Positions 1 to 64,000 of a stretch of DNA of 64,000 nucleotides are shown one piece after another. Position numbers and translations under genes: made by a program. This DNA is from an uncultured Thermoleophilaceae bacterium (GTDB lineage Bacteria; Actinomycetota; Thermoleophilia; Solirubrobacterales; Thermoleophilaceae). The notes below the pieces were generated by a model. It was not told the DNA's origin. It worked only from the letters and a program-made list of their open reading frames with translations, and did not search any database. Position 1 is the stretch's first letter. Every line of letters starts with the position of its first letter. The stretch covers positions 55,837-119,836 of the forward strand of contig CAWKKJ010000024.1 of assembly GCA_963850205.1 (NCBI GenBank), written 5' to 3'.

Positions 1-129
1 CGGTAAGGGACCGGATGGCCGCGGGTGGCGGCCGGTCTCAGCCGGCGGCGACGAGCAGGATGTGCGTCTGGATCAACAGAGGCGTCCGGGGCACAGGCTA
101 CTGCCTGCGGGGCAGTAGGGTGCCCGCGC

Positions 130-1401
130 GTGAGCGCCCTGCAGGAGCAGCTCGCCTACCTCGAAGGCTCGAGCCCGTTCTACCGGGAGCGGCTGCGCGG
201 CATCCGGGAGCACGTTCGCACGGAGGCAGACCTGCCTCGGCTGCCGTTCACCACCAAGGACCAGCTGCGCGAGGGCCAGCGCCGCGACCCGCCCTTCGGT
301 CCGCAGCTGTGCGCCCCGCGCGAGCGTCTGGTGCGAATGCACGTGACCTCGGGCACCACCGGCGACCCCGTGGCGGTCGGGTTCACCCGCGCCGATCACG
401 AGGCGAACTCCAACCTCGGCGGCGAGGCCTTCCGGATCGCAGGGCTGCTGCCGGGCGACGTCGTCGCGCACTGCCTCAACTACTCGCTCTACGCGGGCGG
501 CATCGCGGACCACATGGCGCTCGAGAGGAGCGGCGCCACGGTGGTCCCGGTGGGCACCGGCCAGTCGGAGAGGCTGCTCGGCCTCATCCCGCGGCTCGGG
601 ATCACGGCCATCTTCGGCACGCTGTCCTTCCCCGCCTACCTCGCCGCCCGTGCGCGGGAGCACGGCTTGGACCCGGCCGCCCTGAGGCTGCGCCACATCG
701 TCACCGCGGGCGAGCCGGGGGCCGGTCTCGCGGCGGTGCGCGCCGAGATCGAGGAGACCTGGAACGCAACCGTGGCCGACACCTTCGGGATGAGCGACGT
801 CTGGTCGACCATGGCGGGCGCCTGCGGGGAGGGCGACGGCCTGCACCTGACCACCGGCGGGCGCGCCCTGCTCGAGCTGGTGGACCCGGACTCCGGCGCT
901 CCCGTCGAGCAGAGCGACGGGGCGGCCGGCGAGCTGGTGTGGACCCACCTGGGCCGCGAGGCCTCGCCGCTCCTGCGCTATCGCTCGGGCGATCTCGGAC
1001 GCGTGTGGACCTCGCCCTGCGCTTGCGGGCGCACGACGCCTCGGGTGTCCATCGAGGGCAGGCGCGACGACATGCTGCGCGTCCAGGCGGTGAACGTCTA
1101 TCCGCAGGCGATCAGCGCGATCCTGTCGGGTAACGGGCGGCTGGGGCGCCACTGCGTCGTCGTGCGAGGCGATCCGATCACGCCACCGATCGAGGTGTAC
1201 GTGGAGGCGCCCGCACAGACCGACCTCGCTGCGCTGGAGGCCGAGCTGCACAGCGCGCTGCGGGCCCGCTTCGCGCTGACGCGGCTCGAGCCCGGCTCGC
1301 TGCCGGCCGCGGAGCAGAAGACAAGGCAGGTGCACCGGACCGCGCGGGGCGACCCCCTGCCCGACGCCGTCAAGAACCTCGGGAGGCAACCAGGCCAATG
1401 A
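130..1401 (+). CDS. Phenylacetate-CoA ligase-like adenylate-forming enzyme (PaaK / coenzyme F390 synthetase family)
   Basis: ORF 25..1401. AMP-binding loop HVTSGTTGDPV and a PaaK-like N-terminus (SALQEQLAYLEGSSPFYRERL). Start moved to the in-frame GTG at 130 because the residues before it are Arg/Ala filler. ATGA overlap with the next gene at 1398-1401. Confidence 0.75.
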   Translation: MSALQEQLAYLEGSSPFYRERLRGIREHVRTEADLPRLPFTTKDQLREGQRRDPPFGPQLCAPRERLVRMHVTSGTTGDPVAVGFTRADHEANSNLGGEAFRIAGLLPGDVVAHCLNYSLYAGGIADHMALERSGATVVPVGTGQSERLLGLIPRLGITAIFGTLSFPAYLAARAREHGLDPAALRLRHIVTAGEPGAGLAAVRAEIEETWNATVADTFGMSDVWSTMAGACGEGDGLHLTTGGRALLELVDPDSGAPVEQSDGAAGELVWTHLGREASPLLRYRSGDLGRVWTSPCACGRTTPRVSIEGRRDDMLRVQAVNVYPQAISAILSGNGRLGRHCVVVRGDPITPPIEVYVEAPAQTDLAALEAELHSALRARFALTRLEPGSLPAAEQKTRQVHRTARGDPLPDAVKNLGRQPGQ

Positions 1402-2150
1402 CCGTGACCACGACCGACCTCGGCGCCATCCGGATGATCAGCTGGGACCGCCAGGCCCGCCGCAACGCGTGGGACCTGGACACCATGACCGCCATAGCCG
1501 ACGCCATGGAAGAGGCCGGCGCCGATCCGGCCGTGCGCTGCCTGGCGCTGCGCGGAGCGGGAGAGCACTTCTCGGCGGGGGACGACCTGCACGCGGCAGT
1601 GGCTGCGGACCGGGACGCGTGGGAGGCGACGATCGAGGGCTTCCAGCGCCTCACGCGGGTGGTGCTGGCCGTCCCGGTCCCGGCGATCGCGATCGTGGAC
1701 GGGGTGTGCGTAGGGGGCGCGCTCGAGTTCGCGGCCAGCTGTGACCTGCGCCTCTGCAGCGACCGCGTGCGACTGCTCACGCCCGAGGTGGGGATCGGCC
1801 TGGTGGCCTCCAACGCCGGCACGCTGTTGCTTCCCGAGCTGCTCGGCGAGACCGCCGCCCGCGAGCTGCTGCTCTCGGGCGAGTCGCGCGACGCAGCCTG
1901 GGCGCTCGCGCACGGCTTCGCCACCGAGGTGGTCCCGCCGGACGAGCTCGACGCCCGCCTCGAGCACTGGGGCGAGCTGTTCGCGCGCAACTCGCGGGCC
2001 GCGACGGCAGCCACGAAGGAGATGCTGAACCAGCGCCTCGGAGAGCTCGTGGCGGCGGCGATGGAGCGCGAGACCCACCACTGCGTTCGGCTGTTCGGCG
2101 AGGAGGACGCGCGCGCGGCGTTAGGCGCGTTCGCGGAGCGACGCCGGTAG
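1398..2150 (+). CDS. Enoyl-CoA hydratase/isomerase (crotonase) family protein
   Basis: ORF 1398..2150. Crotonase-like segments LRGAGEHFSAGDDL and AIVDGVCVGGALEFAASCDLR. Translationally coupled (ATGA) to the upstream ligase. Confidence 0.85.
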   Translation: MTVTTTDLGAIRMISWDRQARRNAWDLDTMTAIADAMEEAGADPAVRCLALRGAGEHFSAGDDLHAAVAADRDAWEATIEGFQRLTRVVLAVPVPAIAIVDGVCVGGALEFAASCDLRLCSDRVRLLTPEVGIGLVASNAGTLLLPELLGETAARELLLSGESRDAAWALAHGFATEVVPPDELDARLEHWGELFARNSRAATAATKEMLNQRLGELVAAAMERETHHCVRLFGEEDARAALGAFAERRR

Positions 2151-3443
2151 CGCCTCGAGCCCCGGCGCGGCCGGCGGCGCCAGGCTCTCGTCGCGGGCGA
2201 ACAGCGTCAGGAGGCTGCCGGCCACCATCAGCAGCGCCAGCCCGGTCAGGGGCGTCTCGAAGCCGCCCGTGGAGTCCTCGGTCACGCCGGTGAAGGCCGG
2301 GCCGGCGAAGCCGCCCAGGTTGCCCACCGCGGCGATCAGAGCGATTCCGGTCGCGGCCGCGGTGCCGCTCAGAAAGGCGGTGGGCAGGGCCCAGAACAGG
2401 GGAATCGCCGACAGCAGCCCCACCGCCGCCAGCGTGATCGACAGGGTGAGGGTGAGCGGCGACGAGGCGTACGCCGTGAGCAGGGTGCCGGCCGCTCCCA
2501 TGAGCGAGAGCACGACCACGAAGGCCCGCCGGCGGCCGCGGCGCTCGGCCGCGCGGGCCGCCCAGAGCATCACCGCGGTCGCCACGCCGTAGGGAATCGC
2601 CGCCAGCACCCCCACCGCGAAGTCGCTGTACCCGGTCCGGTCCTGCACGAGGTCGGGCACGAAGAACGTGAGCCCGAACCCGGTGGCCAGCAGGATGAAG
2701 TAGACGACCGCGAGCAGCCAGACCTGCGGATTGCGCAGCGCGTCACGGAGACGGTGCTGGCCCTCGGCCTCCTTCAGCTCCCGCTCACGCTCCACCTCGC
2801 CGGAGAGAAAGCTGCGCTCGTCGGGCTCGAGCCAGGCCGCCTGCTCGGGCCGGTCGTCGAGGTAGCGCAGCGTGACCAGCCCGAGCCCGATGGCGGGCAG
2901 GCCCTCGACCAGGAACAGCCACTGCCAGCCGTCGAGGCCGGCCAGGCCGTCGAGCTCGAGCAGCGCGCCGGAGATCGGACCGCCGGCCACGTAGGCGGCG
3001 CCGATCGCGCTCAGGAACAGGGCCAGCACGCGAGTGCGCTCGCGCTCGGGAAACCACCAGGTGAGGTACAGGATGATCCCAGGGAAGAAGCCGGCCTCGG
3101 CCACCCCGAGCAGGAAGCGCAGGACGTAGAAGCCGGCCGCGCTCTCGATGAACATCGTCGCGGCCGACAGCACGCCCCAGACCACCATGATCGCGGCCAG
3201 CCAGCGACGGGCGCCGAAGCGGTGCAGGGCCAGGCCGCTGGGGACCCCGAAGAGCACGTAGCCGAGGGAGAAGATCCCGGCGCCGAGTCCGAAGATGGTG
3301 TCGCTGAAGCCGAGGTCCTCCTCCAGCTGAAGCTGCGCGAAGCTCACGTTCACGCGGTCCAGGTAGGCGACGACGTAGATCAGGAAGAGGAACGGGATGA
3401 GCCGCCGGGTGGCCCTCCGGAACGCGCGCTCCTCCAGCGTCAC
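2121..3443 (-). CDS. MFS transporter (anion/cation symporter-like)
   Basis: ORF 2121..3443 (-), 440 aa. Multiple hydrophobic helices and a typical MFS N-terminus (RLIPFLFLIYVVAYLDRVNVSFAQL). Confidence 0.85.
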   Translation of the reverse strand: MTLEERAFRRATRRLIPFLFLIYVVAYLDRVNVSFAQLQLEEDLGFSDTIFGLGAGIFSLGYVLFGVPSGLALHRFGARRWLAAIMVVWGVLSAATMFIESAAGFYVLRFLLGVAEAGFFPGIILYLTWWFPERERTRVLALFLSAIGAAYVAGGPISGALLELDGLAGLDGWQWLFLVEGLPAIGLGLVTLRYLDDRPEQAAWLEPDERSFLSGEVERERELKEAEGQHRLRDALRNPQVWLLAVVYFILLATGFGLTFFVPDLVQDRTGYSDFAVGVLAAIPYGVATAVMLWAARAAERRGRRRAFVVVLSLMGAAGTLLTAYASSPLTLTLSITLAAVGLLSAIPLFWALPTAFLSGTAAATGIALIAAVGNLGGFAGPAFTGVTEDSTGGFETPLTGLALLMVAGSLLTLFARDESLAPPAAPGLEALPASLRERA

Positions 3444-3509
3444 GCGGCGACCCTAGACGCTGGCGGGCCTCGCGGGCGCCGGACGCGCGCTCACTACTCT
3501 GAGGTGACG

Positions 3510-3743
3510 ATGGTGATCGCCCAACCGGCCGCGCTGCACATCCTCACGCCCGGCAGCCCGGCCTACGCCCTGGCCAAGGTGAGCGCGGTGGGCGGCCTCG
3601 TCGCCCTCCGCATGGTGCTCGCGCGCCGCGAACGGCGCCGGACCGAAGAGGAGGCCGCGGCCGAAGCTCCCGAGCCTGTGCCGGTACGCCGGCGGCCGCA
3701 CCCGGTCAGCAAGAAGAAGCGCAAGCGCCGGCGGCGAGGGTAG
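3510..3743 (+). CDS. Small hypothetical protein with one hydrophobic segment and a Lys/Arg-rich tail
   Basis: Tail of ORF 2754..3743 starting at ATG 3510. GAGG Shine-Dalgarno at 3501-3504 and strong GC3 bias. No recognisable family. Confidence 0.4.
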   Translation: MVIAQPAALHILTPGSPAYALAKVSAVGGLVALRMVLARRERRRTEEEAAAEAPEPVPVRRRPHPVSKKKRKRRRRG

Positions 3744-4691
3744 TCAGAGCCGGACCTTCCCCGCCCGCGCCAGTCCGGCGCGGTGGGCCTCCAGCAGGGC
3801 GAGGCACAGCGCCAGGTCCTGGATCGCCAGCCCGGTGGAGTCGAACAGGGTTATCGCTGCAGGGCTCGACCGCCCCGGGACCGAGCCGGTGAGCACCCCG
3901 CCGAGCTCGCGCACGGCGTCGCGGCCGACGAGGCCGGCCGTCACCGCTCCGGTGAGCTCGCCGCCGTGGCTGGCCTGCTCCCACTCGTCGCAGAACAGCT
4001 CGCAGCGGGCCACCGCGGCCGGCTCGGCCTCGGCCTTGCCGGGGCCGTCGGCGCCCAGCATGTTGAGATGAAGGCCCGGGCGCAGGTCCGACTCGAACAC
4101 CACCGGCTCGTGACTGGGGGTGACGCACGTGACCACATCGCAGGCCAGGGCGTCTTCACGGCTGCCCGCCTCCCAGCCCAGCTCGCCGGCCAGCCGGCCC
4201 GCCGCCTCCGGGTCACGGTCGAAGCAGACGCCCGGTCCGAGCTCCGCGGCCGCCAGGCAGCGCGCGGCCCACGCGCCGTGCAGCCCGCAGCCCACGATCC
4301 CGGTCGTGCGCGCGTCGTCGGTAGCCAGCTCCTGGGCCGCCACCGCGGCCACCGCGCCGGTGCGCAGCGCGGTCACCGCGCGCACGTCCACCAGCGCGAG
4401 CGGCCGTCCGTCCTCGGCGGAGGACACGCAGATCATCCCCATCACCACCGGCAGCCCGGCCCGCGGGTTGGCGGGGAAGGAGGTGACCCACTTCAGGATG
4501 GCCAGACCGGCCCCGCGGGCCGGCATCGCCCGGAAGTCGCCCTGGGGCGGAGCGTCGAGGTAGACCTTGGCCGGCATCTGCCACTCGCCGGCCGCGTGCT
4601 CCACGAACCCGTGGCGCACGCGATCGATCGCCTCGGCGGGGGAGATCGCCTGGAGCACGGCGTCGTGGTCGAAGACGAGGAGCTCGGGCAC
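3744..4691 (-). CDS. Ornithine cyclodeaminase / mu-crystallin family protein
   Basis: ORF 3744..4691 (-), 315 aa. Family-typical stretches: ALRTGAVAAVAAQELA, the Rossmann-like IVGCGLHG, and MLGADGPGKAE. Confidence 0.85.
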   Translation of the reverse strand: MPELLVFDHDAVLQAISPAEAIDRVRHGFVEHAAGEWQMPAKVYLDAPPQGDFRAMPARGAGLAILKWVTSFPANPRAGLPVVMGMICVSSAEDGRPLALVDVRAVTALRTGAVAAVAAQELATDDARTTGIVGCGLHGAWAARCLAAAELGPGVCFDRDPEAAGRLAGELGWEAGSREDALACDVVTCVTPSHEPVVFESDLRPGLHLNMLGADGPGKAEAEPAAVARCELFCDEWEQASHGGELTGAVTAGLVGRDAVRELGGVLTGSVPGRSSPAAITLFDSTGLAIQDLALCLALLEAHRAGLARAGKVRL

Positions 4692-4720
4692 GGTGGGAGG
4701 CCGGTTACGCTACCCGGCCG

Positions 4721-4951
4721 GTGAGCCGCAACGGCAAGCAGCAGCCCCGCCGCCCGCGGATCGAGATCGGGCAGGCCAACGCCTCGCCCGAGGAGGCGGC
4801 CGCGATCGCCGCCGCGATCGAGCAGTTCCTGCGCGACACGGCGCCCCCGGCGCCCGCCGTCGCCAGGTTGAGCCCCTGGACGCGCGCCGGCCTGCTGGAA
4901 GGGACCGGCGGCGGTCCCTCCGGCTGGGGCGACCGGCCGGGCTGGGCCTAG
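4721..4951 (+). CDS. Small hypothetical protein (weak resemblance to acyl-CoA carboxylase epsilon-type peptides)
   Basis: ORF 4721..4951 with a GTG start and strong GC3 bias. The pattern IEIGQANASPEEAAAIAAAIEQFL...SPW recalls ACC-epsilon peptides, but this is from memory only. Confidence 0.4.
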   Translation: MSRNGKQQPRRPRIEIGQANASPEEAAAIAAAIEQFLRDTAPPAPAVARLSPWTRAGLLEGTGGGPSGWGDRPGWA

Positions 4952-4955
4952 CGCC

Positions 4956-5732
4956 TCAGCGGGCGGCGACCGTGCGGTAGCGCCGCACCGCCAGCGGCGC
5001 GAAGATCGCGATCAGCGCGAAGCACCACACGAACGACATCCAGATGTCCGAGTTCGCCGGCGCGTCGAGCCACAGCGCGCGCAGGGCGTCGGTGATGGTG
5101 CTGAACGGGTTGGCCTCGGCGAACTGCCGCAGCCCGTCCGGCATCGAGGCCACCGGGACGAACATCGAGGACGCGAAGGTGAGCGGGAAGATCAGGGTGA
5201 AGCCCACCGCGTTGGCGGTCTCCGGCGAGGACGAGAACAGCCCCACCAGCGCGAAGATCCACGAGAACGCGTACCCCAGCAGCAGCAGCAGCACGATGCC
5301 CAGCGCGATCTCCCCGGCACTCGCCCCTTTGAAGGCGAAGCCGGCGATGAAGCCCACCGCGAAGAGGACCACGAGCGACAGGCAGTTGAGCAGGATGTCC
5401 GAAAATGTCCGGCCGGTGAGCACGGCGGCGCGTGACATCGGCAGCGACCGGAAGCGGTCGATGAGCCCCTTCTGCACGTCCTCGGACAGGCCGAGGGCGG
5501 TGACGAACCCGCCGAAGGCGATCGACTGGGCGATGATGCCCGGCATGAGGAAGTCGACGTAGTCGTAGCCGGGCGTCTGGATCGCCCCGCCGAAGACGTA
5601 GACGAACAGCAGCACGAACATCACCGGCTGGACGGTGTAGGCGATCAGCAGGTCGGGCTGGCGCGGGATCCGCTTCAGGTTGCGGCGGGCCAGCACCAGC
5701 GTGTCCGAGGCGGTCATGGCCAGCGCGCTCAT
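4956..5732 (-). CDS. ABC-2 type transporter permease (DrrB-like)
   Basis: C-terminal 258 aa of ORF 4956..6656 (-), starting MSALAMTASDTLVLARRNLKRIPRQPD. About 6 predicted TM segments. ATGA overlap with the ATPase stop at 5729-5732. Confidence 0.85.
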   Translation of the reverse strand: MSALAMTASDTLVLARRNLKRIPRQPDLLIAYTVQPVMFVLLFVYVFGGAIQTPGYDYVDFLMPGIIAQSIAFGGFVTALGLSEDVQKGLIDRFRSLPMSRAAVLTGRTFSDILLNCLSLVVLFAVGFIAGFAFKGASAGEIALGIVLLLLLGYAFSWIFALVGLFSSSPETANAVGFTLIFPLTFASSMFVPVASMPDGLRQFAEANPFSTITDALRALWLDAPANSDIWMSFVWCFALIAIFAPLAVRRYRTVAAR

Positions 5733-6718
5733 GCGTAGGTCTCCTCTCGCTTCTCGGCGTCGGCTTCGTCCTCGCGCTCCTCCTCGGCAGCGTGGCCGGT
5801 GAGCGCGATGAAGACGTCGTCCAGCGTGGGCCGGCGCAGGGCGATGTCGGCGATGTCGACGTCGGCGCCGTCCAGCCGGCGGACCGCCTCGGCGATCACA
5901 CCCGCGCGCGGCCGCACCGCCGCCCGGACCGTGTGGTCCTCGAGCGTGGGACGCTCCTCGGCCATCTCCGCCAGCGCGGCCATGGCCCGCTCGGCGTCGG
6001 CTTGGTCGTCCAGGCGTACCTCCACCCGCTCGCCGCCCACGCGGTCCTTGAGCTGGTCCGAGGTGCCCTCCGCGATCACCGTGCCGTGGTCGATGACCAC
6101 GATCCGGTCCGCGAGGCGATCGGCCTCGTCCAGGTACTGGGTGGTGAGCAGGACCGTCGCGCCGGCCGCGGCCCGGGACTCGATCGTGTCCCACATGCCG
6201 ATGCGGCTGCGCGGGTCGAGGCCGGTGGTGGGCTCGTCCAGGAACAGCACCGGCGGCCGGACGATCAGCGCGGCGGCCAGGTCGAGGCGCCGGCGCATTC
6301 CGCCCGAGTAGGTCTTGACCGGGCGCTTGGCGGCGTCGCTGAGCTCGAAGTGCTCGAGCAGCTCGTCTGCTCGCTCGCGCGCCGCGGCCCCGCCTATGTG
6401 GTAGAGGCGGCCCACCATCTCCAGGTTCTCGAACCCGGTCAGGTTCTCGTCCACGGCCGCGTACTGGCCCGCGAGACCGATCTTCGTGCGCAGCTTGGCG
6501 GCGTCGCGCACGGCATCGAGGCCGGCCACCGTGGCCGTGCCTCCATCGGGCTCGAGGAGCGTGGTCAGGATCCGCACAGCGGTGGTCTTGCCGGCCCCAT
6601 TGGGGCCGAGCAGGCCGAAGACGGTTCCGGTCTCCACCTCGAAATCCACCCCGCACAGGGCTCGTACGGAGCCGTAGGACTTCTCGAGGCCTTCGACGAC
6701 GATTGCGTTCTCAGTCAC
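5729..6718 (-). CDS. ABC transporter ATP-binding protein (DrrA / daunorubicin-resistance-like)
   Basis: ORF 5729..6718 (-). Walker A GPNGAGKTT, signature YSGGMRRRL, Walker B VLFLDEPTTGLD. Confidence 0.9.
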   Translation of the reverse strand: MTENAIVVEGLEKSYGSVRALCGVDFEVETGTVFGLLGPNGAGKTTAVRILTTLLEPDGGTATVAGLDAVRDAAKLRTKIGLAGQYAAVDENLTGFENLEMVGRLYHIGGAAARERADELLEHFELSDAAKRPVKTYSGGMRRRLDLAAALIVRPPVLFLDEPTTGLDPRSRIGMWDTIESRAAAGATVLLTTQYLDEADRLADRIVVIDHGTVIAEGTSDQLKDRVGGERVEVRLDDQADAERAMAALAEMAEERPTLEDHTVRAAVRPRAGVIAEAVRRLDGADVDIADIALRRPTLDDVFIALTGHAAEEEREDEADAEKREETYA

Positions 6719-6795
6719 GCCCGCTGACGCTAGCGAAGCTCCGGTGCGGATCCCGTTCGGTTGTCCACACCATCCGCGGTTACACTCCCGCGCCG

Positions 6796-7275
6796 ATGAA
6801 GCGCCTCCTCGCCGTCGCAGCCGCTCTGGTCATCTCCGGCGTCATCGCTTCTCCCGCCTTCGCGATTCATCCCAAGTTCAGGGTCTATCCCGGCGTGGGC
6901 ATCGGGCCGGTGAGGGTGGGCGACACCCGGGCCGATCTCAACGACCGGCTGGGCAAGCCGGAGCGCGAGGGGGCCATCTGGCGTTACAAGGTGCGGGTCT
7001 CCGACAGCCTCGGCATCGTCAAGGTGCTCTTCGACGGCAAGCGCGCCATGAACGTCTTCACCGACGACTCGCACTTCCGCTATCGCGGGGTGCACGTCGA
7101 CACCGCGCGGGACGAGGCGGTCCGGGTGCTGCGGGGCGCCGGCTTCCGCCTCGGGCGGTGCGGTCCGGGGCGATCGCTGTACAAGCCCGACAAACGGACG
7201 ACCTTCGACCTCTACCGCGGTGAGGTCGAAACCATCTTCGTCGTGCGCGATCCGGCCGACTGCGTGCCGGGCTAG
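6796..7275 (+). CDS. Secreted hypothetical protein
   Basis: ORF 6703..7275 trimmed to ATG 6796. Signal peptide MKRLLAVAAALVISGVIASPAFA. No family recognised. Shares a CTAG stop overlap with the convergent gene. Confidence 0.55.
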   Translation: MKRLLAVAAALVISGVIASPAFAIHPKFRVYPGVGIGPVRVGDTRADLNDRLGKPEREGAIWRYKVRVSDSLGIVKVLFDGKRAMNVFTDDSHFRYRGVHVDTARDEAVRVLRGAGFRLGRCGPGRSLYKPDKRTTFDLYRGEVETIFVVRDPADCVPG

Positions 7276-8276
7276 CCGCGCCGGACCAGCACCCGCCGGC
7301 CGTACACTCGCCGCGGCGCCGGCGCGTCCGGGCTGAGCCACGCCGGCCGAGGCTCTCCCAAGAGCGTGGCGGCGAAGAAGTCCGCCGCCGCCCGGTCCAC
7401 CCAGGCCTGCTGGTCGGCGGGCCGCAGCAGCGACCCGTCGCAGCGAGAGGGGGCGTCGTTTCGCCGCAGGCGTGACAGGGTGCGGTTGAAGTAGTTGTGG
7501 TTGGCCTGCTCGAGCCGGGCCAGGAACACGCGGCGGCGGCGATCGGGGTTCCGGCGCGCCCGAGCGAGATACTCGCGGCCCATCGACCCGGTGTCTCCGT
7601 CGCACGAGCCGAGCACGACAGCGGCGGGCAGGTCGGGGAGCGGCACCCGGCCGAAGACCGGGGCCAGCAGGAACAGGGAGCGCACCCTCGCGCGGCCGTC
7701 ACCGCGGGCGAAGCGCACCGAGCGGTGGCCGCTCAGGGAGTGGCCCAGCAGACCCATGCGGCCAACCTCCACCCGTCCCTGCAGCGGCAGCCCGAACCTG
7801 CCCCCGCCGCCGATGGCCTCGCGGTCGAGCCGGTCCAGCAGCCGGATCACCAGCCGCGGCCAGCGCCGCAGGTCGTCCGGCTCCCCCCATCCGGTGGTGA
7901 AGCCGCCGTTGAGGTCCGGGGCCACGGCCACCATCCCGCGTTCCGCCAGCGCTCGCACCACGTGCCGCAGGCCGAGGTCGTTGCGCTGCTCGCGCGCGAA
8001 GCAGGGCCAGATCGGGGCGTCTGCCGGGCCGAAGGGGCAGTTGGTGTCGTGGCGGCCGTGGAGGACCAGCACCAGCGGCCGCGGGCCCGGCGCGGCCGCC
8101 GCGGTGGGAGCACCGATCGCGCCCCACAACCGGATCGGCACCGGCCCTTTGGGACCTGGGTCGGGCAGCTCGACGCGGCCCAGGTCGTAGTCGCGCACCT
8201 GGGCCGGCAGGGCGGCGGCCGTCCCGGGCAGGGCGAGCGCGAGGAGGCCGACGAGGGTCGAGAGAGCGCGCTTCAC
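7272..8276 (-). CDS. Secreted alpha/beta hydrolase (lipase/esterase-like)
   Basis: C-terminal 334 aa of ORF 7272..8702 (-), from GTG 8276. Signal peptide VKRALSTLVGLLALALPGTAAA and nucleophile elbow GHSLSG. The upstream part of the long ORF is filler. Confidence 0.65.
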   Translation of the reverse strand: MKRALSTLVGLLALALPGTAAALPAQVRDYDLGRVELPDPGPKGPVPIRLWGAIGAPTAAAAPGPRPLVLVLHGRHDTNCPFGPADAPIWPCFAREQRNDLGLRHVVRALAERGMVAVAPDLNGGFTTGWGEPDDLRRWPRLVIRLLDRLDREAIGGGGRFGLPLQGRVEVGRMGLLGHSLSGHRSVRFARGDGRARVRSLFLLAPVFGRVPLPDLPAAVVLGSCDGDTGSMGREYLARARRNPDRRRRVFLARLEQANHNYFNRTLSRLRRNDAPSRCDGSLLRPADQQAWVDRAAADFFAATLLGEPRPAWLSPDAPAPRRVYGRRVLVRRG

Positions 8277-8305
8277 CGGCCGCGACCGTAACGCCTGGAG
8301 GTTAA

Positions 8306-8332
8306 TACCGAAAACCCGATCGTGTTTTGGTA
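8306..8332. promoter_or_regulatory. Imperfect inverted repeat in the AT-richest stretch upstream of sirA (candidate operator)
   Basis: TACCGAAAAC-ccgatcgt-GTTTTGGTA read directly from the sequence. It lies in the 8277-8342 intergenic region between divergent genes. Confidence 0.25.
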
Positions 8333-8342
8333 CTTTGCTCGG

Positions 8343-10166
8343 ATGGAACCTGCCTCCGCTCCTCCCAAGCGCAAAGGCCGTAAAGGCTCTCTGGAGAACC
8401 CCGAGGTGGTCGAGAACGTCCCCGGGCACATCATCCCGATCCTCGAGCGCGAGTTCGACGACTTCGACAACGAGGCCGAGAAGTTCCTGGGCGGCGAGCT
8501 CTCCCAGGAGCAGTTCATCGGCTTCCGGCTCAAGCAGGGCGTGTACGGCCAGCGCCAGGCGGACGTGCAGATGTGCCGCATCAAGCTGCCGATGGGCGGG
8601 GTCACGCCCGAGCAGATGGAGATGTTCGCCGACGTGGTGGAGGAGTACGCGCCGCTCAACAAGGGCCACATCACCACGCGGCAGAACATCCAGATCCACC
8701 ACATCCCGCTGCGGGAGATGGCCGAGCTGATCCGCAAGGTCTCCGACGCCGGGCTCTCGTCACGCGAGGGCTGCGGCAACACGGTGCGCAACGTGACCGG
8801 CGACCCGTGGGCCGGCGTGACCGAGGGTGAGCTCTTCGACCCCACCCCATACGCCGGCGCCTACGTGCGCTACTTCGTCCGCCATCCCACCACGCAGCTG
8901 ATGCCCCGCAAGGTCAAGACGGCCTTCACCGCCACCGACGAGGACCGGGCCATCACCGGCATTCACGACATCGCCTACATCCCGCGGGTCAAGGATGGCG
9001 AGCGGGGCTTCGAGCTGCGGGTGGGCGGAGGCACGTCGATCATGCCGCGGATCGCTCCGACCCTCTACGACTTCGTGGCCGCCGACGACGGCGAGTACCT
9101 GAAGGTCGCGGAGGCCGTGTTCCGCATCTTCGACCGCCAGGAGTGGCTACGCGAGAACCGGGCCCGCGCGCGGATCAAGGTCTTCGTCGACAAGTTCGGC
9201 ATCGACGAGCTGCGCCGCCAGGTGGAGGAGGAGCTGCAGGGCGACTGGGTGGCCGAGCGGGACTTCGACCCCGCGCCGCTGCTCTTCGAGCACGACGAGG
9301 AGGCCAACGTCCCCCCGCCGGCCGGCGGCTACGCCAGCCCCAACGGCGACGGCACCCCCTTCGAGCGCTTCCGGGCCGCCAACACCGAGCCCCAACGCCA
9401 GCCCGGCTTCTCCACCGTGGAGGTCAAGGTGCTGCGCGGCGACCTGACGCCCGAGCAGTTCCGCGGCCTCGCCGACGTGATGCGCCGCTTCTCCGGCGGC
9501 TACGCCCGCACCACGGTGAACCAGAACCTCCTGCTGCGCTGGGTGCGGGACGAGAGCCTCTACGAGGTCTGGCGCGCGCTGGCGGAGCTCGACCTCGGCG
9601 ACGCGGGAGCCCACCAGGTAAACGACGTGGTCTCCTGCCCGGGAACGGACTCCTGCAAGCTGGGCATCACCAGCTCGATGGGGCTCAACCACGCCGTGCG
9701 AGAGCGGGTGGAGGAGATGGAGATCAGCGACCCGCTCACCCGCAGGGTCCACATCAAGATGTCCGGTTGCCCGAACGGCTGCAGCCAGCATCACATCGCC
9801 AACATCGGGGTCTACGGGGCGTCCATCAAGGTGGGCGAGCACACCATCCCGGCCTACGTGGCCCACATCGGCGGGAACTACGAGGGCGGCGAGGTGGTCT
9901 ACGGCACGCGCCTGAAGGTGAGGCTGCCGGCCAAGCGGGTGCCCGACGCCGTGGAGCGCTGGCTGCGGATGTACGAGGCCGAGCGGGAGGAGGGCGAGGC
10001 CTTCAACCCCTTCGCCGAGCGGGTGGGCAGGACCCGCTTCGAGGACGAGGTTCGCGATCTCGCCCTGCCGATCGAGTTCTCGCTCGAGAACATGAACCAC
10101 TTCATCGACTGGCAGCGCCAGGAGCCCTTCAAGGTGGTCCGGGGTGAGGGCGAATGCGCGGTGTGA
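8343..10166 (+). CDS. sirA: Ferredoxin-dependent sulfite reductase (nitrite/sulfite reductase family)
   Basis: ORF 8322..10166. Strong resemblance to actinobacterial SirA/NirA (FIGFRLKQGVYGQRQ, TTRQNIQIHHI, SSREGCGNTVRNVTG, CPGTDSCKLG, MSGCPNGC siroheme/4Fe-4S cysteines). Start is ATG 8343 or GTG 8322. Confidence 0.9.
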   Translation: MEPASAPPKRKGRKGSLENPEVVENVPGHIIPILEREFDDFDNEAEKFLGGELSQEQFIGFRLKQGVYGQRQADVQMCRIKLPMGGVTPEQMEMFADVVEEYAPLNKGHITTRQNIQIHHIPLREMAELIRKVSDAGLSSREGCGNTVRNVTGDPWAGVTEGELFDPTPYAGAYVRYFVRHPTTQLMPRKVKTAFTATDEDRAITGIHDIAYIPRVKDGERGFELRVGGGTSIMPRIAPTLYDFVAADDGEYLKVAEAVFRIFDRQEWLRENRARARIKVFVDKFGIDELRRQVEEELQGDWVAERDFDPAPLLFEHDEEANVPPPAGGYASPNGDGTPFERFRAANTEPQRQPGFSTVEVKVLRGDLTPEQFRGLADVMRRFSGGYARTTVNQNLLLRWVRDESLYEVWRALAELDLGDAGAHQVNDVVSCPGTDSCKLGITSSMGLNHAVRERVEEMEISDPLTRRVHIKMSGCPNGCSQHHIANIGVYGASIKVGEHTIPAYVAHIGGNYEGGEVVYGTRLKVRLPAKRVPDAVERWLRMYEAEREEGEAFNPFAERVGRTRFEDEVRDLALPIEFSLENMNHFIDWQRQEPFKVVRGEGECAV

Positions 10167-10777
10167 GCACTTCCCCCGAGACCGCCACCGCGGAGGAGAT
10201 CCTCGCCACCGCCATTGAGCGCCACCACCCGCACCTCGTGCTGGCCTGCTCATTCCAGAAGGAGGAGTCCGTGCTCATCGACATGCTGATGGGCATCGAA
10301 CCGGGCGCACGCGTGTTCACGATCGATACCGGAGTGCTCTTTCCGCAGACATACGAGGTCTGGCGCGAGATCGAGGAGCGCTACGGGCTGCGGGTGGAGG
10401 TCATGGACGCCACCAGCACCAACGGCCCCTGGACCGCCGCGAACTGCTGCGGCGCCCGTAAGGTGGCCGGCCTGGCCGCCGCGCTCGAGGGGGCTGAGGC
10501 CTGGATCACCGGCATCCGCCGCGAGCAGTCGCCCCTGCGGGCCGACACCCCGAAGCAGGGCTGGGACGACGCCCGCGGGGTCTGGAAGTTCAACCCGCTG
10601 GCCGACTGGACCCATCAGGACGTCTGGGACTACGTGCAAGCTCACGACCTGCCCTACCACCCCTTGCACGACGGCGGGTACGATTCCATCGGCTGCGCGC
10701 CCTGCACCCAGCCCGGGAACGGGCGGGAGGGGCGCTGGGCCGGGCAGGCCAAGAGCGAATGCGGGCTGCACGCGTAA
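10154..10777 (+). CDS. cysH: Adenosine 5'-phosphosulfate (APS)/PAPS reductase, Fe-S type
   Basis: ORF 10154..10777. PAPS-reductase fold motifs, the cysteine pairs NCCGARK and GCAPC typical of Fe-S APS reductases, and the catalytic ECGLH C-terminus. 13-nt overlap with sirA. Confidence 0.9.
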   Translation: MRGVSTSPETATAEEILATAIERHHPHLVLACSFQKEESVLIDMLMGIEPGARVFTIDTGVLFPQTYEVWREIEERYGLRVEVMDATSTNGPWTAANCCGARKVAGLAAALEGAEAWITGIRREQSPLRADTPKQGWDDARGVWKFNPLADWTHQDVWDYVQAHDLPYHPLHDGGYDSIGCAPCTQPGNGREGRWAGQAKSECGLHA

Positions 10778-10815
10778 CCACCACCGTGCCCCCGCGTATG
10801 CTGCGCGGCGAACAG

Positions 10816-11721
10816 ATGAGCTACGAGATCACCCACCTGAGGGCCCTCGAGTCCGAGGCCATACACGTGATCCGCGAAGTCGCGGCGGAGCTCGAGCGTG
10901 CCGTGCTGCTGTTTTCGGGCGGCAAGGACTCCGCCGTCCTGCTTCATCTCGCCCGCAAGGCCTTCCATCCCGCCGGCCTCCCCTTCCCCGTCATGCACGT
11001 GGACACGGGCCACAACTTTCCCGAGGTGATGGAGTACCGCGACCGGGTGATCGAGGAGCTCGACGCGCGCCTGATCGTGGCCTCCGTGCAGGAGTCGATC
11101 GACACCGGCCGGGTGGTCGAGGAGAACGGCCCCCGCTCGTCGCGCAACCGGCTCCAGTCGGTCACCCTGCTCGATGCCCTCGAGCAGCACGGCTTCAAGG
11201 CGGCCTTCGGCGGCGCCCGCCGCGACGAGGAGCGCGCCCGCGCCAAGGAGCGCATTCTCTCGTTCCGCGACGACTTCGGCCAGTGGGACCCCAAGCGCCA
11301 GCGGCCCGAGTTGTGGAACCTGTACAACGGCTTCATCAAGCCCGGCGAGGGCGTCCGCGTCTTTCCGCTCTCCAACTGGACCGAGCTGGACGTGTGGGAG
11401 TACGTGGCCCTGGAGGGGATCGAGCTGCCCTCGATCTACTTCGCCCACTCCCGGGAGGTCTTCGCGCGCGACGGGATGCTCTACGCGGTATCCGACTTCG
11501 TGGAGCTGATGCCGGGTGAGGAGCCCTTCAGCGAATCGGTTCGCTTCCGCACCGTGGGCGACATGAGCTGCACCGGCGCCGTGCGCTCGGAGGCCATGGA
11601 GCTGAGTGAGGTGGTGGCCGAGATCGCCGCCACCCGGGTCACCGAGCGCGGGGAGACTCGCGCGGACGACCGCGTCTCCGAGGCCGCCATGGAGGACAGG
11701 AAAAAGGAGGGCTACTTCTAG
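10816..11721 (+). CDS. cysD: Sulfate adenylyltransferase subunit 2
   Basis: ORF 10759..11721 trimmed to ATG 10816 (MSYEITHLRALESEAIHVIREV). PP-loop LLFSGGKDS. Confidence 0.92.
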   Translation: MSYEITHLRALESEAIHVIREVAAELERAVLLFSGGKDSAVLLHLARKAFHPAGLPFPVMHVDTGHNFPEVMEYRDRVIEELDARLIVASVQESIDTGRVVEENGPRSSRNRLQSVTLLDALEQHGFKAAFGGARRDEERARAKERILSFRDDFGQWDPKRQRPELWNLYNGFIKPGEGVRVFPLSNWTELDVWEYVALEGIELPSIYFAHSREVFARDGMLYAVSDFVELMPGEEPFSESVRFRTVGDMSCTGAVRSEAMELSEVVAEIAATRVTERGETRADDRVSEAAMEDRKKEGYF

Positions 11722-13016
11722 TGGCAACCGTGGCCCCCTCCTCGGCCAACGGCCATGGTGTCCTGGCCCGGCCGGCGGAGCTGGTGCGCTTCGCCACCGC
11801 CGGCTCGGTGGACGACGGCAAGTCGACCCTGATCGGCCGCCTCCTCTACGACACCAAGTCGATCTTCGAGGACCAGCTCGAGCACGTGGAGCGCAGCTCG
11901 GCCCAGCGCGGGGACGGGTACGTGAACCTCGCCCTGCTCACCGACGGCCTGCGCGCCGAGCGCGAGCAGGGCATCACCATCGACGTGGCCTACCGCTACT
12001 TCCACACGCCGCGGCGCAAGTTCATCATCGCCGACACGCCGGGCCACGAGCAGTACACCCGCAACATGGTCACCGGCGCCTCGACAGCCGACCTGGCGCT
12101 CATCCTGATCGACGCCCGCAAGGGCGTGCTCGAGCAGTCGCGCCGCCACGCCTTCATCGCCTCGCTGCTGCGCATCCCGCACCTCGTGGTCTGCGTCAAC
12201 AAGATGGACCTGGTCGACTTCGACCAGAAGAGGTTCGACGACATCTGCCACGACTTCACGGCCTGGGCGGCGAAGCTCGACATCCACGACGTGACCTTCA
12301 TCCCGATCTCCGCCCTCCACGGCGACAACGTGGTCGAGCGCTCGGAGCGCATGCCCTGGCATCAGGGTCCCTCGCTGCTCTACCACCTCGAGCACGTACA
12401 CGTGGCCTCCGACCGCAACCTGGTGGACGCCCGCTTCCCGGTTCAGTGGGTGGTGCGGCCGATGTCGGACGAGCACCACGACTACCGCGGCTACGCCGGC
12501 CAGGTGGCCTCGGGAGTGTTCCGCGCCGGAGACGAGGTCGTGGTCCTGCCCTCGGGGCGCGAGTCGCGCATCGCGAGCATCGACACCCATGAGGGCGAGC
12601 GGGAGGAGGCGTTTCCGCCGCTGTCGGTGACCATCCGCCTGGAGGACGACGTGGACGTCTCGCGCGGCGACATGATCTGCCGGCCGCACAACCGCCCCAT
12701 CGAGGCGCGCGAGGTCGAGGCGATGGTCTGCTGGATGTCCGACCGGCCGCTGCGGCCCGCGGGGCGCTACCGGATCAAGCACACCACCCGCACCGCGCTG
12801 GCCAAGGCGGACGAGCTGCGCTACCGCATCGACGTGAACAGCCTGCACCGCCACGAGGAGGCCGACAGCCTCGGCCTCAACGAGATCGGCCGCCTTCGGC
12901 TGCGGCTGTCATCGCCGCTGTTCGTGGACGAGTACCGCAAGAACCGCACCACCGGCAGCTTCATCCTCATCGACGAGTCGACCAACGACACCGTCGGTGC
13001 GGGCATGGTCCTGTAG
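11721..13016 (+). CDS. cysN: Sulfate adenylyltransferase subunit 1 (GTPase), without a fused APS kinase domain
   Basis: ORF 11721..13016. G1 motif AGSVDDGKST, DTPGH, NKMD. The GTG start overlaps the cysD TAG. At 431 aa it has no CysC extension. Confidence 0.92.
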   Translation: MATVAPSSANGHGVLARPAELVRFATAGSVDDGKSTLIGRLLYDTKSIFEDQLEHVERSSAQRGDGYVNLALLTDGLRAEREQGITIDVAYRYFHTPRRKFIIADTPGHEQYTRNMVTGASTADLALILIDARKGVLEQSRRHAFIASLLRIPHLVVCVNKMDLVDFDQKRFDDICHDFTAWAAKLDIHDVTFIPISALHGDNVVERSERMPWHQGPSLLYHLEHVHVASDRNLVDARFPVQWVVRPMSDEHHDYRGYAGQVASGVFRAGDEVVVLPSGRESRIASIDTHEGEREEAFPPLSVTIRLEDDVDVSRGDMICRPHNRPIEAREVEAMVCWMSDRPLRPAGRYRIKHTTRTALAKADELRYRIDVNSLHRHEEADSLGLNEIGRLRLRLSSPLFVDEYRKNRTTGSFILIDESTNDTVGAGMVL

Positions 13017-13043
13017 CCCGAAGCCCCGTAGTCTTCGCCGGTT

Positions 13044-13205
13044 GTGGACGTTGCCCTGATCGCCTTCGGCCTCGGCGTGGGCATCCTCGTGGGGATGACC
13101 GGCATCGGCGGTGGATCGCTGATGACGCCGATGCTGATCCTGGTGGGGCTGTTCGAGCGTTCCGAGACGCGGCGCGGCCAGGGCGTCCAGCACCAGCCCG
13201 AATAG
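13044..13205 (+). pseudogene. Truncated N-terminal fragment of a TauE/SafE (TSUP) sulfite-exporter-family membrane protein
   Basis: My own translation from GTG 13044: VDVALIAFGLGVGILVGMTGIGGGSLMTPMLILVGLFERSETRRGQGVQHQPE*. The G-x-x-G-I-G-G-G...P motif is the family N-terminus. Only 53 codons precede the stop and the next gene starts at 13225. Confidence 0.55.
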
Positions 13206-13224
13206 GCCGTACGCTCTTCCTCCC

Positions 13225-14247
13225 ATGATGGTGGTGATGACCCCGGAGGCCACGCCGGCGCACATCGACGCCGTGGTGCAGCGGCTCGAGGCCGCGGGCG
13301 TGCACGCCAAGGTCATGCCGGGCGAGCTGACCACCGCCATCGGGGCCATCGGCGACCCCGAGGGGGTCCGCGAGATGGGCCTCGAGGGCCTGCCGGGCGT
13401 CGACCGGGTGATCCCCATCAGCCGGCCCTACAAGCTGGCCTCCAGCGAGCTCTCCCATCACGAGCCCACCGCCTTCGAGGTCGACGGACGGCGCGTGGGC
13501 GGGGACCAGACCTTCTGCCTGATCGCCGGGCCCTGCACGGTGGAGAGCGCCGAGCAGACCCGCTCGGTGGCACAGGCGGTGGCGGCCGCCGGCGCCTCGA
13601 TGCTGCGCGGAGGCGCGTTCAAGCCGCGCACCTCGCCCTTCTCCTTCCAGGGGCTCGGGGTCACCGGGCTCGAGATCCTGGCCGAGGTGCGCGCCGAGAC
13701 CGGACTGCCGGTGGTGAGCGAGATGACCGACGCCGCCTTCGCCGACCGCTTCGCCGAGGTGGTGGACGTGGTGCAGGTGGGCGCGCGGAACATGCAGAAC
13801 TACGGGCTGCTCGAGGTGGTGGGCAAGCTGGGCAAGCCCGTGCTGCTCAAGCGCGGCCTGTCCTCCACGCTCGACGAGCTGCTGCAGGCCGCCGACTACG
13901 TGCTGAAGGAGGGCAACGAGCGGGTGATCCTGTGCGAGCGCGGCATCCGCACGTTCGACACCGCGATGCGCTTCACGCTCGACGTGGGCGCCGTCCCGTG
14001 GCTGAAGCTGCACACCCATCTGCCGGTGATCGTCGATCCCTCGCACGCGTCGGGGGACCGGCGGCTGGTGGGGCCGCTCTCGCGCGCCGCGGCCGCCGTG
14101 GGCGCCGACGGCATCATCGTGGAGGTGGCCACGGACCCCGACGCCGCGCTCTGTGACGGCCCCCAGCAGCTGTACGCGCGCGACTTCGGCGACTTCGCCC
14201 GCGAGGTGGAGTCCCACGCCGGGCTGCTGGGAAAGCGGCTGGCGTGA
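13225..14247 (+). CDS. 3-deoxy-7-phosphoheptulonate (DAHP) synthase, type I-beta, with N-terminal ferredoxin-like regulatory domain
   Basis: ORF 13225..14247. KDO8P/DAHP I-beta core (LIAGPCTVES, LRGGAFKPRTSPFSFQG, VGARNMQN, DPSHA) preceded by a ~70 aa regulatory-type domain. Confidence 0.9.
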   Translation: MMVVMTPEATPAHIDAVVQRLEAAGVHAKVMPGELTTAIGAIGDPEGVREMGLEGLPGVDRVIPISRPYKLASSELSHHEPTAFEVDGRRVGGDQTFCLIAGPCTVESAEQTRSVAQAVAAAGASMLRGGAFKPRTSPFSFQGLGVTGLEILAEVRAETGLPVVSEMTDAAFADRFAEVVDVVQVGARNMQNYGLLEVVGKLGKPVLLKRGLSSTLDELLQAADYVLKEGNERVILCERGIRTFDTAMRFTLDVGAVPWLKLHTHLPVIVDPSHASGDRRLVGPLSRAAAAVGADGIIVEVATDPDAALCDGPQQLYARDFGDFAREVESHAGLLGKRLA

Positions 14248-15602
14248 CTGCGAACGCCCTCCCGCCCGGCCCCAGCGCCCCGGGCCCGCTCCAGACGCTG
14301 CGCTGGCTGGCCCGGCCGGCCGCCATGCTCGACGACTGCGCCCGCCGCTACGGCGACATGTTCACGATCCGGATCGCCCATGAGGGCACCTGGGTGTTCG
14401 TGACCCACCCGGAGGCGGTCAAGCAGGTGTTCACCGGCGACCCCCGCCTGCTTCACGCCGGCGAGGCCAACGTGGTGCTGCTGCCGGTGCTCGGCCCCCA
14501 GTCGGTGCTGCTGCTGGACGAGCAGGAGCACATGGCCGAGCGCAAGCTCATGCTGCCCTCGTTCCACGGCGAGCGCATGCGCCGCTACGAGGACGTGATG
14601 AGCGAGGTGGCCGCCCGGGCGATCGAGGCCTGGCCCTCCGACGCCCGGCTCTCAACCTGGCCCACGATGCAGGCGGTCACGCTCGAGGTGATCATGCGCA
14701 CGGTGTTCGGGGTGCAGGACGCCGAGCGCCTCGACCGGCTCGGCAGCGCGCTTCAGGACATCCTCGCCTGGGGCTCGGACCCGAGCCGCATGGCCGTGAT
14801 GGCGCTCGCCGGGCCGCACCGGATGGCTCGCCTGCCCTTCTTCCGCCGGGTGGTGGAGCCGGCGAACGCCCTCCTGTACGACGAGATCGCCCGCGGGCGC
14901 GCGGACCCGAACCTCGAGCAGCGCGACGACGTGCTCTCGCTGTTGCTCGCCGCCCGCCACGAGGACGGCAGCCCGATGTCCGACACGGAGCTCCGCGACG
15001 AGCTGATGACCCTGCTGGTCGCCGGACACGAGACCACAGCCACGGCCCTGGCCTGGGCGCTGGAGGCGCTCGCCCGTCACCCGCGGGCGCTGGCTCGCCT
15101 GCGCGATGAGGTCGACCGCACCGAAGACGCCTACCTCGACGCGGTGATCAAGGAGACGCTGCGGCTGCGGCCGGTGGTAGCTCTGGTGCTGCGGCGGCTG
15201 ACCGCGCCGATGGAGATCGGCGGCCGGATGCTGCCGGCCGGCGTGAGCGTGGCCCCCTCCATCTACCTGCTGCACCGCAGGCCCGAGCTCTACCCCGACC
15301 CGCGCGCCTTCCGGCCGGAGCGCTTTCTCGAGCAACCGCCCGGCACCTACACGTGGATCCCCTTCGGCGGCGGCGTGCGCCGCTGCCTGGGCGCGAGCTT
15401 CGCGCAGTTCGAGATGCGGGTGGTGCTCCGCGAGGTCGTGGCCCGCCTCGAGCTGCGGCCGGGCTCGGCCCGCCCCGAGCGGCGGGTGCGGCGGGCGATC
15501 TTCTTCTCCCCCTCGCGCGGAGGGGAGGTGACGGTGCGCCGCCGCGACGCCGGCGGGAGGGCTGGACACGGGGTGGCCGAGCCGGTTACGGTCGGTTCAT
15601 GA
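14244..15602 (+). CDS. Cytochrome P450
   Basis: ORF 14244..15602. I-helix AGHETT, ExxR (ETLRLR), heme loop FGGGVRRCLGASFA. GTGA overlap with the DAHP synthase stop. Confidence 0.9.
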   Translation: MTANALPPGPSAPGPLQTLRWLARPAAMLDDCARRYGDMFTIRIAHEGTWVFVTHPEAVKQVFTGDPRLLHAGEANVVLLPVLGPQSVLLLDEQEHMAERKLMLPSFHGERMRRYEDVMSEVAARAIEAWPSDARLSTWPTMQAVTLEVIMRTVFGVQDAERLDRLGSALQDILAWGSDPSRMAVMALAGPHRMARLPFFRRVVEPANALLYDEIARGRADPNLEQRDDVLSLLLAARHEDGSPMSDTELRDELMTLLVAGHETTATALAWALEALARHPRALARLRDEVDRTEDAYLDAVIKETLRLRPVVALVLRRLTAPMEIGGRMLPAGVSVAPSIYLLHRRPELYPDPRAFRPERFLEQPPGTYTWIPFGGGVRRCLGASFAQFEMRVVLREVVARLELRPGSARPERRVRRAIFFSPSRGGEVTVRRRDAGGRAGHGVAEPVTVGS

Positions 15603-16126
15603 GCCCCCGCACGCCCCTCCTCATCGTCGCCCTCGCCGCCGTCACCGCCCTCGCGGTTGGAGGTGCCGTCGCGCCCGCCGAGACCGGCCGCGCGGCGGCC
15701 GTGAAGATCACGCCCACGGGCGTCGGGGGCGTCAAGATCGGCAGGACCTTCAGCAACCTGCGCAACCGCGGTCTCGTCGGGCCGATCCGTCCCGGGTGTG
15801 AGCTCGCGCCGAACACGCGCTCGGCCCGGCTGCGCGCGGGCGTGCAGGGCCAGGCCAACTTCACCCAGAGCACGCCTCGCAGGGTCACCGACATGGCTAT
15901 CCGCGGCGGCGCGAAGGCGCGCGGAGTAGGGATCGGAGCTCGCATCCCGCGGATCAGGTCCGCCTTCCCGCGGGCGAGGATCGACCGCAGCCAGGAGGAC
16001 GTGTTCCAGCTGACCCTGGTGAAGACCCCGCGCCGGCCCTCGGGCGCGCGGATCATCTTCGGGGTGAGCACCCAGACCGGGCGCACGACGATCATCGGGG
16101 TGCCGTTCATCGCCTTCTGCGAGTAG
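15599..16126 (+). CDS. Secreted hypothetical protein
   Basis: ORF 15353..16126 trimmed to ATG 15599 (ATGA overlap with the P450 stop). Signal peptide MSPRTPLLIVALAAVTALAVGGAVAPA. Contains two GVG-x-x-IG motifs. Confidence 0.55.
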   Translation: MSPRTPLLIVALAAVTALAVGGAVAPAETGRAAAVKITPTGVGGVKIGRTFSNLRNRGLVGPIRPGCELAPNTRSARLRAGVQGQANFTQSTPRRVTDMAIRGGAKARGVGIGARIPRIRSAFPRARIDRSQEDVFQLTLVKTPRRPSGARIIFGVSTQTGRTTIIGVPFIAFCE

Positions 16127-16184
16127 CTCCGACCCGCGCCGGCGGCGGCGCCGGGAGGGTGCGGCGATAACCTCCCGCCCCGCA

Positions 16185-17948
16185 ATGTTCAACCGCATTC
16201 TGGTCGCCAACCGCGGCGAAATCGCCATCCGCGTGATGCGGACACTCGAGGAGCTGGGCATCGGCTCGGTGGCCGTGTACTCCGAGCCCGACCGGGACGC
16301 CCCCCACGTCCGGCGCGCCGACGAGGCCTATCTCCTCGGCCCCGGCCCGGCGAGCGAGAGCTACCTCGTGGTCGAGAAGATCCTCGAGGTCGCCCAGCAG
16401 TCCGGGGCCGAGGCGATCCATCCGGGCTATGGGTTCCTGGCCGAGAACGCCGCCTTCGCCCGGGCCTGCGACGACGCCGGCATCGTGTTCATCGGGCCGC
16501 CGGCGAGCGCGATCGACGCCATGGGCTCCAAGACCCGGGCCCGCGAGCTGATGCAGGACGCCGGCGTGCCGATCGTGCCCGGCACCACCGACCCCGTGGA
16601 GACGGTGGACGACGCCCGCCGCATCATCGAGGAGTCCGTGGGCTACCCGGCTGCGATCAAGGCAGCCGGCGGCGGCGGAGGCAAGGGCTTCCGGGTGGCC
16701 GAGTCCGAGGACGAGCTGGAGAAGGCCTTCGAGGGGGCGGCGCGCGAGGGGGAGAAGTTCTTCTCGGACGCCACCGTCTACGTCGAGCGCTACCTGCCCG
16801 ACCCGCGCCACGTGGAGGTGCAGGTCCTGGCCGACGCGCACGACAACGTGATCCACCTCTACGAGCGTGACTGCTCGGTCCAGCGCCGCCATCAGAAGCT
16901 GATCGAGGAGAGCCCGGCGCCGGCGGTCGACCCCGAGCTGCGCGAGCGCATCGGCAAGATCGGCACGGACGCCGCACGCGCGGTGGGCTACCGCTCGGCG
17001 GGCACGATCGAGGGCCTGCTCCAGGACGGCGAGTACTTCTTCCTCGAGATGAACACGCGCGTGCAGGTGGAGCACTGCGTGACCGAGATGGTCACCGGGA
17101 TCGACATCGTGCGGGAGCAGATCAAGGTCGCCGCCGGCGAGCCCCTCTCCTACGGCCAGGACGACGTGGTGCTTCGCGGGCACGCGATCGAATGCCGCAT
17201 CAACGCCGAGGATGCGTCCAAGAAGTTCGCCCCGGCCCCGGGGCGGGTGGGCTCCTACCGCGAGCCGGCCGGACCATTCGTCCGGGTCGACTCGGGCGCC
17301 GAGGAGGGCTACGAGGTGCTCCCGCTCTACGACCCGATGATCGCCAAGCTGATCGTCTGGGACGTCGACCGCGAGGCGTCCACGCGGCGCATGCTGCGAG
17401 CGCTCGGCGAGTACGAGATCGAGGGGCTCAAGACCCTGGTTCCCTTCCACCGGGCGCTGCTCTCCAGCAAGCAGTGGGCCCGGGCCGAGACCTGCCGCGA
17501 CCTGGTCGAGGACCGGGACTGGCTGAAGGAGCTGGCCTTCCCCGCCGCCCCCAAGCCGGAGGACGGCGACGAGGCCGAGGAGAAGATCGAGCACGAGTAC
17601 GCCGTGGAGGTATCGGGTCGCAAGTTCGACGTCCGCGTGATCGGCGCGCCGGTCGCCGGTGGACCGAACGGGGCGGCACCCGCCGGGCGCAAGGCTCCGC
17701 GGCGCGAGAAGAAGAGCGACGGCGGAGGCGGCGCGCCGGGTGAGCTCGTGTCACCGCTTCAGGGCACGGTGCTCAAGGTGGTGGTGGAACAGGGCGCCGA
17801 GGTGGAGGAGGGCGCGCTGATCTGCGTCATCGAGGCGATGAAGATGGAGAACGAGATCACCGCGCCGAGCGCGGGCAAGGTGGAGGAGCTCGGGGTGTCC
17901 GAGGGCGGCTCGATCACCACCGGCGACCGGATCGCGGTCATCAGGTAG
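16185..17948 (+). CDS. accA: Acetyl/propionyl-CoA carboxylase alpha subunit (biotin carboxylase + BCCP domain)
   Basis: ORF 16185..17948. N-terminus MFNRILVANRGEIAIRV, ATP-grasp core, C-terminal biotinylation motif EAMKMENEI. Confidence 0.92.
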   Translation: MFNRILVANRGEIAIRVMRTLEELGIGSVAVYSEPDRDAPHVRRADEAYLLGPGPASESYLVVEKILEVAQQSGAEAIHPGYGFLAENAAFARACDDAGIVFIGPPASAIDAMGSKTRARELMQDAGVPIVPGTTDPVETVDDARRIIEESVGYPAAIKAAGGGGGKGFRVAESEDELEKAFEGAAREGEKFFSDATVYVERYLPDPRHVEVQVLADAHDNVIHLYERDCSVQRRHQKLIEESPAPAVDPELRERIGKIGTDAARAVGYRSAGTIEGLLQDGEYFFLEMNTRVQVEHCVTEMVTGIDIVREQIKVAAGEPLSYGQDDVVLRGHAIECRINAEDASKKFAPAPGRVGSYREPAGPFVRVDSGAEEGYEVLPLYDPMIAKLIVWDVDREASTRRMLRALGEYEIEGLKTLVPFHRALLSSKQWARAETCRDLVEDRDWLKELAFPAAPKPEDGDEAEEKIEHEYAVEVSGRKFDVRVIGAPVAGGPNGAAPAGRKAPRREKKSDGGGGAPGELVSPLQGTVLKVVVEQGAEVEEGALICVIEAMKMENEITAPSAGKVEELGVSEGGSITTGDRIAVIR

Positions 17949-17963
17949 CGGCCGCTCAGGTCA

Positions 17964-18542
17964 CTAGCCCGTCGGCGGGGGCGGACGGCAGGGTGAGGGG
18001 GCGCAGACGCCGAGCTGGTTGGGCAGGTCGAGGGTGGCCGTCCTGCCCTCGGCCTCATAGGTGACCCGCACTCCGCCTTCGACGGCGGCGGCGCCGCGCC
18101 CCAGCGGCTCCAGCTCGAGCACGATCTCGGTGTCACGCGCCTGCCCCGGCTCCACCTCGTAGCCGGTCAGGGGATGCAGCGAGCGCTGCCAGGCCTCATA
18201 GGTGGGCAGCTCCTCGAAGGCCCGCTCGCCGAACACGAGCAGGCGGTCCTGGGGCCGCCGCCCGTCCGCCACGAGCGCTCGCCGCACCGTGATTCGCTCG
18301 CTCGCCTCGATCAACCGGACCCGCTTCAGCTCCACCGGCGTGTCCCGGGTAGTGCGGACCACCAGGTTGCCCCAGAGCACGCGCTCGTCGGGGCGCACCT
18401 CGATTCCCGACGCGCGCCGGACCCGTTCGGTGCCGAGCGCGGGCGCGGCTCGGCCCGCCTCATCGCCGGCGCAGGCCGAAACGCCCGAGAGGGCCGCCAG
18501 GGCGGTCAGCAGCAGGGCGGCCGCGCGCCACCCCGCGCTCAC
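17964..18542 (-). CDS. Hypothetical lipoprotein
   Basis: C-terminal 192 aa of ORF 17964..19793 (-), from GTG 18542. Lipobox LSGVSAC. GTGA overlap with the upstream gene's stop (18539-18542). Confidence 0.55.
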   Translation of the reverse strand: MSAGWRAAALLLTALAALSGVSACAGDEAGRAAPALGTERVRRASGIEVRPDERVLWGNLVVRTTRDTPVELKRVRLIEASERITVRRALVADGRRPQDRLLVFGERAFEELPTYEAWQRSLHPLTGYEVEPGQARDTEIVLELEPLGRGAAAVEGGVRVTYEAEGRTATLDLPNQLGVCAPSPCRPPPPTG

Positions 18543-19702
18543 CCGCCGCGAACGATCCCGCCGACGTAGGTGACCGGGGCGGTGTTGGGCTCGCCCGTGA
18601 CGGAGCAGATCGCCCGCGTGACGGTGCCGGCGTTCCTCCATGAGCTGCGCGCGTAACTCGACCAGCCGCTCTGGCTCCACAGCGTCACGCCGAGGAGGGT
18701 GACCCCCCGCTGGACGGTCTTGGCCTCCCCACCGAGCGTGTACTCGGTGCTCTTGGGCGCGACCAGCAGACGCTGGGGGCCGCGGATCGTGTGGCAACTG
18801 CCGTCGAGCACCTCCGCAGCGTCGTTGTAGGGCTTGTAGTAGGAGCCGCCCACGTGGCGGGTGGCCCCCAGCACCCTGGTGATGTCGTCGGGTCCCCGGT
18901 TGCAGTCGCGGCCCTTGAGGTAGAGGTACGAGTAGGAGAAGCGAGTCTGAACGTAGCGGGAGAAGCGGGAGGTGTTCGGCCTGAAGATCGATCCCTTTTC
19001 GCTCACGCTGCTCTTCGTCACCGTCGATTCTCCCCTGGCCTCGAACCCCTTGTAGCCGTAGGAAACGGCTCCGCCGATCGTGGAGTCCGCCTGGGAGCCG
19101 GTGGCGTACCGGTAGGTGGAGCGAAAGCCGTCCCACTGGTGAAGCTGCCCGACGCGCGTGTAGCGGTAGTAGCGACGCGAACGCACCCACTCGCAGTCCG
19201 CACGCTGGCTCGCCTCGGCCTGGAGCGCTCCGCCCGGCGCCCACGGCTCGAGCTGGAGGGAGGGCGAACGGGAGTCGCTCCCTGGGCGCGCCACCCAGTC
19301 CCCGTCCTCGAGCTTGCGGGTGAACGGCAGCACTGTCCGCCCGGCTGGAGACCTCACCAGGAGCAGCAGGTTCACCCAGCCGTTCTGGCGGGCGGCAACC
19401 CTCCGCAGCAGCGGGGAAGGAGGCGTCGTCACCCGGAAGGAGCCGTTGCGCACCCTGGCATAGCCGACGGATCGGAAGCTGCCCCGCCGGGCCCTCGAGC
19501 TCGGGTTGAGAAAGACCGTTGCGCCGGCCTCCGACGTCCCCGCAGCCGCCGCCCCGGCGGGTCCCGACACGCTTCCTTCGATCAGCTGGGGCGCTGCCGA
19601 CGCGGGCGCTGCAGCGAGTGCGACAATGGCGAGCGCGGCGACGGTGATGACGATGCGGCGAGCGGACAACGAGATCCTCCTGGGGCCGGTGGCGTGCTCC
19701 AT
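18539..19702 (-). CDS. Secreted hypothetical protein (Ser/Tyr/Arg/Thr-rich, 4 Cys), locally lower GC
   Basis: ORF 18539..19702 (-). Signal peptide ...ITVAALAIVALAAAPASAAP. SD-like GGGGGA upstream. No family recognised. The N-terminal ~90 aa resemble a carboxypeptidase-regulatory-like Ig domain (guess). Confidence 0.6.
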   Translation of the reverse strand: MEHATGPRRISLSARRIVITVAALAIVALAAAPASAAPQLIEGSVSGPAGAAAAGTSEAGATVFLNPSSRARRGSFRSVGYARVRNGSFRVTTPPSPLLRRVAARQNGWVNLLLLVRSPAGRTVLPFTRKLEDGDWVARPGSDSRSPSLQLEPWAPGGALQAEASQRADCEWVRSRRYYRYTRVGQLHQWDGFRSTYRYATGSQADSTIGGAVSYGYKGFEARGESTVTKSSVSEKGSIFRPNTSRFSRYVQTRFSYSYLYLKGRDCNRGPDDITRVLGATRHVGGSYYKPYNDAAEVLDGSCHTIRGPQRLLVAPKSTEYTLGGEAKTVQRGVTLLGVTLWSQSGWSSYARSSWRNAGTVTRAICSVTGEPNTAPVTYVGGIVRGG

Positions 19703-19737
19703 GATCCCCCAGCGGGAAGTATGAGAAACCCGATGGG

Positions 19738-20670
19738 GTGTCGGTACGCATGAAGGGTGACCGCACGCGGCGAGGCCGCACCTCGAGCCGCACTCAGGCC
19801 CTCATCGCGGCCGCGGCGGTGCTCGGCGCCTCGGCGGCGCCGGGATCGGCGGCTGCCGCGCCGCCTCCTCCGCCGGGCGCCAGCCCGGAGGAGCTGCTCG
19901 CCTACCTGGAGGAGCTGGAACGCCAGGAGCCTCCGGAGCCGCCGCCCGCGCTGCCGGATGCACCGACCCCGGAGGAGCAGGGGGACATCGACGCGACGCC
20001 GGACGACGAGCGTCCGCCCGCGCCTCCCCCGCCGCCCCCGGACCCTCCGGAATCGCTCGACCCGGCCGAGCCGCCGCCCGGAACCGGACCGGAGGACCCG
20101 GCCGACCCGCCTCCGCCTGCTGTCGCACCGTCACCCGCTCCCGCCCCGGCGCCCGAGCCGGCTCCACTTCCTCTGCCGGCGCCCGCTCCTCCCCCGGCGC
20201 CCGCTCCCGCCCCGGCCCCGCCCCCGGCCCCCGTGGTCACGCCGGCCCCGGTGGCACCACCGGCTGCGCCACCCGTGGACGCGCCGAGCCCGGAGGCTCC
20301 GTCCACCCCCGAGCCGCAGCCGCGGCTCGCGACCCCACCGGTCGGCTCAGCGCCCGCGCCACCGCCGGCGGCGGAGCCGCAACCGATCGGGACCCCTCCG
20401 GCCGAGACGCAGGCAGTACGGGAGGCGGTGCAGGCGAGCGCCCCGCCGGCGACGCCAGCCGCCCGGCGATCCAGCGCGGGCGTGCACGTGGTTCAGGCGG
20501 GCGAGTCCCTGTGGTCGATCGCCGGCGCCCTGTTGGGCCCGGGCGCGTCCACCGAGGACGTCGCCCGCGCGGTGCAGCGGCTGTGGGCGCTGAACGCCGA
20601 GCGAATCGGCTCGGGCGATCCCGACCTGATCATGGTCGGCGAGCGACTCCGGATCCCCGCCGGGATGTAG
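19738..20670 (+). CDS. Secreted proline-rich protein with C-terminal LysM domain
   Basis: ORF 19738..20670 (alternative ATG at 19750). Signal-like N-terminus, ~200 aa Pro/Ala low-complexity region, C-terminal LysM (HVVQAGESLWSIAGALLG...GERLRIP). Confidence 0.7.
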   Translation: MSVRMKGDRTRRGRTSSRTQALIAAAAVLGASAAPGSAAAAPPPPPGASPEELLAYLEELERQEPPEPPPALPDAPTPEEQGDIDATPDDERPPAPPPPPPDPPESLDPAEPPPGTGPEDPADPPPPAVAPSPAPAPAPEPAPLPLPAPAPPPAPAPAPAPPPAPVVTPAPVAPPAAPPVDAPSPEAPSTPEPQPRLATPPVGSAPAPPPAAEPQPIGTPPAETQAVREAVQASAPPATPAARRSSAGVHVVQAGESLWSIAGALLGPGASTEDVARAVQRLWALNAERIGSGDPDLIMVGERLRIPAGM

Positions 20671-20677
20671 CCGCCCG

Positions 20678-22465
20678 CTACGCGCCGCAGACCTCGATCA
20701 CCACGCGCCCGGAGCTGTCCGCCGTGAAGACCAGGTCGGCGCGCACCAGCTTGGGCTCGACGGCCGAGCTGTAGCCCGGCGTGAGCGTGACCGTCGCCGG
20801 GGCGCTCACCGTCAGCCGCTGCCGCGCACCGGTCACGCTGCGGTCACCCTCGAGGCGGGGCGCCTCCGCCGCGGTGAAGAAGCTGGAGTAGCGGTAGGCG
20901 GCGTCGGCGGGCGCGCGCCAGCGCAGCTCGACACCGCAGTCCGTGGGGACGTACTTGACCGTCACCGGCCGGCGCAGGTCGCCGAAGCGGCCGCGCAGGC
21001 CGATGCGGCGACGCGTGGCGTTGAGGCGCCGGCCCCAGAGCTCGTGCTCTGCTCCGTCGCGCAGCAGGGTCGGGCCGAGCGAGGGACCCTGAGCGCGAGC
21101 TCGCACGGGCATCACGTCCTGCCAACCCGTGGTTTCCAGCCGCTTCAGGCCCACCAGACCCAGGTCGTAGCGCAGGTCGGTGCCCGCTCGGCCGCGGCGA
21201 ACGGCGAGCCACACCGGTCCGCGGCGGATGACCGCCATGGCGCCGTCGTCGGCGCGGATCTGGGCCGCCATGGGGCCATCGGAGCCGATGCCGGGGGCGG
21301 CCGGGCCCCGGATGCCCAGATCGGCCAGGAGGTTGAGGGCCACCATCGTCAGGCCGTTGTAGGAGACCGCCCCGGCGTAGGGGTCGAGCCCGGGATACCA
21401 GCGGGTCCCCAGCACGGCGGAGGCGGGGACGATCGCCAGGCCCGTGGCGCTCACGGGATGCCGAAGCTGGAGGCGTCCGAGCACGCGCGCGATCAGCGCC
21501 CGCAGCTTTCTCGCGTCGGTGCGGCGGCCGATCCGGGCCGCGACCTCGGCTCCGAACGCGGTCAGCGAAAGGGCCCAGGCCTGCTCCTGTGAGCGGCCGG
21601 TGTAGGCCAGGTCGCCGTCCGGCGCGGTCATCGCCAGCGATGTCCGGGCGGCGCCGCGCAGCACCCGCCGGGCCTTCTTGCCCGCCTTGCTCCCGAGCAA
21701 CGAGACGGCCCGGGCGTAGAAGCCGAGCGACAGCCCGTGATAGGCCATCGGGTTCACCGGAGGATCGGACAGGGACACGCGGCCCTGCCTGCGCAGCACC
21801 AGCCGCGGGATCAGGCGGTTGATCAGGCGGCCGGTGCGGCCGGCCGCCAGGCGGCGCGCGTGCAGCCACGTGCCCGGGACCGGCGAGCGGAGCCCGGTCC
21901 TGCGCAGCTCCAGCACCGCCGCCGCCTCCACGATCGACTTGTTCCAGAAGGTCGCGCCGCCCCGCAGGTACACCGGGCGCTCGATCAGGAGCCGCGCGCG
22001 CCAGAGCGGGTCCAGGGAGACGAAGCGTGGATCGGTGGCCAGCCGCTCGCGAGCGAGGTTGTAGGCGGCCGCCAGCGCGTACATCTCGAAGACGCTGGGC
22101 AGGCCCGTGCGGGTGGCCGACTGGCGCAGCGCGTAGCCGATCGCTTGCAGTCCCGCACCGATGAAGGCCTGCTGTCCGGTGCGCAGGCCGCTGCCGAGGA
22201 GCGCGTAGCCGAGCATGGCCTCGCCGTAACGGCCGCCGTTGTCGGCCCCCGTCACGTAGTCGGCGAAGCTGCCGGCGGGCGTCTGCAGCGCCGGCCAGGG
22301 GCCGCTGTAGGCGAGCGCGAGCGCGCCGGGGTCGGGTTGCGCAGCAGCGTCCGCGGGCAACGAGGCGCAGACCGCGAGCGCAGCCAGGGTCGCGGCCATC
22401 GAGGAGAGGAGGCGTTTCGGCACGGCGGCGCCCAAATGTACGCCGAAGCCGGGACACGGTGCCAT
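20678..22465 (-). CDS. Secreted hypothetical protein (possibly alpha/alpha-toroid polysaccharide lyase/heparinase-II/III-like; weak)
   Basis: ORF 20678..22465 (-). Signal peptide KRLLSSMAATLAALAVCASLPADAAA. Alternative starts at GTG 22423 and ATG 22399. The fold assignment is only an impression from helix-rich N-terminal and beta-rich C-terminal halves. Confidence 0.55.
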   Translation of the reverse strand: MAPCPGFGVHLGAAVPKRLLSSMAATLAALAVCASLPADAAAQPDPGALALAYSGPWPALQTPAGSFADYVTGADNGGRYGEAMLGYALLGSGLRTGQQAFIGAGLQAIGYALRQSATRTGLPSVFEMYALAAAYNLARERLATDPRFVSLDPLWRARLLIERPVYLRGGATFWNKSIVEAAAVLELRRTGLRSPVPGTWLHARRLAAGRTGRLINRLIPRLVLRRQGRVSLSDPPVNPMAYHGLSLGFYARAVSLLGSKAGKKARRVLRGAARTSLAMTAPDGDLAYTGRSQEQAWALSLTAFGAEVAARIGRRTDARKLRALIARVLGRLQLRHPVSATGLAIVPASAVLGTRWYPGLDPYAGAVSYNGLTMVALNLLADLGIRGPAAPGIGSDGPMAAQIRADDGAMAVIRRGPVWLAVRRGRAGTDLRYDLGLVGLKRLETTGWQDVMPVRARAQGPSLGPTLLRDGAEHELWGRRLNATRRRIGLRGRFGDLRRPVTVKYVPTDCGVELRWRAPADAAYRYSSFFTAAEAPRLEGDRSVTGARQRLTVSAPATVTLTPGYSSAVEPKLVRADLVFTADSSGRVVIEVCGA

Positions 22466-22477
22466 TCTTGGCGCTCA

Positions 22478-22792
22478 ATGACCGTGCGCCGCCTGCTGCT
22501 GCCGCTGGCGATCGGCCGCGACCTGGCGCCTCGGTCAGCGCGGTCGGCCTGGCCCGCGGAGCTCACCTACGCCGGGGCCTTCTTCGATCGCGCCGCCGGC
22601 GAGCGCCAGACCAGTCGGAGCGCGTTCATACAGGAGGCCGCCCGGCGTGAGTTGGGCTGGCCCGACGCAGCCGCGGTCGACGCTGCGGTCGAGCGCGGCC
22701 GTCGCGCCCTTGCCGGAGCCGGCTCATTCGAGGCCGCCGAGCTGATCCGTATCGAGCGCGATGCTCGCGACGCCGGCGATCGACGTCGTTAG
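22478..22792 (+). CDS. vapB: Ribbon-helix-helix (CopG-like) antitoxin
   Basis: Tail of ORF 21737..22792, from ATG 22478. RHH signature ...AELTYAGAFFDRAAGERQTSRSAFIQEAARREL. Overlaps the PIN gene by 32 nt. Confidence 0.6.
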   Translation: MTVRRLLLPLAIGRDLAPRSARSAWPAELTYAGAFFDRAAGERQTSRSAFIQEAARRELGWPDAAAVDAAVERGRRALAGAGSFEAAELIRIERDARDAGDRRR

Positions 22793-23213
22793 CGACGCCA
22801 CCGTCGCTCTCAAGTGGTTTCACGCCGATGGCGAGGCGGAGGTCATCGAGGCTCGCGCCATCCTTGCCGCTCACCAGGCCAGGACGGTCGCGCTACAGGT
22901 GCTCGACCTGACTGCCTATGAGCTCGGCAACGCATTGCTCCGCGGGCGGGCCCAAGCGACCGCGAGCCAGGTGACCATCGTGCTCTCGGCGCTGGCGGAG
23001 ATTTGCCCTGCGATCAAACCCACCGCCGATGAGTTGCGCTTGGCGTCCGAGCTTGTCACCCGTCATGACCTCACCCTTTACGACGCCGCCTACGCCGCCG
23101 TGGCCGAGAACCGGAAAGCCATGCTGGCGACTCTCGATCGCAAGCTGATCAACGCCGGACTCGGCACTCGACCGAGCGAGCTGGGGCGTCTGCTCGATCG
23201 CCGCGAAGCCTGA
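22761..23213 (+). CDS. vapC: PIN-domain ribonuclease toxin
   Basis: ORF 22761..23213. PIN acidic positions in VVSDATVALKW, AYELGNAL, LTLYDAAYAAVA, LATLDRKL. Confidence 0.75.
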   Translation: MLATPAIDVVSDATVALKWFHADGEAEVIEARAILAAHQARTVALQVLDLTAYELGNALLRGRAQATASQVTIVLSALAEICPAIKPTADELRLASELVTRHDLTLYDAAYAAVAENRKAMLATLDRKLINAGLGTRPSELGRLLDRREA

Positions 23214-23225
23214 CCGCTGCGGCCG

Positions 23226-25718
23226 CTACTGGCCCCGGACCACCAGCACGTGCCGGCCCGCCGCCCGCTTCGCCCAGGCCAGCACCTCGACCCCGCGGTT
23301 GCTGGGCCTGATGCGGTAGCGCACCCGCTCGCCGTCCAGCCGCACCCTGCGCACCAGGCTGCCCGGGGGCAGCGTGTGCCCGAGCGTGAGGCGGCGCAGG
23401 CGGGTTCCCTGCACCCGCACCTCGGTGCGGTAGCGCCCGCCGCCGCGGGTGGTGGCCACGTCGACCGAACCGCCCCCGAGCCGGATCCGCCTGCCGGCCA
23501 GGCGGCGCTGGCCGGGCGGCACCTGCGGGGTGACCTCGAGCAGCCGGCGGCCCAGGTCCGGTCGCACCCCGAGCTGCTGGTGCACCACCGGCCAGATGGT
23601 GCCGTAGGCGCCCCAGGCCTGGAGCACCATGGGCCGCTCGAGGAAGGAGCGGTCGATGGTGCGCCCGTTCAGCGGTGAGGGGGCGATCTCGGGCGCGGCG
23701 CCAGGCTGCTCGTCCGCGACCGGCAGCTGCAAGCGACGGATGGCACGGGTGTAGCGCTGCTGGTGGGTGGGCCCCAGGCGGCCGTAGTTGCCCTCGCCCA
23801 CGGCCATGATGGCCGAGTTCAGGGTGAAGCTCTGGCGCTCGTCCGGCGCGGGCGGAGCGCCGTCGCAGCCGGGGGAGCCGGTGTGGAAGAGCCCGAAGTC
23901 GTCGCCGTAGCAGGGCCGCTCCCGGACAGCGAGGGCGGCGATTCCCTGCGCGCGCCGGGCCAGGCCCAGGCGCGGCACCCCGTCGACCAGCAGCTCGGCC
24001 TCCATCGGCGTGACCCCGATCCAGTGGCGCTTCTGGATCTTGGCCCCGTCCGGGCCCAGAGAGTCGGCGTGCTGGGGCACCTCGGGCATCCACCACGCGC
24101 TCTCGAAGCGGTCGAGCAGGTCCTCCGCCCGGGCCTCCGCCCAGCGGCGGGTGGCGCCGTCGCGCTTCGAGCGCGCGAGGTCGGCGAGGTCCAGCAGGCC
24201 GCGGATGGTGTAGACGGCCACGTCGAGCTTCTCGGGACCCATGCCCTCCCGCTCCACGTTGCCCGGGCCCTCGAGCCATCCGTCACCGTCGGCGTCCAGC
24301 TCCGCCACCGCCCAGCGCATCCCGTCGACGGTGAAGTCGTACAGCTCGTCGCGGAAGCGGTCGTCGCCGGTCCAGCGCCAGACCAGGGCGAGCGCGCTGG
24401 GGAACTTGACCGTCTCGTCGGTGTTGCCCTCGTCCTCGTTCGCGCCGAAGTAGACGCTGCCGTCGGTGACCACCTCGTGGACCACCTTGCCGGTGTCGCC
24501 GTTGGCCACCCGGCTCACGTCGCGCAGGGCGCGCAGGTGATCCTTGATCGGGCCGAACTGGCCGGCGGCCACGCTGGCGAAGGCGGTGTACTCGCCGTCG
24601 GTGGCGAACAGCCACGGGTAGTCGGGGAAGCCGGCGCCCAGGAAGCGGACGCGCGGCACCGTGCCCGAGGGCGCCGGGTAGGCCTTGCCCGCGTTCACCT
24701 CGCGCACCTGCAGGTCCTCGGCCACCTGCACGGAGTCGGCCAGGTTCTGCTTGCTCCACGCGATGCCCTGCTGGAGCAGCCGGTCGCCGGGCAGGGAGAG
24801 GCGCGTGTAGCCGGCCAGGCGCTCGCGGGCCCGTACCTTCTGCCGGAGGGGGGAGAGGCCGCCCTGGGTGAGCGCGCGGAACTCGCGCTGCGCCTCCGCC
24901 GCGCTGCGCTCCGAGCCGGCCACCGCGATCTCCACCCGCCGTTCGCGCCCGGCCGGCACGACCAGGCCCGGGAAGGTGAGCCGCCCGCCCGTCCCCTTCC
25001 CGTAGGCGGTGTCGTCGCAGCGTGGGGGCGGCTCGGGCTGGCCCTCGCCGGAAGGCGGACACACGACCGGCGGTTCCTGCGGCCCGCGGTAACCGGCGCC
25101 CGCTTCACCGCCGCCGCCGGGCGGAAACGAGCCGACCACCGCCGTCCACGGCTTCCCAGGCTCACGGAAGGTCAGGCGCCCGTCGGCGAACTCCGCCGTG
25201 TCCTGCCCGTTGACGGTCAGCTGAGAGGGTGTCGTCTCACCCCAGGGATACGCGCTCATCAGCTCCGAGTGGACGTCGACCGCGAGATCGACGCTGCGCT
25301 CTCGTCCAGTCGAGCGAAGGGTCAGGGAGATCAGCGCGCCGCGGCGCCCGTCGGGCACGATGTCCGTCCGCCGGATCTCGAGCCCCGCGGTGTCGGGCAG
25401 ATCCATCTCGACGTAGCCGTAGCCACTGCGGAACGTGGTGGCGGGCCCGATCCACTCGCCGTCAATCGAGAACCAGAGCCCGTCGAGCAGCTTGAGCGGC
25501 GGCGCCCACACGCCGCCCATCTCGCCCCTCGTGTGAAACCCCATGGCCGGGAAACGGCCGGCCTGGGTGCCCACCACATAGGCGCGGGTGCCGGCGGCCA
25601 CGTAGCGGCGGTCGTCGAGCCGGTCGGACACCGACAACTCCGGCGCCGCGGCGGCCGGCGCCGCGCCGCTCAGCGCGGCCGCAAGGGCGACCAGCAGGAT
25701 GAGCCTCCTCCGAAGCAC
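23226..25718 (-). CDS. Secreted (alpha/alpha)6-barrel glycoside-hydrolase-like protein (glycogen-debranching/GH15-63-like)
   Basis: C-terminal 830 aa of ORF 23226..26231 (-), from GTG 25718. Signal peptide VLRRRLILLVALAAALSGAAPAAAAP. The segment FPDYPWLFATDGEYTAF...VVHEVVTDGSVYFG...GDGWLEGPGNVER is typical of proteins annotated as glycogen debranching enzymes (from memory). Confidence 0.55.
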   Translation of the reverse strand: MLRRRLILLVALAAALSGAAPAAAAPELSVSDRLDDRRYVAAGTRAYVVGTQAGRFPAMGFHTRGEMGGVWAPPLKLLDGLWFSIDGEWIGPATTFRSGYGYVEMDLPDTAGLEIRRTDIVPDGRRGALISLTLRSTGRERSVDLAVDVHSELMSAYPWGETTPSQLTVNGQDTAEFADGRLTFREPGKPWTAVVGSFPPGGGGEAGAGYRGPQEPPVVCPPSGEGQPEPPPRCDDTAYGKGTGGRLTFPGLVVPAGRERRVEIAVAGSERSAAEAQREFRALTQGGLSPLRQKVRARERLAGYTRLSLPGDRLLQQGIAWSKQNLADSVQVAEDLQVREVNAGKAYPAPSGTVPRVRFLGAGFPDYPWLFATDGEYTAFASVAAGQFGPIKDHLRALRDVSRVANGDTGKVVHEVVTDGSVYFGANEDEGNTDETVKFPSALALVWRWTGDDRFRDELYDFTVDGMRWAVAELDADGDGWLEGPGNVEREGMGPEKLDVAVYTIRGLLDLADLARSKRDGATRRWAEARAEDLLDRFESAWWMPEVPQHADSLGPDGAKIQKRHWIGVTPMEAELLVDGVPRLGLARRAQGIAALAVRERPCYGDDFGLFHTGSPGCDGAPPAPDERQSFTLNSAIMAVGEGNYGRLGPTHQQRYTRAIRRLQLPVADEQPGAAPEIAPSPLNGRTIDRSFLERPMVLQAWGAYGTIWPVVHQQLGVRPDLGRRLLEVTPQVPPGQRRLAGRRIRLGGGSVDVATTRGGGRYRTEVRVQGTRLRRLTLGHTLPPGSLVRRVRLDGERVRYRIRPSNRGVEVLAWAKRAAGRHVLVVRGQ

Positions 25719-25749
25719 CCACGGAGGCGATCCCCGCTCGGCCGCTCCT

Positions 25750-26517
25750 TCAAACCCGTTCGAGGTTCTCGGCGTGAATGGCTCGCTGGGACTTGGTGTC
25801 GCGTCCCGCCGGCAGGCGGCCCTCGCCGCGCTCGAGGACGTCCAGGTAGTCGGTGTCCTCGTCGAGGATGCGCAGCGTGGTGTCCCGGTCGTGCGGCGAG
25901 CCGTGGCCGCCGACGACCGTGTCGGCCTCCTCCACCAGCGGCCCCAGCCGGGCCAGCGTGGCCCGGTAGTCCACCAGCGAGCCCCCCTTGGAGATCCAGG
26001 GAATCTCCACGTCGGAGAGATAGTCCCCCACGACCAGGACCCCTTGGGCGCGCGCGAACAGGGCCATCCCGTCGGCCGTGTGACCCTCCGCGGGATGCAG
26101 CTCGAGCTCGGTGTCGCCCAGCTCCACCCGCCCCGGCACGGGCAGGCCCTGGACCTGGCCCAGGGCCAGCGGCCCCGGGCGGACCACGTAGAACTCGGCG
26201 TCGTAGTCCCGCAGCGCGCGCTGCGCGCCACCCGGCTCCCGCTGCAGGCGCTCCACAGACATCTCGGCCATCCCCAGCGTCATGCCGGGAAAGGCAAAGC
26301 GGCCGAGGAGGTGATCGAAGTCCGCATGGGTGGCCAGGAGCCCGTCGGGCTCGAAGCCCGCGCCGGTGAGCACGCCGGGCAGCGCCTCCAGCTCGCCGGG
26401 GAGGTAGGGCGAGTCGATCAGCACGCTCTCCCCGCCCGCGCGCAGCGCGATCGCGTTGGTCTGCCAGAAGGCGCTCGTGATCACAAGGGCGTCCGGGTGC
26501 ACCGAGACGGCGCGCAT
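25750..26517 (-). CDS. MBL-fold metallo-hydrolase
   Basis: ORF 25750..26517 (-). Metal motif THADFDH and later His/Asp ligands (HPAEGHTADG, GGHG). Confidence 0.8.
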   Translation of the reverse strand: MRAVSVHPDALVITSAFWQTNAIALRAGGESVLIDSPYLPGELEALPGVLTGAGFEPDGLLATHADFDHLLGRFAFPGMTLGMAEMSVERLQREPGGAQRALRDYDAEFYVVRPGPLALGQVQGLPVPGRVELGDTELELHPAEGHTADGMALFARAQGVLVVGDYLSDVEIPWISKGGSLVDYRATLARLGPLVEEADTVVGGHGSPHDRDTTLRILDEDTDYLDVLERGEGRLPAGRDTKSQRAIHAENLERV

Positions 26518-26530
26518 GCCGGACTCCGGC

Positions 26531-27211
26531 TCAGGCTGCCTTGAGCAGCTTGCCGGCCTCGCGGAAGCTGCGTACCTCCGCGTCGGGCTTCTTGCCGCCC
26601 TCGACCTTCTCCCCGTGGCGGTTCACCCAGATCACCGGGATCTTCTGCTGGATGCAGGGCTCGACATCGGTGGGGTAGCCCGAGGCGATGTGCACCCAGT
26701 GGCGCTTCTGCTTCTCGATCCGCCGCGCGCACTCCTTGAAGTGGGCCGGGTCGGGCTTGTAGCTGCGCACCTGCTGCGCGGTGACCACCAGGTCGAAGTC
26801 CGCCCGCAGGTGGCGGCGCGTGGCGCCGAGGAGCTTGTCGTCGATGTTCGACAGCACCCCGATCTCGTACTTCTTGGCCAGGCGCTCGAGCTGGGCGTTG
26901 GTCTCGCGGAACGGGTGCCAGGAGGGCACGCTGTTGGGCAGGAAGTTCGAGCGCGAGGACTCCAGGTCCCAGCCGAGCTCCTTGGCCACCCGCACCGCGC
27001 TGCGGCGCAGCACCTCCGCGTACAGCTCGTAGGAGCCGCGCTGGATCTCGCGCTGGACCTCGACGAAGCGGGGGACCAGCGCGTCGCGATCGATGGTGAA
27101 ACCGTCGCGGTCGGCCTCCTTCTGGAAGGCGTCGTACACGCCGGTCTCCCAGTCGATGAGGGTGCCGTAACAGTCGAACGACACGAACTGAACGTCTTTG
27201 GGTAGCGCCAT
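26531..27211 (-). CDS. HAD-superfamily hydrolase (type II haloacid dehalogenase-like)
   Basis: ORF 26531..27211 (-). Motif I FDCYGTL, motif II LSN, Lys/Asp motifs (SYKPDP). Confidence 0.75.
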   Translation of the reverse strand: MALPKDVQFVSFDCYGTLIDWETGVYDAFQKEADRDGFTIDRDALVPRFVEVQREIQRGSYELYAEVLRRSAVRVAKELGWDLESSRSNFLPNSVPSWHPFRETNAQLERLAKKYEIGVLSNIDDKLLGATRRHLRADFDLVVTAQQVRSYKPDPAHFKECARRIEKQKRHWVHIASGYPTDVEPCIQQKIPVIWVNRHGEKVEGGKKPDAEVRSFREAGKLLKAA

Positions 27212-27267
27212 GAGTTGGTTTCGATAGGGTCCGCGCCCGCCCGCGCGGCGGGGGATAGTACCTACCG

Positions 27268-28407
27268 ATGGATCTCCTCGAATACCAGGGCAAGCAGCTC
27301 TTTCAAAAGCACGGCGTGCCGGTGCCGGACGGGAGGCATGCGGCCACGGTCCCGGAGGCGGTGGAGGCGGCCGAGGAGCTGGGCTATCCGGTGGTGATCA
27401 AGGCCCAGGTCCAGATCGGTGGGCGCGGCAAGGCGGGGGGCATCAAGCTCGCCGCCGACCGGGCCGAGGCCGAGCAGCACGCCGAGGCCATCCTGGGCAT
27501 GGACATCAGGGGCTTCGAGGTCCACGAGCTGTACGTGGAGAACGCCAGCGAGATCGACGAGGAGTACTACGCCGGGATCGTGTTCGACCGCTCGGCCAAG
27601 AAGCCGATGGCCATGCTCTCGCGCATGGGCGGCATGGACGTCGAGAAGGTGGCCGAGACCGACCCCGAGGCGATGCGCATGCTGCACGTGGACCCGCTCA
27701 TCGGCTTCCAGGAGTTCCAGGGCCGCCGGCTCGCCTTCGAGGCGGGGATCGCGGAGGACGTGGTGCGCCCGGTGGGCGCCATGCTGGCGCGGCTCTACGA
27801 CGTGTTCGTGGCCGAGGACGCGACGCTGGTGGAGGTCAACCCGCTGCTGGTGACCAAGACTCGCGAGGTGGTGGCGCTCGACGCCAAGGTCACCGTGGAC
27901 GCCAACGCCCTCTTCCGCCATCCCGACGTGGCCAAGCTCCGCAACGCGTCCGGTGAGGACCCCCAGGAGCGCATGGCCCGGGAGCGGGGGCTCACCTACG
28001 TGAAGCTCGACGGCAACGTCGGGATCCTGGGTAACGGCGCAGGGCTGGTGATGTCCACGCTCGACGTGGTGGCCCAGGCGGGTGGGAAGCCGGCCAACTT
28101 CCTGGACGCCGGCGGCGGCTCGAAGGCCGACGCCATCACCAGCGCCGTCGAGGTGATCCTCTCCGACGACAAGGTCACCGCGGTGCTGTTCAACATCTTC
28201 GGCGGGATCACCCGCTGCGACGAGGTGGCCCGGGGCCTGATCGAGGCCTTCGCCCAGATCGAGCCCGACGTGCCCTTCGTGGTCCGCCTGGACGGCACCA
28301 ACGACAAGGAGGGCCGCCAGCTGCTGGCCGAGGCCGACCTGCCCAACGTGCACACCGAGGCGACCATGCTGGGCGCCGCCGAGAAGGTCGTGGAGCTGGC
28401 CCACTGA
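27268..28407 (+). CDS. sucC: Succinyl-CoA synthetase beta subunit
   Basis: ORF 27268..28407. MDLLEYQGKQLF..., ATP-grasp segment VIKAQVQIGGRGKAGGIKLA, C-terminal CoA-ligase domain. Confidence 0.95.
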   Translation: MDLLEYQGKQLFQKHGVPVPDGRHAATVPEAVEAAEELGYPVVIKAQVQIGGRGKAGGIKLAADRAEAEQHAEAILGMDIRGFEVHELYVENASEIDEEYYAGIVFDRSAKKPMAMLSRMGGMDVEKVAETDPEAMRMLHVDPLIGFQEFQGRRLAFEAGIAEDVVRPVGAMLARLYDVFVAEDATLVEVNPLLVTKTREVVALDAKVTVDANALFRHPDVAKLRNASGEDPQERMARERGLTYVKLDGNVGILGNGAGLVMSTLDVVAQAGGKPANFLDAGGGSKADAITSAVEVILSDDKVTAVLFNIFGGITRCDEVARGLIEAFAQIEPDVPFVVRLDGTNDKEGRQLLAEADLPNVHTEATMLGAAEKVVELAH

Positions 28408-28409
28408 CC

Positions 28410-29288
28410 ATGGCGATCCTGGTCGACTCCGACACCCGGCTGTGCGTCTCGGGCATCACCGGCCGCGAGGGCACCTTCCACACCCTGCGCAATCGCGACT
28501 ACGGCACCAGCGTGGTCTCCGGCGTGACTCCCGGCAAGGGCGGCCAGGACGTGGAGGGCATCCCCGTGTTCGACACCTTCCACGCCGCCGTGGCCGAGAC
28601 CGGCGCCAACACCGCGATGGTCTTCGTGCCACCGCGGTTTGCCGCCGACTCGATCCTCGAGGCCGAGGATGCCGGGATCGACCTGGTCATCGCCATCACC
28701 GAGGGCATCCCGGCCCACGACGAGCTGCGGGTCTACAACCACCTCCACCGGGGCTCGACCCGGCTCATCGGGCCGAATTGCCCCGGGATCCTCTCCCCCG
28801 GCAAGGCCAACGTGGGCATCATCCCCGCCCAGTTCTTCAAGAAGGGAAACGTGGGGCTGGTGTCGCGCTCGGGCACGCTGACCTACCAGATCGGCAACGA
28901 GCTGGCCCAGAACGGCTTCGGCAACTCCTCGATCGTGGGCATCGGCGGCGACCCCGTCCCCGGCTCCAGCTTCATCGACATCATCGAGCTGTTCGAGGCC
29001 GACCAGGAGACCGAGCTCATCGTGATGTGCGGCGAGATCGGCGGCTCCGCCGAGGAGGAGGCCGCCGACTTCATCGCCGAGCACGTGTCCAAGCCGGTGC
29101 TGGCCTACATCGCGGGCTTCACGGCGCCGCCGGGCAAGACCATGGGCCACGCGGGCGCGATCGTCAGCGGCTCGAAGGGCACGGCGGCGGCCAAGGCCGA
29201 GGCGCTCGAGGCCAAGGGGGTCAGGGTGGGCCGCAACCCGACGCAGGTGGCCGAGATCGCGGTGGAGATCCTGGGCGCCCGCGTGTAG
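28410..29288 (+). CDS. sucD: Succinyl-CoA synthetase alpha subunit
   Basis: ORF 28410..29288. GITGREGTFH, SRSGTLTYQ, phosphohistidine loop GHAGAIVSG. Confidence 0.95.
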   Translation: MAILVDSDTRLCVSGITGREGTFHTLRNRDYGTSVVSGVTPGKGGQDVEGIPVFDTFHAAVAETGANTAMVFVPPRFAADSILEAEDAGIDLVIAITEGIPAHDELRVYNHLHRGSTRLIGPNCPGILSPGKANVGIIPAQFFKKGNVGLVSRSGTLTYQIGNELAQNGFGNSSIVGIGGDPVPGSSFIDIIELFEADQETELIVMCGEIGGSAEEEAADFIAEHVSKPVLAYIAGFTAPPGKTMGHAGAIVSGSKGTAAAKAEALEAKGVRVGRNPTQVAEIAVEILGARV

Positions 29289-30432
29289 ATGCCCCGCCCC
29301 CGCACCCGGGCGCTGGTGGGCTTCGCGGCGTTCGGGCTCCTGTGGGGATTCTGGGGGGCGGAGCTTCCCGCCATCCAGGCGCAGGCCGAGGTGGATGACG
29401 GGGAGCTCGGGCTCGCCCTGCTGTGCATCGGGCTCGGCGCGCTGCTGTCGATGCGCCCCACCGGCCTGCTGGTGGACCGCGTCCCGTACGTGCTGCCGGT
29501 GACCGTCGCCTTGCTGGGCGCCGCTGCGATCGGCCCGGCGCTGGCCGGCTCGGCCGCGAGCCTGGCGGCCTCGCTGTTCGTCCTGGGCGCGTGCTCGGGG
29601 GCGATGGACGTGGCCATCAACGCCGAGGCCGCCGACGCCGAGAGCGACGGCGAGCCGCTGATGAACCTGGCCCACGGCGCCTTCTCGGCCAGCGTCGTGG
29701 TGTCGAGCGTCCTCGTGGGCCTGCTGCGCGAGCTCGATGCGTCGCCGGAGCTCGTGCTGGGGCTCGCTGCCGCGGTGCTGCTGACCGCGGCGGTGGCGCT
29801 GTCCCTGCTGCCGGGCCGCACACCGGGGAACGCCCGGCAGCGGGCTCCGCGCGCCTCCCTGCTGCGCATACCGCGGCCGCTGCTCATCCTCGGCGCCCTG
29901 GCCGCGCTCGCCTTCGTCATCGAGAACGCGTGGCAGAGCTGGGCCGCCGTCTACCTCGAGGGCAGCCTCGAGGCCTCGCCCGGGATCGCCGCGCTCGGGC
30001 CGGCGGTCTTCGCCGCGGCCGCCGCGGCGGGACGCGGCGCGGGCCACCTGCTCGCGCGGCGCCTGACCGACCGGACCATGCTGGCGCTGGGCGCGACCGT
30101 CGGCGGCGCCGGGACGCTGCTGGCCGCGCTGGCTCCCGGGAGCGCTGTCGCCCTGGCCGGGATCGGGGTGGCGGGTCTGGGGACCTCGATCTGCGCTCCC
30201 ACGCTGTTCAGCCTCGCCGGCCGCAGCGCCCGCCCCGAGCAGCGAGCCGCCGCGGTATCCGCGGTCACCACGCTCGCGTACCTCGGGTTCGTCGCCGGGC
30301 CGGCGCTGGTCGGCCTCGCCGCCCCAGGCGAGCAGCCTGCCGGCCGCCCTGGGAGGGGTGGCGGGCCTGGCCGTGCTGCTCGCCGTGGCCGCGCGCTTCG
30401 CGCCCGTGCCGGATCGCGTGTTCGTCCGGTGA
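29289..30432 (+). pseudogene. MFS transporter with an apparent +1 frameshift near the 3' end (pseudogene or homopolymer sequencing error)
   Basis: ORF 29289..30455 is MFS-like up to ...GPALVGLAA, then becomes Arg/Gly filler. The +1 frame from 30322 reads QASSLPAALGGVAGLAVLLAVAARFAPVPDRVFVR*, a good final TM helix with stop at 30430-30432. The shift sits in C-run 30322-30325. Confidence 0.7.
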
Positions 30433-30460
30433 CTGAAGAGATCGCAGTGATCTAAGGCGC

Positions 30461-30466
30461 TATACT
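30461..30466 (+). promoter_or_regulatory. Candidate -10 box (TATACT) for the Xre-RES operon
   Basis: Locally AT-rich 30436-30490. TATACT lies directly before the first ATG, so the true antitoxin start may be ATG 30480 or 30489. A short inverted repeat AGATC-gcagt-GATCT sits just upstream. Confidence 0.3.
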
Positions 30467-30467
30467 C

Positions 30468-31058
30468 ATGCTTATCACTATGACTGCCATGGACGTCATC
30501 GATCGCGTAGCGGCCGAGACCGATCTCGAGCCGGAGGCCGTGGAGCGCGTGGTCGCTGCGCTGGCGGCCCACAACGGCCATGCGGAGGCCGGCGCCGCCG
30601 AGCTGATCGAGGCGCTCATGCCGGTGCCGCTCACGGTACCCACTCCGGCGGCGGTGCTGCAGGCGAGGCGCAACGCCGAGGCGCGCACCGCGCTCCTGCG
30701 CGAGTTCGGGGCCCTGCGCAGCGCCGAGGTGGCCGAGCTCGCGGGCTCGCGGGCCGGGAACCGGGCCGCGCTGGCCAACCGCTGGCGCAGCGAGGGCCGG
30801 GTGCTGGCGGTGGGTGTGGGCGACGAGCTGCTGTACCCCGGATTTCAGTTCACCTCCGAAGGCCGGCCCCACGCCGGCGTCGCGGAGGCGCTGCGCCTGC
30901 TGCGGACGGCGCCCGGCCTCACGGACTGGCAGGCCGCCCTGTGGTTCGCCACCCCCACCGGCTGGCTGGAAGGCCGGCGGCCGGTGGACCTGCTCGACGA
31001 GGATCCGGCGGCCGTCGCGGAGGCGGCCGAGCGGGAAGTCAGCGCGATTGCCGGTTAG
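30468..31058 (+). CDS. Xre/MbcA/ParS-type antitoxin (DUF2384-like C-terminal toxin-binding domain)
   Basis: ORF 30468..31058. The C-terminal segment LTDWQAALWFATPTGWLEGRRPVDLL is typical of antitoxins paired with RES toxins. The start is ambiguous (30468/30480/30489). Confidence 0.7.
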   Translation: MLITMTAMDVIDRVAAETDLEPEAVERVVAALAAHNGHAEAGAAELIEALMPVPLTVPTPAAVLQARRNAEARTALLREFGALRSAEVAELAGSRAGNRAALANRWRSEGRVLAVGVGDELLYPGFQFTSEGRPHAGVAEALRLLRTAPGLTDWQAALWFATPTGWLEGRRPVDLLDEDPAAVAEAAEREVSAIAG

Positions 31059-31686
31059 CGGGGCCGTCCCGCCGCCGGCGGGGGACCTCGACCCGCTCGT
31101 GCACGAGTGGCGGGCCGGCGAGCTCATCGTGCGCTGTCACCACCGCCGGCATGGGCCGACCGTGTTCAACCGGACCGCCGCGGACGGTCGATTCCGGCCG
31201 GTTCGCAGCGAGGGCCGCATCGTCGGCACGCTGTACGGGGCCGGCGATGTGGCCGGCGCGCTCTCCGAGACGGTCTTCCGTGCGGTGCCCGTCGGGCCGG
31301 GCCCCAAGCGGATGGCGCGCGCCCTGCTCGAGCCGATGGTGGCCTCGACCCTGAGCCCCCGGCGACGGCTCCGGCTCGCATCGCTCCACGGCCACGGCCT
31401 GCGCCGTGTGGGCGCGACCCGGGCCCAGCTGATCGACTCGGAGGCCGGCGCCTACCCGCAGCTCGCCGCCTGGGGCCAGGCGTTGCACGACTGCGCACTG
31501 TTACCCGACGGGATCGTCTGGCGCTCACGCCACTACGACGACGCCTACGCGATGGTCCTGTTCGCCGGCCGGGTGGACCGGCGCGACCTCGAGGTCGAGC
31601 GTCCACCGCTCGCGCTCGCCGCCGGACCCGGCTTCGAGCTGGCGCTCGACCTCGCCGAGCGGGCCGCCATCACCATCGTGCAGTAG
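31048..31686 (+). CDS. RES-domain toxin
   Basis: Tail of ORF 30814..31686. R-E-S signature in GRFRP, ALSETVF, VWRSRHY. The start is TTG 31048 (overlapping the antitoxin stop) or GTG 31099. Confidence 0.75.
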   Translation: MPVSGAVPPPAGDLDPLVHEWRAGELIVRCHHRRHGPTVFNRTAADGRFRPVRSEGRIVGTLYGAGDVAGALSETVFRAVPVGPGPKRMARALLEPMVASTLSPRRRLRLASLHGHGLRRVGATRAQLIDSEAGAYPQLAAWGQALHDCALLPDGIVWRSRHYDDAYAMVLFAGRVDRRDLEVERPPLALAAGPGFELALDLAERAAITIVQ

Positions 31687-31822
31687 GGAGCGGCCCGGGC
31701 CACCCTCGCGTGCGCGATGATCGCCTGGTGGGCCGAGTCACGAGCGTTTCCCCGGGAATGCGAGATCCAGGGGCGGTTCCTGGGCCGCAGTTTCGGGTGG
31801 AGCGGTGTGAGGAGGTCCACTA

Positions 31823-32230
31823 GTGACCGAGTTCGAGCCCACCGGCCTGGACGAGCGGCTCGACGCGGTCCAGCAGCTGTGGGCGACCTACCGCGACGAC
31901 GGGACCGAGCGGGCCATCACCCTGCTCGACCCCGATGTGGAGTGGGTGGACCGCGAGGGCCACGACTTCTCCGGGCACGACGGGGTGCGCAGGTTCTTCG
32001 CCGCGTTCGATGAGCGCGGCGAGCGCTTCGCCGCCTCCCTGTTCACCTTCGAGCTCCACGAGCCGGATCTGCTGGCGGTCGGCCACCACCGCATCCGCGA
32101 CAGCGAGGGCGTCCGGGGCGACTACACGTACTTCGTGCACAGCGTGCGCGACGGCCGGGTGTGCCGCATCTCCGCGCACGCGACGCGCGAGCAGGCGCTG
32201 GCCGACATCCGGCGGCGAGCGACCCCCTAG
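31823..32230 (+). CDS. NTF2/SnoaL-like fold protein
   Basis: ORF 31823..32230. GTG start with GGAGG at 31811-31815. The size and pattern (DPDVEWVDREG...GHDGVRRFF) fit SnoaL-like proteins. Confidence 0.6.
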   Translation: MTEFEPTGLDERLDAVQQLWATYRDDGTERAITLLDPDVEWVDREGHDFSGHDGVRRFFAAFDERGERFAASLFTFELHEPDLLAVGHHRIRDSEGVRGDYTYFVHSVRDGRVCRISAHATREQALADIRRRATP

Positions 32231-32244
32231 CGGCCCTCGCTATC

Positions 32245-33360
32245 GTGGCGGCGCACGTGGCCGAGCTCACCAACATCTCCCTCGCCCGCGGGGCCCCCTC
32301 GCTCGACATCGTGGCCGTCGACGACCTGCGCGCCGCGGCCGACCGGGCCTTCGACCGGGACCCCGGGGGCAGCTTCTCGTACGGCACCGCCGCCGGATAT
32401 CCGCGCCTGCTGGAGTGGATAGCGGCCAAGCAGGACGTCGAGCCCGAGAACACCATCGCCACGAACGGCTCGATGCAGGCGGACGCGTTCCTGTTCACCG
32501 CCCTGATCGAGCCCGGCGACACGGTGGTGGTGGAGGCCCCCACCTACGACCGCACGCTCCTGGCCCTGCGCCAGATGGGAGCCGACGTGGTGCCGGTCGA
32601 GCTGGAGCCCGACGGCATCGACGTCGAGGAGCTCGAGCGGCTGCTGCGGTCGGGCACCCGGCCCAAGCTCGCCCACATCATCCCCAACTTCCAGAACCCG
32701 GCGGGCTGCACGCTGTCGCTGGAGAAGCGCCACAAGCTGCTGGAGCTGGCCGCCGAGTACGAGTTCACGATCTTCGAGGACGACCCCTACGTCGAGCTGC
32801 GCTTCGAGGGCATGCAGCAGCCCACGATGCTGTCGCTCGACGAGAACGAGCGCGTGGTGTACGCGTCCTCGTTCTCGAAGACGGTATGCCCGGGCATTCG
32901 CGTGGGCTATCTCGTGGGGGCCGTCGACCTCATCACGCGGATCCGCAAGCTGGCCACCGGCACCTACATCTCGCCCAGCATGGTGTCGCAGTCGATCGTG
33001 GCCGAGTTCTGCCACTCGGGAGCGATCGAGCGCTCGATCGCCACGGTCAAGCGAGCGCTGCTGCAGCGCCGGGACGCGACGGCCGACGCGCTCGAGCGCC
33101 ACCTTCCCGACGCCCGCTTCGTCACGCCCGAGGGCGGTTACTTCCTCTGGGTCGACCTGCCCGAGGGCAGCGACGTGGCCCGCCTGGAGGCGGGTGCGCG
33201 CGAGCGGGGAGTGATCTTCGTAAAGGGCACGGACTTCCTGCTCGAGGGCGGGGAGAGCTCGTTCCGGCTGGCCTATTCGGCCGTGCCACCCGACCAGATC
33301 GAGGAGGGCATCACCCGCGTGGCGGACGCCTACCGCGAGCTGGCCGGGGCCGCTGCGTGA
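32245..33360 (+). CDS. PLP-dependent aminotransferase, class I/II
   Basis: ORF 32161..33360 trimmed to GTG 32245 (after the upstream stop). IPNFQNPAG and the PLP-lysine context SSFSKT. Confidence 0.85.
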   Translation: MAAHVAELTNISLARGAPSLDIVAVDDLRAAADRAFDRDPGGSFSYGTAAGYPRLLEWIAAKQDVEPENTIATNGSMQADAFLFTALIEPGDTVVVEAPTYDRTLLALRQMGADVVPVELEPDGIDVEELERLLRSGTRPKLAHIIPNFQNPAGCTLSLEKRHKLLELAAEYEFTIFEDDPYVELRFEGMQQPTMLSLDENERVVYASSFSKTVCPGIRVGYLVGAVDLITRIRKLATGTYISPSMVSQSIVAEFCHSGAIERSIATVKRALLQRRDATADALERHLPDARFVTPEGGYFLWVDLPEGSDVARLEAGARERGVIFVKGTDFLLEGGESSFRLAYSAVPPDQIEEGITRVADAYRELAGAAA

Positions 33361-34097
33361 TCGACCTCCAACGGCCGCGCGACATCAGCGCGCTGTTCGG
33401 CGACTCGCTCTCCGTCCTCTTCCGCCACGCCCCGGTCTTCATCGCCCTCTCGGCCGCGGTCACGGTCCCGGTGCACCTGGTGGTGGAGGGCATCGGCCTG
33501 GAGGCCTTCACCGCGGGCTACGACGACACGCTCGCCCCGGCCGAGACGGCCGTCCCCACGGTGGTCAGCTTCCTGGTCGTCTCGCCCCTGATCACCGCGA
33601 TCTGCATCCACGCCCTGCGGTCGGTGGCGACCGGCGGTCGGCCGGGTGCCCGCCAGTCGCTGCTCTCGGGCTTCGAGGCCTTCACGCCGCTGTTCTTCGC
33701 GGTACTGCTGGCCGCCGTCGGCATCGCCGTCGGCCTGCTGGCGCTGATCATTCCCGGCGTCTACCTGGCCGTGCGCTGGTTCTTCGTCCCCCAGGAGGTC
33801 GTGGTCGAGGGTGCCCGCGGCCCGGGCGCGCTCGCCCGCTCCGGCCAGGTGGTGCGCGGCTTCTGGTGGCGCACCTTCGGGCTCGTGATCGTGGCCAACC
33901 TGGCGGCGACCATCCCCGCGCTGCTGTTCGCCGCTCCGTTCAACGCCATCGCCGCCAGCACCGACCGGGCGGTGTGGGCCATGGTGGGCACCATCTGCGC
34001 CGGGACGATCACCACGCCCTTCGTGGCCCTGTTCTCCACGTTTCTCTGGTACGACCTGCGCGCCCGGCGCGCTGCGGCACCGCCGGATCCAGGCTGA
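33357..34097 (+). CDS. Integral membrane protein of unknown function
   Basis: Tail of ORF 31935..34097, from GTG 33357 (GTGA overlap with the aminotransferase stop). About 6 hydrophobic helices. Resembles GP-PDE membrane-domain/DUF975-type proteins (weak). Confidence 0.6.
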   Translation: MIDLQRPRDISALFGDSLSVLFRHAPVFIALSAAVTVPVHLVVEGIGLEAFTAGYDDTLAPAETAVPTVVSFLVVSPLITAICIHALRSVATGGRPGARQSLLSGFEAFTPLFFAVLLAAVGIAVGLLALIIPGVYLAVRWFFVPQEVVVEGARGPGALARSGQVVRGFWWRTFGLVIVANLAATIPALLFAAPFNAIAASTDRAVWAMVGTICAGTITTPFVALFSTFLWYDLRARRAAAPPDPG

Positions 34098-34105
34098 GTC
34101 AGCGC

Positions 34106-35413
34106 TCAGGGCCCCAGCACCGCGTGAATCAACGGCGGCGCCTTCACCGCCTCCTTCGACCAGCTCAGCGCCTCCAGCACCTCGCGGCCCGCCGCCTCGG
34201 CCGCGTCGTCATGGTTCGCCCAGACCCGGGCCACCAGCGTGTCCGGACCGACCTCGTCACCGATGGAGGCCAGGAAGTCGATTCCCACCGCCAGGTCGAT
34301 CTCGTCCTCCTTCTTCTGCCGCCCCGCCCCGACCCCCGCGGCGGCCGCGCCGATCGCCTCGGCGTCCACTGCGGACAGCCAGCCCTCCTGCCCGGCGCGG
34401 ACCTCGTGGCAGACCGGCGCCTCGGGCAGCAGCGCCGGATCCTCGACGATCCGCGGGTCGCCGCCCTGGGCCTCCACGAAGCGCTGGAAGCGCTCCAGAG
34501 CCGCTCCGCTCGACAGCGCCTCCCGCGCGCGGCGGACGCCCTCGTCGCCGTCCTTGGCCTGGTCGGTCAGCGCGGCCATGTGCCCGGTCAGCGCCAGGCA
34601 GAGGTCGGTGAAGCGGCCCTCGCGCTCGCCGCTGAGCACCTCGATCGCCTCGCGCACCTCGCTCGCGTTCCCCACGGACTCGGCCAGCGGCTGGCTCATG
34701 TCGGTGATGAGCGCCCCGGTGGCCCGCCCGCTGTCGCTGCCGAGCTCCACGCACAGCTCGGCCAGCTCCAGCGCGTGACCGTGTTCCTTCATGAACGCGC
34801 CCGAGCCGGTCTTCACGTCGAGAAGGATCGCCCCCGCCCCACCCGCCAGCTTCTTGCTCATCACGCTGGACGCGATGAGCGCGACGTCGTCGACGGTGGC
34901 GGTCACGTCGCGCAGCGCGTACATGGCCTTGTCGGCCGGCACCAGATCCGCCGTCTGGGCGCATACCGCCAGCCCGATCCGCTCCACCTGCTCCACGAGC
35001 TCGCCTGCGGGCAGCTCCGTGCGCATGCCGGGTATGGCGTCGAGCTTGTCGAGCGTGCCGCCGGTGTGGCCGAGCCCGCGCCCGGAGAGCTTGACCACCT
35101 GCATCCCCAGCTCGGCGGCCAGGGGGGCGACCACCAGGGTCGTTCCGTCCCCCACCCCTCCGGTCGAGTGCTTGTCCACCGTCGGCCCGGACAGCCGCGA
35201 CAGGTCGAGCTGGTCGCCCGACTCGACCATCGCCGCGGTCAGGGCGAGGGCCTCCGCGCGCGAGAAGCCCTTCAGGTAGCCCGCCATCAGGAAGGCCGCC
35301 ATCTGGTAGTCGGCGACCTCCTCGCGCGAGTAGGCGAGCACGAAGTCGTGAAGCTCCTCGGCCGGCACCTCCCGGCCGTCCCGCTTGGCGGCAATCACGT
35401 CGAGCGCGCGCAT
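34106..35413 (-). CDS. deoA: Thymidine/pyrimidine-nucleoside phosphorylase
   Basis: C-terminal 435 aa of ORF 34106..35689 (-), from ATG 35413 with GGAGGAGG upstream. Motifs VDKHSTGGVGD and SGRGLGHTGGTLDKL. Confidence 0.92.
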   Translation of the reverse strand: MRALDVIAAKRDGREVPAEELHDFVLAYSREEVADYQMAAFLMAGYLKGFSRAEALALTAAMVESGDQLDLSRLSGPTVDKHSTGGVGDGTTLVVAPLAAELGMQVVKLSGRGLGHTGGTLDKLDAIPGMRTELPAGELVEQVERIGLAVCAQTADLVPADKAMYALRDVTATVDDVALIASSVMSKKLAGGAGAILLDVKTGSGAFMKEHGHALELAELCVELGSDSGRATGALITDMSQPLAESVGNASEVREAIEVLSGEREGRFTDLCLALTGHMAALTDQAKDGDEGVRRAREALSSGAALERFQRFVEAQGGDPRIVEDPALLPEAPVCHEVRAGQEGWLSAVDAEAIGAAAAGVGAGRQKKEDEIDLAVGIDFLASIGDEVGPDTLVARVWANHDDAAEAAGREVLEALSWSKEAVKAPPLIHAVLGP

Positions 35414-35474
35414 GTGATGACCTCCTCCTCCCCGTGACTGCCGCCGCCCACACTCGGGTAAGCCGGTCCGCAGC

Positions 35475-37134
<1,660 letters not shown>

Positions 37135-37142
<8 letters not shown>

Positions 37143-37270
37143 CCTGCGCGGCCTGCTCGGGCTGGCGGCCATCCTGGCCGTCGCCTTCGCCGTTTCCAGG
37201 AACCCGAGGCCCTGATCGGGTACACCAACGCCGGAATCGACCTACTGTTCGGCCGCATCGTGGGCGGCAA
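37135..37270 (+). pseudogene. nupC-like nucleoside transporter, 5' remnant
   Basis: My own translation: MDDLRGLLGLAAILAVAFAVSRNPRP* (ATG 37135), then in another frame EALIGYTNAGIDLLFGRIVGGK. Both match the first helix and first loop of CNT/NupC proteins (E. coli NupC: ...LALAVVAILALLVSSDRKK... and LLGFANEGTNFVFG). Confidence 0.55.
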
Positions 37271-37300
37271 GCACGAGGAGAGGCCTCCCATCCCTTCCCG

Positions 37301-37515
37301 GCGCCGCCTCGCCCCGGTACGGCGGGAAGGCGGCTCACCCGTGCGGGCCCGGTCCGAGTGTGGCTTCCGAAAGTCGCGGTATCCGCGACTTCTAGACGCC
37401 ACACCCTCGCAGCGGCGGCTCCGGTGCAACAGCGCAGCGACGGGTGTGACAGAGGCGCGACGAGCGCCGGCAGGGACGGTTCCCCCTTACCCAGCCCCCA
37501 GCGGCGCCCGAGCCG
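37301..37515 (+). repeat. Unannotated ~215-bp repeat, copy A (47-nt hairpin core at 37358-37404, conserved 18-mer at 37424-37441)
   Basis: Direct comparison with the reverse complement of 55880-56138. Shared elements are ccgagtgtggcttcc...aagtcgc...atccgcgacttct...gccacaccc and gtgcaacagcgcagcgac, at identical 19-nt spacing. Confidence 0.8.
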
Positions 37516-37544
37516 CCACCCGCAGCCGAGCCGAGCGCCGCCTC

Positions 37545-37688
37545 CTACTCCCGCAGAATCAGCACGGTCCCGAGCGCCAGCAGCGCGATCCCGAGCACCC
37601 TCTTCCAGGTCAGCGCCCGTTCCGGCAGCCCGAGCACCCCCAGGCGGTCCAACACCACCGAGAAGGCCAACTGGCCGGCGATGACGGG
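37545..37688 (-). pseudogene. 3' remnant of a DMT-superfamily YdcZ/DUF606-like membrane protein
   Basis: ORF 37545..37739 (-). Only the last ~48 aa (PVIAGQLAFSVVLDRLGVLGLPERALTWKRVLGIALLALGTVLILRE) look like the family's C-terminal repeat. The upstream residues are filler. Confidence 0.5.
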
Positions 37689-37801
37689 GCCGTCGCCCCG
37701 CCGGCCCGGGGGAGGTGGCGCAGCTCGGGCTGAAGGCACTGCCGGCCGGCTCGCTGGTGAACCTGGGCAACGCGGCTATTGCGGGTGTGGTGGCGGCGTA
37801 G
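37689..37801 (+). pseudogene. nupC-like nucleoside transporter, 3' remnant
   Basis: My own translation of the frame ending at TAG 37799-37801: ...GEVAQLGLKALPAGSLVNLGNAAIAGVVAA*. Compare the E. coli NupC C-terminus ...[28 protein letters not shown]. Confidence 0.55.
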
Positions 37802-37802
37802 C

Positions 37803-38198
37803 ATGCCGCCCACGCCCGCCTTCACCACCATCTTCCCGATCCTGACCACCGCGGACCTCGCGGGGGCGCTCGCGTTCTACCGCGACCTGCTCGGGGCGAC
37901 GGTGACCTACCAGTTCACCGGCCCCGACGGCGAGCCGGGCTACGTCGGCCTCGAGCTCGGGGACGCTCATCTCGGGATCGGGCGCGACCCGGATGCGGAG
38001 GCCGGGCCGACCCCGCGCTTCAGCCTGTGGGTCTACACCGACGACTGCGACGCGGCCGTCGACCGCCTGCGCCAGGCGGGGGTGACCGTCCTCGAGGAGC
38101 CGGCCGACCAGCCCTGGGGCGAGCGCGTCGCGCGGGTCACCGACCCGGACGGGAACACGGTGATCGTCGGTCAGCCGGCGGCGGACCAGCCGGGCTAG
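37803..38198 (+). CDS. VOC (glyoxalase/bleomycin-resistance) family protein
   Basis: ORF 37779..38198 trimmed to ATG 37803. Typical VOC pattern (FPILTTADLAGALAFYRDLLG ... VTDPDGNTVIV). Confidence 0.8.
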   Translation: MPPTPAFTTIFPILTTADLAGALAFYRDLLGATVTYQFTGPDGEPGYVGLELGDAHLGIGRDPDAEAGPTPRFSLWVYTDDCDAAVDRLRQAGVTVLEEPADQPWGERVARVTDPDGNTVIVGQPAADQPG

Positions 38199-38230
38199 TG
38201 CGCGCCGCACCTGGGCCCCCTGCTGAAATC

Positions 38231-38323
38231 GTCGCGACGTTATTGCGGCCCTACGGCCGAAACGTCACGATCGTGCGGCCACGCTGGTTGGTTGCGACGT
38301 TATTGCCGCCCTAGCGGCAAGCG
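38231..38323. repeat. Two 27-33-bp direct repeats at a 60-bp period in a convergent intergenic region
   Basis: gtcgcgacgttattgcggccctacggcc (from 38231) versus gttgcgacgttattgccgccctagcggc (from 38291), read directly. This is the AT-richer gap between the VOC gene and the DtxR-family gene. Confidence 0.6.
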
Positions 38324-38335
38324 AGCGCGAGCGGG

Positions 38336-39058
38336 CTAACGCCCGTAGCGCTCGCGGCCCAGCACCAGCTGGTCCGGTAGCGCCACCCGCGGCGGTGGCG
38401 AGGGGTCGGCCACCACGGAGACCGTCTCGGCCACGCTGCGGGTGACCGAGTGCTGCTCGTCGCCGGCGTCGAGCACCACCTCGTCGCCGGCCGCGACGCT
38501 CAGGGTGCCCTCCAGGCCCGGGTGGAGGCCGGTGTCCTTCAGGTAGTGGAGCAGGTCCTCGGCCTCGTTCTCGAAGCGGAGCACACGCACGTGCGCGCCC
38601 TCCTCGACGTCGGCCAGGGGCACGCCGAGCTCGCGCTCGCCCTCGAAGATGGGATGGCCATGGGGGCAGGTCTTGGCGTCGCCGATCGCCTTGAGCATGC
38701 GCTCCTCCACCACCGGGGACATCCAGTGCTCGAGGCGCTCGGCCTCCTCGTGGACCTGGTCCCAGGGGATGTCGAACACGTCGGTGAGAAAACGCTCGAT
38801 CAGACGGTGGCGGCGTACGATCTGGGTCGCCTGCTCGCGGCCCTCGTCGGTGAAGGACAGCGCCTTGTCGCTGCCGCGGGTGACGTAGCCGTCGGCCTCC
38901 AGGCGGCCGATCATCTCGTGCACCGTGGGGGGCGAGACCTGCATCGCGCGCGCCATGTTCGCGCCGGTGATGGGCAGGCCGGCCTCCTGCAGCCAGTACA
39001 TGATCTGCAGGTACTCCTCCTCGGCGACGGTGACCTCGGCGTGCGCCACGCCAGCCAT
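38336..39058 (-). CDS. DtxR/IdeR/MntR-family metal-dependent transcriptional regulator with C-terminal FeoA/SH3-like domain
   Basis: ORF 38336..39124 (-) trimmed to ATG 39058. HTH EEEYLQIMYWLQEAG...MARAMQVSPPTVHEMIGRLEADGYV, metal-site region RRHRLIERFL...HEEAERLEH, CPHGHPI. Confidence 0.85.
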   Translation of the reverse strand: MAGVAHAEVTVAEEEYLQIMYWLQEAGLPITGANMARAMQVSPPTVHEMIGRLEADGYVTRGSDKALSFTDEGREQATQIVRRHRLIERFLTDVFDIPWDQVHEEAERLEHWMSPVVEERMLKAIGDAKTCPHGHPIFEGERELGVPLADVEEGAHVRVLRFENEAEDLLHYLKDTGLHPGLEGTLSVAAGDEVVLDAGDEQHSVTRSVAETVSVVADPSPPPRVALPDQLVLGRERYGR

Positions 39059-39102
39059 CCTACCCGGGCCGCAAGGCCGCCCAATAGCATGGCGCCGCGC
39101 CA

Positions 39103-39840
39103 ATGGAGCTCGGACCGCAGACACGCGTGCTGGTGACCGGCGCCAGCCGCGGGATCGGCGCGGCCGTGGCCGACACGTTCGAGCGGCGCGGCTGCACGGT
39201 GGGCCGGGTCTCGCGCACGAGCGCTCTGAGCGCGGACGTGTCGGACGCGGGCTCGATCGCGCAAGCCGTCGATTCGTTCGGGCCGGTGGACGTGCTGGTG
39301 GCCAACGCGGGCATCGCCCACTACCTCCCCGTCAGCGAGATGCCGCTGGAGCTGGTGGAGGAGCTGACGCAGGTGAACTGGCTGGGCACGGTCAACAGCG
39401 TCCGGGCCGTCCTGCCCGGGATGCTCGAGCGCCGCCGCGGGCAGATCGTGATCGTCTCCTCCGGCGCCGGGCTGCGGGCGTTTCCCGGTGCGGCGGTCTA
39501 CGGCGCCACCAAGGCGGCTCAGCGCGGCTTTGCCGAAGCGCTCCGCCACGAGCTCCACGGCAGCGGCGTGTCGGTGACGGTGGTCTACCCCGGGCAGATC
39601 AGGTCCTCGCTGCACGACCACGAGAAGGAGCGCATGCCGGACTGGTACCGGCTCGACCGGGCCGCGGCTCCCGAGGGCCTGGCCAAGCGCGTGGTGAAGG
39701 GGGTGGAGAAGGACCGGCGGGAGGTCTTCTACCCGCCCAACGTGCGCCTGCTGCGCATCGTGCACGGCCTGCGCCCGCAGGCCGCCGACGCGCTGCTGCG
39801 CCGCATCATGGCGCCGAGCGCGGCGCCGCGGCGGGACTGA
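39103..39840 (+). CDS. Short-chain dehydrogenase/reductase (SDR)
   Basis: ORF 39103..39840. TGASRGIG, NAG, catalytic YGATK. Confidence 0.85.
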   Translation: MELGPQTRVLVTGASRGIGAAVADTFERRGCTVGRVSRTSALSADVSDAGSIAQAVDSFGPVDVLVANAGIAHYLPVSEMPLELVEELTQVNWLGTVNSVRAVLPGMLERRRGQIVIVSSGAGLRAFPGAAVYGATKAAQRGFAEALRHELHGSGVSVTVVYPGQIRSSLHDHEKERMPDWYRLDRAAAPEGLAKRVVKGVEKDRREVFYPPNVRLLRIVHGLRPQAADALLRRIMAPSAAPRRD

Positions 39841-40864
39841 GCGCCTCCAGCACCAGGTCGACCTCGGCCTCGGTGTTGTAGAGGTGCCAGGAGGTGCGCA
39901 GCAGGCCGGCGCGCGTCGCCGCCATCACGGGCAGGTCGCGCAGCCGCTCCTCGGCCTCCGGCAGCTCGACCGACACGATGGCCGAGTCCGAGGCCTCGAG
40001 CCCCAGCCCCGCCCGGAAGCGGTTGGCCAGGCCCAGGTCGTGTGCGTGGATGGCCTCCACGCCGACCTCCAGCAGGAGCTCGAGCGCAGGTGCGGTACCC
40101 ACCCAGGGAAACCAGGCCGGGCTCACGTCGAGGCGGCGGGAGTCGGAGGCCAGGCGCAGCGGGGGGCCGTAGTAGGAGTCGTGCGGGTCCTCCCCGGCGT
40201 ACCAGCCCGCCGCCTGCGGGGTCAGCCGCTCGAGCAGCTCCGGGGCGACCGTCATGAAGGCCGTGCCCCGGGGCGAGACCAGCCACTTGTAGGCCCCGCA
40301 CACCAGGGCGTCGAAGCGGCCGGCCTCCAGGGGCAGCCAGCCGCAGGCCTGGGTGGCGTCCACCAGGGTGAGGGTGCCGTGGTGGGCCGCCGCGGCCGCC
40401 ACCCCGTCGAGGTCCGCCACCTCGCCCGTGGCCGACTGCACGGCGCTGAAGGACACGAGGTCGGTGCTCGCGTCGATCGCCTCGGCCAGGCGCGCCACGG
40501 GCACGCACTCCACCTCCACCCCTCGCCCCTGGGCCATGAAGGGCCACAGCGCCGAGGTGAACTCGGGCTCGGTGGAGAGCACGCGGGCGCCGTCCGGCAG
40601 CGACGCGGCCACCAGGCCCACGAAGCTGGACACGTTGGCGCCCACGGCCACGCGCTCCACCGGCACGGCGCACAGCCGTGCGAACGACTCCCGGGCCGAT
40701 TCGGTGGTATCGCCCCAGCCCTCCCAGCTCGTTCGGCCGCCGCGCCAGTCGGCCAGCGCGGCCTGCAGCGCGTGCCAGGCCGGGCGTGGCGGCAGCCCGT
40801 AGCTGGCGGTGTTCAGGTAGGCCACCTCCGGGTCCCACAGCTCACGTGCCTGCTCGAGCCGCAC
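39806..40864 (-). CDS. Class V aminotransferase-fold PLP enzyme (cysteine desulfurase/selenocysteine lyase-like)
   Basis: ORF 39806..40864 (-). AYLNTASYG N-terminus, LVDATQACG, PLP-lysine context CGAYKWL. Confidence 0.8.
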   Translation of the reverse strand: MRLEQARELWDPEVAYLNTASYGLPPRPAWHALQAALADWRGGRTSWEGWGDTTESARESFARLCAVPVERVAVGANVSSFVGLVAASLPDGARVLSTEPEFTSALWPFMAQGRGVEVECVPVARLAEAIDASTDLVSFSAVQSATGEVADLDGVAAAAAHHGTLTLVDATQACGWLPLEAGRFDALVCGAYKWLVSPRGTAFMTVAPELLERLTPQAAGWYAGEDPHDSYYGPPLRLASDSRRLDVSPAWFPWVGTAPALELLLEVGVEAIHAHDLGLANRFRAGLGLEASDSAIVSVELPEAEERLRDLPVMAATRAGLLRTSWHLYNTEAEVDLVLEALSPAAAPRSAP

Positions 40865-40890
40865 GGCATGGACGCTAACGTGCCGCCCTC

Positions 40891-41850
40891 GTGACGCTTC
40901 CGCTCAAGCCGCCGCTGAAACCCCAGCTCGCCCGCTCGGCCAAGGCGCTGCCCGCGGGCGAGGGCTGGTGCTTCGAGCCCAAATGGGACGGCTTTCGCAC
41001 GATCGTCTTCCGCGACGGCGACGACGTGCACCTCCAGAGCCGCAACGGGCGGCCGATGAACCGCTACTTCCCCGACGTGGTGGAGCAGGTGCTCCAGCTG
41101 CCGGCGGAGCGCCTGGTGCTGGACGGCGAGATGGTGGTGATGGTCGACGGAGTCCAGGAGTTCGACCTGCTCTCCCAGCGCATTCACCCGGCCGCGTCGC
41201 GGGTGGAGATGCTGGCGAAGGAGACGCCCGCGCACCTGGTGGCCTTCGATCTGCTGGCCGACGGCGACGAGGTGCTGATGGAGCTGCCCTACACCGAGCG
41301 CCGGGAGCGCCTGGCGCCGCTGATCGCCGACCCGGTGGAGCTCACGCCGGTCACCGACTCTCCCGAGGGCGCCGGGGAATGGCTGGCCGGCACGGGCGAG
41401 GGCGTGATCGCCAAGCAGGCCGACGCGGCCTACCTGCCCGGCGAGCGCAAGGGCATGATGAAGATCAAGCGGGTGCGCACCGCGGACGCGGTGGTGGCCG
41501 CCTTCCGCTACGGCAAGGAGCCGAACACCGTCGGCTCGCTGATCCTCGGGATGTACGGCGACGACGGCGAGCTGCACATCGTGGGCCACACCTCGAGCTT
41601 CAAGGCCCAGCAGAAGCGGGACCTGATCGATCTGCTCGAGCCGTACCGCACCGGCGAGCGCGGCTCGGGCGAGCCCAGCCGCTGGAAGTCGGACGAGGAG
41701 CTGGTCTGGGAGGGCCTGCGCCCCGAGCTCGTGTGCGAGATCTCCTTCGACCACATCACCGGCCGGCGCATCCGCCACGGGTCGAAGTTCCTGCGCTGGC
41801 GCGAGGACAAGGACCCCACCGAATGCGACCTGGACCAGCTGCGCGACTGA
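40891..41850 (+). CDS. ligC: ATP-dependent DNA ligase (LigC-like, ligase-only)
   Basis: ORF 40891..41850 with a GTG start. Adenylation motif I EPKWDGFR and downstream nucleotidyltransferase/OB motifs (EGVIAK, MMKIKR). Confidence 0.85.
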   Translation: MTLPLKPPLKPQLARSAKALPAGEGWCFEPKWDGFRTIVFRDGDDVHLQSRNGRPMNRYFPDVVEQVLQLPAERLVLDGEMVVMVDGVQEFDLLSQRIHPAASRVEMLAKETPAHLVAFDLLADGDEVLMELPYTERRERLAPLIADPVELTPVTDSPEGAGEWLAGTGEGVIAKQADAAYLPGERKGMMKIKRVRTADAVVAAFRYGKEPNTVGSLILGMYGDDGELHIVGHTSSFKAQQKRDLIDLLEPYRTGERGSGEPSRWKSDEELVWEGLRPELVCEISFDHITGRRIRHGSKFLRWREDKDPTECDLDQLRD

Positions 41851-43369
41851 CGCTGGCCCTGCTCGCGCTGCTGGCCGTCGCCGCGCCGGCGGCGAGCGCG
41901 CAGGCGCCCTACGCCGTCCCGCCGGACAACCCGTACGTCAACACGCCGGGAGCGCGGGGAGAGGTCTTCGTGTACGGCATGCGCAACCCGTACCGCTGGT
42001 CGTTCGACCGCCAGACGGGTGACCTCTACGTCGGCGACGTGGGAGGCATCGAGGAGGAGGTCACATTCCTGCCCAGAGCCACCGCCTCCGGCGCGAACCT
42101 GGGCTGGAACTGCCTGTCGGGAGACGCCACCCAGACGGGCTGCGGTCTGACCCGCTACCAGCCCCCGGCCCACAGGTATCCGAGCAGCGGCGACGTGGTG
42201 ATCGGCGGCTACGTCTCGCGCGCGCCGTCGCTGCCCGCGTTCGCCGGGCGCTACCTCTACGCGCAGTTCGCCAGCGGCATCTACGACGCTGCGGCCCGAC
42301 GGCGAGCCTGGAGAACCCGGTCAAGCGATCCGACGCCTCGTCGATCTCCGGCTTCGGCGAGGACGGCCTCGGCAACCTGTACGCCACCTCGCTGAACGGC
42401 CCCGTGTACCGCCTCGGCCAGAGCGGCTCCTCGATCACCACCACCTCGATCGGCAACTTCGCCCAACCCGTGGCCGTCGCGGCCCCGCTCGGCGATCCCA
42501 ACCGCCTGTTCGTGGTCGAGAAGGCGGGCCGGGTGAGGCTGCGCTCGGGAGCCGAGTTCCTCGACCTGACCGGGCTGGTCAGCGACACCGGCGAGCAGGG
42601 CCTGCTGGCGCTTGCCGTCGCGCCCGACTACGCCGCCAGCGGCCGGGTGTTCGTCTTCTACACCGACAACGGCGGCGACCTGCAGCTGGACGAGTACCGG
42701 CGCACGAGCGCCAGCCCGGAGCGTTCCGCCCTCTCAACCCGCCGGCCGCTGCTGACCATCCAGCACGACCAGGCCGACAACCACAACGGCGGCCAGCTTC
42801 TGTTCGGCTCCGATCGCAGGCTCTACCTCTCCACCGGCGACGGCGGCACCCAGGGCGACCCGGAGGGCGACGCCCAGAACCTGGGCTCGCTGCTGGGGAA
42901 GATCCTGCGCCTCGACGTCGGCGTCGGGGCGGCCCCGCCTGTCGCTCCGGGCCCCGCCCCGGTGGCGGCCGGCGACACCCGTCGGCCCGGGCTCCGTATC
43001 CGCGTCACGCGGCGTCAGCGCGTGCTGCGCCGTCGCGGCGTCATCGCCTGGGCCCGCTGCAACGAGGCCTGCCGGATCGCCGGCACCGGCACGCTGCGGA
43101 TCGCCACGCGGCGCTATCGGCTGCGGCGCGCCACCCGCGGGGCCCGCCTGGGTAGCCAGGCCGCGCAGCTCACCCGGCCCACGCGGCTCAAGCTTCGCCT
43201 GACCCGCCGCAGCACGCGCGCCCTGCGCCGGGCCGTGCGCCGCGGGCGACGCCCGCTGGCCCGGATCCGGTTGAGCGCCACCGACACCGCCGGCAACCGC
43301 TCGCGTGTGCGAAGGGCGGTGGTGCGGGTGAAGGTGCGGCCCGTGCGGCGGCCGCGACGCCGCCGCTGA
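41823..43369 (+). CDS. Secreted PQQ-type glucose/sorbosone dehydrogenase (GSDH) beta-propeller in permuted block order, plus Arg-rich C-terminal module; needs one frame correction near 42295
   Basis: Frame 0 from ATG 41823 gives the signal peptide then PYAVPPDNPYV...GMRNPYRWSFD...GANLGWN. The reading frame changes between about 42285 and 42310. The second frame runs uninterrupted through ...SISGFGEDGLGNLYATSLNGPVYRL...FAQPVAVAAP...GEQGLLALAVAPDY...NHNGGQLLFGSDRRLYLSTGDGG...LLGKILRLDV to the stop at 43369. Total length 1547 nt = 3n-1. Confidence 0.65.
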
Positions 43370-43505
43370 AGCGGCACCCAAGGGGTGTGGACCCTTTTGA
43401 TGCTCGTATGCGGCATTAAATGGGCCCACGTCCGGTTTCGTAGTGCGCAGGCGCAGCGGGTAGCGCTCGGCCAGGGCGCCCACTTGTGGCCCGTTCGAGG
43501 TCTTT

Positions 43506-43540
43506 GGTTCCTTGGTGTCCATATAGGCCACTAAGGAACC
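43506..43540. other. 12-bp stem / 11-nt loop hairpin in an AT-richer convergent gap
   Basis: GGTTCCTTGGTG-tccatataggc-CACTAAGGAACC read directly (one G-U pair). It could be a bidirectional terminator or a remnant of something else. Confidence 0.35.
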
Positions 43541-43631
43541 ACGGTGCCGTCGAGATCGAGCGGCGGGCGGAAATCGCTCCACCCCGGGATCACCCCCCTC
43601 ACCCCGCAAGCCGTTACGCCTGGGCCACCCC

Positions 43632-44955
43632 CTACACCAGCTCCCCCAGCCGCCGCTCCAGAAAGGCCCGCTCCACCGGGTTCGTGACCAGCTCGATCGC
43701 CCTGCCGTAGGCCTCCGCGGCCTCGTCGTCGCGGCCCAGGCGACGCAGCAGGTCGGCCCGTGTGGCGTGGAGCAGGTGGTAGCGATCGAGCTCGCCCCGC
43801 CCGGTCAGGACCTCCACCAGCGCCAGCCCGCGCTCGGGCCCCTCGGCCTGCGCCACCGCCACGGCGCGGTTGAGCTCGATCACCGGGCTCCGGCTGCGGC
43901 GGGCCAGCAGCCCGTACAGCTCGGCCACGCGGCTCCAGTCGGTCGCGTCGGCCGTGTGCTCGGCCGCGATCGCGGCCTGCAGGCCGTAGGGGCCTTCGGC
44001 TCGAGCGCGCGCCGCCAGCGCCACTCCCTCGGCGATCTCGTCCCGGCGCCAGAGGGAGCGGTCCTGGTCCTCCATCAGCACCAGGGCCCCGTCGTCGTCG
44101 AGGCGCGCGTCGCGGCGCGAGTGATGGAGCAGCATGAGCGCCAGCAACCCGGTGGCCTCGCTCTCATCCGGCATGAGGCTCACCAGCAGCCCGGGCCAAC
44201 CGGATGGCCTCGTCGCAGAGCTCGCGGCGCACCAGGGTGTCGGCGCTCGTGGCCAGATAGCCCTCGTTGAAGATCAGGTACAGCACGGCGAGCACCGACC
44301 GCAGCCGGTCGGGGAGCTCGTGGTCCTCCGGGACCGTGTAGGGGATGCGGGCGTCGCGGATCTTGCGCTTGGCCCGCACGATGCGCTGCTGCATCGCGCT
44401 CTCGGCGGTCAGCAGCCCGCGCGCCACCTCGTGCGCCGAGAGGCCACCCAGCATGCGGAGGGTCAGCGCAACCTGGGCCTCGGGCGCGAGGGCCGGGTGG
44501 CAGCAGGTGAAGAACAGGCGCAGGCGGTCGTCCGGGATCGTGCTTGTCAACGGGTCCTCCGGCTCGCCCGGCATCAGCAGCTCCAGCTCCCGCAGCTTCT
44601 CCTGGTAACGGCGCTCGCGGCGCAGGCGGTCGATCGCGCGGTTACGAGCGGTGCGCACGATCCAGGCGCGCGGGTTGTCCGGCAGGCCGTCGCGCGGCCA
44701 GCGCTCCAGCGCGGTCACGAACGCCTCCTGCACCACGTCCTCGGCGAGGTCGAAGTCGCCGAGGATGCGGATGAGGGTCGCGACCGCCCACCCCGACTCG
44801 CGCCGGAACAGGCGGTCGACGACCTCCGCGGGCGCTCCTACGGCGTGGCCTCCGCGCCCGCCGAGCTGGTGTGCACCTCGGAGCCGACCGCCTCGTAGTC
44901 CATGACCGGACGCACCTCGACCGTCCCGCCCGGCATCGGGATCCTCTTCGCCCAC
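43632..44955 (-). pseudogene. ECF42-type sigma factor with C-terminal TPR-like extension, split by an apparent +1 frameshift (pseudogene or homopolymer error)
   Basis: ORF 44164..44955 (-) carries sigma regions 2 and 4 ([47 protein letters not shown]). ORF 43632..44183 (-) carries the extension (LLALMLLHHSRRDAR...QDRSLW...GPYGLQAAIAAEH...LNRAVAV...YHLLHATRADLL). The junction reads ...IRLAR|LLVSLMPDE once one G of GGG (plus-strand CCC 44190-44192) is removed. The true start is unclear: the only canonical in-frame start is ATG 44955, which overlaps yciI by 118 nt. Confidence 0.75.
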
Positions 44956-45239
44956 ACCAGAGCGTCGTCGAGGTCCCTGCAGTCGAGCAGGTAGTAGCCG
45001 CCGAGCTGCTCCTTGGTCTCCGCGAACGGCCCATCGGAGACGACGGGCTCTCCGTCCTGCGGGATCTGCACGGTCGTGGCCGTGGAGCTGGGCTGCAGTC
45101 CCTCACCACCCTGGTGCACGCCGGCATCGATCGCTGCCCGGGTGTACTGGTCCCAGGCCTGCATGCCCTGAGCCTGCTGCTCGGGCGTCATCTCGGCCAT
45201 GCGGTCCTCGTCACCGAAGAGCGTAAGCAGGTACTTCAT
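44838..45239 (-). CDS. YciI-like / DGPF-domain protein
   Basis: ORF 44838..45239 (-). [11 protein letters not shown]... and the [19 protein letters not shown] motif. Confidence 0.85.
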
Positions 45240-45289
45240 GAGTCGAACCTCCCTGTCGGTGCGGCGCGTTTCGCCGCGTTCACCCTACT

Positions 45290-45316
45290 GACGAACGGCG
45301 AGCGCCCAGATCGACA
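45290..45316 (-). promoter_or_regulatory. Candidate ECF42-dependent promoter upstream of yciI-sigma
   Basis: On the minus strand: TGTCGA (45316-45311), a 17-nt spacer, then CGTC (45293-45290), about 50 nt upstream of the yciI ATG. This matches the ECF42 promoter signature as I recall it. Confidence 0.4.
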
Positions 45317-45328
45317 AGGATAGGCGCC

Positions 45329-45814
45329 ATGGCCGAACTGGAAGTGCGGCAAGCCGACGTGACCCGGCTCGAGGTCGACGCCATCGCCAACGCCGCCAAC
45401 ACCGAGCTGCGCCACGGCGGCGGGGTGGCGGGCGCCATCTCCCGCGCGGGCGGGCCGGAGGTACAGCGCGAGTCGGACGAGCGCGCCCCGATCGGGCTGG
45501 GCGAGGCGGTGGAGACCACGGCCGGGGACATGCCGGCCAGCTGGGTGATCCACGCCGCGACCATGGAGCTGGGCGGACCCACCTCGGCGGAGATCATCGA
45601 GCGCGCCACCGCGTCGACCCTGGCCAAGGCCGAGGAGCTCGGCTGCCGTTCGGTCGCCCTGGTGGCCTTCGGAACGGGCGTGGGGGGCTTCTCCACCGAC
45701 GAGGCGGCGCGGCTGATGGTGGGCGTCGCCCGCGATCACGAGGGCGGCCTCGAGCGCATCGTCTTCTGCGTGCACGGCGACGAGGCCGAGCGGGCCTTCG
45801 GCGAGGCGCTGTGA
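45329..45814 (+). CDS. Macro-domain protein (ADP-ribose / O-acetyl-ADP-ribose hydrolase-like)
   Basis: ORF 45329..45814. VDAIANAANTELRHGGGVAGAI and the phosphate-binding loop AFGTGVGGF. Confidence 0.85.
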   Translation: MAELEVRQADVTRLEVDAIANAANTELRHGGGVAGAISRAGGPEVQRESDERAPIGLGEAVETTAGDMPASWVIHAATMELGGPTSAEIIERATASTLAKAEELGCRSVALVAFGTGVGGFSTDEAARLMVGVARDHEGGLERIVFCVHGDEAERAFGEAL

Positions 45815-46785
45815 TGCCGAACCCGCCCGCCCCCGTGCTGGTGGCCCCCGACTCGTTCAAGGGCACCTTCTCGGCGGCCGAGGTAGCGGCGGCGATCGCC
45901 GCCGGGCTGCGGGCCGAGGGCCGCGAGGCTGACGAGCTGCCCGTGGCCGACGGCGGCGAGGGGACGATGGGCGTGCTGGTGGGGGTGCTGGGCGGCGAGG
46001 TGCGCACGCTCAGCGCCAGCGACCCCCTGGGCCGCCCCGTGGAGGCCGGCTACGCACTGCTTCCCGACGGCACCGCCGTGGTGGAGACCGCGCAGGCGAG
46101 CGGGCTCGGGCTCGTGGCCGAGGAGGAACGCGACGCCTGGGCGGCCTCCACCCGGGGCACAGGTGAGCTGATCGTCGCGGCGATCGAGGCGGGCGCCGAC
46201 AAGGTGATCGTGACCGTCGGCGGGTCGGCCACCAGCGACGGCGGGGCCGGCGCTCTCGAGGTCATGGCCGACGCCGGCGTGACCGCCGAGATCGACGTGC
46301 TCACCGACGTGCGCACCGTCTACGAGGACGCCGGCAGGGTGTTCGGTCCCCAGAAGGGCGCGCACCCGGCCATGGTGGAACGGCTCACCGAGCGCCTCCA
46401 CGAGCTGGCCTCCCGCTTCAAGCGCGACCCGCGCGGCGAGCCGATGACCGGGGCGGCCGGCGGCCTGTCCGGTGGGCTCTGGGCTGCGCACGGAGCCACC
46501 CTGCGCTCGGGCGCCGCCTACGTGCTCGACGCCATCGGCTTCGACGACCGCATGCGCGCCGCTCCCTTCGTGGTCACCGGCGAGGGTCGCCTGGACGACC
46601 AGACCCTGCAGGGCAAGATCGTCGGCGAGGTGGCCACCCGCTGCCGTCAGGGCGGCGTCACCTGCCACGCGGTGGTCGGCCAGAACGCTCTGGAGCCCTT
46701 CCAGGAGCGGATCATCGACCTGGCCTCGGTGACCGAGGCCGGCACGCTCGACGAGCTGGAGGCCGCCGGGCGCGCGCTGGTCTAG
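45811..46785 (+). CDS. glxK: Glycerate kinase
   Basis: ORF 45811..46785. VAPDSFKGT, ADGGEGT, GGSATSDGGAG, GEGRLDDQTLQGK. GTGA/ATG overlap with the macro-domain gene's stop. Confidence 0.85.
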   Translation: MMPNPPAPVLVAPDSFKGTFSAAEVAAAIAAGLRAEGREADELPVADGGEGTMGVLVGVLGGEVRTLSASDPLGRPVEAGYALLPDGTAVVETAQASGLGLVAEEERDAWAASTRGTGELIVAAIEAGADKVIVTVGGSATSDGGAGALEVMADAGVTAEIDVLTDVRTVYEDAGRVFGPQKGAHPAMVERLTERLHELASRFKRDPRGEPMTGAAGGLSGGLWAAHGATLRSGAAYVLDAIGFDDRMRAAPFVVTGEGRLDDQTLQGKIVGEVATRCRQGGVTCHAVVGQNALEPFQERIIDLASVTEAGTLDELEAAGRALV

Positions 46786-47672
46786 TTGTTGGAACCCGTT
46801 CGCCGCGCGACCGACACCGAGTAGGCCCGCGGCCGGAAGCGCAGGATCGGGTCGTCGCTGAGCTCGATCCCGTCGGTCACGCGGGTGGGGTCGAACACCA
46901 GGATGTCGCCGTCCCGCTCGCGCTCGGTCTCGGGACCGGTCAGCTCGAGCCGGCCCACCTCCACCCGCTCCCGCTCCGCCGGCCAGGCCGCCGTCGGGTC
47001 GTCCAGCGGGTCCCCTTCGGCGCCCACCGTCACCACCAGCCGGAAGGCCGCTCCGGCGCGCTCGGCGATGTCCCGCTGCAGGTAATCGGCTCCGCGTGCC
47101 TTGGCCTCGTCGCGGGCGAGCGCACGCTCGCCCACCTCGGGCTCGAAGCGATAGCGCACATGGCGCACACCGCCGCCGTCGTCGAGCCAGCGGTAGGCGT
47201 GAAGCGAGTTGTAGGCCACGGTGGCGTAGCTCTCCGGCGGCTCGGCGCCCAGCGCCGCCTGGATCGCCGGCAGCGCCTCGGGGTGCTGCTCGAGGAAGGC
47301 CGGCATCAGCCGCTCGGGGTCGGTGCGGGCCTCGGTGAAGGCGAGGAAGTCCTCGGGCGTGCGCACGAAGAAGCAGGGCAGGCTGAGCGCCACGATGTCG
47401 GTGCGCGAGCCGTCGGGGAGGTAGAACTTCACCGCCATCCCCCGGCCCTCGCGCGCGTAGTCGGGAATCGCGGGATCCCCGCCGCCGTTGCTGAAGCGAA
47501 CGGTCACGCCGACGGGCTCGTCCTGGAGGTGCGCGGCCCGGGTGAGCCCCGAGGCCGACGGCGTGAAGCGCCCGGCCATCAACGTGCCCTTCGCGTGCGC
47601 CGCCCGGTGGCCCGGGTGGGCGCCGGACGCGGCGTTGATCGCATCCACCGCGCGCTCGGCCAGGGAGTCCAT
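46782..47672 (-). CDS. Catalase-related small heme protein (catalase-core only)
   Basis: ORF 46782..47672 (-), 296 aa. HRAAHAKG (distal His region) and VRFSNGGG. There is no C-terminal catalase domain. Confidence 0.75.
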   Translation of the reverse strand: MDSLAERAVDAINAASGAHPGHRAAHAKGTLMAGRFTPSASGLTRAAHLQDEPVGVTVRFSNGGGDPAIPDYAREGRGMAVKFYLPDGSRTDIVALSLPCFFVRTPEDFLAFTEARTDPERLMPAFLEQHPEALPAIQAALGAEPPESYATVAYNSLHAYRWLDDGGGVRHVRYRFEPEVGERALARDEAKARGADYLQRDIAERAGAAFRLVVTVGAEGDPLDDPTAAWPAERERVEVGRLELTGPETERERDGDILVFDPTRVTDGIELSDDPILRFRPRAYSVSVARRTGSNN

Positions 47673-47691
47673 GGGGGCACCCTACGAAAGC

Positions 47692-47718
47692 CACGGGCGC
47701 TCCGCAGGAGCGCCCGTG
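47692..47718 (-). terminator. Stem-loop terminator candidate after the gpgS-HAD operon
   Basis: cacgggcgctc-cgcag-gagcgcccgtg, a perfect 11-bp stem. On the minus strand it is followed by GCTTTCGT. Two weaker hairpins follow between 47730 and 47785. Confidence 0.45.
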
Positions 47719-47784
47719 CTGCCTCACCCTTGTCGCGGCGGTTGTCCGGGCCGCCGCGTGGGAATAGACCGATTGTAACGGAAG

Positions 47785-48585
47785 TTACGAGCTTTCCGCC
47801 AGCGCGCGGACCACCGCCTCGTAGAAGCCCTCGCTCATGGCCGCCTCGGTGCGCTCCACGTTGGCGTACGCGGTGCCGTCCCCCACGGCGGCGTTCGCGA
47901 CCAGGAACAGGCGGCCCACCACCTCCGCCACCCCCAGGTCCTCGCGCGAGTCGCCGACCGCGATGCACTCCTCCGCGGCATAACCCCGGGCCCGCATGTG
48001 GAGGCCCACGGCGGCGGCCTTGGAGGACACCGCGGGGATCAGGTGGTAGGCGTGCGGCGTGCCGGGCAGGTCGAGGGCCGTCTCGTCGCGCGAGATCTCG
48101 CCGTTGTCCACCAGCCGCAGGTGGCCCTGGCCCTCGGCGGCCAGCTCCGCGTTGGCCCCGGCGACGTCGACCAGCCCCCGGTACAGGTGCGAGACCTCGC
48201 GCCCGAGGTGCCAGGGCGCGTGGTGCTCCAGCCGCCCGGCGTGGCGCTCCAGCAGGAGCGCGGGCGCGCCCGACTCCTCGATCTGGGCGTGGATCGTGCT
48301 CCCGGGACGCGGCTGGAGGTCGCCGGTGAGAAACGTCAGCTCGCCGTCGATGACCATGCCCGAGCCGACCTCGAAGATGTAGGAGGTCTGGCCCATCAGC
48401 CGCGCGTCCTCCATCACCTGCGCGCGCCGGCGCCCGGACTTGATCACCACCTCCGCCCCCGCGCGGTGGCAGGCCTCGAGCGCCCGGGCGGCGAGCAGGG
48501 TGAAGTCGCCCTCGGCGGTGCGGAACAGCGACGCCCCGCGGCCGAGCAGGGTGCCGTCGAGGTCCGTGTAGACGCAGCGGATCAG
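47785..48585 (-). CDS. HAD-IIB phosphatase (mannosyl/glucosyl-3-phosphoglycerate phosphatase-like)
   Basis: C-terminal 266 aa of ORF 47785..49191 (-). DxD motif VYTDLDGTLLG and the distal GDSxxD motif (AVGDSREDL). No ATG/GTG/TTG lies between the gpgS stop and the DxD motif. The provisional start is CTG at 48585, in a CTGA overlap with the gpgS stop. Confidence 0.65.
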   Translation of the reverse strand: MIRCVYTDLDGTLLGRGASLFRTAEGDFTLLAARALEACHRAGAEVVIKSGRRRAQVMEDARLMGQTSYIFEVGSGMVIDGELTFLTGDLQPRPGSTIHAQIEESGAPALLLERHAGRLEHHAPWHLGREVSHLYRGLVDVAGANAELAAEGQGHLRLVDNGEISRDETALDLPGTPHAYHLIPAVSSKAAAVGLHMRARGYAAEECIAVGDSREDLGVAEVVGRLFLVANAAVGDGTAYANVERTEAAMSEGFYEAVVRALAESS

Positions 48586-49475
48586 GAGGCCGGCGCCCGG
48601 ATCGAGGCGTAGGGCGGGCGCTCCACGAGCTCGACCTGGATCAGCTGGCCGTCGGCCGTCTGGAGAGGCGGGGCGTGATCGTCCAGCAGCCGGCCCTCGG
48701 CGCGCAGCCGCTCGAGGATCACCCGGAGCACCGCGTAGGCCATCGGCCCGAGCTTGGGCAGGGGCTGGTGGTGGTTGTGGCGGACGTCGAGGTCGACCTG
48801 CGCCATCCCCGCGGTCCCGCCGAGAAGGTCGCGGGCGTGCAGCAGCATGGAGGTCTCGATCGCGTACCCGATCGCGAACGGCAGCCGGCCGAAGAAGTCG
48901 CGCCGTGCGGCCACCTCGCCGGCCAGCGGCTGCACGAAGCCGGCCAGCTCGGGGTAGAACGCCGACAGCAGCGGGCGCGCCGCGAGCTCGGTCACCCGTC
49001 CGCCGTCCAGCGGGCGCCGCTCGCCCGTGACCGTGGTGAAGGGGCGCTTGAAGAAGCCCTTGACGAACTGCGTGTCGTCGTCGCAGATCAGCGGACCCAG
49101 CATGCCGCTGGCGAAGTGGCTCGAGAAGGCGCGCGTGTCGGAGTCGAGGTAGACGATCACGTCCCCCCGGGCCACCGCCAGGGCGCGCCACATGGCGTCG
49201 CCCTTGCCCAGGGCACGACCGAACTCCGGCAGCAGCTCCGACTCCTGGTGTACCTCGGCGCCAAGGGTCCGGGCGATCTCGGCCGTGCGGTCCTCGGAGG
49301 CGGCGTCCACCACCAGGATCTGGTCGATCAGACCCTCGAGGCCCTGCAGCTGGCTCACGATCGGCCCGATGGTGTCGCCCACTTCGCGCGTGGGCAGCAC
49401 GACGGTCACCGGGCCGCGCTTTCGCTCCAGCAGGAGCTCGAGCGGGTACTGGGAGTGGTGAAAAGAGCGGATCAT
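48582..49475 (-). CDS. gpgS: Glucosyl-3-phosphoglycerate synthase (GT81)
   Basis: ORF 48582..49709 (-) trimmed to ATG 49475 (MIRSFHHSQYP...). VVLPTREVG, YLDSD (DxD), GGRVTEL. Resembles the mycobacterial GpgS family. Confidence 0.8.
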   Translation of the reverse strand: MIRSFHHSQYPLELLLERKRGPVTVVLPTREVGDTIGPIVSQLQGLEGLIDQILVVDAASEDRTAEIARTLGAEVHQESELLPEFGRALGKGDAMWRALAVARGDVIVYLDSDTRAFSSHFASGMLGPLICDDDTQFVKGFFKRPFTTVTGERRPLDGGRVTELAARPLLSAFYPELAGFVQPLAGEVAARRDFFGRLPFAIGYAIETSMLLHARDLLGGTAGMAQVDLDVRHNHHQPLPKLGPMAYAVLRVILERLRAEGRLLDDHAPPLQTADGQLIQVELVERPPYASIRAPAS

Positions 49476-49498
49476 GGCGCGCGTACTATGGGCAATCC

Positions 49499-51769
49499 GT
49501 GTCTCCGGTTCGCTCGTCCTACCCCTGGCACCCGGTTCTCGAAACTGCTGCCGACGATCAACTCGTAACGGTAGTGAACGAGGAGGCGTCATCCGGCGTC
49601 TCCACGCCGCTTCCGGACGGGCTGCACCCGGCCCTGGCGGAGGCCCTCGGCGCCACCGGGATCGGCGAGCTGTGGTCCCATCAGGCGGACGCCCTGGAGG
49701 CCGCGGCACGAGGCAACGCGATCGTGACGACGCCCACGGCCAGCGGCAAGTCGCTGGCCTTCAACCTGCCGGTGCTCGACACGCTGGCGTGGGATCCCTC
49801 GGCCCGCGCGTTCTACCTCTACCCCACCAAGGCGCTGGCCCAGGACCAGGCCCGCAAGCTGGCTGCCCTCGGAGGCCGCTTCCTGCGGCACGCGATCTAC
49901 GACGGCGACACGCCGCGCGAGGAGCGCCGCGCGATCCGCACGCGCTCGAATCTGATCCTCACCAACCCGGACATGCTGCACGTTGGCGTCCTGCCCAACC
50001 ACCAGTCCTGGGCCGACCTGCTGGCCAACCTGGCCTGGGTGGTGGTCGACGAGGCCCACACCTATCGCGGCGTGTTCGGCTCCCACGTGGCCAACGTGCT
50101 GCGCCGGCTGCGGCGCCTGGCCCGGGCCTACGGCAGCGAGCCCCGATTCGTGCTCACCAGCGCCACGATCGCCAATCCGATCGAGCTGGCCGAGCGCCTG
50201 ACCGGGCTCGACTTCCTGCTGGTCGACCGCGACGGGGCCCCGCACGCCGAGCGGGAGATCGCCATGTGGAACCCGCCGCTCACCGACGAACGGCTGGGCA
50301 AGCGGGCCTCCGCCCTGTCGGAGGCCGCCGGGCTTCTGGCCGGCCTGATGGAGCGCGACGTGAGGACGATCTGCTTTCTCCGGTCACGCCGGGGTGTGGA
50401 GCTGATCCAGCGCTTCGCCCGGCTGCGCCTGGAGGACGCCGGGCGGGCCGACCTGGCCCAGCGGATCGCCCCCTACCGCGCCGGCTACACGCCGGCCCAG
50501 CGGCGCGAGATCGAGCGGCGTCTGGTGGAGGGCGAGCTGCTTGCCGTGGTGGCCACCAACGCGCTCGAGCTGGGCATCGACGTGGGCGACCTCGACGCCG
50601 CGATCTGCGTGACCTTCCCGGGGACCGTGGCCTCCCTGCGCCAGATGTGGGGACGGGCCGGCCGCCGCGCGCCCGGGCTGGCGATGTACGTGGCCGGAGA
50701 GGACGCGCTGGACCAGTTCTTCTGCCGCCACCCGGACGAGTTCCTCGAACGACCGGTGGAGCGGGCGATCCTCGACCACGAGTCCGAGGAGATCCACCTG
50801 GCCCACCTCGGCGCCGCCGCCTACGAGCTGCCGCTCACCCCCGAGGACGGCGACGTGTTCGGGCCGCGCTGGGAGGACCACGCGCAGCGGCTGGTCAAGC
50901 TCGGCCGCCTGCGCGAGCGCGGGGGCCGCTACCTCCCGCGGGGGCCCGGCTACCCGGCGGCCGAGATCGCACTGCGCTCGGCCTCGCCGAACACGGTGGC
51001 CATCGTGGAGGCCGCCGGCGGCGAGGTAATCGGGACGGTCGAGTCGGCGCGGGCGCACTCGGTGGTGCATCCAGGGGCCGTCTACCTGCACATGGGCGCC
51101 GCCTACGAGGTGGAGGAGCTGGACCTGCGCGGAGGGCGCGCGCTCGTGCGGCCCTTCGAGGGTGATTGGTACACCCAGCCGAAGAAGGAGTCCGAGACTT
51201 ACATCGAGCAGGTCCGCGAGCGGCGGGAGACCTCGGGGGTGGCGCTGTCGTTCGGCGTCGTGTCGGTGGTGGAGCAGGTAGTCGCCTACCAGAAGAAGCG
51301 CGTGGCCGACCACTCCGTGCTCGACCTGCTGGCCCTCGACATGCCCGAGCAGGAGTTCGTGACGCAGGCCCTCTGGTACGAGCTGCCCGACGAGCTGCTG
51401 CGCGAGGACTTCCCCCTCGACCTGCTGCAGGGCTCGCTGCACGCCGCCGAGCACGGGCAGATCGCCGTGCTGCCCCTGATCGCCATGTGCGACCGCTGGG
51501 ACATCGGCGGGCTGTCCACGGCGTTCCACCACCAGACCGGCCGCGCGACCATCTTCATCTACGACGGCCATCCGGGCGGCGTCGGAATCACGCGCGAGGG
51601 CTACACGCGCTTCGAGGCCCTGGTGGACGACGCCCTGCGCCTCATCTCCGAGTGCCCCTGCCGGGCGGGCTGCCCCTCCTGCGTCCAGTCGCCGAAGTGC
51701 GGGAACCTCAACGAGCCCCTGTCCAAGCGCGGAGCGATCGAGCTGCTCACGCGTATGGCGGGAGGCTGA
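49499..51769 (+). CDS. DEAD/DEAH-box helicase with C-terminal DUF1998/MrfA zinc-binding domain (YprA/MrfA/Hrq1-like)
   Basis: ORF 49499..51769. Motif I TPTASGKS, motif II VVDEAHTYRG, C-terminal Cys cluster CPCRAGCPSCVQSPKCGNLNEPL. Confidence 0.85.
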   Translation: MSPVRSSYPWHPVLETAADDQLVTVVNEEASSGVSTPLPDGLHPALAEALGATGIGELWSHQADALEAAARGNAIVTTPTASGKSLAFNLPVLDTLAWDPSARAFYLYPTKALAQDQARKLAALGGRFLRHAIYDGDTPREERRAIRTRSNLILTNPDMLHVGVLPNHQSWADLLANLAWVVVDEAHTYRGVFGSHVANVLRRLRRLARAYGSEPRFVLTSATIANPIELAERLTGLDFLLVDRDGAPHAEREIAMWNPPLTDERLGKRASALSEAAGLLAGLMERDVRTICFLRSRRGVELIQRFARLRLEDAGRADLAQRIAPYRAGYTPAQRREIERRLVEGELLAVVATNALELGIDVGDLDAAICVTFPGTVASLRQMWGRAGRRAPGLAMYVAGEDALDQFFCRHPDEFLERPVERAILDHESEEIHLAHLGAAAYELPLTPEDGDVFGPRWEDHAQRLVKLGRLRERGGRYLPRGPGYPAAEIALRSASPNTVAIVEAAGGEVIGTVESARAHSVVHPGAVYLHMGAAYEVEELDLRGGRALVRPFEGDWYTQPKKESETYIEQVRERRETSGVALSFGVVSVVEQVVAYQKKRVADHSVLDLLALDMPEQEFVTQALWYELPDELLREDFPLDLLQGSLHAAEHGQIAVLPLIAMCDRWDIGGLSTAFHHQTGRATIFIYDGHPGGVGITREGYTRFEALVDDALRLISECPCRAGCPSCVQSPKCGNLNEPLSKRGAIELLTRMAGG

Positions 51770-52147
51770 TCAGCGCTGCAGGCGACGGTCGGCAGCCGCG
51801 ATCACCGAGCTGCGCTCCTTGTGGAGCGCCTCGTACAGCTTGACCGCGGCGGCCTCCGCGGCGTCCGCTCCGGCCAGCCGGGCCCGGATGTCGGTCGCGG
51901 TCATGGACCGGTAGCCCTCCCAGGGCTCCTCGACGTGAACCTCGGCGCCGACTACCGGCGGCGCCGGCGCGGGCGGCCGGCCGTTGGCCTTCTCCGGCCG
52001 CGCCGGAGCGGGGGCCGGCCTGGCTTCATCGGCCTCCCCCACCGGCTCCTCGAGGACCTCGCGGGCGATCCGGGCCACCGTGGCAGCGGCCGCGAAGCCC
52101 TTCTCGGCGACGAAGAGCGCCAGAGAGACCAGCGACCGGGGGGTCAC
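51770..52147 (-). CDS. Hypothetical protein
   Basis: ORF 51770..52282 (-) trimmed to GTG 52147, 16 nt after the upstream stop. Pro/Ala linker and a conserved-looking C-terminus PWEGYRSMTATDIRARLAG...VKLYEALHKERSSV. Confidence 0.45.
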   Translation of the reverse strand: MTPRSLVSLALFVAEKGFAAAATVARIAREVLEEPVGEADEARPAPAPARPEKANGRPPAPAPPVVGAEVHVEEPWEGYRSMTATDIRARLAGADAAEAAAVKLYEALHKERSSVIAAADRRLQR

Positions 52148-52163
52148 GAGGCCCCGGACGTCC

Positions 52164-53654
52164 CTACTCCAGCTCCAGGCTGAAGCGGCCGCGCATCCCG
52201 TCGGTGTCGGCGGCCAGCGAGCCCACGAGCGCTCCGATCGGGCCGGTGAACAGCTGCGCTCCAAACCCGCCCAGCCCGGCATCGGAGCCGAGCATCTTCA
52301 GCCCCTCGCTTATGACCTGCTGCCCGTCGGCGCCCATCACCACCGCGCCCTCCGCACCCTCGACCTCCACGGCCGGCTCGTCGGCCAGCCCGGCGGCGCG
52401 CGCCCGGTCGCTGGCGACCACGAACTGGTCGTCGACCACGCCGAAGAAGACGGCCTGGCCGCCCCCCTGGGGACGCAGCGAGTACAACCCACCGCCCGAG
52501 CCCGGCTTGGTGAGGGTGCCCGAGCCCGAGCCCGCGCCCTCCAGCAGCGCCGGCAGGGCGGGGGCCGCCTTCGCCAGCGTGTCCTCGAAGGCGGCGGGGT
52601 CCTCGAGCTCGGCCCTGATACCGAAGCCCCCATTGAGGGCGAGGCTGCCCGACACATTGCCGCTCAGCGCGCCGATCAGGTCCTTGTCGATGTCGATGTC
52701 GAGCCGGGCGTTCAGGGTCTCCTTGGCCAGCGCGTACTGGCCGTAGCCCTCCGGGTCCACGGCCTGCCCCGCCCGCTCCGCGAAGCCCACGACGTGGGCC
52801 AGGTTGCGGATGCCGAAGCCGAACTCGCCAGGCCTCTCGATGATGGGCGGCGCCTCGTTGCCGGCCGCGATCGGCAGGTCCTCCTCGCTGAGGTTCTCGC
52901 CCTCGGTGCGGAGGTTCACCTCCATCTCGACCCGGTCGTCGGCGACCGACGCGCTGAAGCCGAGGGTGCTGATCGCGCTGAGCCACTCCACCCGCCGCAC
53001 CCCGCCGGAGCCGGTGGCCGAGTCGAGCAGCGCCCCGACGTCGACGTACATCCGCGCGATCCCGTCCTGCGGCACGCCCTCGAGCCCCTGCTCGAACGAT
53101 TTCTCGTCGAGGTGGTCGTCGCCGTCGGCCCGCTCGACCGCCTGCTCGAGGCCCTGGCGCGAGTCGGCGAAGACCACGACGCCGTTGTCGACGGCGAACG
53201 TCGTGTCGCCTTCCTCGTAGATGGTCGCGCCCGCGGCCTCGCCGGATTCACGCGCTCCGGTCTTTTCGATCAGCGCGTTCAGCTTGTCCTCGTCGTCCAC
53301 CTTGATGGCGCCGACGAAGGCATCGCCGCCCCCGTTGAGGAACGAGTCGGCGGAGGCCGCGCTCACCACGAACGGGTTGCCGAGCACCGGCTTGACGTCC
53401 TTGAAGCTCACCCCCTGCTCGCTCAGGGCGGTCCCCAGGGCGTCCTCGGCGGACAGGCCGAGCGGGAAGCGCTCGAGCGCCGCATCCACCGCCTTCCACT
53501 GGTCACCCTGGAGATCGGTGTCCACGGCGACCGCGAACGGGGTGGCCTTGGGCAGGTAGGAGAGCGACGCGTCGAGCGGCGCTGCGCTGTCGTCCGAGCC
53601 GCAGCCGACGAGCAGGCACACCAGCAGGACGAAGAGCCAGGTCAAGCGTCGCAT
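52164..53654 (-). CDS. Lipoprotein of unknown function (DUF3352-like impression)
   Basis: ORF 52164..53654 (-). Lipobox LLVGCGS. Asp/Gly/Ala-rich soluble domain. Confidence 0.6.
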   Translation of the reverse strand: MRRLTWLFVLLVCLLVGCGSDDSAAPLDASLSYLPKATPFAVAVDTDLQGDQWKAVDAALERFPLGLSAEDALGTALSEQGVSFKDVKPVLGNPFVVSAASADSFLNGGGDAFVGAIKVDDEDKLNALIEKTGARESGEAAGATIYEEGDTTFAVDNGVVVFADSRQGLEQAVERADGDDHLDEKSFEQGLEGVPQDGIARMYVDVGALLDSATGSGGVRRVEWLSAISTLGFSASVADDRVEMEVNLRTEGENLSEEDLPIAAGNEAPPIIERPGEFGFGIRNLAHVVGFAERAGQAVDPEGYGQYALAKETLNARLDIDIDKDLIGALSGNVSGSLALNGGFGIRAELEDPAAFEDTLAKAAPALPALLEGAGSGSGTLTKPGSGGGLYSLRPQGGGQAVFFGVVDDQFVVASDRARAAGLADEPAVEVEGAEGAVVMGADGQQVISEGLKMLGSDAGLGGFGAQLFTGPIGALVGSLAADTDGMRGRFSLELE

Positions 53655-53667
53655 CGGGCGGCGGAGT

Positions 53668-54282
53668 CTAGAGATCGCCGGCGGGTGTCTTGGCCGGTCT
53701 CATGCCCTCCAGCGAGAACTCCAGCTGACGGCGCCAGTCACAGGGCATCAGGCCGTGAGCATCGGTGGCCATGATTCCCCCCAGGCCGTGGAACAGCGTG
53801 CGCAGGTCGTCGGTCGTGAGGTCGGCGCGCACGGCACCCGCGGCCTTGGCCCGCTCGAGCACAGCGTTCATGGCCTCGGTCAGCTCAGCGATCGCGGGCA
53901 GGGCGTGCTCAAAGGCCGCCGGGCCGGCCAGCCAGGACGCACGCTGCAGCGCGGCGTCGCGGGCCGCCAGCTCGGCCTGGGCCCGCACGAGCGCGGCGAA
54001 CGACTCCCAGGGGTCGCCGCCGTCCTCCTCCAGGCTCTTGCGGGCGAGGGCCGCGAAACGGGTGAGCTTGAGCCGCATGAGCTCCCCCACGAGCTGGTCC
54101 TTGGTGGCGAAATGGCGATACACCGTGCCCACGCCGACACCGGCGCGGCGCGCGATATCGTCCATCTGAGCGGCCAGGCCGTACTCGGCAAGAGCCTCGC
54201 GCGCGGCCTCGATCACCCGCTCCCGGTTGCGGCGCGCGTCGCAACGCAGGTGGCTCATCGGGGCCGAGGGGGACATCGCCAC
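53668..54282 (-). CDS. TetR-family transcriptional regulator
   Basis: ORF 53668..54282 (-). HTH RERVIEAAREALAEYGLAAQMDDIARRAGVGVGTVYRHFATKDQL. Confidence 0.85.
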   Translation of the reverse strand: MAMSPSAPMSHLRCDARRNRERVIEAAREALAEYGLAAQMDDIARRAGVGVGTVYRHFATKDQLVGELMRLKLTRFAALARKSLEEDGGDPWESFAALVRAQAELAARDAALQRASWLAGPAAFEHALPAIAELTEAMNAVLERAKAAGAVRADLTTDDLRTLFHGLGGIMATDAHGLMPCDWRRQLEFSLEGMRPAKTPAGDL

Positions 54283-54301
54283 AGGATCGTAACGCCGCGA
54301 G

Positions 54302-54331
54302 TTGACAAACGGAACCGTCGTTCCGTATCGT
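54302..54331 (+). promoter_or_regulatory. Candidate promoter with embedded TetR operator for the MFS gene
   Basis: TTGACA (54302-54307), an 18-nt spacer, then TATCGT (54326-54331). The spacer contains the perfect inverted repeat ACGGAAC-cgtc-GTTCCGT (54309-54326). AGGAGA RBS at 54363-54368. Confidence 0.45.
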
Positions 54332-54378
54332 GCGCGGCTAACCGGAGTCCCGATTCCGCTTCAGGAGAACCGCCTCAG

Positions 54379-55842
54379 ATGAGTCCCACCGACACCCAGC
54401 GCGCCAAGAACCTGGCCCTGGCGCTCCTCGCCATGGCCCAGTTCGTCGTGGTGCTCGACGCCTCGATCGTCAACGTGGCCCTGCCGTCGATCGGCCGCGA
54501 CCTGGAGTTCGCGCAGGAGGACCTGTCCTGGGTCATCAATGCCTACACCCTCACCTTCGGTGGCTTCCTGCTCCTCGGCGGGCGCCTGGCCGACCTCCTG
54601 GGGCGCCGGCGCATGTTCATCTGGGGCATGTGGCTCTTCGCGGTGGCCTCGCTGGCCGGCGGCCTCGCCCAGACCGACATCTGGCTCGTGGTCGCCCGTG
54701 GCGTCCAGGGCCTCGGCGCCGCGCTCATCTCACCGGCGGCGCTGGCCATCGTGACCACCACCTTCCGCGAGGGCGCGGAGCGCAACAAGGCGCTCGGCGT
54801 CTGGGGCGCGGTGGCCGGATCCGGCGGCGCGGCCGGGGTCCTGCTCGGGGGCATCCTCACCGAGACCCTGGGCTGGGAGTGGGTCCTGTACGTGAACACC
54901 CCGATCGGCATCGCCGCGGCGCTCCTCGCTCCGCGTCTGCTGGAGGACAGCAGGGACGAGCGCAACCCGTCCTTCGACTTCGCCGGCGCCTTCTCGGTCA
55001 CCGCCGGCCTGGCCCTGCTCGTCTACACCCTGGTCGACGCCGAGGGCGCGGGCTGGGGCTCCACGCAGACGCTGGTGCTGGGCGGCATCTCGCTCGCGCT
55101 GCTGGCGGCCTTCCTCGTGATCGAGGCCCGCCAGCGCTACCCGCTGATGCCGTTCTCGATCTTCCGGCTGCGCACGCTCCGCGGAGCGAACGTGATCGGC
55201 CTGCTGATCGGGATGTCCTTGTTCTCGATGTTCTTCTTCATCTCGCTCTACATGCAGCAGGTGCTGGGCTACGAGCCGCTCAAGGCGGGCCTCGCGTATC
55301 TACCCCTCGCCGGGCTGATCATCGTGTCGGCCGGGGTCGCGTCGCAGCTGGTCACCCGGATCGGGTTCAAGCCGACGCTGATCGTCGGGCTTCTGTTCAT
55401 CGCCGCCGGCCTGATCTGGTTCGCGCAGGTGAGCGCCCCGGGTGGCACCTACGTGGGCGACGTCCTGTTCCCGTCGATGCTGGCCGCGGTGGGGCTGGGG
55501 TTCGCCTTCGTCCCGGTGACGATCGCGGCCGTGACCGACACCAAGCCGGACGAGGCCGGGCTGGCCTCGGGCCTGATCAACACCTCGCAGCAGATAGGCG
55601 GCGCACTGGGGCTGGCCCTGCTGGCCACGATCGCCAACACCCGGACCACCGACGCCTTGGAATCCGGTGAGCGCAACCCGGCGGTCGCCCTCACCGAGGG
55701 TTTCCAGGCCGCGTTTCTGGTCGGCGCCGGGCTGGCCCTGCTGGCCGCGGTGCTGGCCGCGACCCTGATCAGCTCGCGCGACAGCAAGAAGCACGCCGAG
55801 GCGGCCAGGCAGGGTGAGGCGCCGGCGACCGTGGCGGCCTAG
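54379..55842 (+). CDS. MFS drug:H+ antiporter (DHA2, 14-TMS, EmrB/QacA-like)
   Basis: Tail of ORF 53755..55842, from ATG 54379. LAMAQFVVVLDASIVNVALPSI and GGRLADLLGRRRMF (motif A). Confidence 0.9.
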   Translation: MSPTDTQRAKNLALALLAMAQFVVVLDASIVNVALPSIGRDLEFAQEDLSWVINAYTLTFGGFLLLGGRLADLLGRRRMFIWGMWLFAVASLAGGLAQTDIWLVVARGVQGLGAALISPAALAIVTTTFREGAERNKALGVWGAVAGSGGAAGVLLGGILTETLGWEWVLYVNTPIGIAAALLAPRLLEDSRDERNPSFDFAGAFSVTAGLALLVYTLVDAEGAGWGSTQTLVLGGISLALLAAFLVIEARQRYPLMPFSIFRLRTLRGANVIGLLIGMSLFSMFFFISLYMQQVLGYEPLKAGLAYLPLAGLIIVSAGVASQLVTRIGFKPTLIVGLLFIAAGLIWFAQVSAPGGTYVGDVLFPSMLAAVGLGFAFVPVTIAAVTDTKPDEAGLASGLINTSQQIGGALGLALLATIANTRTTDALESGERNPAVALTEGFQAAFLVGAGLALLAAVLAATLISSRDSKKHAEAARQGEAPATVAA

Positions 55843-55879
55843 TAGGTGATTGATTCCGCGGCCGGGTGCGCGCGGGGGG

Positions 55880-56138
55880 CGCTCGGGACCGAGCCGGGCG
55901 GGGTAAGCAGGGCAACGCCGATACCCGGGTGTAATGGTCGGCGCCGTCTCCTGTCGCGCCGCCATCACCCCAGTCGCTGCGCTGTTGCACTTGCGCCGCC
56001 CGCCCAAGGGTGTGGCTTCCAGAAGTCGCGGATATGGCGACTTTGGGAAGCCACACTCGGGCCGCAACGGCCGGGCCGAGTCCCTCCTTATCCAGCCCCT
56101 TCCCTACCCGCGCATACCGCCACTCGGCGAGGCGGTGG
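55880..56138 (-). repeat. Unannotated repeat, copy B, inverted relative to copy A (hairpin core 56010-56056, conserved 18-mer 55973-55990)
   Basis: The reverse complement aligns with 37301-37515. Core length (47 nt) and core-to-18-mer spacing (19 nt) are identical. The outer stem is a perfect 11 bp here (gtgtggcttcc/ggaagccacac). Confidence 0.8.
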
Positions 56139-56285
56139 CGGATCGGGCGCGGCTGGAGGCCGGGTGGACGAGTCCGATGACCCCGATCCGGCGACGCGCT
56201 GTGCGCGAGGGCTCGGGCTGGCCCGGACCAAAGCGGACGGTATCCCTGCCGTCATCCGCGTGCGCGGGGACGTGGAATCAGTCAT

Positions 56286-56675
56286 CTAGGGACCTGAGTC
56301 GAACAGCAGCGCCGTGACCACCGGCCGCGACTCCGGCGCCGGCTGGTCGTAACCGGAGTAGGGGCGGTTGAGGAGATGCCTGCGGTGCACGAGCGTGGCC
56401 GAGCCGCCGCCGTCGAGGTTGATCGCCTCTTCCGCGCCGAAGGAGATCAGGAGCCGGGCGAGCTCGGCGAGGTCGAGCCCGCCGTCGACGCCGGAGCGCC
56501 GCCCGTCGCAGCACAGCGCCAGCAGCTCGGTCTCGCTGAGGCCCAGCGCGCAGCGGGGGTGGCGGGCGGCCGTGATGTCGGAGTCGAACTGCCCCGAGCC
56601 GGCCGAGAAGCCCTCCCGGTCATCGGCGTCCATCAGCGAGCGCCCGTCCGTCACCAGCAGGGGCCCGGCCTGCAC
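56286..56675 (-). pseudogene. Phosphodiester glycosidase (NAGPA/DUF2233) domain, C-terminal portion only
   Basis: ORF 56286..56675 (-). GPLLVTDG...HPRCALGLSE...CCDGRR...LDLAELARLLISFGAEEAINLDGGGSATLV matches the distal half of the domain. The open frame cannot extend past 56732 and the cupin gene ends at 56747, so the N-terminal half is absent. Confidence 0.5.
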
Positions 56676-56746
56676 CAGGTCGCCGCCCGGCTCGTCGCCA
56701 AGGTCCGCGCGGGCGGCATCCGCACGCCGCCGTCAGTGGCTGAGGC

Positions 56747-57229
56747 TCAGCCGCTCTCGGGACCCGTCTCGCCGAGCCAGTAGTCGACGGCGCTCGAGCG
56801 GGTGGTCATCAGGTTGTCGTCGCGGTTGCCGGTCCAGATGCCGATCTTGTCGCTGTCGGGATAGACCGTCGCGGCCGGGTAGTTCACCGTCGAGAACATG
56901 AGCACGCGAACGGTCTCATCGGTCTCGTTGCGCACGGCGTGAGCGCCGTCGGGTCCCGAGGGAAAGCAGGCGGCGTCCCAGGGCTCGAGCTGCTCGGTGC
57001 CGTCCGGGTGGCGAACCGAGGGGCGTCCCTCCAGGACCAGCAGCCACTCCTCCTCACCGTACTCGTAGTGGTAGGGGGTGATGGCCTGCCCCGGAGGCAG
57101 CTCGTACACGCTCGCTCCGGTCCGGGCCGCTCCCAGCGCCGGGCCGAAGCGCAGCATGCCGACCTTGAAGCCCGGCGGGTCGGTGTCCTCGTACGTGAAG
57201 TCCGGCGAGGCGATGTTGATGCGCTGCAT
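56747..57229 (-). CDS. Cupin-domain protein
   Basis: ORF 56747..57229 (-). Cupin motifs around PYHYEYGEEEWLLVLEG and PDGAHAVRN. Confidence 0.75.
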   Translation of the reverse strand: MQRINIASPDFTYEDTDPPGFKVGMLRFGPALGAARTGASVYELPPGQAITPYHYEYGEEEWLLVLEGRPSVRHPDGTEQLEPWDAACFPSGPDGAHAVRNETDETVRVLMFSTVNYPAATVYPDSDKIGIWTGNRDDNLMTTRSSAVDYWLGETGPESG

Positions 57230-57238
57230 CGGGCGAAT

Positions 57239-58049
57239 CTACCGCTGGGTGGCTCCGAGGATGAGCTGGGAGGTCTCGAGCGGGACGTCGAGCTGGGGAC
57301 AGTGGCCGATGCCCTCCAGCTCGACCCAGTCGGCGTGGGGCAGCCACTCGTGCCGATAGCGGACCGCGGCCGGCGGCCAGGGCAGAAGCCGGTCGGCTGT
57401 GCCCCAGACGATCCGGACGGGGCACGCGATCCGCTGAGCGTCGAGGCTCCAGCGGTCGCGCAGGGCCTGATCGATCAGCGGCTGGGCCGCGCAGCCCGCC
57501 GCGCCCCGCAGCTGGTGGGCGAGGAGCTCGGCGGGGATGTGCTCGAAGTTCGTGGTGAGGTACTGCGTGGCCCGGCGCCGGCCGCGCGGGGGAGGCCATG
57601 ATCGCCTCCGCATGCGGAGCGGCCTCCTTCGCCATGTCGTGCAGCGTCGCCTGGAGGGCGAGGGTTCGCTGGTGGGACTCGTCGCCCTCCGCCCAGCCAC
57701 CGGCCGGGGCGAGCGCCACCACCGTGTCGGCTCGCCCGCGCACCGCGAGCTGCAGCGCGATCCAGCCACCGAGCGAGTTCCCGGCGATGTGCGCGGTCGC
57801 GAAGCCGGCCTCGTCCATGCTCCGCTCGGCGTCGTCGACCAGCAGGGCGCCGCTGAGGCGGTCCGGCTCGACCAGCGGCCCGCCGGCGTGGCCGGCCAGG
57901 GTGGGAGCCAGGACGTCGTGACGGCGCTCCAGGGCGGGCAGGATGAGCTCCCAGGTGCGCCAGGTGTCGGCGAAGCCGTGCAGGCAGACCAGCGGCGGTC
58001 CGGAGCCGCCCCGGTGTGATGCCGTGAAGGTCGCGTCCAGGTCGGTCAC
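57239..58049 (-). pseudogene. Alpha/beta hydrolase with an apparent +1 frameshift (pseudogene or homopolymer error)
   Basis: ORF 57054..58436 (-) gives LVCLHGFADTW...GNSLGG...AEAIMASP and then filler. ORF 57239..57769 (-) supplies RRRATQYLTTNFEHIP...VWGTADRLLP...GIGHCPQLD. The two join cleanly if one C of the C5 run (plus-strand G5, 57588-57592) is removed. 811 nt = 3n+1. GTG start at 58049. Confidence 0.75.
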
Positions 58050-58070
58050 GACGCCATAGGATCGCGCCCC

Positions 58071-58448
58071 ATGAAACCGAGGCTCGATCACATCGGACTG
58101 GACGTGGCGGACTACGAGGTCAGCAAGGCCTTCTACGAGAAGGCCCTGGCGCCGCTGGGCATGAAGCTGATCATGGAGCCGGTGGCCGAGGTGGGCGGCT
58201 TCGGCGACGACTTCCCCTTCTTCTGGATCGGCAGCCGGGGGCGCGGGCCCGACAGCGGCACGCACGTGGCCTTCACGGCCGAGGACCGCGAGACCGTCGA
58301 CGCCTTCCACGCCGCCGCGCTTGCCGCCGGCGCAGCAGACAACGGCGGACCCGGCCGGCGCGAGATCTACCACCCCAACTACTACGGCGCCTTCGTCCTG
58401 GACCCGGACGGCAACAACGTCGAGGCCGTCTGCCACACGCCCGCATGA
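58071..58448 (+). CDS. VOC (glyoxalase) family protein
   Basis: ORF 58071..58448. LDHIGLDVADYEVSKAFYEKAL ... VLDPDGNNVEAV. Confidence 0.85.
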   Translation: MKPRLDHIGLDVADYEVSKAFYEKALAPLGMKLIMEPVAEVGGFGDDFPFFWIGSRGRGPDSGTHVAFTAEDRETVDAFHAAALAAGAADNGGPGRREIYHPNYYGAFVLDPDGNNVEAVCHTPA

Positions 58449-59011
58449 GAAAGCTCGTCGTCACCGAGAACATCACCCTCGACGGCGTGATCGACGCCGG
58501 CGAGGGCTGGTTCGCGCCCAGCGGGGACGAGGATGTCGACGAGTCCGACGTCAACGACGTCCTTCGAGAGCACTCCGCGGCCGCCGACGCCGTGCTCTTC
58601 GGCCGGGTGACCTTCGAGCAGATGCGCGGGTACTGGCCGCTGCAGACCGACGACGAGACGGGCGTGACGGACTACCTCAACCGCGTGTCGAAGTACGTGG
58701 TGTCCGGCACCATGACCGACCCGGAGTGGGAGGGCAGCACGGTGCTGTCCGGCGACCTCGAGAACGAGGTGAGAGAGCTCAAGGACCAGCCCGGCAAGGA
58801 CATCGTCGCCACCGGGAGCATCACGCTGGTGCACGAGCTGATCGCGCTCGGGGTGGTGGACGAGTACCGCCTGTTCGTCTACCCCGTGGTGCTCGGCCGC
58901 GGGGCGAGGCTGTTCGAGGACGCGACCGGCGTCCCGCAGCTCAGGCTGGTCGACAGCCGGGCCTTCCGCTCCGGGGTGGTGCTCACGACCTACCGGACGC
59001 GATCGCCGTGA
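58445..59011 (+). CDS. Dihydrofolate-reductase-like (RibD C-terminal domain) family protein
   Basis: ORF 58445..59011. MRKLVVTENITLDGV..., GRVTFEQM, YRLFVYPVVLGRG. ATGA overlap with the upstream gene. Confidence 0.85.
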   Translation: MRKLVVTENITLDGVIDAGEGWFAPSGDEDVDESDVNDVLREHSAAADAVLFGRVTFEQMRGYWPLQTDDETGVTDYLNRVSKYVVSGTMTDPEWEGSTVLSGDLENEVRELKDQPGKDIVATGSITLVHELIALGVVDEYRLFVYPVVLGRGARLFEDATGVPQLRLVDSRAFRSGVVLTTYRTRSP

Positions 59012-60194
59012 GCACCTCCACCGAGGCGTCCACCGGCGGAAGGGCCAGAATCGCCGCTGCCATCCGCTGCGCGTTCCCCCGGTAGCCGGGCTCCGTCAGG
59101 AGACGGGTTACGGCTCCCCCGAGCTCCCCCAGCGTCTCGGGAGCGGGCAGCCCGAGGACGCTGCGTCCCGGCCCCTCGCCCTCCAGGGAGATGCCGGCCC
59201 CCGCACGAGCCACGGCGGCGCCGTTGAGCCATTGGTCGCTGCTGAAGAGGGGCAGGATCACGAGCGGCACGCCGTGGGCCAGCGCTCCCAGCGTCGATCC
59301 GAAACCGCCGTGGCAGACGATCACGTCCGCCCGCCGGGCCACGTCGTCGTGGGGGACCCAGGTCTCGACGTGCACGTTCTCGGGCAGCTCGCCCAGCTCC
59401 GCGGCCTCGCGGGCGCTGTCGCCGATCGTCATGAGCACCCGCACCGGCAGCGGCGCGAGGGCCTCGATCGCCGAGCGGTACAGCTCCGGGAAAAACGGGA
59501 GATGCTCGCCGGCGGCGACCGAGCCGAAGGTCAGGTACACCAGCGGATCCTCGTTACCGGGCCACCAGTCAGCGAGCTCCGCTCGGTCCTCGGAGACGCC
59601 GAAACGGAAGCGGTGGGTGCTGCCCGGCATCGCGGCGCCGGGAGCCTCCAGCGGCTCGGGAATCGTGGTGAAGCACGGCTCGGCGGCGAGCCGGTCGCCG
59701 GCGGGGTCGGACGGCAGCCCCAGCGTCGCACGGGCCTCGTCCACCGACGGTGCCGCCAGCGCGATCGATTGCTCCTCCATCTCCGCGAGGCCGAGGCCCA
59801 CGCGCACGATCGGGATCCCCTCCTGCTCCGCCACCAGGGTGGAGCCGAACTCCCAGCTCTCGCGCACGATGACGTCGGGGCGCCAGCCGCCGGCGAGCTC
59901 GCGCAGGGCGGGCAATCCGGCGCGGAGGTCGATCCCGGCGAAGAAGCGGCCGATCATCCAACCGTTGGCCGTGGCCATGTCCAGGTCCGCGAACTGCGCC
60001 ATCAGCGGCATCCACTCCTCGCGGGGCGGATCGCCCACCGGTGCGAACGGGAGCCCCGCGCGCTCTACGTTGGCCCCGTGCTGGGCCTGCGCGGCCACGA
60101 GCAGTTCGTGGCCGGCTCGGAGGAAGGCGCGCCCGAACGGGACCAGCGGCCCGAGGTGGCCGCTGCTGCCGCGGGTCGTCAGCAGGATGCGCAC
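58983..60194 (-). CDS. UDP-glycosyltransferase (GT1, macrolide-glycosyltransferase-like)
   Basis: ORF 58983..60194 (-). MRILLTTRGSSGHLGPLVPF... and the donor-binding region VCHGGFGSTLGALAHGVPLVILPLFSDQ. Confidence 0.85.
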   Translation of the reverse strand: MRILLTTRGSSGHLGPLVPFGRAFLRAGHELLVAAQAQHGANVERAGLPFAPVGDPPREEWMPLMAQFADLDMATANGWMIGRFFAGIDLRAGLPALRELAGGWRPDVIVRESWEFGSTLVAEQEGIPIVRVGLGLAEMEEQSIALAAPSVDEARATLGLPSDPAGDRLAAEPCFTTIPEPLEAPGAAMPGSTHRFRFGVSEDRAELADWWPGNEDPLVYLTFGSVAAGEHLPFFPELYRSAIEALAPLPVRVLMTIGDSAREAAELGELPENVHVETWVPHDDVARRADVIVCHGGFGSTLGALAHGVPLVILPLFSSDQWLNGAAVARAGAGISLEGEGPGRSVLGLPAPETLGELGGAVTRLLTEPGYRGNAQRMAAAILALPPVDASVEVLTAIASGRS

Positions 60195-60237
60195 GCGCCC
60201 AGTTCAGCACGTGGTGCCGCCGACTAACCTCGCCACC

Positions 60238-61191
60238 ATGACGGCCCGGACCGACGAGGCAGCGTTCGCCCGGCTCGTCGAGCCACACCGGCGCGAGCTC
60301 TTCGCCCACTGCTACCGCATGCTGGGCTCGCTCCACGACTCCGAGGACGCGCTGCAGGATGCCCTTCTGCGGGCGTGGCGCGGCCTGGACGGCTTCGACG
60401 GGCGCAGCTCGCTGCGAGCCTGGCTCTACCGGATCGCCACGAACACCTCGCTCGACGTGATCGCTCGCCGCAAGAAGGCGCCGGTGCTCCCCGCCGACCA
60501 CGGCCCACCGGCCGAGACCTGGGAGGACCCGCCGGAGGTCGAGTCGGTGCTCTGGCTGCAGCCGCTGCCCGATGACGACTACGAGCGGCGCGAAAGCGTC
60601 GAGCTGGCCTTCGTCGCGGCGCTACAGCACCTGCCGCCGAACCAGCGCGCCGCGCTCATCCTGCGCGACGTGCTGGGCTTCACCGCGCAGGAGGTGGCCG
60701 ATGCAATGGCCACCAGCGAGGCCTCGGTCAAGAGCGCCCTGCAGCGCGCTCGCTCGGCCATGGAGGAGCGGGTGCCAGACCGCACCCAGCAGTCCACCCT
60801 GGGCGCGCTCGGCGACGCTCGCATCCGCGAAATCGTGCAGAGCTACACCGACGCCCTGGAGAGCGGTGACGTGACAGCCGTCGTCGATCTGCTGGCCGAG
60901 GAGGCCACCTGGTCGATGCCCCCGTATGCGGTGTGGTTCGCCGGCCTGGACTCCATCGCGGCGTTCCTGGAGGCCGCCCCGCTGACCAAGCGCTGGCGCC
61001 ACCGGTCGGCGAGCGCCAACGGCCAGCCCGCCGTGGGCTGCTACATCTGGGATCCCGAGCGCAAGACCTTCGCGGCGGAGGTGATCGACGTGCTGACCCT
61101 CCGCGACGACGGCGCGATCGCCGCGGTGACGTCGTTCATCGACCCGCAGCTGTTCCCGCGCTTCGGCCTGCCCGAGCGGGTCGACCCTTAG
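60238..61191 (+). CDS. ECF sigma factor with C-terminal SnoaL/NTF2-like extension (ECF41/ECF56-like)
   Basis: Tail of ORF 59191..61191, from ATG 60238. Region 2 HRRELFAHCYRMLGSLHDSEDALQDALLRAW, region 4 LPPNQRAALILRDVLGFTAQEVADAM, then a ~130 aa NTF2-like tail. Confidence 0.85.
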   Translation: MTARTDEAAFARLVEPHRRELFAHCYRMLGSLHDSEDALQDALLRAWRGLDGFDGRSSLRAWLYRIATNTSLDVIARRKKAPVLPADHGPPAETWEDPPEVESVLWLQPLPDDDYERRESVELAFVAALQHLPPNQRAALILRDVLGFTAQEVADAMATSEASVKSALQRARSAMEERVPDRTQQSTLGALGDARIREIVQSYTDALESGDVTAVVDLLAEEATWSMPPYAVWFAGLDSIAAFLEAAPLTKRWRHRSASANGQPAVGCYIWDPERKTFAAEVIDVLTLRDDGAIAAVTSFIDPQLFPRFGLPERVDP

Positions 61192-61232
61192 CACTCGTAC
61201 AGCGATTCCTTCCGGCGCCCCGGCCGGTCTCA

Positions 61233-62651
61233 ATGTCCATGGAACGACGGAAGAGAACATGGGTTCTTGCTCTGACCTCGATCGCCTCGCTGATGGTGGC
61301 GCTCGACACCCTGGTGGTGTCAACGGCGCTGACCACGATCCGCGAGGACCTGGCCGCGTCGGTCGAGGAGCTGGAGTGGACGGTGAACTCCTACAACCTG
61401 AGCCTAGCGGTGCTCCTGCTCCCCGCCGCGGCGCTCGGCGACCGGTTCGGCCGGCGGCGGCTGTTTGCGGGCGGCCTGGCGCTGTTCTCCGCAGCGTCCG
61501 CCGCGTGCGCGCTGTCGCCGGACGTGGGCTGGCTGATCGCCGCGCGCGCCGTGCAGGGCGTGGGGGCGGCGTTCGTGCTCTCGCTGTCGCTGGCGCTGGT
61601 CAGCGCGGCCTACCCGCCCGAGCGCCGTGGATCGGCCATCGGCATCCTCGAGGGTTTCACGGGGCTGGCCGTGCTGGGCGGCCCCACGCTGGGCGGAGCA
61701 GTGGCGCAGGGCCTCTCGTGGGAATGGGTGTTCTGGCTGAACGTTCCGATCGGGTTGGTGGCGATCTGCCTGGCGCTCGCTCGCATCGAGGAGAGCACCG
61801 CGGCCCGGCGAGCCCCGCTCGACCTGCCGGGTCTGGCGCTCGTGGCGTTGGGGGCGCTGGGACTGGTGTGGGGTCTGGTGCGCGGGAACGCGGCGGGCTG
61901 GGGCAGTGCCGAGGTCGCGGGCGCCCTGGCGCTCGGCCTGGGCCTGATCGTCGCCTTCGTGGCCTGGGAGCGGCGCACCGCGGAGCCGATGCTGCCCATG
62001 CGCTTCTTCCGCCTGCGCGGGTTCGCGGCCGGCAACGCGGCCGTGTTCTGCCTGTTCGCCTCCCTGTTCGCGGGCGTGTTCTTCTTCGCCCAGTTCATGC
62101 AGGTTGGCCTGGGCTACGAGCCGCTCTCCGCCGGGCTGCACCTGCTGCCCTGGACGGCGAGCCTGTTCTTCGTGGCCCCCCTCGCGGGGATGATGGCCGA
62201 CCGGGTGGGCGACCGCCCGCTGCTGGCCGGCGGCCTGGCGCTGCAGGCGGTCGGCCTCACGTGGATCGCGCTGATCGTCGAGCCCGGCATGGGCTACGGC
62301 GAGCTGGTGGTGCCGCTGGTCGTGGCCGGGCTGGGCGCCTCGGCCGCCATCCCTCCGGCCGCGAGCGCGGTGGTCCGTGCCGTGCCCGCGGACTCGGTGG
62401 GGATCGCAGCCGGCGCCAACAGCATGCTTCGCGAGCTGGGAGGCGTTTTCGGCATCGCGCTCGCGGTGGCGGTGTTCGCCGGCGCGGGCGGCTACGCGTC
62501 CGCGGCCGCGTTCACCGACGGCCTCGCCCCCGCGATGGGCGCGGCCGCCGGGCTGGCGCTGGTGGGTGCGGCCGTGGCGCTGGCTTTGCCCGGACGCCGG
62601 ACGGCCACCGCCGGCTGCGCACCCGTCGTGGCCACCGATGAGGCAGGCTGA
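61233..62651 (+). CDS. MFS drug:H+ antiporter (DHA2 family)
   Basis: Tail of ORF 60933..62651, from ATG 61233. LMVALDTLVVSTALTTI, GDRFGRRRLF, 14-TMS-type length. Confidence 0.9.
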   Translation: MSMERRKRTWVLALTSIASLMVALDTLVVSTALTTIREDLAASVEELEWTVNSYNLSLAVLLLPAAALGDRFGRRRLFAGGLALFSAASAACALSPDVGWLIAARAVQGVGAAFVLSLSLALVSAAYPPERRGSAIGILEGFTGLAVLGGPTLGGAVAQGLSWEWVFWLNVPIGLVAICLALARIEESTAARRAPLDLPGLALVALGALGLVWGLVRGNAAGWGSAEVAGALALGLGLIVAFVAWERRTAEPMLPMRFFRLRGFAAGNAAVFCLFASLFAGVFFFAQFMQVGLGYEPLSAGLHLLPWTASLFFVAPLAGMMADRVGDRPLLAGGLALQAVGLTWIALIVEPGMGYGELVVPLVVAGLGASAAIPPAASAVVRAVPADSVGIAAGANSMLRELGGVFGIALAVAVFAGAGGYASAAAFTDGLAPAMGAAAGLALVGAAVALALPGRRTATAGCAPVVATDEAG

Positions 62652-62691
62652 CGCGATGACCGAGTCCACCACCGTCACCCCGGCCTGACGC

Positions 62692-63201
62692 CTACCTCGC
62701 GTCCTCTCGCGCCGCCGCCTCGATCTCGCGCTCGAGCTCCTTGGCGTCGGCGTCCAGCTGCTTTTCGATCAGCTTGTTGGCCCGCCTCAGCGCCTTCTCG
62801 AGCTGCTCCTCGATCTTCGACTCGCCCAGCACGATCACCGCGGCGGTGCCCGCCTCGAGCTCGTCGCCCAGCTCCTTGAGATCCCCGCGCGAGATCCCGC
62901 GCCGGAGGTGCCCGATCAATCCCCCGGCGCCGGCGCCGACGATCGCGCTGCCGATGATCGCGGGCGGGAACAGGATCCCCACCAGGGCTCCGACGCCGGC
63001 GCCCGTCCAGGCGCCGTGCTGGGTCGGCTTCTCGGTCTTGGTCACGTGGACCTTGCCGTCCTCTTCCTTGCGGATCACCGCCGAGTCGAAGGTCCCGATC
63101 GCTCCCGCGGCGTGCAGGTCGAACACGGCCTCGTAGTCGGCCTCGGCATCGGCGATCTCGTCGTACACGGCGGCGTAGAGAAACACGGGTCGATCGGACA
63201 T
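62692..63201 (-). CDS. DUF1269-like membrane protein
   Basis: C-terminal 169 aa of ORF 62692..63711 (-), from ATG 63201. Gly-zipper TM region GAWTGAGVGALVGILFPPAIIGSAIVGAGAGGLIG flanked by soluble domains. Confidence 0.65.
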   Translation of the reverse strand: MSDRPVFLYAAVYDEIADAEADYEAVFDLHAAGAIGTFDSAVIRKEEDGKVHVTKTEKPTQHGAWTGAGVGALVGILFPPAIIGSAIVGAGAGGLIGHLRRGISRGDLKELGDELEAGTAAVIVLGESKIEEQLEKALRRANKLIEKQLDADAKELEREIEAAAREDAR

Positions 63202-63346
63202 CTCGGCCTCCTCGTCGGATTGATCTGTCTCGGCTGAGATCATTGCCGACCGCCGCCTCCTCGATCTCATCCCATCCGGGCGAGGTTGGGGCGACGTGGC
63301 CGGTGCAGGATCTACGTGCCATGAACGAGTCCAACCAGCGAGCTGC

Positions 63347-64000
63347 ATGAGGCGGCGGGTCGCCGCCCTCGTGGCGCTGGTGGCGGCGGCGGCCGCGGTC
63401 GCTCTCGCCGTCGCTGTGGCGGTGAGCGAGTTCCCCCGTGGGCTGGTGCTGCTGGGCTGTGTGGTGGTCGCCGCCGCCTCGGCCTGGCACGGGATTCTGC
63501 GGCGAGGGCCTGCTCGCGCGGCGGGATTGGCCATCGCCGCGCTGGCGCTCGCCGGCGCGCTGGCTCTGCTCCTCACAGGAGGGTCGCTGCTCGCCCAGGT
63601 GCTCGTCATCGCGGGAATCCTGGTGGCCCTGGCGGCGGCGCGCGCCGCCATCAGCCTGCACGTGGTCCTGCCGGATGCGACCGCGCCGGAGCACCCCGTG
63701 CTGTTCTTCAACCCCCGCTCGGGCGGTGGAAAGGCGGAGCGCTTCTCGCTGGCCGACGAGGCCCGAGCGCGGGGGATCGAGCCGATCGAGCTGAAGCCCG
63801 GCGAGGATCTCGAGGTCCTCGTTCGCGGGGCGATCGATCGCGGCGCCGACGGGCTGGCGATGGCCGGCGGGGACGGCTCGCAGGCGATCGTCGCCGCGAT
63901 GGCCGCCGAGCGCGGGCTGCCTTACGCGTGCGTCCCGGCCGGGACGCGCAATCACTTTGCACTGGACCTCGGCGTGGACCGCGACGATGTCGTCGGGGCC
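63347..64000 (+). CDS. Diacylglycerol-kinase-family lipid kinase with N-terminal membrane segment (partial, runs off the window)
   Basis: My own translation from ATG 63347: MRRRVAALVALVAAAAAVALAV...FFNPRSGGGKAE...MAGGDGSQAIV...VPAGTRNHFALDLG. There is no stop before 64000. This ORF is not in the supplied track. Confidence 0.75.
   Translation, partial: MRRRVAALVALVAAAAAVALAVAVAVSEFPRGLVLLGCVVVAAASAWHGILRRGPARAAGLAIAALALAGALALLLTGGSLLAQVLVIAGILVALAAARAAISLHVVLPDATAPEHPVLFFNPRSGGGKAERFSLADEARARGIEPIELKPGEDLEVLVRGAIDRGADGLAMAGGDGSQAIVAAMAAERGLPYACVPAGTRNHFALDLGVDRDDVVGA

Follow-up and report, generated by a model that had tools for sequence, protein, structure and literature searches.

The repeat found at two loci of the 64-kb window (the whole stretch of DNA analyzed here) is probably a low-copy, lineage-restricted, non-autonomous MITE-like element, present as an intact copy (copy B) and as a truncated relic (copy A) in the debris of a nupC gene. 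We favor this reading because locus B is polymorphic for the insertion, because the inserted segment is non-coding and bounded by terminal inverted repeats (TIRs), and because what appears to be a second, older insertion lies at another locus. The element also seems dispensable, since locus A is deleted in the strains L084, L085, and L104 and copy B is truncated in L100. Uncompensated breaks in its palindrome and the fit with published MITE criteria, both discussed below, point in the same direction. Two insertions, at different places and apparently at different times, would therefore make this a mobile, or at least a duplicative, element.

A structured core at two loci

An earlier note, made from the letters of the window, had described the stretch 37301-37515 as recurring in inverted orientation, and reading and aligning both regions confirmed the recurrence. 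What the two loci clearly have in common is a core of ~112 nt, at 37350-37461 on the plus strand (copy A) and 55953-56064 on the minus strand (copy B), with 83% identity (BLASTN, E=3.5e-28). This core consists of a 47-nt hairpin followed by a 19-nt spacer, an exact 18-mer, and a small stem. The quasi-palindrome of 47 nt that had been proposed is indeed present at 37358-37404 (+) and 56010-56056 (-). The 18-mer, GTGCAACAGCGCAGCGAC, is identical in the two copies (37424-37441, +; 55973-55990, -) and has no third match in the window at up to three mismatches, the chance expectation being 0.17. The spacing of 19 nt between hairpin and 18-mer holds in both window copies, as claimed, and so does the GGCGC/GCGCC-type stem 3' of the 18-mer, with loops that differ between the copies. 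In copy A, this small stem lies at 37455-37469; read on the minus strand, the core of copy B runs from the hairpin (56056-56010) through the spacer to the 18-mer (55990-55973) and the start of the small stem. The hairpin of copy B comprises an 11-bp outer stem and a 7-bp inner stem. The hairpin is stable in both copies, and only the copy B region folds better than shuffled sequences (z=-4.35; z=-1.03 for the copy A region). Both copies are situated between convergent genes, ~100 to 200 nt or less from the stop codons.

The flanks of the core had also been said to align. Compared directly, the two window copies lend this weak to marginal support (right flank, p~0.03; left flank, p~0.09; semi-global alignment against shuffles). 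The claim fares better through the copy A allele of L102, 159 nt of which align with copy B at 79% identity, ~50 nt of them lying left of the hairpin. Homology thus extends past the core.

L-numbers designate related loci, which were retrieved with the phosphomannomutase protein encoded beside copy A and the MFS transporter encoded beside copy B; they include sister strains, 97-99% identical in nucleotide sequence, and more distant relatives of ~90% and ~83% identity. The closest relatives of both proteins come from ENA/JGI metagenome-assembled genomes (MAGs), some of which are named Solirubrobacteraceae, Solirubrobacterales, or Thermoleophilaceae. The window has a GC content of 72.5%, which at first suggested a Streptomyces origin; this was rejected in view of these protein relatives, which point to a Solirubrobacterales-like MAG lineage. 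The 1-nt frameshifting indels seen among the strains all fall in homopolymer runs of what seem to be long-read MAG assemblies and may be sequencing errors; we give them little weight as proof of non-coding status.

Within the data searched, the repeat is confined to the two loci of the window and to a single species-level cluster. An exact scan for the 18-mer in 185,579 GTDB species genomes returned no case in which it occurs together with the hairpin; the 83 exact 18-mer loci are unrelated, being mostly coding or chance matches lacking the hairpin. A hairpin arm gave only ten chance matches in JGI metagenomes and IMG/VR, and these scans of GTDB, JGI, and IMG/VR demand exact 18- to 20-mers. 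BLASTN with copies A and B against plasmid and phage collections yielded nothing relevant. When a spurious open reading frame inside the element was used as a protein query, it retrieved the L100 orthologue only, together with two unrelated repetitive proteins. A covariance model, which the earlier note had proposed as a check, was built from the copies and run over the window and 12 related loci (279 kb) with no additional copy detected; its weak match at window positions 19555-19654 (19 bits, E~0.05) was rejected, being devoid of the hairpin.

A bounded 446-nt segment at locus B

Copy B had been placed at 55880-56138. The locus is right, and the element is wider: it spans 55843-56288 (446 nt, minus strand) and, read on that strand, has the same orientation as copy A. 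This segment is present in the window and in the sister strains L098 and L101, and a later deletion has shortened it in L100. In L099, a ~91% relative, a 51-nt intergenic region replaces it between the same MFS and NAGPA genes, and the empty site is recognizable there as the MFS stop codon followed by GACCTGAG, with no element. The edges of this indel coincide exactly with imperfect TIRs of 18 nt, which match at 15 of the 18 positions. On the MFS side, TAGGTGATTGATTCCGCG (55843-55860, +) lies at the indel boundary with respect to L099 and pairs with TAGATGACTGATTCCACG (56271-56288, -) on the NAGPA side, which provides the stop codon of a truncated NAGPA gene. At this level of agreement, the window has no match besides these two (0.08 expected), and the end pattern can be written as TAGRTGAYTGATTCCRCG. 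The two ends pair with each other in the predicted fold of the whole element and are richer in AT than the 72% GC background, and the hairpin and 18-mer sit in the middle of the element.

Copy B bears no coding signature: the GC content by codon position is flat in all six frames (0.68-0.76), whereas real genes of the window show a GC3 of ~0.9 and a GC2 of ~0.5, and no Pfam family matches it at E<=1. The window regions examined show no transposase. Among the readings offered by the earlier note, that of a MITE is thus supported for copy B, which is 446 nt long, non-coding, and bounded by TIRs exactly at the indel edges. The same note had named a lack of further copies, a match to IS ends, and a coding signature as findings that would tell against its view. 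Further copies were indeed missing from the collections searched, and copy B is explained by its IS-like ends; a coding signature, on the other hand, is absent.

The junctions of copy B read CCTAG-TA-GGTGATT... and ...GTCATC-TA-GGGACC, with TAG/TA at both and a CTAG context, which suggests a possible target duplication of TA or TAG. Its register is ambiguous (TA, TAG, or CTAG), and at least one G separates the reconstructed site from the empty site of L099. In L105 (~83% relative), the next outgroup, another spacer, 145 nt long, lies between MFS and NAGPA, from which the ancestral site is not readable. This spacer (L105 5462-5606) contains the element-like strings CAAAGTCG, GCACACCCTTACCCCGC, and GATGACTTGA; as a candidate relative of the element it was rejected, the alignment not being significant (p~0.07). 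We propose that copy B entered the space between two convergent genes, at a CTAG/TAG site that directly follows the MFS transporter stop codon, and that this would have happened after the split from the ~90%-identical L099 relative.

The empty site itself has a structure of its own. In L099, the stretch 7462-7512 that separates the convergent MFS and NAGPA genes holds an inverted repeat (GACCTGAG...CTCAGGTC), which probably acts as a bidirectional terminator; beside copy B in the window, only the first arm of this hairpin (GACCTGAGTCG) survives. We speculate that the hairpin of the element may serve as a replacement bidirectional terminator at locus B.

Several neighboring genes differ in length among the strains. 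The NAGPA protein (a phosphodiester glycosidase) has 148 aa in the window versus 242-248 aa in L098, L099, and L101, and a comparison of window 56286-56766 with L098 12357-12965 indicates that ~600 nt of L098 are missing from the window. Other window genes seem truncated or split relative to Pfam or to their relatives, namely, those for a catalase (46782-47681), a DUF6596 sigma-factor fragment (43632-44273), and GSDH. Such truncated genes could reflect real decay or indel errors of long-read MAGs. Further downstream, the 616 nt at window 57406-58021 are absent from the 99%-identical L098, a strain-level deletion; L099 and L100 have an alpha/beta-hydrolase gene at this place.

Copy A among the remnants of nupC

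Copy A lies in what is left of a gene for a CNT nucleoside transporter. In the ~83% relative L087, a NupC gene of 424 aa is intact downstream of the phosphomannomutase gene, with no element, and in the window aa ~45-332 are replaced by copy A and a fragment of ydcZ. The N-terminal remnant of the nupC pseudogene lies at 37135-37281 (+), where tblastn places aa 19-44 of the L087 NupC at 37200-37277 (E=8.5e-9) and the DNA is homologous to nupC of L086 and L087. The C-terminal remnant lies at 37712-37790 (+), with aa 333-352 at 37712-37771 (tblastn, E=2e-7) and DNA homology to L087 12769-12873. Between them, copy A takes up 37282-37544 (+) as an internal element fragment without terminal repeats, extending from the NupC aa 19-44 fragment (which ends at 37277-37281) to the stop of the ydcZ fragment at 37545. 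That fragment (37548-37685, -), convergent with copy A, is the C-terminal part of a gene for a DMT exporter of the YdcZ type, of which the final ~45 codons remain; it matches positions 99-140 of the 140 in the Pfam profile PF04657 (E=1.4e-9) and co-diverges with copy A in L102 and L086. A search for TIR-like sequence near copy A found none. The string CCGCAGAATCAGCAC (37551-37565), tried as a right TIR, was rejected: it corresponds to the final codons of the ydcZ fragment, and L103, L102, and L086 differ there. Lacking TIRs and adjoined by this gene fragment, copy A therefore was no simple insertion of a MITE.

The state of locus A varies widely among related genomes. L103 (98% identical) resembles the window, the sister strain L102 carries a divergent allele of the whole block, and L086 (~89% relative) retains only the 3' half of the core and the ydcZ fragment; the hairpin is lost there, and nupC coding sequence reaches right up to the fragment. 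In L084, L085, and L104 (97-99% identical), the whole region has been deleted. The deletion of L084 and L085 has TGGCGGC, a 7-nt microhomology, at both edges, a configuration that had hinted at the opposite event, an insertion of window 37170-37790 with a 7-bp target duplication. We reject this option. Both N- and C-terminal NupC fragments lie inside that segment, and L084 and L085 therefore carry a microhomology deletion.

More generally, nupC, which follows the deoA-like and phosphomannomutase genes, is broken differently in every genome closer than L087, through truncation (L086), internal replacement (window and L103), or near-complete deletion (L084, L085, and L104); the coordinates compared are window 37135-37800, L084 11650-11740, and L104 11500. 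Strain-level differences are seen nearby as well. Between the glyoxalase gene and that for an IdeR/DtxR-type repressor, a segment of ~3.4 kb (L085 12096-15573; L102 12984-16205) corresponds to 123 nt in the window (38198-38320); it codes for a sulfatase-domain protein of 1086 aa in L085, split in L102. Roughly 514 nt of an MFS_1 gene that is intact in L084 are missing in L085 (window 29669-30182 versus L085 4710-4713), a deletion polymorphism. At window ~30467-31685 (L084 5004-6222), a gene for a 196-aa protein without a Pfam match, which overlaps the start of that for a RES-domain protein, is kept in all sister strains; this pair has a layout resembling that of RES-Xre-type toxin-antitoxin modules.

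The states of the two loci across related genomes suggest an order of events. The element, or maybe a longer parent including or abutting ydcZ, would have entered nupC after the split from L087 and before that from L086, and copy B would have been inserted later, after the L086/L099 split. Copy A would thus be the older insertion, made into nupC together with or beside the 3' fragment of ydcZ, a gene that the parent element may have carried. Its ends may since have been lost through microhomology-type deletions, which are frequent here. Hairpin and 18-mer would be internal element sequence rather than an independent RNA gene, and the element would have been mobilized in trans by a putative transposase recognizing its TIRs.

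A duplication that did not involve any transposase is an alternative that we consider unlikely. An A-like fragment could have been captured as filler DNA at a double-strand break, or copied through ectopic recombination, the inverted ends of copy B being fortuitous. Deletions and rearrangements at short microhomologies are frequent in these strains, as exemplified by the TGGCGGC deletion of L084/L085 and by the deletions of L104 and L100, and the window encodes an ATP-dependent (LigD-type) DNA ligase (40879-41850). Besides, just two loci are known, and copy A carries a fragment of the neighboring ydcZ gene, as a segmental event would. However, chance is very unlikely to have placed a 15/18 inverted repeat precisely on the two edges of the 446-nt indel, and the AT-richer ends are set off from their GC-rich background. 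Moreover, ~190 nt of copy B (56099-56288) have no counterpart at locus A, and copy B was therefore not copied from the present A locus.

Several points also weigh against the MITE-like reading itself. MITEs are usually multi-copy, whereas only two loci are found here, the exact-word, protein, and covariance-model searches having added none; neither a partner transposase nor an IS sharing its ends is known; the duplication at the target site is not unambiguously readable; copy A, as noted, was no simple insertion; and at both loci the core is better conserved than its flanks, which is unexpected for a purely neutral relic.

Conservation of the core and comparable elements

The last of these points could be accounted for by selection on the core. 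Copy B orthologues (three strains) vary at 1 of the 112 core sites versus 20 of the 334 sites elsewhere in the element (Fisher p=0.035), and the copy A alleles of L102 and the window are 94% identical in the hairpin and 93% in the 18-mer region, compared with 72% in the adjacent non-coding DNA and 85% in the ydcZ fragment. This lower variation is only suggestive of constraint, because independent sequences are few and gene conversion is possible. It is nevertheless conceivable, if rather improbable, that the core is a selected functional module (a small RNA, a 3'-UTR element, or a protein-binding site), paralogous at the two loci, which in copy B may ride a mobile vehicle. The core is the only part clearly common to A and B, and the hairpin-to-18-mer distance is kept in both window copies. 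The order of its parts is that of a hairpin, a single-stranded 18-mer containing ACAGCGCAGCGA, and a 3' stem-loop, and a stem-loop follows the 18-mer in every copy in spite of differing sequence.

Against such a module stand several results, which together leave the structured-RNA option of the earlier note without positive support from Rfam, covariation, or promoter and terminator scans. At the gathering threshold, Rfam has no match in the whole window; with permissive settings, nothing appears at locus A at E<=10, and locus B gives miRNA-model noise far below threshold, and thus no family matches the repeat at either stringency. Matches to a sigma-70-type promoter or an intrinsic terminator were not found, by scans that may not suit the host phylum. 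None of the 18 hairpin pairs shows compensatory changes; across window copy A, the L102 copy A allele, and copy B, each pair is invariant or broken in one copy, and the covariation term of RNAalifold is -0.31 kcal/mol (about three independent sequences, hence of low power). The palindrome is damaged at a different place in each copy (TAGAC in window copy A, CA in copy B, and G in L102), and this uncompensated damage would look like that of a decaying DNA palindrome. The small 3' stem of L102 forms in a shifted register and therefore does not represent true covariation. Copy A, furthermore, is deleted in three near-identical strains, its hairpin is gone in L086, and in the collections searched no copies were found outside the species-level lineage.

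A last alternative, which we regard as very improbable, sees in the palindrome a cis-element of the host that was duplicated because it was useful, be it a bidirectional terminator or attenuator for convergent genes or the operator of a dimeric regulator: both copies lie close to the stop codons of convergent genes, the hairpin is very stable (18-20 bp), and copy B occupies the place of the hairpin present in L099, half of which is deleted in the window, but a U/T tract is absent on either side, locus A is flanked by dead gene fragments, which leave a terminator without a task, sister strains do without the locus, and no similar hairpins are seen between other convergent genes of the window.

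We therefore return to the MITE-like reading and to the families with which such an element can be compared. REP and REPIN sequences are 20-40 nt long, begin with a GTAG-type 5' tetranucleotide, occur in tens to hundreds of copies, and are mobilized by RAYT transposases, encoded by a RAYT gene. Like a REP, the present repeat is an extragenic imperfect palindrome between convergent genes, and copy A taken alone resembles one. Unlike REP or REPIN sequences, its 47-nt palindrome lies inside a TIR-bounded unit of 446 nt, the visible copies number two, and the window shows no RAYT gene; the REP-like option of the earlier note thus fits neither in size nor in visible copy number.

The Correia elements of Neisseria and the MITEs derived from IS630/Tc1-mariner elements are small, TIR-bounded, inserted at TA, and often located beside gene ends. 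Correia elements measure 100-155 bp, carry 26-bp TIRs, and number in the hundreds; they can provide terminators or promoters and fold into hairpins once transcribed; IS630-type elements prefer TA targets, often CTAG. The TA/TAG within CTAG at copy B recalls this group, a likeness by description that is compatible with the family and not unique to it. Unlike in Correia and IS630-type elements, a TA duplication is not established at copy B.

According to published criteria, MITEs are shorter than 500 bp, have TIRs of 4-30 bp, keep direct repeats in young copies only, and are commonly accompanied by truncated copies devoid of TIRs; QMITE1 and QMITE2 of Coxiella burnetii and Chunjie of Geobacter uraniireducens are prokaryotic MITEs with truncated derivatives (PMC10969869). 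Like these three, copy B is below 500 bp and non-coding, has TIRs and a stable internal structure, and sits in an intergenic region at the 3' ends of genes. As with QMITE2 and Chunjie, it coexists with a partial, REP-like copy that has neither TIRs nor direct repeats, here copy A. The differences are that QMITE and Chunjie are AT-rich and occur in tens of copies, unlike the GC-rich (~70%) element described here with its two loci; that no parent IS is known and the target duplication is ambiguous in our case; and that the host is an uncultured Thermoleophilia/Solirubrobacterales-type actinobacterium.

The main use of these findings lies in annotation, where they avert the call of a spurious ORF or of a "novel RNA" and provide a strain marker. 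A new biological question would arise only if the conserved core were expressed or bound by protein. There is a slim chance that this core is a selected module (a small RNA, a subterminal site for a transposase or recombinase, or a terminator cassette) spread by a mobile vehicle in Thermoleophilia-type actinobacteria; if true, this would explain why it stays 83-94% identical amid decaying surroundings. To our knowledge, hardly any mobile elements have been described from uncultured soil bacteria of the Solirubrobacterales/Thermoleophilia. In this group, the element would offer a small and clean case in which a datable insertion (copy B), an older relic inactivating a nucleoside transporter gene (copy A), and rapid loss at the strain level may be followed side by side.
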